From: Basidiobolus ranarum
Lineage: Eukaryota
Reading direction: 5' to 3'
DNA length: 33,637 bases
Assembly: GCA_040143965.1 (NCBI GenBank)
Contig: JASJQH010000072.1
Span: 1-33,637 of the forward strand
In this document: in pieces, positions 1 to 33,637 of the stretch
How the letters are laid out: each line of letters opens with the position of its first letter
Numbering within the stretch: position 1 is the first letter of the stretch
Translations under genes and position numbers: made by a program
The notes under the pieces: generated by a model
What the model saw: only the letters and a program-made list of their open reading frames with translations
Databases searched by the model: none
What the model was told of the DNA's origin: nothing

Positions 1-419
1 CTAAGTAAATTCCGATTGAGAATAATTGATAATATCTTAGTGAATTATAAGATAACTAAGTACTAAGCTATATATGACTATATAGGTGTTTAGGCAATGC
101 TAATTTCAACAGTAATTGTGTAACATTTGAGTTACGATTTTCACCCATGTGTTGATCCATAGTTCTCTGAGATTGTAGCTAATCATGCACAACTATTTTG
201 TTAGATCTTGAAATTCCACTCCTGAAACTGAAAAAATTGATTAAAATCAAATCTAACTTGATGATTTTATGATGGTAAGCAAATGGTCAATCCCAAATGG
301 ATTAAAATTGTGATGGTTTTCCTACAATAACCATCCTCAGATTTCTGTTAGGGTTTATTTAGATTAGTATTTAAGCTAAATAAAGTCCACACCATCTGGT
401 GCTTTTTGTCCCCCCTAAT

Positions 420-1025
420 ACCATCTACAGTGATTGCCTCATTGCAAGTAAGGAGTATTCTGTGACTATCCCTAGCACAGCTGGCTCTAGTAAGAATGTG
501 GTCTTTGCCTGGGTATGGATCAATAAAATTGGCAATTGAGAGTACTACATCAATTGCACTGACATTGAGATTCAAGGATCTAATGTTGGTTTTATTGCTG
601 GACCTAAACTCTTGGTTGTCAACCTTCCAGGATATCCTACTGTTCCTGAATTCCCTCAAGATGGGCCAAATGATGGTTGCAAATCATTAGCTGCTTGGCC
701 AACCATTACTATTCATCCTAATGGAAAAGATATACCTACAACCACAAGTACTACATCTACCACAATCCCTGAACCATCAACCAAAACCCCAAAACCCTCT
801 CCAACCACAAGCACCAAGTCTACCAGAATTTTAGAACCCTCTACAGGTCCTACCTCCACTCCAGGAGCAGTTATATGTAAAAGCTTTCTGGCATGGAACT
901 CTATAGCTAGTTATAAAGGAGCCCAAAAGGTGACTTACAAAAAACATTTGTGGCAGGCAAAATGGTGGACTCAGAAGGAAACACTGGAAACTAGCCATGT
1001 TTGGACCAATTTAGGCGCCTGCTAA
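420..1025 (+). pseudogene. Degraded AA11-type lytic polysaccharide monooxygenase (C-terminal half) + Thr/Pro linker + CBM5/12 (ChtBD3) chitin-binding domain
   Basis: The frame from 420 reads TIYSDCLIASKEYSVTIPSTAGSSKNVVFAWVWINKIGN*EYYINCTDIEIQGS...PKLLVVNLPGYP, matching the AA11 FAWxWxNxIGNRExYxNCAD motif but with an in-frame TGA at 537-539. A T/P/S-rich linker follows, then C-x-AW...Y...KVTYKKHLWQAKWWTQ...W..LGAC (CBM5/12). No signal peptide or N-terminal His-brace half is recognisable upstream of 420. Confidence 0.8.
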
Positions 1026-1545
1026 TCATGCATACTTGATATATGATGACTTGATAAAATAAACATTTTTGAGTTTAATAATGGATTCAATTTTTGGTAA
1101 GAATACTTAGATTGATGGATAAGCAATTAGAGTTCCAGGTTTGTGATGATATTTTGCATATTATAAGACCAGAGCCTGAGTTTAATGCCCTTCAATGCGC
1201 TTCTCCAAATATGATTACTCTTTAGCATCTGGATGTCCACTCTAACCCAGACTTTGATTTCAAAATATGCTCAAGAATTTCTATTCCTATATTATTTATC
1301 ATAGTATACTACCTCTGCATAACTTAAATCAACAAGAAACGTGTCCAAAACATTTTTAGGAATTAATCTTTGGACTACGCTAGTCATCCATTTCATACCA
1401 ACTTCATTTAAGGTAGAACGCAAGAACATCCAATAAGTCAACGAGTGCGTGACTAAGCTATGTTATCTATCAGTGTCAACGAATGCGTAACTGAGCTATA
1501 TAAAAAGGAAATTCTTTCCAGCTTATAAGAACTAAATTTGTAAAG

Positions 1546-1806
1546 ATGCAATTGAAGCAACTAAGCGTAATTGTTACTAGCGTTATTTCAGCAGCTACTC
1601 CAAATGATGTCTGCCAATATGTGTTTGCTCCTGCTAGCCTCGCCAGCACGCTTATTCGCTCTGAGATATTTGACTTATACCTGACCAGCGTCGTGGAGGC
1701 TAGCAAAGACCCTACTTCACTGGATGATGCCCATGGCAAAGACTTTAACCAAGTCATAACTAGCGAATCAGGTGTCAATAGTTCATTCATTAGGTGGGCC
1801 CTGTAA
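1546..1806 (+). CDS. Possible small hypothetical protein or gene remnant (86 aa)
   Basis: ATG-started ORF about 45 nt downstream of TATATAAAAAGG (~1497-1508), with a weakly hydrophobic N-terminus. No recognisable family. Confidence 0.25.
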   Translation: MQLKQLSVIVTSVISAATPNDVCQYVFAPASLASTLIRSEIFDLYLTSVVEASKDPTSLDDAHGKDFNQVITSESGVNSSFIRWAL

Positions 1807-2471
1807 TGAAATAAATTCCAATTCTCATCCTGAATTGCGTACACTAATCTCATCTAGACCCTTTTTAGCTTGACCCTAAAATGAAATTGGTTGGTAGTTG
1901 AAATGGTGCTTTAATGGCCCTAGTTAAGTCAATTATTGAATAATTCCAACTCTTTACCGCAGTCAATATATAATGTTAGAAATCAAAACTCAGTGAGTTG
2001 TCCTGGAAGTTAGCCATTGATTAGTGACGACGAATTTGATCGTTCTATGTAAAATTAATTGGTAAACTTTTAAGTGCAAATTTTATGACGTTTGGAGTGT
2101 GAACATAATTGGTCTAAATTCTAGTTGAACTGACGCAGCTCATTCTAGAATAGTACCCAAACCTGACTCACATATGACTGCGGCAATATGTCAAGTCGAC
2201 AGTACGACTGGTGAATTGGAGGTTAATTATGTATATATAGTGAGGATATCCCTCTAGCTTTCCTCCTGTCGCTCCTACTTTACTCTAATCTCACAACGAC
2301 GAAGCAATCCCGAAGCTGCAGGAAACAACGCGCGAAGTCCAACATAAGAAGTATCCCAAACCCACTCCAGTAAGATCCACCAGCAATAATATACGCCCGT
2401 AGTAAGCAAACAAATCAATCCTCCCTGAAAAAACTTAACCCGACCTCACCTCACTCGAAAGACTAGCAAAC

Positions 2472-2899
2472 ATGGTAAGTCAAGCACTATTTTCAGATTG
2501 ACATACAAATAGAAAAGACATGGATAAACCTGTTGTATGTGATACAACATGTTATGGAATGGTTTATAATAGAATACGAAGTGAAGCAGTGACGCATTGA
2601 ATGAGAGACACTAATATTTGCACTTTATTTTGATACAACGAAAATTTTAGTTGACTCTTGATATCCTCAATCCCAGCGTTGAAACCCAGAAGCGCACACA
2701 CAAGCTCAAGCAATTAGTTGCCGCACCAAACTCGTACTATATGGATGTGAAGTGTGCAGGATGTGTGAATATCAGTACAGTGTTCAGTCACTCCGATACG
2801 GTAGTATCATGCAATCGATGCGATACAATTCTGTGCCAACCCACTGGTGGCTTAGCAAGACTTACCGAGGGTTGTTCCTTCCGCAAGAAGAAGTTTTAA
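2472..2899 (+). CDS. RPS27: 40S ribosomal protein S27 (eS27); join(2472..2474,2651..2899)
   Basis: ATG|GTAAGT donor at 2475, ACTAAT branch and TTTTAG acceptor at 2650. The protein has HKLKQLV..[13 protein letters not shown]...CxxC...[16 protein letters not shown]. Confidence 0.97.
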
Positions 2900-3576
2900 C
2901 ATAACCAGGATTACTGAATCCGGAATAGATATAGACCGTAATCATTTATTCCAGAATATGAAGTAAAATCAATAATAAACATACATCTATTCTATTTTTA
3001 AAACATTCAAATCAATTTAGAAGATATTCATGAAAAGAATGGCAATCAAACGTCGAAGGATATTTAAGAAAAAAGTTAATATCCCAGAATCTTGGGTACC
3101 TAACTAGCTACCTTACTAACCTGAAGATTTAATATGAGCACACAGATTGCACATAGTAAATTACCTAAGTGAAAATGGCTAAAACACTAGGTATATTTGC
3201 TTACTACGATCCCAATTTCCCCCAAAATGTAGATGGTGGAGGGGTACTATGACAACAACGAGTTGACTTGCTAAAAAGACGCATCTAAAGACTATTGCCC
3301 AGAAATTCTGGCTGATTTGATTTCTGAGGTCCTCTATATTGGAAATGAAAAGACTTGACTTGATTCATTTTTAGCCCAGTATTGACAATATAACGTAGAA
3401 AAAAGCCGCTAATGAATTCAGCCAATCAAGCATCATCGAATAAGTATATTGTGCCATCAAAATTCAAATAGAACTAAACTAAGCAATTAATGAGTACAAC
3501 AATAAGCGGCCTGACACAAGGTATGTGAGAAAAAAGGAATAAAACAAGCACTTCTTTTCAGTTCTCTATTCAAGAA

Positions 3577-4516
3577 ATGGATGCCAGCAATACAGTTTTC
3601 ATAAGCGAACATGCTCCTACTGCTACTGAGGTCCTGCGGTCTTTAACAGCAATTTATACTACTTCTCATATAGACAGTTTTGTTGTGTTTCCCTCTGTTG
3701 GACCTGCTAAGCGGGTGAAAAATGTTGCCTCATTAGGGTATCTTTCGCTATTTCAGCTAGAAATGTTGATGTAGCGCGAATCGAGAGAACGCTAATTGCA
3801 ACATATGATGCTAGCTCGGATATTGTAACTGAAAGAATCGAATCCCAACTTTCACTTCCAAGAACTCTGTGATACTGATTGACAGTGATCAGGGCCAATT
3901 TACGGCAACCACTTATTTGTTACCGAGGTCGGCATTTAATGGTCAATCGAAGAAGAGAGGAATACTTTGGCCTTATCAATGGTGCATTGTGCCACATTTG
4001 GTCTTCAATAATGAAAGTACGTTGTTGGCATCTTGCTATACAATTAAAAATGGCCAGTGGCTCCATAGTACTAGTAACGTTCGCCCACCCTCTCCATTCA
4101 GTGCCTATTTATTAGCACTCCCTACAGCCAGTCTGGGACTTCAAAATTGGCCCAACAAATTGGAGTTTATCCAAAGGGATTTTGCTGCGATGACCTTGGG
4201 TTGTCATTGGTTACGGCAGTTCAGTGCTTTGGATAAGATAATTTTAACAATAATCAAAATAAGCAGAGAAGTAGCAAAATTTGAAGAAATCAGAGTGGGG
4301 AGTGCAATGAACTTTGCATTCCTTCTTCCTCCACCACAAGGTGAGCGAGCACCTGGCATTGAAGGTGATATCTATTTGCCTATTGTGGCGCCTAAGCCAG
4401 TCTATGGATCCCATGAGCAGTTACTGAGTGGAACTGAGCTGGGTTGGTTGGCTATGGATGAGGTCAATATCAATACTGATGGATCATATTTAATAGGTTG
4501 GGCTGGTCTCTATTGA
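3577..4516 (+). CDS. Hypothetical protein; tentative join(3577..3737,3815..3824,3893..4516)
   Basis: The 65-aa and 215-aa ORFs join in frame via two GT-AG introns (3738-3814 with GCTAAT branch; 3825-3892) flanking a 10-nt exon. No recognised domain. Confidence 0.45.
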
Positions 4517-5731
4517 TGTTAGGGATTCATAGAATCTTTTTTATATATGCCCAAGCCTGTTCGCATTGATTAAAGAAATGAATACAGTGTATTTGAAAAT
4601 TGATGATGATTCAATTTTTTCTCACCAGATCTTAATCAGTGGGAAAATAATGAAAACTTCACCAGCAGTGTCCTCAACCTAACATCGCTCTTAGATAATC
4701 CAATGTGTACCTTAGTTAAGTGATTGTAAATCTCAAGTGGTATTATATCAATCAACTCTTCTGAAATAGAGAAATATCCCTTTTTCAGGCCATAGTTTAT
4801 TGATATCTTGGTGATTTACAAATAAAACTCAAATGAACATAAGCACAATACAAGTTCCTTAGGAACTAGATTTCAAGGCTTAAGGAAAGAAATTAGAAAG
4901 TCAACTGCTTGTGATATTAGGGTGAGATGACCTAGCCATACTCTATCCCATATTGTTCGTAGAGTTGTTGATTTGGTGGCTGTGTATTGCTTTATGACAC
5001 CTGCTCTATAGTGATCATTGCTTCTCATTCATTAGCATATTAGAATGGATTTGCGTGTTACACCCGAGTGCTGTTTCTAATTGCTATATTTCTGTGCCTT
5101 CAGTTCAAGATGCACAAAGTATTTCTATGGTCCTCTAGTAATAAGCATTTGAAGCATTCCCTGACACATGGTACATGACTCTAACTAAACTAGCTCTAGG
5201 GTTGTAGCTAGAAAGAATGTGCTTAGAGTCACATTTCCCTGCTTCTTTGAACTAGGCTAATGATACAGATGTTCTAAGGCTCAGGGATGGGTTCACTCAG
5301 GAATGGATCAACTACTTGTGATGGTATCCCTGTTACACTGTGATTAGTACTGATCTAAGCTCTCGCTACATTGTTTATCCCACTGAAAATCTATAGTTTA
5401 GAGGGAGCGAAGAATTATACCCTATTTCCAATATTATCCCATTCGCGACTTCAAATATCTTGGCCCTGGAATACTAAATTACCGAGATCAAGGGATATAC
5501 GTGCAATTCGATAATTCCATCCTAATTAGGGCCTTTATAAGTGTTCTGGTTTACGTTGGACGAAGGTTCTTGGAGAAACAGAACAAGTCCTTCTCTATTC
5601 TAGATTTTAGCTTTGCCACTTGGAATATTTTAGTTCATTCCGTTACCTATTAATAATCTTTCACCCGACCTTTTGCTTTCATCCCGTGTGAGCATTTAAC
5701 CGATTCGACCAGTTACGTGTAGAAAAACAAC

Positions 5732-7334
5732 ATGAATGGACAAGAGGAACCCAAAATTCCCCATAAAACTGAAGACGTGCAAACGATTTTAAAAGAGACT
5801 GAAGTGAATAACACTTCTAAAACAGTCGATTCTTCACAAAAAACCCTTGAAAGTAGTCAGGCTGAAACCAAATCTCAAACCACTGACCACGTAAATGGTG
5901 ACATTTTGTCGAACAGTAGTGTTCCGAATACTCCGGAGTTATCTAACTCTCAAATGACGCCATGTTCCTCTCGTGGTGGGTCTCCTAGTCCCTCTACAAA
6001 AGATTCTCTCTCAGTAAGTAAAATAAATCGAGTTCTCCTTGTGAACCACTTTTTGGAGCTAAGGGAATATATACTTTTAGGAGATAAGCGAAGATAGTGA
6101 TAGTGAACTGTCGGAAGCCAGTATTGGAGGCTCTGCTTCTTCTGATGAGAGCGGTAATTTACGCCTTTCGCCAATAATTGTCACAATATAGACACGTATT
6201 TATGTGAACTACCCCTCACCAATGGCTTTGTTCCATATAGATGCAGAAAAAATGTCAGTTACTGACGGTAGTGATTCTTCTGACGATGATAATGTCAAAT
6301 CACTCAAGCGTCTGCACCGCGACGGAATGAAACGACTCATAGAGTTGAACCAGGAATTTGAGACGTTAAAATCCAGGTTTCTAGCTCCTTACGCGTTACG
6401 AAATACTTTTCTCTACTCTAACACGTTATTCAGGTTAATGGAGTCCAAAATTGAGGATTTAGAGAATGAGAAGAAAGAAATATTGGATGGTGAACACCCA
6501 GAATACCGCGAACAACAAGCTCAACTAGAAGAGCGTTTAAGAAAGCGACGAAAGGTTGCCGAAATACGCAAAGAATATCGAAGCTTTGACATTCAAAATC
6601 AATATGATGGCGCCAAAAAACAAGCTACCGATACACTCATAGTAATCGAGAGTTTTACTGTGTTTACGAAATGAACTTCACCACTAATTCATCTTTGCAA
6701 CAAGGCAGAGAAAGCTATCCTTCGCCAATCATTCATGGACTTAATTCAACGAAAGAAGCGACTACTTCAAAAGGAATTCAATGCTCTAGAAGAACAACGT
6801 AATTTGATTTCCTCCAACTCGCCCTTATCCTTACCCTTATCCTTACCCTTACCCTTCATCGAGATACTCACCCATGTTCTCACCAAACTTTAGGAGAAGA
6901 ATCCAAGGTCTACGGTGGCGTATTCGTCAATCATTCATCAGCAGATATCCTTTTACTTCAATTTTATAAGCAATGATCACTGTTCTGGTTAGTCAATCTT
7001 GGTTAGTCAATCCTTAATCCGCTTACATCCCGCACCTTCAGGATTAAAAAGGCTAGAAGCTCAGCAAGATCTATCAGTTATGCGAATCTCATCGTTACTT
7101 AATACGGAGAACGAGGATGACATGTCTCAAGCGAATTCATACTCAGACCAGGAGCGTTCTCAAGACATGTTTGTAAGCTTCGTCAAGTCGCGAAACTTGG
7201 AATCATACCCGTGCTCCAGCTCACAAACTTAGGCTGAGAATCCATAGATACGAGGGCAGAGAAGGACTCGTATCAATTACAATCACAACCTCCATACCCT
7301 TCCTTTCCTCCCCTCTCCTCGCCTCCCCTATTAA
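5732..7334 (+). CDS. Sds3-like (Sin3/Rpd3L HDAC complex) coiled-coil protein; exons 5732-6013, 6081-6153, 6241-6376, 6434-6641, 6705-6798, 6894-6944, 7027-7172, last exon 7248-7334 (or 7233-7247)
   Basis: Acidic/Ser-rich N-terminus, then LNQEFETLKSRLMESKIEDLENEKKEILDGEHPEY...LEERLRKR (Sds3-like pattern) and a C-terminal GLKRLEAQQDL..M motif. Frame is continuous using GT-AG introns plus one AT-AC intron. The last exon is uncertain. Confidence 0.8.
6822..6856 (+). repeat. Intronic hexamer microsatellite (CCTTAY)n
   Basis: cccttatccttacccttatccttacccttaccctt lies within intron 6799-6893. Confidence 0.85.
6945..7026 (+). other. U12-type AT-AC intron in the Sds3-like gene
   Basis: 5' site ATATCCTTTT at 6945, branch TCCTTAAT at 7011-7018, AC at 7025-7026. 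Removal gives G|AT (Asp) and restores the frame. Confidence 0.85.
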
Positions 7335-7581
7335 TGTACAGTAGATCTACCACTTGTTCATGACTAGTTTTGTTAGATTTTTAATTTGATGAATTTGTAT
7401 GTTTACAACCATAAACTTTTAAAAACCACCCAGCCCTACTTAGTGATACCCTTCCTACCCTTCCCTTTTCTTTATCCAATTCTGAACAGACAACAATTTA
7501 TATGCTAATGAATCTTTATCACTTGTTAAGTAAAAAAAATAGGTGTAGGAAAGAAAAGAAAATTCGTCAATTGAGGGGAGT

Positions 7582-7926
7582 TTAAGCCAAAGTTGGTCCA
7601 TCGCCTGAGATACCCAACAATTTCTTTCGGATATCCTTGTAACAATATTTGCAAATATGGTGCATGAGTTTAGGACGTCCGCAGGAGTGGCAACGCATGA
7701 TATTTGTAATGTTTTTCAGAGCTTTGTTGGAAGCACGCATACGTTTCTTTGAGTGAGAGGTCTTCTTCTTAGGGACGGCCCACAGAATGGAACCAATTAA
7801 TTCACTGATGGTTTGTGCACCAACGCCTATAGCTCTAACACCAATGCTCAAGGGCTGAGCGACGGCGGGGCTAATGCGAAGTACATTTGAGCGAAACAAA
7901 GTCAACAATCCGGTTCTGGTAGCCAT
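7582..7926 (-). CDS. MRPL32: Mitochondrial ribosomal protein L32 (bL32m), probable 5'UTR intron 7931-8084
   Basis: Presequence-like N-terminus, then AVPKKKTSHSKKRMR and a CxxCGRPKLMHHICxxC zinc ribbon. AG|GTAAGA donor at 8084 and TTTAG acceptor at 7931 sit just before ATG 7926, so the ORF-track start at 7944 is probably intronic. Confidence 0.92.
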   Translation of the reverse strand: MATRTGLLTLFRSNVLRISPAVAQPLSIGVRAIGVGAQTISELIGSILWAVPKKKTSHSKKRMRASNKALKNITNIMRCHSCGRPKLMHHICKYCYKDIRKKLLGISGDGPTLA

Positions 7927-8362
7927 AATTCTAAATATCTTCATAAAAGCAAGTCAGAAAAGCATGAAACAACAACAAAGGCAAGACAAGATCTACTCAG
8001 CCGTTGATAGCGTTTACTTCTTTCGTCTAAACCTCTGAACAACGGTATATTGTACTAATAACTGCCTGATAGAGTGTTTCTTACCTATGGATAGCTCGGC
8101 TTGTAAAAGGCTAAAATCAACCAAGAAGAGTACCAGTACGACTATTGATGGAAGTTCAAACTTTTTCCCAATCACACATTAGTGTGTAAATTTTTCCTTA
8201 CTACCCCAACCCCATTTCGCATCAGTATCCGATAGAATCCCATGATTAATATCTCTTACAATTTCATGATTAAAAAGATTGACATATTTGGATAAATAAT
8301 TGGAGAACAAATGAAGGTTATTTTATTTCCTTAGTTAATGTTGATTGATGCATGTTTAAGTT

Positions 8363-9514
8363 TTACATAGGTTTTTCGTGAACCTTGCAGTAAATCTGCC
8401 ATTTGGTGCCTGCTTGTGAGATCATTCGTTGGAAGACAATATATTCCAAGATATCTTGAGTTTGTTTGCGATCACCACCAATTACTTGGCCTTTCTTGTT
8501 GTGCACCACCATACCCTATGATAAAGTAAAATCAATGATCGGTAAGATGCTCTTGTATGGATCAATATCTGGATCTTACTTGTTTGGAGTGAATTCTAAC
8601 TGTAGCTTGGGCGAGGATCATTTTATCGGCAAGACGACCGAAGCGAAGGGTCACCAAGCGAGGGCTCTCCACATCTCCTTTGGTGAACCACTTGTAAGTA
8701 CCGGTTCTTCCTTTCATCTGACTCTTGAGTTTCTATGGAGTAGATAGGAAGTAAGTATACATAGCGATAAGAAAGGCTTGGAGCTAACGTTAACATACAG
8801 CAAACATGGTTTCGGTGCAGACTTCCTTTAAAGCATTTAAATCACCACTATTTACATGGATAAAATATTAATATACGTCCGATCGGCATCAAATGAAAGC
8901 AAATCTAAATACCTAGCAAATGCAGTATTCATTTCATTATAAAGCTCTTCAGCTTCCTGAACGAATTGCTTAGGTTTGAAGCCTTTCACGTGGAATTTGA
9001 CCATACCAACACTATGGGTAAAGAGAGATTAATGGATTTCTTCGAAATATATCGAACCATCTATATAAGCCTAAATAGGTATCAAAATACGTGAAAATCT
9101 AGATATTCTTTACCCAAGAGTTGATAAAACTGTATTTTTCCAGTGGGCCATGGAGACCTTCCAACCCTTCTTGCTGAACATAGTAGGACGATCTTTACGT
9201 TGAAGTGGTACGAATTCGTCTAGAAGAAAAAAATTTCTTTAGTTTTCCTGTTGTATAGAGCCTCGTGAGAGTCCCAATAAATAAACGAACAGCTTACCCA
9301 AAACTCCATAGTCACGAATAATCACTCTCATGTTAAATCTATCTTGTGGTGAAGAGTAATGTCTAACCAAGAGGGACTGAGCGGGAACCATAGTACGTGA
9401 AGCAACTTGTTTGAAAGCTTGATAACCTGGCAACATGGCAAGTGGTGAAGTATTCATACTTTGAATACCGACCGAACGAATACCAACCGTACTGAAATTC
9501 TTTAAGAGGGACAT
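8363..9514 (-). CDS. Tim44-like domain mitochondrial protein, Mba1/mL45 (MRPL45) family; exons 9298-9514, 9114-9219, 8913-9011, 8799-8847, 8580-8732, 8363-8515
   Basis: Mitochondrial presequence-like N-terminus. The spliced product contains YNEMNTAFA.GDLNALKEVC, QATVRIHSKQ and EYIVFQR...WQIYCK, typical of Mba1/mL45. Five GT-AG introns are in frame. Confidence 0.85.
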
Positions 9515-10060
9515 GTTATTCCTGCTACTATCTCTAACAACGGTTCAGTTCAATAACTAACTAACTCGATAAAACTCTGGCCTTCTTAACCTTTTCCTTA
9601 ATTTACTACTGATGATGGTTGGAAATTTTCCAATCAAGAATGCCAAAAATTTTCCTTTCCTTTACCCTTCACCTCCGATACTTTATTAAATGATCGGTCT
9701 CGATCAATAATTCAATGGAGATATCGATCATTTCCCAGACAACCATTCTTCCCCACATAAATGGCGAACATGATTTTATGCATACAAAACAATAATAAAT
9801 AAGCATATTATCGAATACGAACGCAGAAAGTATTTATTGAGAGAGGGTGGGCTATGTGAACAGAGAAAAAGAAATCTTCTTGAGAAAGTGGACATAACTG
9901 TTTAAAAAGAAAACCAAGTAAATTGGGGAATTCAATACAATTTGAATGCATTAGTTCCACTCTAATGTTACTGGTAAACTAATCGGAAAGTAGTACGGGG
10001 TGGATTTTACTAGGATCGGATATGATGTCATATGGGATTGATTGAACCTTCTTAGTTTCC

Positions 10061-11788
10061 TTAATAAAGTAGAGCATCCAAACTTCCAGCTTCTTGTTGT
10101 TCCTTGACGAACATTTCAAAGTAACTGTAGATGATAGTGACCGCTAAAAGAATACCAGTACCGGAGCCAATAGCACCTATGATAATAATTGTGTTAAGTA
10201 ATGAATGAAATCCTCCGCAATAACTTCTTAAACTTACCCATTAAATCAGCAGCTACTGAAAGAGTACCAATAAGAATACCTCCCAAGGTAGCAGCCAGAG
10301 GGATAGTCTTCTTCAAGACCTTATACATGGACTCATCGCGATACCCAGCCAATGTGACATTTTGATCTTTAAGTTGCTTAGCAACATCCTTGGGTGAGGA
10401 TCCAGAGACCTCAATCCAAGTCCGGGAGAACATGGCACAGGCGGAAAGCATAAATACAAGATACAATACGAAATGAATGGGATCTTTCATGGCATCAGTG
10501 AAATTATGGGGAGGGGTAAGATAATAGGCTAATCCACTAGTGGCAAAGAATTGGGAGGTTCCCTCATAGGGCTCCCAGACACCGAGTAAGCGAACAAGAA
10601 GGTTCTCAGGGAAACGGTTGTGAAGCATTTGGGAAATCATGAAGACGTTGGAGGTCAAGGCAGATTGAAGCATAATAGGCATGTTGGATGTGTAGAAAAG
10701 CTTAACGGGGAAGCTACCACGGAATCCGCGAACTCTGCTGTTCTTAATGGGAAGTTCAACTCTGAATCCTTGCAAGTAAATAACTGCACCGAAAACTGCG
10801 ATAGTAGCGAACAAATTCATAAGATTGGGCAAATTACTACGGTAGAGAGCCTCTGACAAAGCACGGACTTTGTTCTCACGAGTAAAGAGCAAATGGAAAG
10901 TGGCAATGATAGCACCTTCAAACTCGGGACCACGACCGGTGTTGACAGTAGTAGGAGCCAAAGCCTTCCAGATGATATTTTCACAAATGTTGGTGGCAAT
11001 GAACAAATTAATACCAGAGCCAAGGCCATAACCCTTTTGAAGCAACTCATCCAAAAGAATGACAATCATACCGGCGGTGAAAAGTTGAATAATGAGAAGC
11101 AAGCAAATACCAGCACCAAGGTCTTGAGGAGTACCATAAATACCGGTGAGAACGGATACGGTAGCTTGTCCGAAAGTAATCAGGATAGCGAATACTAATT
11201 TTGTAAATGAGTTAGCAACCCATTATTGACAACATCAATTCCCATCTGAAAAGATATGTAAAAAAATACGAACATTTTTGTGCACCATTGAATAATACTC
11301 TATCTTCTTTCAAAGAGTAGTCTACTTCGATGATATTCGCACCAGCCAACAGTTGCATAATCATTCCCGAAGTAATAATAGGTGTAATACCGTGCTCCAT
11401 GAGGGTACCTCTGTTGGAAGCCAAGATGACACGCATCCAGTACAGAGGATCGGAAGTATCAGCGGAAACGATACCATATAGAGGAATCTGTGAGCAGACC
11501 AAGAAAATGAAGAGTGTGATGGCAGTCCATAAGATCTTCTGCTTAAAAGGAATCTGTAAAGAAGGCGATTTTAGTATTATGTCAGTGGATAGATCCTTTG
11601 ACTGTAAACTTACCTTTCTGTCGGGGGCAGCAATTTCTGGCAACACAGCCATAAAAGGCCGAATCAAATGTAAGAACCTGACTATATTATAACAATGCAA
11701 GTGGTATGAGTAATGTGATGGCATGAAGAGTGCAAGTGATATGGCGAATATGCACAATAGATCACATAGGAGAATACATACACGACAT
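10061..11788 (-). CDS. SEC61: Protein transport protein Sec61 subunit alpha; exons 11782-11788, 11614-11681, 11274-11553, 10238-11194, 10061-10176
   Basis: [93 protein letters not shown]. Introns are canonical. Confidence 0.98.
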
Positions 11789-12415
11789 CGAACTGAGAGT
11801 CAGGTATTAAAGTAGAATCAAGGGACAAAGACCAAAAGAAGAGTGGACCAAAGACTGAAAGGGAGATACTGCAAACACAATATATATATCTAGCTCACAA
11901 AGTAGAAACCGCCAACACTCTAGTTTGTAAAGAAAGGAAGCTAGCTATGAATATTTAAAAGCACCACCTCGAATGTATTGATGGATTTGTAGAGAGGGAG
12001 TTCAAAAAGGATCTAAATAATTGCTACGAAACCCAACATGATTTGTGTAAAACTAAGAATCGAGATCAATTCGACGAATCATAAGCTGAGCTACATATAG
12101 TGTTGTAATTCTACTGTTGGATAGTGTTTATATTTTTTTGGGTACCAGAATGTGATGCATTTCTCTCCCCCTTTTCCAAGCAGTGTCATGGGCATGAAAT
12201 GAAAATAAGGCTACCCAAAAGATATGCATAGCATTAGTAACGCGCTCACTTACTGACAAATATATCCACCAATAGTCATTAGGAAATGAATGAGATACAG
12301 AACTGATTGGTACAATGGGATACGAGACTGATTGGCACAATAAGATCTGACAAAAGAGCCAATCAATATAAAGTTGGAAAATGATCTTCATTCTTTCGTT
12401 TTGTGTGATTGATTT

Positions 12416-12450
12416 CTAACCCTAAGGATTATTCCTAACCCTAACCCTAA
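12416..12450 (+). repeat. Interstitial telomere-type (CCCTAA)n motifs in the SEC61-SYF2 divergent intergenic region
   Basis: ctaaccctaa at 12416-12425 and cctaaccctaaccctaa at 12434-12450. Confidence 0.6.
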
Positions 12451-12726
12451 TAGTGATATATTATTTTAGGAAATACACATTTTTTCTAAGCCGTTTGAAA
12501 GTGTCGAATCGTTTCTATGGGAAAGAATCAAACGGAACAAAATCAATGACTAGATTTTATACTAGCTCTGAGGTAAAAGGGTTAAGTTATCATGAAACGT
12601 ACGATAGTCAAAATGTATAGTTAATTGATTAAGAAAATTCTAATATTCGATCCTTTTCAATTTCTTTTAATTTTCCTAACTGTTCTTCAAACTTTTCTAC
12701 TGTTAGCTTCTTAACTCCTTAAAATA

Positions 12727-13769
12727 ATGCCTTCAGATCAGGAAATAAGTGAGACGAATAATGATTCAAAAACCGTGTTAGAAGATAAAGAGGAACAAGT
12801 AGAGCCAATTACCAAGGAAGAAAAGAAGAAAATAATTGAGGGTGTAGCACATGAAAGTTCAAGTGAAGACGAAGAACTCAACTTGGAAAATGCTCCAGAA
12901 AACTTACGCGCAAAGTATGAAAAGCTTAAGACATTAAGACAACGTTTGGTATTGTGGATTTACTTGGTACTTAACGATTACCGATCTAATATACTAAAAT
13001 TGTTATTTGTGAAGTCTGACTCTACCAAAGCAAACAGACAAGATCTATATGCTGAACATCAAAGGAACAAAATAAACCCCAAAGAAGAAGCTCGTAACGA
13101 GAGAAAAAAGACTGAAGCTGAAAGATTATTAGCTCGCAAGGTAAATATTTTTTGGTGACATTGGTGGATGTTCGCAATGGACTTATGTGCTAAAATAATG
13201 TATAGGAAGCAACCGATAATGGCGAAGACTACGAGAGAACACGATTCTGGGAGTATTCAGCCGAGCGTGTTGAGAAATGGGAGAAAAAGCAAGAAAAAAA
13301 GGCAAAGCGAGCTGACACTGCATTTACAGGTATTTCATCTCTAACGTAGTGTTATAAGTATGCCAATTTATCCCAGTGCACTAACCCATTGTTCTTAGAT
13401 TACAATCAAGTTGCACATAAAAAGTACAAGAAACTTATCAATGAATTGAAGCCTAATTTAGCCGCATATAATGAGCAGAAGGCAATGGCCAGCACTAGTG
13501 GAGACATGGAAGAATTCTATCAAGATGCCAACTCATTGAGTTTCATTGAGAACAAACCTGATCGCGAATCGGTAGACCGACTAGTTACAGATGTACAGAA
13601 GCAGATCGACAAACGTGCCAAGGTATCACGTCGTCGCGCTTTCAACGAGGAAGACGATGTCACATATATCAACGAACGTAACATGCACTTTAACCGCAAG
13701 ATTTCTCGTGCATATGATAAATACACTAAGGAGATTAGAGATAATTTCGAGAGAGGAACCGCTCTTTGA
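12727..13769 (+). CDS. SYF2: Pre-mRNA splicing factor SYF2; exons 12727-12948, 13015-13140, 13206-13329, 13399-13769
   Basis: GEDYERTRFWEYSAERVEKW, DTAFTDYNQ, DDVTYINERNMHFNRKISRAYDKYTKEIRDNFERGTAL. Confidence 0.95.
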
Positions 13770-13948
13770 TTTGATCATGTTGTGTTCTTCATTGTAAAAT
13801 AAATATCGTTTATTAAGCCAAATCCAAAGGTCGAATATTGGTTTTTATTATATAATGCTAGGTTTTGTTGGAATTAATATTTTACAAAACGGGGATATGC
13901 TGTTGCCCTAATGGCTCTACACTACAAATGATATAATACAAACAACGC

Positions 13949-15628
13949 TCATGTGCAAGGGCGCGTATCAGGGCGCGTGTCATCTAGATACCAATCTGGG
14001 TGGGCTTCCAAAATCATTTGAACCTAAACAACGTAACGATAAGTGGGAAGAAAAGAGGAATATACATGATCTGGACTTACCTCACGCTCGGTTCTAATGT
14101 ATCCAAGCTGTTCAGAGGTGCTAAGTAATTCGTTGTCATCCGGCGTTTTGTGATTGTCATTTTCGATACATTGTGCTATTGAACGTAGGTTCTTCAAACT
14201 TTCGGAGGTCAACCGATCCTTGGAAACTTTATGAAGCAACAATTTTTGCATCAACAAGCTTTCTTCATCCTGTGTTACTAATGATTCTTCTGACAGATCA
14301 TGCGGAGTGGAGAATAGTATCTCCTTAATTCTGTTTTCTGCCGAAGTAATCTTTGGTATCCGCTGTTGCTTTTTGGTAAGGTTACGTTGATATGAAGGTA
14401 CACCGATGAATTGGTCAAATTTCCGCTTTGTGCAGGCTTCTGTTTCATTTGTACTAGTATCGGTTTCATTTGTACTATGCAGAGGCGATGCTTGAGGACT
14501 AGGTGAACTAACATCTCTAATGACTTCGAAGTAGTTGATGACATCTAATAAATGTAGGTAAATATTCTTCTTTGTGACTTCACCTCCCCAAGGAAGTCTG
14601 TTTGCATACTTGATCATCACGTCGATTCCTTCTTTGTAACGCTGTTGGATTGATTGTTTTGGGCATCCAGATGCTGATGCAATTATGTCCAAGAACGCCT
14701 TTGCCAGGTTTTCCTGTTCCAAACCTTCTATCGCCAGGAGAATACTTGCACATGCAACCATCTTAGGTCTACGGCCTATTGCTACACCGGCTTCCTGGAT
14801 CACATTCAATGCTTTCCCAGAGAGTTCTAAAACCTTAAGATGAGGAAGGTCCTGGAACTTGTATCTTTCGAAGGAAAGTTCCTCTACTTTACGATAGACC
14901 TGACTCAGTATAGCTTCTACAAATAGGTAGGGGTCAATGTTGGGGGTAATGATATTCAAATTTGTCTTGATTTGACAGTAGATTCGTCCGAGTAGGAAAA
15001 CATCACATTGAGCAGCATTCTATAAAGTATTTACAAAGTAATTTGTAAGTATAGTTCTTTCAATTGGCTTAGAAATGTTATTATATACTTACTGCTACTT
15101 TATCAAAACCAAGACCCCTCTCCTCTTCACGTATTGTAATGCACACACAGGCCGCTCCAAGGAGTTCGCCTTTACGTCCAAAATGAGGACCTTTTGCCTG
15201 CTTAATGTAAGAGGCGTACAAGTGTTTTGCTCTTTCGGCGCAGGATTTAAGAAGTAACATGGAGGTAATTTTATCTATAAATGAATGTACAAGGTACTAT
15301 GAATGAACAATTGGTTAGTGTTCTGATGAAGTAACTATGGATATTTAAGAGTATATATTATAGAATGACTTCCATTGAGCTACTTCAGCTAAATACTTAC
15401 TATATTGTATTGGTCTTTCCCTCTCATCTGCCGCTTAACTCTTCCCTCCATTTTAGAGCCAGAGTAGGCTACACCACTATTATCGATTTGAGTTTGACCT
15501 TCATATTCCCCACCGTCGTTTGTTGAAATTGTATTCTCGTCTAATACTAAACCACACGAAACACAAATATTGGCACCAAGTTGCGCATCCTCAATAATGT
15601 CAATCGAGCCACAAGAACAAACAAGCAT
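13949..15628 (-). CDS. TFIIB-related factor (BRF family, BRF2-like architecture); exons 15401-15628, 15093-15296, 14081-15019, 13949-14023
   Basis: N-terminal Zn ribbon CxCG...G..ICxxCGLVLDEN; two cyclin-fold repeats (GRKGELLGAACV; GRRPKMVACASILLA); C-terminal QLGYIRTEREVQ resembling the BRF TBP-anchor. About 480 aa. Confidence 0.85.
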
Positions 15629-15630
15629 AA

Positions 15631-15765
15631 GTATAATGACTAAGGAGGCGATACAATGGCCTAACTCGATTAATATATCAATTAAATTGGTAAATTCGAA
15701 TTCAAATCCAAATACCAATCAGTCAAATAAGCAGGAACGAAAAAAAGCAAGAAAAAAAAGGATAT
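15631..15765 (-). other. Probable U12-type AT-AC intron in the 5'UTR of the BRF-like gene
   Basis: Minus strand: ATATCCTTTT from 15765; CTCCTTAGT branch-like element (plus-strand 15639-15647); ends ATAC, followed by TT-ATG. There is no reading-frame constraint to confirm it. Confidence 0.55.
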
Positions 15766-15963
15766 GATTTGTTTTAAGAGTCCAAACCGCTGACAAATGA
15801 AATCCTTGATGTGACTGGTTTGCTAAATAGCAGGATCTATTGAAGCGAAGTATCTTTATTTGAATAATAAATATCGAATATTGGTTGGGAAACATTTTGT
15901 TTGATATCTGAGAGTAAAATAAATATCAAGAATAGTTATCGAAGATATGGGAAAGTAGCTGAT

Positions 15964-16929
15964 TCATTCATCACGTTTGCCTAGATTCAAAATTTCTCCC
16001 AAGCCAAGGTTATTTTTCTTTTGTTCTTGAGGGGTAGTGGTAAGGACTCTAGACATAGCCGGTTCATTGTTATTCTCTTTTCCAAGACTTAGGACGCGTA
16101 GTAGCCCGGCCTCTTTGGAGCCACCGGATTTAGAGAGGTTTGGGAGAATCGCCGTCTCTTTCTCTCTATCGTCTAAAGTTTTGCTGATTTTTTGTTCTTG
16201 GTCTTTTGATTCCTCAATATCACTATTGATTGTCGGTGCGGATAAAATAGATTTCCCGGGGGTGCCCTTTCCACCAGTTAATCCACTTAGAATATCTAAA
16301 GGTGAGCCACGCTTAAGAAGGTTGAGACCATTCAAGGCTTTGTCAGTGGCAGGGCGTTTCTTATCTCCCGGCTCAGCAGACCCCAAGTTAAATAAACCAG
16401 CTAGAGGGTTAGCACCTTTGGTGCCACCAGCTAGTGGGGAGGATAGCAATCGTGAGATCAAGCCGTCTTTTTCCTTGGACGAGAGAATCCGATTTGAGGG
16501 AACATCTGAATTGGTATTAGGCTTTGATAAGCTCAGTAATTGATTGATCTCTTCAGTAGAAAGTAAATCCTTATCTAAAGCACGCTTTAAGATGGCTTTA
16601 CCAGCATCACCTTTAGGTTGATTGAGTAATTGTTGAATAGATCCCAATATATTCATCTTATCAACCTTCTCATTGGATGTAGTGCGTTCACTTCCTTTCT
16701 CCGAAATAGTTTCAGATTCGTTATCCATGTTGATAATTCCACTTCCCAGGATATTTTTTCCTTTTCCTTGAGATCCAGAGAAGTTTAGAATGTTACCGAT
16801 ATTATTGTTTGGAGCTTCGCCTCCCAAAAGAGATCTAGCCTGTAGTTGGTTAGTGGCCTCCTCAATTGGTGCTGAGTTTACGTGAGCCACTGAGAGAAGA
16901 GTCAAGGCAATTGTAAGAGAGGCTTTCAT
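15964..16929 (-). CDS. Secreted Gly/Leu/Ser/Lys/Asn-rich precursor with dibasic (Kex2-type) sites, 321 aa
   Basis: Signal peptide MKASLTIALTLLSVAHVNS|API, propeptide ending LQAR, internal ILKR, LLKR and LGKR. Intronless ORF. Confidence 0.85.
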   Translation of the reverse strand: MKASLTIALTLLSVAHVNSAPIEEATNQLQARSLLGGEAPNNNIGNILNFSGSQGKGKNILGSGIINMDNESETISEKGSERTTSNEKVDKMNILGSIQQLLNQPKGDAGKAILKRALDKDLLSTEEINQLLSLSKPNTNSDVPSNRILSSKEKDGLISRLLSSPLAGGTKGANPLAGLFNLGSAEPGDKKRPATDKALNGLNLLKRGSPLDILSGLTGGKGTPGKSILSAPTINSDIEESKDQEQKISKTLDDREKETAILPNLSKSGGSKEAGLLRVLSLGKENNNEPAMSRVLTTTPQEQKKNNLGLGEILNLGKRDE

Positions 16930-17482
16930 GGTGATAGTAAGTAAATGAAAGGTTGATTAATGAACGATTGGTAGGTAGAGAAGTGAGTATGAATTGATTT
17001 TTGGGATAGCGAGTCATGAGGGTATTTATCTAGAATTCTCTAAAACTCATTCGAGGTAGGGGATTTACTGGGTTTGTTTGTGGATAGTGTCGAGTATCAT
17101 ACATGTTGAATTCGGGGATTATTTGGTTACCATAGGTGATGTTTGCTCATTAACAACTGTAGATGGTTTGCTCGTGCAGATTTTTGATTTGTTTATTGTT
17201 CCAATGTTGAAACGATCGGAGTAGTGGGGATAGCATAGTTTCCAATATAGCCATTGCGATATGGATATTTAAAGATAGAAAACATCGGTATTTCTATACA
17301 TACTAATGTAAGCCCCAAGATTAACCTCCGGAGTTTGGATTATACAACAGTTCATTAAGAGTGACCAATCTATATGATACTATGGTAGCGTGGAATTACT
17401 ATAGTATCAGAGGTTTGTAAAGAGAGCCAATATTCAAGTACTTATTCAATGCTGGGGTATTTTTATTTACAAGATGATCAGG

Positions 17483-18437
17483 CTACTTCCATTGGCGTGG
17501 TATCAGCAATGCTGGGAGGATCCTGTGAAAAAGAACGTGTTTAGAGGTATTATTCCAGCATATTCTGACTAGAGTAAACTGCTTACCAGGTTGATGTTAG
17601 TATAATCCCAGAATCATGATCTTTTCGTTGAATCAGTGCTATTTGTATACTAATAAACCCGGAAATCACTTTCGTAAAAGGTGCTAGAGCAGGGATCGCT
17701 ACGGATAAAGCGGCAACTAATTCGACAACTGCACCTGCTGTATTACCTTCCATGATGAGCTGTTTAACTAACTCATCTGGTAAATACATCTCATACCCCC
17801 ACCAATAGGTGTAAACTGATGCAGCATCTCGGGGAGGAGGTTCATTATTCTGTACTGGGCCGTGAGTTGTGGCTATCGTGTCTAGTGGAGAGAAGTCTAC
17901 AAGCTCAATTCTTGGCCGTGTTTCTTTCAAAGATAAATGAACAGTGGAAATAGGTTGGGCAGGTTCCTGGGAGAATAGAAAGCTCATATCGTCAGACGAA
18001 CCCACTTCAGGTAAGCCTCGAAGAAGAGGTAGCACTTTATTCATTGTATCGGGATCTTGCAGTGCTTTGATGGTTTTTACCGAATCTGAGTGCTTCCGCT
18101 TACCTGTCATAATGTCACGAGCTTCATGGGCTAATACTTCATGTTTGCTGGCACGTTTACAAGCTTTCTGTTTAGAAATTCGTGTCTGCCTAAAAAGCCG
18201 CATTCTTTGGTAATTAGAGAGCTGTGGAAGAAGCTTTCACGGGTTGAAATTAGGAATCGTTGATAAATACAAAATCGAAGGCTCACTTAAGACCCGCAAT
18301 CAAAGAAAGGCCGTATAAAAAGGAAAGGAAACAAGGCAAACCAACTACCTCAATATGAGTGTAACACAACATTTTCAATTTGACCCCAGATCTTATTTCT
18401 GAACGTCAGATCTTACCTTAATTTGCTTCACTTTCAT
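17483..18437 (-). CDS. Conserved-looking fungal hypothetical protein; exons 18417-18437 (tentative), 17587-18221, 17483-17522
   Basis: YTYWWGYEMYLP motif, hydrophobic helices and the spliced C-terminus STW|ILPALLIPRQWK. The upstream mini-exon MKVKQIK|GTAAGA joins in frame at the CACAG acceptor (18222). Confidence 0.7.
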
Positions 18438-18913
18438 TTAATAATATGTGAAGTATTTCGTCACAGATCAGCAGAGTCTCACAACTGTCATTGATATGGG
18501 TTTTAATTTAAATTGGAGACAAAGGTGAGTATCATTGAGCTACCAATCTGGCTTTCACCTGTCACGTTAGTCACTTCAAATAAGTGATGCCATTCCAAAG
18601 ATCGAACTGCACAGAGCCACTTACGATTAGGTTTATAATAACTAAAATAAAGTAGCATGATACGATATCGTTGTTCTTGCACGCCACTTGATACAAATAA
18701 AGGTCTAGGGTGATTAACAATGGAGTAACAAGAAGAGTAATAATCTAAAATCCATTCTACAGCCTTGTACTTTTAAAAATCTTTACTTTGATGTTAAACT
18801 GATATTATCAATCAATAACAACTAGAAATAGAACTTCAACTTTATGGGTATATTGCAGTAAAGAGTGAAGTAGGATGAAAACCGATGGCTGTATTTCAAT
18901 TGCTCATCAAATA

Positions 18914-19397
18914 TTATTCGTCAAAAAGAAACTTGTTTACTTGTTCAGACTCATGCGCTTCTTCAAATTCACTGAATATCTAGAGTAGAGATCCATATGA
19001 GTTAATAAGGGGCCGTTTTGAAACAGAATGATGCCACTTATTTAAATAAAAGGGAAAGGTGAACTTACTCCGCGAAATTCTCCATCAACGAAGATCTGTG
19101 GTAATTCGTTGGTTTTGTTCAAGTTCTTGCGTTTCATGTAATTTTTTGCCTTTTCATCAGCGGCGATGTCTACAAACTCGAAAGGGATCTTACGGCTGTT
19201 TAAAATGGATTCGAGTTGTTGCTGTCTGTCTTTTATCTAGCTCAGATAATACATACAGATTATTTAACTTGAAAGTAAGTTACAAATAGTTGTGAAGAAA
19301 CTTCATATACCTGCATATTTCCAGAAATAGAAGAACCATAGATCTCGACAACCTTGGAGCGATCTTCAGGGATGGGGGTTTGACAAGGGAAATACAT
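18914..19397 (-). CDS. SH3BGR-like thioredoxin/glutaredoxin-fold protein, 106 aa; exons 19311-19397, 19069-19236, 18914-18979
   Basis: Spliced product: MYFPCQTPIPEDRSKVVEIYGSSISGNMQIKDRQQQLESILNSRKIPFEFVDIAADEKAKNYMKRKNLNKTNELPQIFVDGEFRGIFSEFEEAHESEQVNKFLFDE. Two phase-0 GT-AG introns. Absent from the ORF track. Confidence 0.9.
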
Positions 19398-19743
19398 AGT
19401 GAACAGTGAATAAAGCAAGCTTTGTGAACGTGATATCAACTACACATTTGAAGCTATTTGCACATAATCAAATACACTGGTTCATATGGCGTCATTCCAT
19501 TTGTGATTAGAACTATGCATTGATTTAATCAAGTCCAAAGAATGCTTAAAGTTTGGTCATATGTATATAGTCATTTTCCCACGCTAATGGCTTAGCGAGA
19601 AATGCTGGCTATTAAGAACCCCTATTGGTTGTTATCGGTAATACTAGCATATATGAGCCGGTTTTCCCACGAAAGGAATGGTTAGATTTAAGGTAAAGAG
19701 GCACCAGCAGCTTTCCAAGATTACTTTGTTCTTCTATTCAAAC

Positions 19744-21168
<1,425 letters not shown>

Positions 21169-21327
21169 CTTTCTATTCCGGCTAGACTAAATATGAAGTA
21201 GCGAATAAATATGTTGAAATCATTAATACTGCATATTCATTTATTTGTACATAAACAGAGACAAATCTATATAGTAAGAGGACTGCATATAAGGTATTTA
21301 TAAATTTCGGTAGGGGTTATCTTACAT

Positions 21328-21825
21328 CTAGTTGGTTAAATCGACTTGTGTAAATTGGGAATTATCCTCAACTGGTATAGAAGTGGTAGTATGGCTCATT
21401 ACGTTCAGCTTGTATGGGATGATTTCCTCATTTTTAGTACACATGGAGGTTGGAGTTGTGGTTGTGGTGTAATCCTCCTCATAACCCGAGTCTTGGGACA
21501 TCTGTGCCCATTTCTTAGCCAACCAGTTTGGATCTGTTCTGCATAATTCCATAGGAAATCTAACTAAGCTTCTAAATGGGTCTTCTTCCAGATAACCAAC
21601 AAATTGATCTTTACCAGACTTTACCAAGACACACATTCGCGAACCATCCTTTATACGTTGTATTTTAGAACCCACATTCTCTGGAACCTGATAATCTCCC
21701 TTTAAGCTCACCACGCCCAAGATACGGTGGTCGAAAGGGTTAATATCCGAGAATCTGACGTGTTGTTCCTTCTTTGAAAGCACATCAGAATCCCCACGGA
21801 AACAAAAAGCAATGAAACAAAGCAT
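21328..21825 (-). CDS. Hypothetical protein, 165 aa
   Basis: Intronless ATG-started ORF with a TATATAA element upstream on the minus strand (~21921-21927). No recognised domain. Confidence 0.55.
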   Translation of the reverse strand: MLCFIAFCFRGDSDVLSKKEQHVRFSDINPFDHRILGVVSLKGDYQVPENVGSKIQRIKDGSRMCVLVKSGKDQFVGYLEEDPFRSLVRFPMELCRTDPNWLAKKWAQMSQDSGYEEDYTTTTTPTSMCTKNEEIIPYKLNVMSHTTTSIPVEDNSQFTQVDLTN

Positions 21826-23615
21826 TGAGATTAATTTTTAGTAGAAGGGTTATCTAATTATAGCGCAAAAAGGAAGTGATGGGGGTTAGGTAAGTTAACT
21901 CAACACCGAGTGTTACCAGGTTATATATCAAGTGCAAGATTCCGTTACTAGATTTTCAAGTTTAAGAATCCCTTTGTCCGTCAACAAATAATCACTAGTG
22001 TTTCAAGCGGAAATTATTCGATGAAAATGTATATTTTACCTTAACAATGACATAGGAGATTTAGCGCTAGTTAGAATTATCATTTGTAACGAATGTTAGG
22101 ATTTATGTTAGGGGTAGGGTTAACTCAACGTCTATTTGTTTCATCGCAGAATGAGTTATAACAGAGTTGGTTATTCATTTACAAATACTATATAATCGGA
22201 TAATTTCCATACAAATGCTATATATATAAACGAAGGCAGAATTCCTTTATGCTTGTTATAGTATTGACATATATACCCCCAGATTAGACTTGTATGGTCA
22301 TGGTTCTAGCCTATGATTGATACCCTTTGATTGCTACCAGAATCCTTTCATGACAATTACCATGTGGACCGATTGTTATATTATATCTCCCATTGTTATT
22401 TTTACTCTCTACACTATACAATTTGATCAGTTAATCATGGATATCAACATCAATCAATTATGGGTATCATCAATTAATTATCGGCATCAGTAATTTATTA
22501 TAGGTATGAAAAATATAGATGCTTAAAAGCTTACATTCATCAATTAGTATTCTACTGAGAAAAAGGCTATCATTTATAACCTTACTCATGATAGCAAGTA
22601 GGTAGAATGAAGTAAGCAACAGTTGGCCGGAATCGTATCCATCGACTAACTGCAGTTCCAGCCCATACTAGACTGAAACAAACATAAATAACCCATGTAT
22701 ATATATAGCAAAGTCAAAGAAAATTCCATACCTCGGTCACTTGCTTTTTTTTCATGCGAGTAGGTTAGATGCATTGGGAAGAGAATCCTTGTAAGGCTTA
22801 ACAAGAACATGAGTTTAAGAACTCATTTGCCATTTGAAGCTTCATCTAAAGATCATTTGGGCTATCCATTTAGGCCATCCATTCGATTACTTAACTGCCA
22901 TCTAACTTGGTTCCTAAATAGAGTAAATATTTAGAGTCATTTGACGTTAGGTTTACTTATAAGGATATATGTGCACATCCCATAGTCAAAAGTTCGGATT
23001 TGATTTTACCGAGGATTCGAAATGGAGATGAATGTTTAGAAAAATCCACTGAGTTACTTGAACATATACGGGCTTTGGAATGCAAAATTACTTAGCAGAG
23101 ACTCAGAGGTGACATAGAAGTCATATCATATTGTCTTGAGCTTCACTGTCCATATCTTTATTGCCTGACTAGTGATACTTCTATTTGAATTTGGTATTGA
23201 ATTAGGAAATCTGTCAGTTATTATTCAGCGTGTCCGAAAAGATGCAACCGAATATAAACTTGGATCAATGGGTCACGGAAGGTTTCGGACCATTTGAAAA
23301 GTTGTATATTAGTACGTGTGTATATTGATATCGATTCCCATTGAAAAGCAATGGGCAAAGATAAGATCAACCGGAGAGAATGATTCTCTAGATTCAAATT
23401 CGAAATGATAAATGAACATCCTAGCTGTAATCGATAATGTCGAAAAGAGTGCAGGACTATTGTTATCGAATAAACCGGTGAGTAATTAACCGAGCTGGAA
23501 ACATATATATATGGCGACTAGTACTTTAGCTGGTTTCAATTATGCATTACCAATAGTTTATTCTCAGTTGAGCCCGTTTTCATCGTAATCTTCATTTTAC
23601 AACAATACACCTGCC

Positions 23616-25265
23616 ATGTCTAAAAAAGACATCAATTCTAACTACGTCAGCGAGGAGCATCTTAAGGAAGAGGGAGTGGAGGAGTACTCTGAACTAGAGG
23701 ATATCAGTAAATTGAAAAGGGTTGCTGATAAGATTCCTACTGCTGCTTGGCTTATTATCATCACCGAATTTTGCGAACGCTTTGCTTATTATGGTGGTTC
23801 AGCACCTTTTACCAACTATGTTCAGTTCCCTGCAGGAGATCCTAACCAGGCGGGTGCTCTAGATAAGGGCCAAGCTACCTCTACTGCCTTGAAGCAATTT
23901 TTCACTTTTTTCTGTTACTTTACGCCGTTGTTTGGTGCTATTATCTCTGATCAATATCTTGGCAAATTCAAGACAATCTTAATATTTTGCTCCATCTATA
24001 TGCTCGGATGGCTAATCTTAACGTTGACTTCTATTCCTCCTTCTCTTGCCGCGGGGGCTGGTTACCCAGGCTATATCATATCATTAATTATTATTGGCTT
24101 CGGCACAGGCGGTATTAAGCCTCTTGTTTCTCCTATGGCTGCTGACCAATATACTCAAAAGCATATTGATATACGTGTTATCAAAGGGGAACGGGTGGTT
24201 GTTGACCCTGCACTAAATACTCAACATTTATACAATTGGTTCTACTGGGCCATCAATGTTGGCTCCTTGATCGGTGGTGTTATTACTCCTCAACTAGAGC
24301 AGCATATTGGTTTTTGGGTAGCTTATGCAGTTCCGACTGCAATGTTCGGTATGGCCATTACAGTTTTCTACCTAGGCCGACACCGTTATGTCAAAGTTCC
24401 TCCTAGTGGCGAGTCTGCTTTGTTGAAGGCTGTAAAGTGCTTTAAATATAGCCAGAAACGCTATTCTCAATCTCCTATTAAACCCAGAACCATTCTCGAT
24501 GCTGGACTTTCCACATATGAAGGTGCACCTCCAGAGACGAGCCAAGACCTCGCCACCAAGACATGGGATGATCAGTTTATCAAAGATTTAAAACAATGCC
24601 TTATGGCATGCAAAATTTACATTCCCATTACTATCTACCAGGTGTCATACAATCAGATTACCTCGAATTTGATATCACAGGCTGCTGATATGGATCTTCC
24701 TCCTGATATTCCCAACGATCTGATCAATAACATCGATCCCATCGCATTGATTATTTTGATTCCTATCATGGATACGTTCGTGTATCCTTTCCTTCGACGC
24801 ATAAGATTGAACCCTCGTCCAATGGTTCGCATTACTTTGGGTTTTTTCTTTGGAGCGCTCGCAATGATGTCTTCTGCTCTAGTCCAGAATGAAATGTACA
24901 GGCGGAAAGATAACAATTTACCCAAAGTATCTGTCTGGCTACAAATCCCTGCCTATCTTCTTATTGCTATTTCTGAGATCTTTGCAAGTATCACCTCCAT
25001 CGAATATTCTTATACTCATGCCCCGGATTCTCTCAAAGGTCTTGTTTCTGCCTTCTCACTACTTCCCAACGCTGCTGCTGCATTGATTGGCATATTCCTG
25101 TCCCCTGTATCTAGAGATCCATATCTCACCTGGAACTACGCCTCTATTTCCATTGTTTGCTTCGTCTTTGGAATCGGTTTCTGGATCATATTCAGACATT
25201 ACGATGACCTTGATGATAAGTTAAAAGAGGAATATATGGAGGAAACAAAAGAACACTCTACATAA
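23616..25265 (+). CDS. PTR2: POT/PTR2 family proton-dependent oligopeptide transporter (MFS), 549 aa, intronless
   Basis: EFCERFAYYG (ExxERFxYYG), GTGGIKP, FYWAINVGS, WLQIPAY and EYSYTHAP motifs; about 12 hydrophobic segments. Confidence 0.96.
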   Translation: MSKKDINSNYVSEEHLKEEGVEEYSELEDISKLKRVADKIPTAAWLIIITEFCERFAYYGGSAPFTNYVQFPAGDPNQAGALDKGQATSTALKQFFTFFCYFTPLFGAIISDQYLGKFKTILIFCSIYMLGWLILTLTSIPPSLAAGAGYPGYIISLIIIGFGTGGIKPLVSPMAADQYTQKHIDIRVIKGERVVVDPALNTQHLYNWFYWAINVGSLIGGVITPQLEQHIGFWVAYAVPTAMFGMAITVFYLGRHRYVKVPPSGESALLKAVKCFKYSQKRYSQSPIKPRTILDAGLSTYEGAPPETSQDLATKTWDDQFIKDLKQCLMACKIYIPITIYQVSYNQITSNLISQAADMDLPPDIPNDLINNIDPIALIILIPIMDTFVYPFLRRIRLNPRPMVRITLGFFFGALAMMSSALVQNEMYRRKDNNLPKVSVWLQIPAYLLIAISEIFASITSIEYSYTHAPDSLKGLVSAFSLLPNAAAALIGIFLSPVSRDPYLTWNYASISIVCFVFGIGFWIIFRHYDDLDDKLKEEYMEETKEHST

Positions 25266-25351
25266 CTACTTGTATCTTTCTTAATTACTGTATTTCCCTC
25301 CATTCTACCACATTCCCTGTAAACTTTGAGCCATATTTTGTATTATATGGA

Positions 25352-25457
25352 TTTTCTTTCATAATTGAATATATTTGCATGAAATCGCAGTGTTGTGTTT
25401 TTATTTTTCTTTCATAATTGAATATATTTGCATGAAATCGTAGTGTTGTCTTTTTAT
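25352..25457 (+). repeat. Two-copy 53-bp direct tandem repeat 3' of PTR2
   Basis: ttttctttcataattgaatatatttgcatgaaatcgYagtgttgtStttttat x2, with two mismatches. Confidence 0.95.
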
Positions 25458-25945
25458 AATTGACGTCTGTTTGTGTGTGTGGGCGCCATTCCGAGTGTTG
25501 CAGTTGAATCCCTTGATGTGAGTGACATTTTAACTCTAGTACACGTATCTAGCCAAAGATTGTTTCAAATATTCAGTGGTTTCGTGTTGAAATGATTCTG
25601 ATCAGAAAGAGACAGCCATCATGCACTTTGGCACTTGCTACTTGGTTTCAACTAGTTTAGATGAGTAGATAGATACCCGGCTTAGAGAGGATTAGCGTTT
25701 CCAAATTTATCCCAGTCACCAGACAAAATTAAGATATCAAGAACGATTTGAAACGATGTGTTGGCGACGTATTGACGGTGTACTGGCCCTTAATAAATAA
25801 AGTCACCAGGATAAAACAATGATTTACGTTGCTCCTTGATTGTAGATTCCCTACCAAAGGAACGATCCTCAAGTAGTTGCTGGATCTTCACTATTTCATT
25901 GAAAGAGCTCCACACACGAACTTGAGCCAAACCTTAACCTAGATA

Positions 25946-28305
25946 ATGAAACGTATTCATTTCCTTTTCTTTTTAGGAGTGATCAGTGGAAGGTTAGCGA
26001 CAGCCTATGGTCAAGTACAGAAAGATGGTAACCAGATAGCCATCACCCCGCCAGTTGAAATACCAACATCTGATGAAGTGTTAGAAGGTGATGATGAAGT
26101 CAAAAGTTGCGATTCACCAATATACTGTCCCGGCCCATTTCTTGATAGGATCCAACGAGCAAAGCTGTTTGATGATTCAAAGACATTTGTTGATCGAGTA
26201 ATTAACTACCATAACTCATTCTGATTCGGACCTACCCCTAACCCTAAATCCTGTACCCCTAGGGCACCAAGCGTCCTGTTAACGAAGTATTAACGGCATT
26301 CTACAAGCTACCCCGAAATGCAACTCGTGCGACATTAAAAAAGTTTATAGAAAAATATTTTGTAGACAATGAAAACGATCTAGTAACAACCGAACTCCCA
26401 GATTTTAATCCAAATCCGTCATTCCTCCGACGTATTAAAGATCAATATCTTAAAGGATTTGGTAGTTACGTTCATTCATTTTGGAAAACCCTCACTCGTA
26501 CTATGGCGCAAAAGCTACCGTGCGAGGGATGTGTAACCTCTCTCATCCAAATTCCAAGACCTTTCATCATTCCTGGAGGTCGATTTAAGGAGATCTATTA
26601 TTGGTATTAGCAACAAATATCATCAAATATATATCCTTTCCTCATTAGTCCATTTCCTAACACTTATTTCCTTTTTTGAAACATAGGGTAAGGGCCAGGG
26701 TTCTCTTGATCAATACTTCCCCACTTATTATTGCTGACCAAATCTCGAGATATCTAGGACACATACTTTGTATTGGAGGGTCTGCTACTCGGAGAACTGA
26801 ATACAATATCCAAGGACATGATTCTCAACTTTCTGGATATTGTGGATAAATATGGGTTCATGCGTAAGTTGGTCGTAAGTTCGTAAATACCGGTCACTCA
26901 ACTAATCACTCTTCTGGCCGTAGCAAATGGGGCTCGTGTTTACTATCTAAATAGATCACAGCCCCCACTGTTAACTCAAATGGTGAAGATATACATGGAC
27001 AAAACGAAGGATATTGACTTGCTAATGCGTGCTCTTCCCACCCTGGACAAGGAATATCATTACTGGAAATCTAAGCACTCGGTTAAAGTCCAGGATCGCC
27101 TTGGCACAATTCATGAGCTGACACGTTATAACGTTGATAATAAGTATCCACGACCAGAATCGTACCATGAAGACATTATCACTGTGGAATACGCTGGGTT
27201 TAACGTATCCAAGCAAAAAGAACTCTATGCAGATATTGCCACGGGTGCTGAAACTGGTAACAATCCTATGTATATATATCTTGACGTTGCACAGTACCAT
27301 TGAACTTCTTCATCCAGGTTGGGATTACAGCACACGATTTGTAACACTGATACCGAAAGGTGATGAAGCACCCGAAGAAATCCTTCGCACTTTAAATACA
27401 AGAATGGTCGTTCCTGTAGACCTCAACTCGATTATGTATATGAATGAACAAGCCCTATCTGATTTCCATAGGATCATCGCAAATAGTCGTATGAGTGGAA
27501 AGAGTAAGAATTTGGAAAACTATTATCGAGTAGCAGCCCAGCAACGTCGTCGGTCAGTTCTAGCCCTGTTATGGGATGAAACCGACCGCGTCTTTTACGA
27601 TTATAACCTTTCAAGTCATGCAATTGAGAAATCACTTACCCCGGCCAACTACTGGCCCTTCTGGTACGTTATTCAAGATATTTTCATTTTGATGTTGAGA
27701 TATGTAGGTGAATTTTGGAATATAGGGCTGGGATATTTCCGGATGACTTTTTCAAGAGACCGGCAGATATTATCAAAACTTTTGAAGCGGTCGAGGACTA
27801 TGGTGAGGAATATCCTGGCGGTATTCCGATTACAATGACTGCTAGTACTTTACAATGGGACTTCCCCAACTCATGGGTAATGTTGATCTCATTTTTCTCT
27901 CCCAAAGAACCGTTCTAATGGGATTTGGTCACACAGCCGCCACTTGTATTTGTAGTACTCAAGGCAATAACCGAAGTTGAGAGGCGGTTAACGTTTGGTC
28001 AGCTTCGAGAAAGATTACATCAATTGGGACTTACAATAGCCCAGGTTCTTATCAACTCTACCTACTGTGGCTGGCGACTGACTGGTGGTGAGATTCCTGG
28101 AATACTGACGAAGCTACGGAATGTCACTGATAGCGGTAAACTTTTCGAAAAATATGATGCCACTAAGCTAGGTATTCCAGGTGGCGGTGGTGAATACACT
28201 GTACAGGATGGCTTCGGTTGGACTAATGGTGTGACTCTGTGGACATTGAATCAATTCGGAGATGAGCTCCAGGCTCCACAATCCTGCGTAGAAATTTCCA
28301 GGTAA
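25946..28305 (+). CDS. Secreted GH37 alpha,alpha-trehalase; exons 25946-26197, 26263-26603, 26687 (1 nt), 26758-26863, 26924-27256, 27318-27663, 27726-27876, 27937-28305
   Basis: Signal peptide; [78 protein letters not shown]...[17 protein letters not shown]. Confidence 0.96.
26687..26687 (+). other. Single-nucleotide exon (G) of the trehalase gene
   Basis: ACATAG|G|GTAAGG lies between two complete introns (26604-26686 with CCTAAC branch; 26688-26757 with GCTGAC branch). It is required for TG|G|GAC = Trp-Asp. Confidence 0.85.
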
Positions 28306-29075
28306 AGCTAGCGAACGTGCTAGAGAGAGTAAAATATAACAACCAATGCTACAATTGTGACCCAAAATAAACACCTTATAGATCGAAAAGTCTAGGTTAA
28401 TACTGAAGCATACCTAACCCGTTTGATCTTGTTCCTAAGAGGATCGGGTACTTTTCACTTTAATGAAAAAGGATCAAAGCTTAAATATTTTGATGGCTTC
28501 AAATGCCACCCAACTCCTACCTTCCACATTTAGATTAATTAATCAATGGATGTAACTAATGCACTAATACACCGTGTCCAGTATTTCTGAACTAGCCATT
28601 TGTACTGAATCAAAATATATTGGGTGATTGCGCAGAGTGATCGCACATTTGTAAAGGATATCCGGTTATTTATCGTCTAGCAGAATCCAACAGAATGTAC
28701 ATAACCGTGCATAGCGATAATACCGCATTCAAGACAAACTATCGTAATTGAATCTGTGCCTCACCCGCAATTATTGAGACCATCTTACGTTTTTCTCCGT
28801 GCATATTCTTGTCCGTGTTCACCCATTATCAATAGAATCCTTTCAATAAAGTCTAATAAATTATAATTAAACAAAAGCTTAGCGCCCACATATTTCATTG
28901 TCCCTTTACTCTTCTAATACCTCACCACTTCTGTTGGACATATTTTCTAAATTTCATCACAACAGACTACTCAATAGTTTCTTTTTTTTCCACTCAAGGA
29001 ACGTTACCAGACTAGTCTTAGTGAGTCCTCAACTACATAACCTAAAGCAGTATTCTCAAAACTACCATCGTATTC

Positions 29076-30392
29076 ATGGCTGGTACTGTTAAGCTAACTA
29101 GTGTTGTAAGAACTCAAGCCCGTAACTTTAGAATTATTCCCAGTAATGTTGCTTCACTCAGAACCTCTAGGGTTATAACCTCAACCCATACTTGTCTTCC
29201 AAAAACTCCTCATACTGTTTCACGCGCCTCTGTATTCTCTATTGCTCCTCGTTTACGTCATCCTCAAACGTATGAGTTAACTGAAGATCGTTCAATACAT
29301 GCTTTACCAGCTCATTCTATTTTACGAAACTTTCCCCTTGATCATTCTGAACCTTGGTCCGAAAACAAAGATGCCTTATTTAGTCTATGCGATAAGTCAG
29401 CTCCAGTAAACAAACACTCTTATACTTTTACTCATGGTGCTTCAGGAATACCAAAAAATCCAACCGCGGCTATGTCAGATGATATAAATTACTATAGCAT
29501 TGGTTGTGGTGAAGATTCATATTTTAGAAGACATGACGCTCTTGGGGTAGCTGATGGAGTTGGCGGTTGGAAAGGAAAGAAAGGCAAGTGTTTATTATTG
29601 CATACTTTTCATAAAGAAAGTTATTAACTTGCTGAGTTACATTTAAACAGGAGCTAATCCTGCCCTTTTTTCACGAAAATTGATGCATTATGCATATATG
29701 GAGCTCGAGAAATATGATAGTATTGAAGATGAACTTTTCTTTAACTACTATGATGTAAGCCCCACCAAAATCCTTGAAAAAAGTTACGAATTACTAAATA
29801 GAGACGTTACTAAAGAGGTATAAATCAATAATGATATAGTCACTGCAGAGATAATTGCTAAAGTGTCTAATGTACGTAGGGTATTCTTGGGTCCAGCACA
29901 GCATGTATCGTTGTACTTCGAGATGATGAGCTACGCATTGCCAACCTTGGTGATTGCGGCGTATCAGTGATTCGTCAGGGAGATTTCGTTTTTCGTACTG
30001 AAGAGCAACAGCATTGCTTTAACTATCCATACCAATTGGGAACTGGTTCTTTAGATCGACCATCAGACGCCCAAGCATTCACAGTTAAAGTACAAAAAGG
30101 AGACATAGTAATATTGGGAAGCGACGGGATTTACGATAACCTATCTGATGAAGATATTCTTGATATCGTTTTGCGCAGCACTTCTAGTTCACTCGTGAAC
30201 ATTAACCCCCAAAAGATAAGCGATGCCCTTGCTAAACAAGCCAAGATTGTTAGTGAGGACTCCACCTTCCCAAGCCCATTTCAGGACAGAGCTATGCAAG
30301 AAGGATTCTATTACCAAGGAGGGAAGATTGACGACATCAGTGTGTTGGTTGCTCTAGTAGTTGATGTTGAAGAATCCATTGAGGAGTTGTAA
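29076..30392 (+). CDS. PTC7: PP2C-family phosphatase PTC7 homologue (mitochondrial-type N-terminus); exons 29076-29583, 29651-29817, 29880-30392
   Basis: GEDSYF, GVADGVGGW, GSSTAC, ANLGDCG, EQQHCFNYPYQLG, GSDGIYDNL, GGKIDDISV. The first intron is GC-AG. Confidence 0.93.
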
Positions 30393-30913
30393 TGTTCTTG
30401 AACTAGTATTCTATATTGCAACATTCTTGTTCTATATTGCAACATTCTTGGATCAATGTTTCTGAATTAGCAATCTATACACATGCCATAGTTAAAGTTT
30501 ATTTTTCTGTTAATCGCCCACCGCCTACGTTTCCCTGAGTCTCTCTTCCGCTTCTCATGTCTTTGTAAATATGTATACAAGTTTGATTTAGGTTTCATAC
30601 CTTCCATCACGAGTAGATATGATTGTATTCCCTCTTTTAAATCAGTAAATCATTTACTCACAATACTTTCTTTTTACTCGTAAGTATCTTCACCATAAGT
30701 GCTGAACATCAAGGTTAGCTAAGTAAAAACCACTTTCATTTGTATGTCTGATAACCGATTTGATGTTGTGCGTGATGTTGTGCGTGATACCATAAGAATC
30801 TAATTATTAAACCTGTTTAAGAGTTTCGAAATAGAATTATCCAATTTGGATGAACACTGAAATGATTATTAGAAAGCTTGGTAATGATTTCCACTGGTTA
30901 CCTTTTCGACCAA

Positions 30914-31974
30914 ATGAATACCCCCCAGTCAGCCAACCCACATACTGCTGATGCTCGAACCTTCGAACATCAAGTAGCAGGACATGGTGGTATTTATTCC
31001 ATCGGTGGTGGACTCATCGCAAAACCAAACTGTGAGACCGAGCGTATTTTTTATGAACAAAGTGTCACATTCCCTGAATTTCAAAATTTTCTTGCTAAAT
31101 TCTATGGAACTTTACGCTTGGCTACATCTTCAGAGAGAGCTATGCTCGAAAATGCCCAAGCCAATGAAGCCATTATACAGAACCCAATTACTCTATCCAA
31201 TTCGGAACAAGATATCCTTTATTACTTTCATCTCACTTATCTATGTAGTCTAACTCACCAGTCATTATTTCCTTGACTTATATTCCAATACATTGTATAT
31301 GTATAGAAGACATTTCTAGTGGATTCCGAAAGCCCTGTATTTTGGATATTAAATTGGGTACTCGTCTATATGATGATGATGCTACCTCCGAAAAGAAAGC
31401 TCGAGCGATTGCAAATGCTGAAAAGACAACCTCAGGAAGTTCAGGAATTAGAATATGTGGACTAAAGGTATGATGCTTTTTTTCTATGGAATCTCTTTCT
31501 GTTTCTTATTTATTAATACGTCATTAGGTTTATGATAGAATCTCTAAAGAGTATATCGAATACCCTAGAGAGTTTGGTAGAAAGCTTCAAGAGGATGGAC
31601 TATTGGATGCCATTAGCAAATTCTTTCCACCCACATTTGATGCTCAATATCGTTTGGATATCATGGATGGATTTCTATCTGAATTGAAGGAATATTTAAG
31701 TGTAGTGGAGAACTTAGAATTAAGACTGTACTCCTCCTCCATTTTATTTGTATATGAAGGGGATCCTTCGGGTGAAAGTCCCTCTAATGGCGAAGGAGAT
31801 GCTTCAGATGAAAGTGATAACGAAGGACATTTGTTTGATTTTAGGGTTATTGACTTTGCCCATTCTAAATGGGAACTTGGTGGTGGTATTGATGAACAAT
31901 ATCTTTTCGGTCTTCGAAATACTCTCGAATTATTCGAAAAACTACGGGATTCTTTAATGCAAGAGAATCTTTAA
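30914..31974 (+). CDS. Inositol polyphosphate (multi)kinase, IPK family (Ipk2/Arg82-like); exons 30914-31211, 31292-31467, 31528-31974
   Basis: HQVAGH, PCILDIKLG (PxxxDxKxG), SSSIL and IDFAH motifs. The first intron is AT-AC. Confidence 0.93.
31212..31291 (+). other. U12-type AT-AC intron in the inositol polyphosphate kinase gene
   Basis: ATATCCTTT at 31212, TTCCTTGAC at 31269-31277, AC at 31290-31291. G|AT joins SEQ-D-CICIED in frame. Confidence 0.92.
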
Positions 31975-32256
31975 TAAATTGGATTCCATTTCCGTTTAAG
32001 GAAGAAATTTCCATTTATGTCATGATTCGATAGTGCAATTTGATGATGTTACAATTTGATGATGCTACACAAACTATATTGTAATGCAAAAAAAGGAAGG
32101 TTTCTTTATTATCGGTATCGCATGTCGTGAGTTTGGTACAGTACATGATTAAGTTGATGTAAAATAATGCTTGGCCTTGGCGTTAGAGATTGATTAATAA
32201 GCAATACTTACTATTCTATGAAAGCATTCAACAAGTAAGATCATTCATGACAGCGA

Positions 32257-33141
32257 TCAAGCATGGGACATATCGACGGTAGTTGGCAGAGTCATTTCGT
32301 TCGCCTTGGCTTTCAACCTCAAATCTATACCATCCATCCACCTCACAACACTAACCAAGTGTCGATTTAATATGTGAGGAGTATGGGCTACGCTTTGATA
32401 TTGATCATCTTGCTCACTTTCCAAGTTGGTAATTGCTCCTGGGTATTTCTCTAGCATGGCGGCTCTAACTAGACTGAAATATATACAATACATCGCGTAT
32501 GTAATGAAAAGTGATAGAAGAACATCCACAGTAAAGTGAAGACGAGAAGCAATGATGGTATAGAGCGCTGCTATGGCGTGCAATAAGGCGTATAGTTTGA
32601 ACCACTTGACACGAGTGTAGATATTCCACATGATAACCGATGAAGTAACAATCATCGTATGTCCAGAGTAAATGTTATCGGTACATGCTTTATCACTTCC
32701 TATAATCATGTAGGTAGCTACCTTCATCATTTCACCAAAGGAATTGGCCACCACTGGTACACAGTCTTTTGTGGGTGGCAAAGTAGTGGTGATAATAGTG
32801 AAAGCACGATAGAAGTACAGTAAACCTGTCAACCAAAATACTCGTCGCCAAAATATTATGATCTTGGGAAGTCTACGAGAAATAATGGTCAGAGCAACCA
32901 GAGTGATGCCGAATAAAGACATTACTAAAGCGTCAGCGATGGAGAAAGTAGAGAGAAAGGGAAAAGCTTCGAAACCTAAATCTCTAAGTGGATTTTTGGT
33001 GTCACTACCTAACCACCGTTTGTCAGAGAGTTGTTGAAATAGGGTCATAAAGTACGCAACTACAATGAGAAACACCGCAGAGTAAATTAGACGAGCTACT
33101 TCGGAATTAAGGAAACGTTTTGCGGATTTTTCGCTTTTCAT
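32257..33141 (-). CDS. Sphingomyelin-synthase family (PAP2_C) ceramide phosphotransferase, 294 aa, intronless
   Basis: PLRDLGF, YFYRAFTIITTTLPP, CTDNIYSGHT and HFTVDV correspond to SMS motifs D1-D4, with catalytic H/H/D. Multiple transmembrane segments. Confidence 0.9.
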   Translation of the reverse strand: MKSEKSAKRFLNSEVARLIYSAVFLIVVAYFMTLFQQLSDKRWLGSDTKNPLRDLGFEAFPFLSTFSIADALVMSLFGITLVALTIISRRLPKIIIFWRRVFWLTGLLYFYRAFTIITTTLPPTKDCVPVVANSFGEMMKVATYMIIGSDKACTDNIYSGHTMIVTSSVIMWNIYTRVKWFKLYALLHAIAALYTIIASRLHFTVDVLLSLFITYAMYCIYFSLVRAAMLEKYPGAITNLESEQDDQYQSVAHTPHILNRHLVSVVRWMDGIDLRLKAKANEMTLPTTVDMSHA

Positions 33142-33637
33142 CGTGTTGGAAGGTTAAAAATAATTGGTGACTGGTTGATATGCAGGTTGTTTGTTTCTAA
33201 AATGTGAGAGTTTTGGAACCGGCCAGTTGTTGAACCGGCCTTGTTAACTATATACGTACTAAAGGGCGATATTAAGGGGCGCTGTTAAGAACAGGCTATA
33301 ACTCAAGGTGCTTATAGAAAGGTGTGGATTTCGTAATTTGAGCGGCGTACCACGATATAAAGCGATTTCAGAGAAAAGGGGTGATATCAGTTTTTTGATT
33401 AGAAACAGGAGTAGAAACGATGCTATCAATGTGTCGTACAAGAGTACAAAAGATCCAAACTTACATAATTAGATATACATAGTTCTTTATGTACTGACAA
33501 TATCGACAACCAGCCAATCAAGGCTACTACCTTGTTTATTTGTCTAGGATGATTATATTAGGCGTCAACTATATTTAGCAAAGATGAATTCCAAGCATGA
33601 ATGGAAGCGAGTGAATGGAAGCGAGTGAAAATGGTAT

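Follow-up and report, generated by a model that had tools for sequence, protein, structure and literature searches.

A candidate one-nucleotide exon within the signature motif of a GH37 trehalase gene of Basidiobolus ranarum

Exons of a single nucleotide have been described in both plants and fungi. The P450 gene CYP621A of Fusarium has an exon consisting of one G, embedded in the pentamer AGGGT and covered by RNA reads in two species; in the available text of this study, 20 orthologues are aligned and 24 sequences are given in the figure (Nelson and Syed, 2026; PMC12940212). In Arabidopsis, a constitutive one-nucleotide exon of APC11 has been validated by reporter constructs (Guo and Liu, 2015; PMC4674806). 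A long-read annotation of Coprinopsis cinerea reports, in the portion available, 13 one-nucleotide exons in 13 genes, identified from full-length transcripts, and states that the omission of micro-exons breaks gene models (PMC12230235). Two further arrangements resemble the locus considered here. In stwintrons, one intron sits inside a splice signal (donor, branch site or acceptor) of another that surrounds it (PMC5587772, as far as its available text describes them), while recursive splicing proceeds at AG/GT ratchet points (cited in PMC4674806). The original prediction for our locus called one-nucleotide exons very rarely documented, which is a fair description, but they are already in print, fungi included (PMC12940212, PMC12230235).

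The gene studied here lies in a 33,637-nt stretch of B. ranarum DNA (contig JASJQH010000072.1; the window), and all its features are on the forward strand. It occupies positions 25946–28305 from the ATG to the stop codon and, judging by its translation and a match to Pfam PF01204, encodes a GH37 trehalase. The corresponding public protein, P0001, matches the PF01204 Trehalase profile with 430.2 bits (cut-off 21, E-value 1.7e-128), and its top PDB matches are trehalases (E-value 2.5e-73). Our model comprises eight exons (25946–26197, 26263–26603, 26687, 26758–26863, 26924–27256, 27318–27663, 27726–27876 and 27937–28305), the third of them being a single G. These exons translate to an open frame of 632 amino acids with no internal stop, and comparison of the translations yields P0001 with the sole change of WVRARD to WD. 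Signature motifs 1–5 of the GH37 family, including those with the catalytic Asp and Glu, are listed in the available part of PMC10969515. All five, EKYD among them, can be read by eye in the 632-aa translation, and motif 1 is whole only if G26687 is included. Hence, as far as can be judged from sequence, the gene appears to be an otherwise intact GH37 trehalase, presumably encoding an active enzyme.

The anomaly is confined to one gap. Exon 2 (26263–26603, 100% identical to P0001) ends with TAT TAT TG, whose last two bases begin the motif's Trp codon; GTATTA comes next. The coding exon after the gap (26758–26863) is preceded by ATATCTAG, begins with GAC ACA TAC TTT, where GAC encodes the Asp of the motif, and ends with GFM. 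Both boundaries lie where they had been predicted, and the two simplest readings of the gap fail as had been claimed: read-through (TGG TAT TAG) meets a stop two codons later, and translation of the direct join of 26603 to 26758 (the mRNA form with two G, TATTATTGGACACA) is frameshifted, with a stop 16 codons after the Trp. Seven single GT/GC-AG introns in the region 26500–26830 are in frame and free of stops, and all of them remove a part or the whole of the signature motif, whose retention was scored as PGGRFxExYYWDxY. The flanking coding exons are one base out of phase, and no lone canonical intron restores the conserved protein. Moreover, one intron of 154 nt would be approximately 2.5 times longer than the local norm, defined by the other five introns of the trehalase gene (65, 60, 61, 62 and 60 nt) and two hand-checked introns of the neighboring PP2C-like gene (67 and 62 nt).

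Inside the gap, the lone G at 26687 is indeed found in the predicted context, ACATAG-G-GTAAGG. It is the proposed one-nucleotide exon and would complete the Trp codon TGG at its third base; no other route to an in-frame YYWD was found. The region to its left, intron A (26604–26686, 83 nt, phase 2), has the donor TTG/GTATTA and the acceptor TTTTTTGAAACATAG/G, and the region to its right, intron B (26688–26757, 70 nt, phase 0), has the donor AGG/GTAAGG and the acceptor ATATCTAG/GAC. If the G is retained, the mRNA form has three G (TATTATTGGGACACA) and reads TAT TAT TGG GAC ACA, so that the predicted restoration of YYWD, with adjacent W and D in the 632-aa frame, is reproduced by translation. The internal AG-N-GT thus divides the gap into two halves of workable length, each equipped with a donor, an AG and a branch-site-like motif. 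As predicted, each half has a candidate branch site of its own: the motif CTRAC is matched by CCTAAC at 26656–26661 in intron A, with the A located 26 nt before the 3' end, and by GCTGAC at 26733–26738 in intron B, with the A located 20 nt before the 3' end (motif matches in both cases). The distance from CTRAC to AG is 21, 18 and 18 nt in three of the gene's other introns. The lengths of the halves were also said to be normal, and they are near normal compared to 60–67 nt of the local introns, which set the single 154-nt intron at about 2.5 times the norm. Intron A has the G+C content of 28% and a pyrimidine run ahead of its AG; intron B has a poor pyrimidine tract. All seven donors of the gene, both halves included, start with GTA, the donor of intron A (GTATTA) being the weakest of them, with four of nine positions matching CAG/GTAAGT. 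The minimum free energy of the region 26590–26770 is –21.9 kcal/mol, which is weaker than that of shuffled sequences (z = +1.68), and no structure was seen there.

To estimate how often such an arrangement arises by chance, the interior of the 154-nt gap was shuffled 100,000 times with composition preserved, and both halves were required to be at least 45 nt long. AGGGT leaving such halves occurred in 0.74% of shuffles; with an A after the GT, in 0.20%; and with, in addition, an upstream CTRAY 10–45 nt before the AG, in 0.04%. Given how often these strings occur across the window, both strands counted, one would expect 0.05 AGGGT, 0.016 AGGGTA and 0.004 AGGGTAAG in the 64 allowed positions. 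The AG-G-GT arrangement, found in less than 1% of shuffles, exceeds chance.

The adjacency of W and D also holds in other trehalases. A metagenome scan with P0003 was considered at its best 80 of 573 relatives, which have at most 36% identity and none of which is Basidiobolus-like; W and D are adjacent without a gap in all 80 of these loci, a set biased by the fact that one of the six fetch patterns was FKEIYYWD. The same is observed in 15 of 15 non-Basidiobolus proteins from a search among longer proteins. In this search, the Basidiobolus proteins numbered only four; each formed a cluster of one member, and none had a copy derived from an assembly. Exon 2 was also searched against proteins of 62–198 aa, possibly derived from transcripts, which gave two candidates and no match.

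Of the four Basidiobolus models, representing two species and two paralogues, three are abnormal exactly at the W/D junction, and their fillers are unrelated: VRAR in one, YLLMTFILCL in another, and VTNLCNLA replacing GRFKEIYYW in the third. The fourth is normal (YYWDTYF). The B. meristosporus orthologue, 86% identical to the B. ranarum protein, has its anomaly at the same spot, and the two species differ very little in the exon that follows the junction. Public RNA-Seq reads of B. meristosporus CBS 931.73 have been aligned in PMC7466969. The residue after W in the B. meristosporus orthologue is Y (TGG TAY), as would be expected if TG/GTAY is present there too. In P0004, the second trehalase paralogue of B. 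ranarum, D is preceded by Ala (GCN), which would be at odds with an AG immediately upstream of GAC, except if this model holds a micro-exon of its own; the anomaly of P0004 may therefore have another cause. These comparisons suggest that the deposited model of the B. ranarum gene is wrong inside the GH37 signature motif, and that the same is probably true for the deposited models of two of its three Basidiobolus relatives.

Taken together, the data make it probable that G26687 is present in the mRNA as a one-nucleotide exon between two complete short introns, since the motif is damaged or lost with every single canonical intron found, the remainder of the gene shows no defect, and all non-Basidiobolus trehalases examined have W directly followed by D. 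This structural reading, put forward in the original prediction, is the best explanation of all that was computed, but a second in-frame option had been overlooked there, namely the one chosen in the public annotation. In the latter, intron A is followed by a 13-nt exon (26687–26699), a donor GTTCTC at 26700 and a 58-nt intron (26700–26757), so that the mRNA form would be TATTATTG + GGTAAGGGCCAGG + GACACA and the enzyme would carry VRAR between W and D. We reproduced the deposited model: TG joined to the 13-nt exon encodes W V R A R, P0001 reads YYWVRARDTYF, the exon is in frame, and its intron has GT-AG ends. However, GTTCTC lacks the A at +3 found in the seven donors of the gene, matches CAG/GTAAGT at only three of nine positions, and would have to outcompete GTAAGG located 12 nt upstream. 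VRAR would be an insertion into signature motif 1, absent from all 80 loci and 15 proteins described above, facing a four-column gap in both PDB trehalase alignments shown, and unrelated to the fillers of the other Basidiobolus models. We regard the 13-nt exon as a prediction artefact, and it is quite unlikely that the public model is right.

Somewhat less improbable, but still unlikely, is that the mRNA junction is truly out of phase, the gene being an inactive copy, either a young pseudogene or one mostly spliced from 26603 to 26758, with the frameshifted transcript degraded. Such a join uses a canonical GT and AG and shifts the frame, and the loss could be tolerated given the second paralogue, P0004; on the other hand, all other exons are open, the five GH37 motifs are intact, and, given 86% identity and the anomaly at the same spot in B. 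meristosporus, followed by a nearly identical exon, the break would predate the split of the species with no further decay. The phase mismatch could also be accounted for by one G missing from the assembly, lost from the G run at the donor or acceptor of a true, in-phase single intron of approximately 154 nt. We consider this very improbable: the G runs at both boundaries are just two bases long, the trehalase coding sequence (1.9 kb), the PP2C-like gene and the PTR2 frame (558 aa) show no other frame problem, such an intron would still be about 2.5 times the local norm, a perfect AG-G-GTAAG along with a branch site in each half would have to be a coincidence, with a chance of about 1% at most, and in an independent assembly of another species the models are abnormal at the same junction. 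It is extremely improbable that the frame is restored by other means, i.e., a non-canonical splice keeping one G (TA-AG/GT-TA), a U12-type or nested twin intron, a –1 slip after TGG, or RNA editing. RTATCCTT-type motifs are the consensus of U12 AT-AC donors, and one of them, ATATCCTT, is present inside intron A (26631–26638). Still, it is not at an exon edge, comes after the in-frame stop, and belongs to a motif with 11 occurrences in the window, both strands counted (approximately 0.025 expected in 154 nt), and the boundary donor GTATTAGC does not fit it. No slippery heptamer was seen before TGG, and the region folds no better than shuffles (z = +1.68). A U12-type intron was rejected, as neither of the boundary donors, GTATTAGC and GTAAGGGC, is RTATCCTT; a stwintron was rejected as well, as introns A and B each leave the splice signals of the other uninterrupted and the intervening G would be retained.

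Under the preferred reading, with a one-nucleotide exon, the 154 bases between 26603 and 26758 would consist of two U2-type GT-AG introns (83 and 70 nt) directly flanking G26687. Each intron might be recognized across itself, as is usual for short fungal introns; this intron definition is possible because each has its own donor, branch-site-like CTRAC and AG. Since the donor of intron B (–3 to +6, 26685–26693) overlaps the AG of intron A, the introns would probably be removed sequentially, in either order, and removal of both would restore the GH37 signature and the frame of the remaining five exons. Skipping of the G, which the original prediction supposed would switch the enzyme off, would indeed shift the frame, while a regulatory use of it is hypothetical. 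A much more tentative idea, which we consider possible but rather doubtful, is that the one-G exon is old and stable, predates the duplication and is common to both paralogues of at least two Basidiobolus species, and that the weak donor of intron A tunes the share of G-skipping, and thereby the loss by frameshift and the control of trehalose breakdown. If the exon is that old, it would be the first of its kind from a fungal lineage that diverged early.

If confirmed by RNA, the B. ranarum case would add a one-nucleotide exon from an early-diverging fungus, and from a glycoside hydrolase, to the few documented ones, and the AGGGT pentamer, being the same as in Fusarium, would support a G flanked by AG and GT as the preferred solution for an intron inside an invariant motif. 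For annotators, a simple rule follows: where conserved exons are one base out of phase and the intron is approximately twice the usual length, an AG-N-GT should be looked for. Read aligners drop exons of one nucleotide.

The one-G exon of B. ranarum is probably a further instance of a rare arrangement that has already been documented in Arabidopsis, Fusarium and Coprinopsis. It shares with CYP621A, as presented in the available text of PMC12940212, the AGGGT pentamer with its G exon inside a strongly conserved motif, flanking exons one base out of phase, a combined intron more than twice the median length, and failure of automatic annotation; both genes are fungal. The differences are that the G occupies the middle position of a Gly codon in CYP621A and the third position of a Trp codon in the trehalase, that the Fusarium exon rests on RNA reads and orthologues, whereas the B. 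ranarum exon is predicted from one genomic sequence, and that Fusarium belongs to Ascomycota, while Basidiobolus is an early-diverging fungus. In APC11, too, the one-nucleotide exon lies between two GT-AG introns, and its authors also argue for intron definition with successive removal of the introns (PMC4674806, available part). However, the identity of the base is irrelevant to splicing in this plant gene, whereas in the trehalase only G gives Trp. The Coprinopsis set (Basidiomycota) is a genome-wide catalogue, here set against a single gene, so the comparison is not case by case. Ratchet points keep no bases and serve very long animal introns. Like them, the B. ranarum gap has an acceptor adjoining a donor inside a long intervening region that would be removed stepwise, but here one base would be kept, between introns of 83 and 70 nt. 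Similarly, the fungal stwintron described in 2017 (PMC5587772, in its available text) is removed by two consecutive U2 reactions whose outcome depends on one G at the joint, as would be the case in the B. ranarum gap. Yet the stwintron keeps no base, while introns A and B are each complete and one base stays in the predicted mRNA.

The translation of the second coding exon (26263–26601) is 100% identical, by protein database search, to the 636-aa "hypothetical protein K7432_002632 [Basidiobolus ranarum]" (P0001, the public model of this gene). Next in rank come a pair of trehalases from B. meristosporus CBS 931.73 (83 and 78% over this exon) and a further trehalase of B. ranarum (82%), followed by insect, nematode, and Syncephalis trehalases at 35–47% identity. 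P0001 matches the Pfam family PF01204 (Trehalase, E 1.7e-128), and the solved structures closest to it are also trehalases, 7e9u (E 2.5e-73) and 2jf4 (E 4.9e-70). The gene model built from tblastn of P0001 and P0003 (a B. meristosporus trehalase model) against the window has eight exons on the forward strand, at 25946–26197, 26263–26603, 26687 (the proposed one-nucleotide exon, G), 26758–26863, 26924–27256, 27318–27663, 27726–27876, and 27937–28305, giving a 1,899-base coding sequence whose 632 codons include no internal stop.

The original prediction placed this single G as the third base of the tryptophan in the conserved YYWD motif, and its statements on the junction sequence are all borne out by reading of the window. 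The last bases of exon 2, up to 26603, are GAG ATC TAT TAT TG; GTATTA comes next, and reading through it yields TGG TAT TAG, that is, a stop; the next coding exon opens with GAC ACA TAC TTT at 26758, directly after ATATCTAG, and joining 26603 straight to 26758 gives 16 residues and then a stop. AG-G-GTAAGG is found at 26685–26693, its lone G splitting the gap into intron A (26604–26686, 83 nt) and intron B (26688–26757, 70 nt), with branch-like motifs CCTAAC (26656, A 26 nt before AG) and GCTGAC (26733, A 20 nt before AG), respectively. Inclusion of G26687 restores W-D and the full open frame. Another Trp codon of the gene is also split TG/G, by an ordinary 62-nt phase-2 intron (27664–27725), which matches intron A in the form of its boundaries (CTG/GTACGT and ATATAG/GGC).

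All GT/GC–AG pairs in 26500–26830 joining both frames without a stop were enumerated as single introns, and each of the seven solutions removes part or all of the signature motif. Within 26687–26757, GT is present at 26688 and 26700 alone, which leaves either a one-nucleotide exon or a 13-nt exon, the latter a second in-frame option absent from the original prediction. The product of our model equals P0001 except for WD in place of WVRARD; therefore the deposited model follows the latter path, with intron A, exon 26687–26699 (G GTA AGG GCC AGG), and donor GTTCTC at 26700. However, this donor does not start with GTA, as do all seven donors of the eight-exon model (GTAATT, GTATTA, GTAAGG, GTAAGT, GTAACA, GTACGT, GTAATG), and would have to win over GTAAGG 12 nt upstream. 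The inserted VRAR stands opposite a four-column gap in both printed PDB alignments. The GH37 signature motif 1 is given as PGGRFXEXY[G/Y]WD[S/T]Y (PMC10969515), and W and D are adjacent and ungapped in all 80 metagenomic trehalase loci compared (the best 80 of 573 relatives), a set biased towards the motif, since FKEIYYWD was among the six peptide patterns used to fetch it. The same adjacency is seen in all 15 non-Basidiobolus proteins found with exon 2 alone as the query. The one-nucleotide exon is the better reading.

The remaining trehalase introns are 65, 60, 61, 62, and 60 nt long, and two hand-checked introns of the downstream PP2C-like gene, 67 and 62 nt; the 83- and 70-nt halves are close to these local lengths, whereas a single 154-nt intron is not. 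In 100,000 shuffles of the gap interior, with both halves required to be at least 45 nt, AGGGT arises in 0.74%, with A at +3 in 0.20%, and with an upstream branch-like motif in addition in 0.04%. From window-wide frequencies, the expected numbers of sites are 0.05 for AGGGT, 0.016 for AGGGTA, and 0.004 for AGGGTAAG. The window holds four copies of AGGGTAAG vs. 0.81 expected, the three further ones lying on the minus strand at 6830–6855 in an imperfect hexamer repeat (6822–6856, CCCTTA/CCTTAC units), the source of three of the four matches.

Two pairs can be distinguished among the four Basidiobolus trehalases: P0001 and P0002 (B. meristosporus), and P0004 (B. ranarum) and P0003. The junction reads YYW-VRAR-DTYF in P0001, YYW-YLLMTFILCL-DTYF in P0002, IIPG-VTNLCNLA-DTYF in P0004, where GRFKEIYYW is lost, and YYWDTYF in P0003. 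Two independent assemblies thus contribute three models, of the four, with an anomaly exactly at this junction and with unrelated fillers, which is the expected predictor output when an out-of-phase junction must be bridged and serves as indirect evidence. The W-Y of P0002 fits a TG/GTAY donor as in the window, and the Ala before Asp in P0004 misfits AG directly before GAC, unless the filler is a separate micro-exon. A metagenome scan for relatives yielded only distant trehalases (at most 36% identity among the best 80 of 573). In P0003, a 33-residue stretch (residues ~305–337, window 27188–27317) replaces 18 residues and aligns to another reading frame of the end of exon 5 and the following intron in the window, suggesting either a further modelling mistake or an indel in the B. 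meristosporus assembly.

An assembly indel could account for the phase mismatch, but we observe no other frame problem in the 1.9 kb trehalase coding sequence, the 558-aa PTR2 frame, or the PP2C-like gene, the G runs are just two bases long, and under this reading the internal site would have arisen by chance, with a probability of at most ~1%. Similarly, the gene could be an inactive copy, but none of the five GH37 motifs and no other exon is disrupted, and it retains 86% identity to its B. meristosporus counterpart, which is anomalous at the same spot. At the level of predicted models, the shared anomaly speaks against both a one-off assembly error and a private pseudogene. From the genomic sequence, we consider it quite likely that the predicted one-nucleotide exon is a real gene structure.

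Other intron types were rejected. For a U12-type intron, the boundary donor misfits, and the internal ATATCCTT (26631–26638), the donor consensus for AT-AC introns of the U12 type, comes after an in-frame stop. TTTCCTAAC follows it within intron A at 26653–26661. The ATATCCTT copy is probably there by chance, since RTATCCTT occurs 11 times, this copy included, on both strands of the window. Among the papers listed, Basidiobolus features in two minor-intron surveys. A stwintron does not fit, as each intron leaves the other's signals uninterrupted. No RNA structure was found at the junction region (z +1.68 vs. shuffles).

Among the neighbours in the window, the POT/PTR2 transporter frame (23589–25265, uninterrupted), a SecY/Sec61-alpha exon (10194–11222, minus strand), and a PAP2-family frame (32257–33153, minus strand) have no evident link to trehalase. 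In the PP2C-like gene, an apparent 67-nt GC-AG intron (29584–29650, AAAG/GCAAGT to AAACAG/GA) and a 62-nt GT-AG intron (29818–29879) together leave an open frame through GVADGVGGWKGKKGANPALFS.

With the one-nucleotide exon, introns A and B would each be recognised by intron definition. At the donor of intron B, U1 pairing would span 26685–26693 and cover the AG of intron A, so the two would probably be removed in turn, as also argued for the one-nucleotide exon of Arabidopsis APC11 (PMC4674806). Pairing of donor 26604 with the intron B branch site would skip the G and lose the frame.

Our searches of the literature on one-nucleotide exons and Basidiobolus introns turned up no prior report of this exon, and micro-exons do not appear in the titles and abstract openings of the matches listed for the latter. 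The predicted trehalase case joins already documented one-nucleotide exons: besides APC11, a long-read annotation of Coprinopsis cinerea contains 13 in 13 genes (PMC12230235), and in Fusarium CYP621A one lies in a 139-nt intron, the median intron being 56 nt, and is confirmed by 18 RNA reads (PMC12940212). The Fusarium exon shares with the trehalase one both AGGGT and the position inside a conserved motif (PMC12940212).
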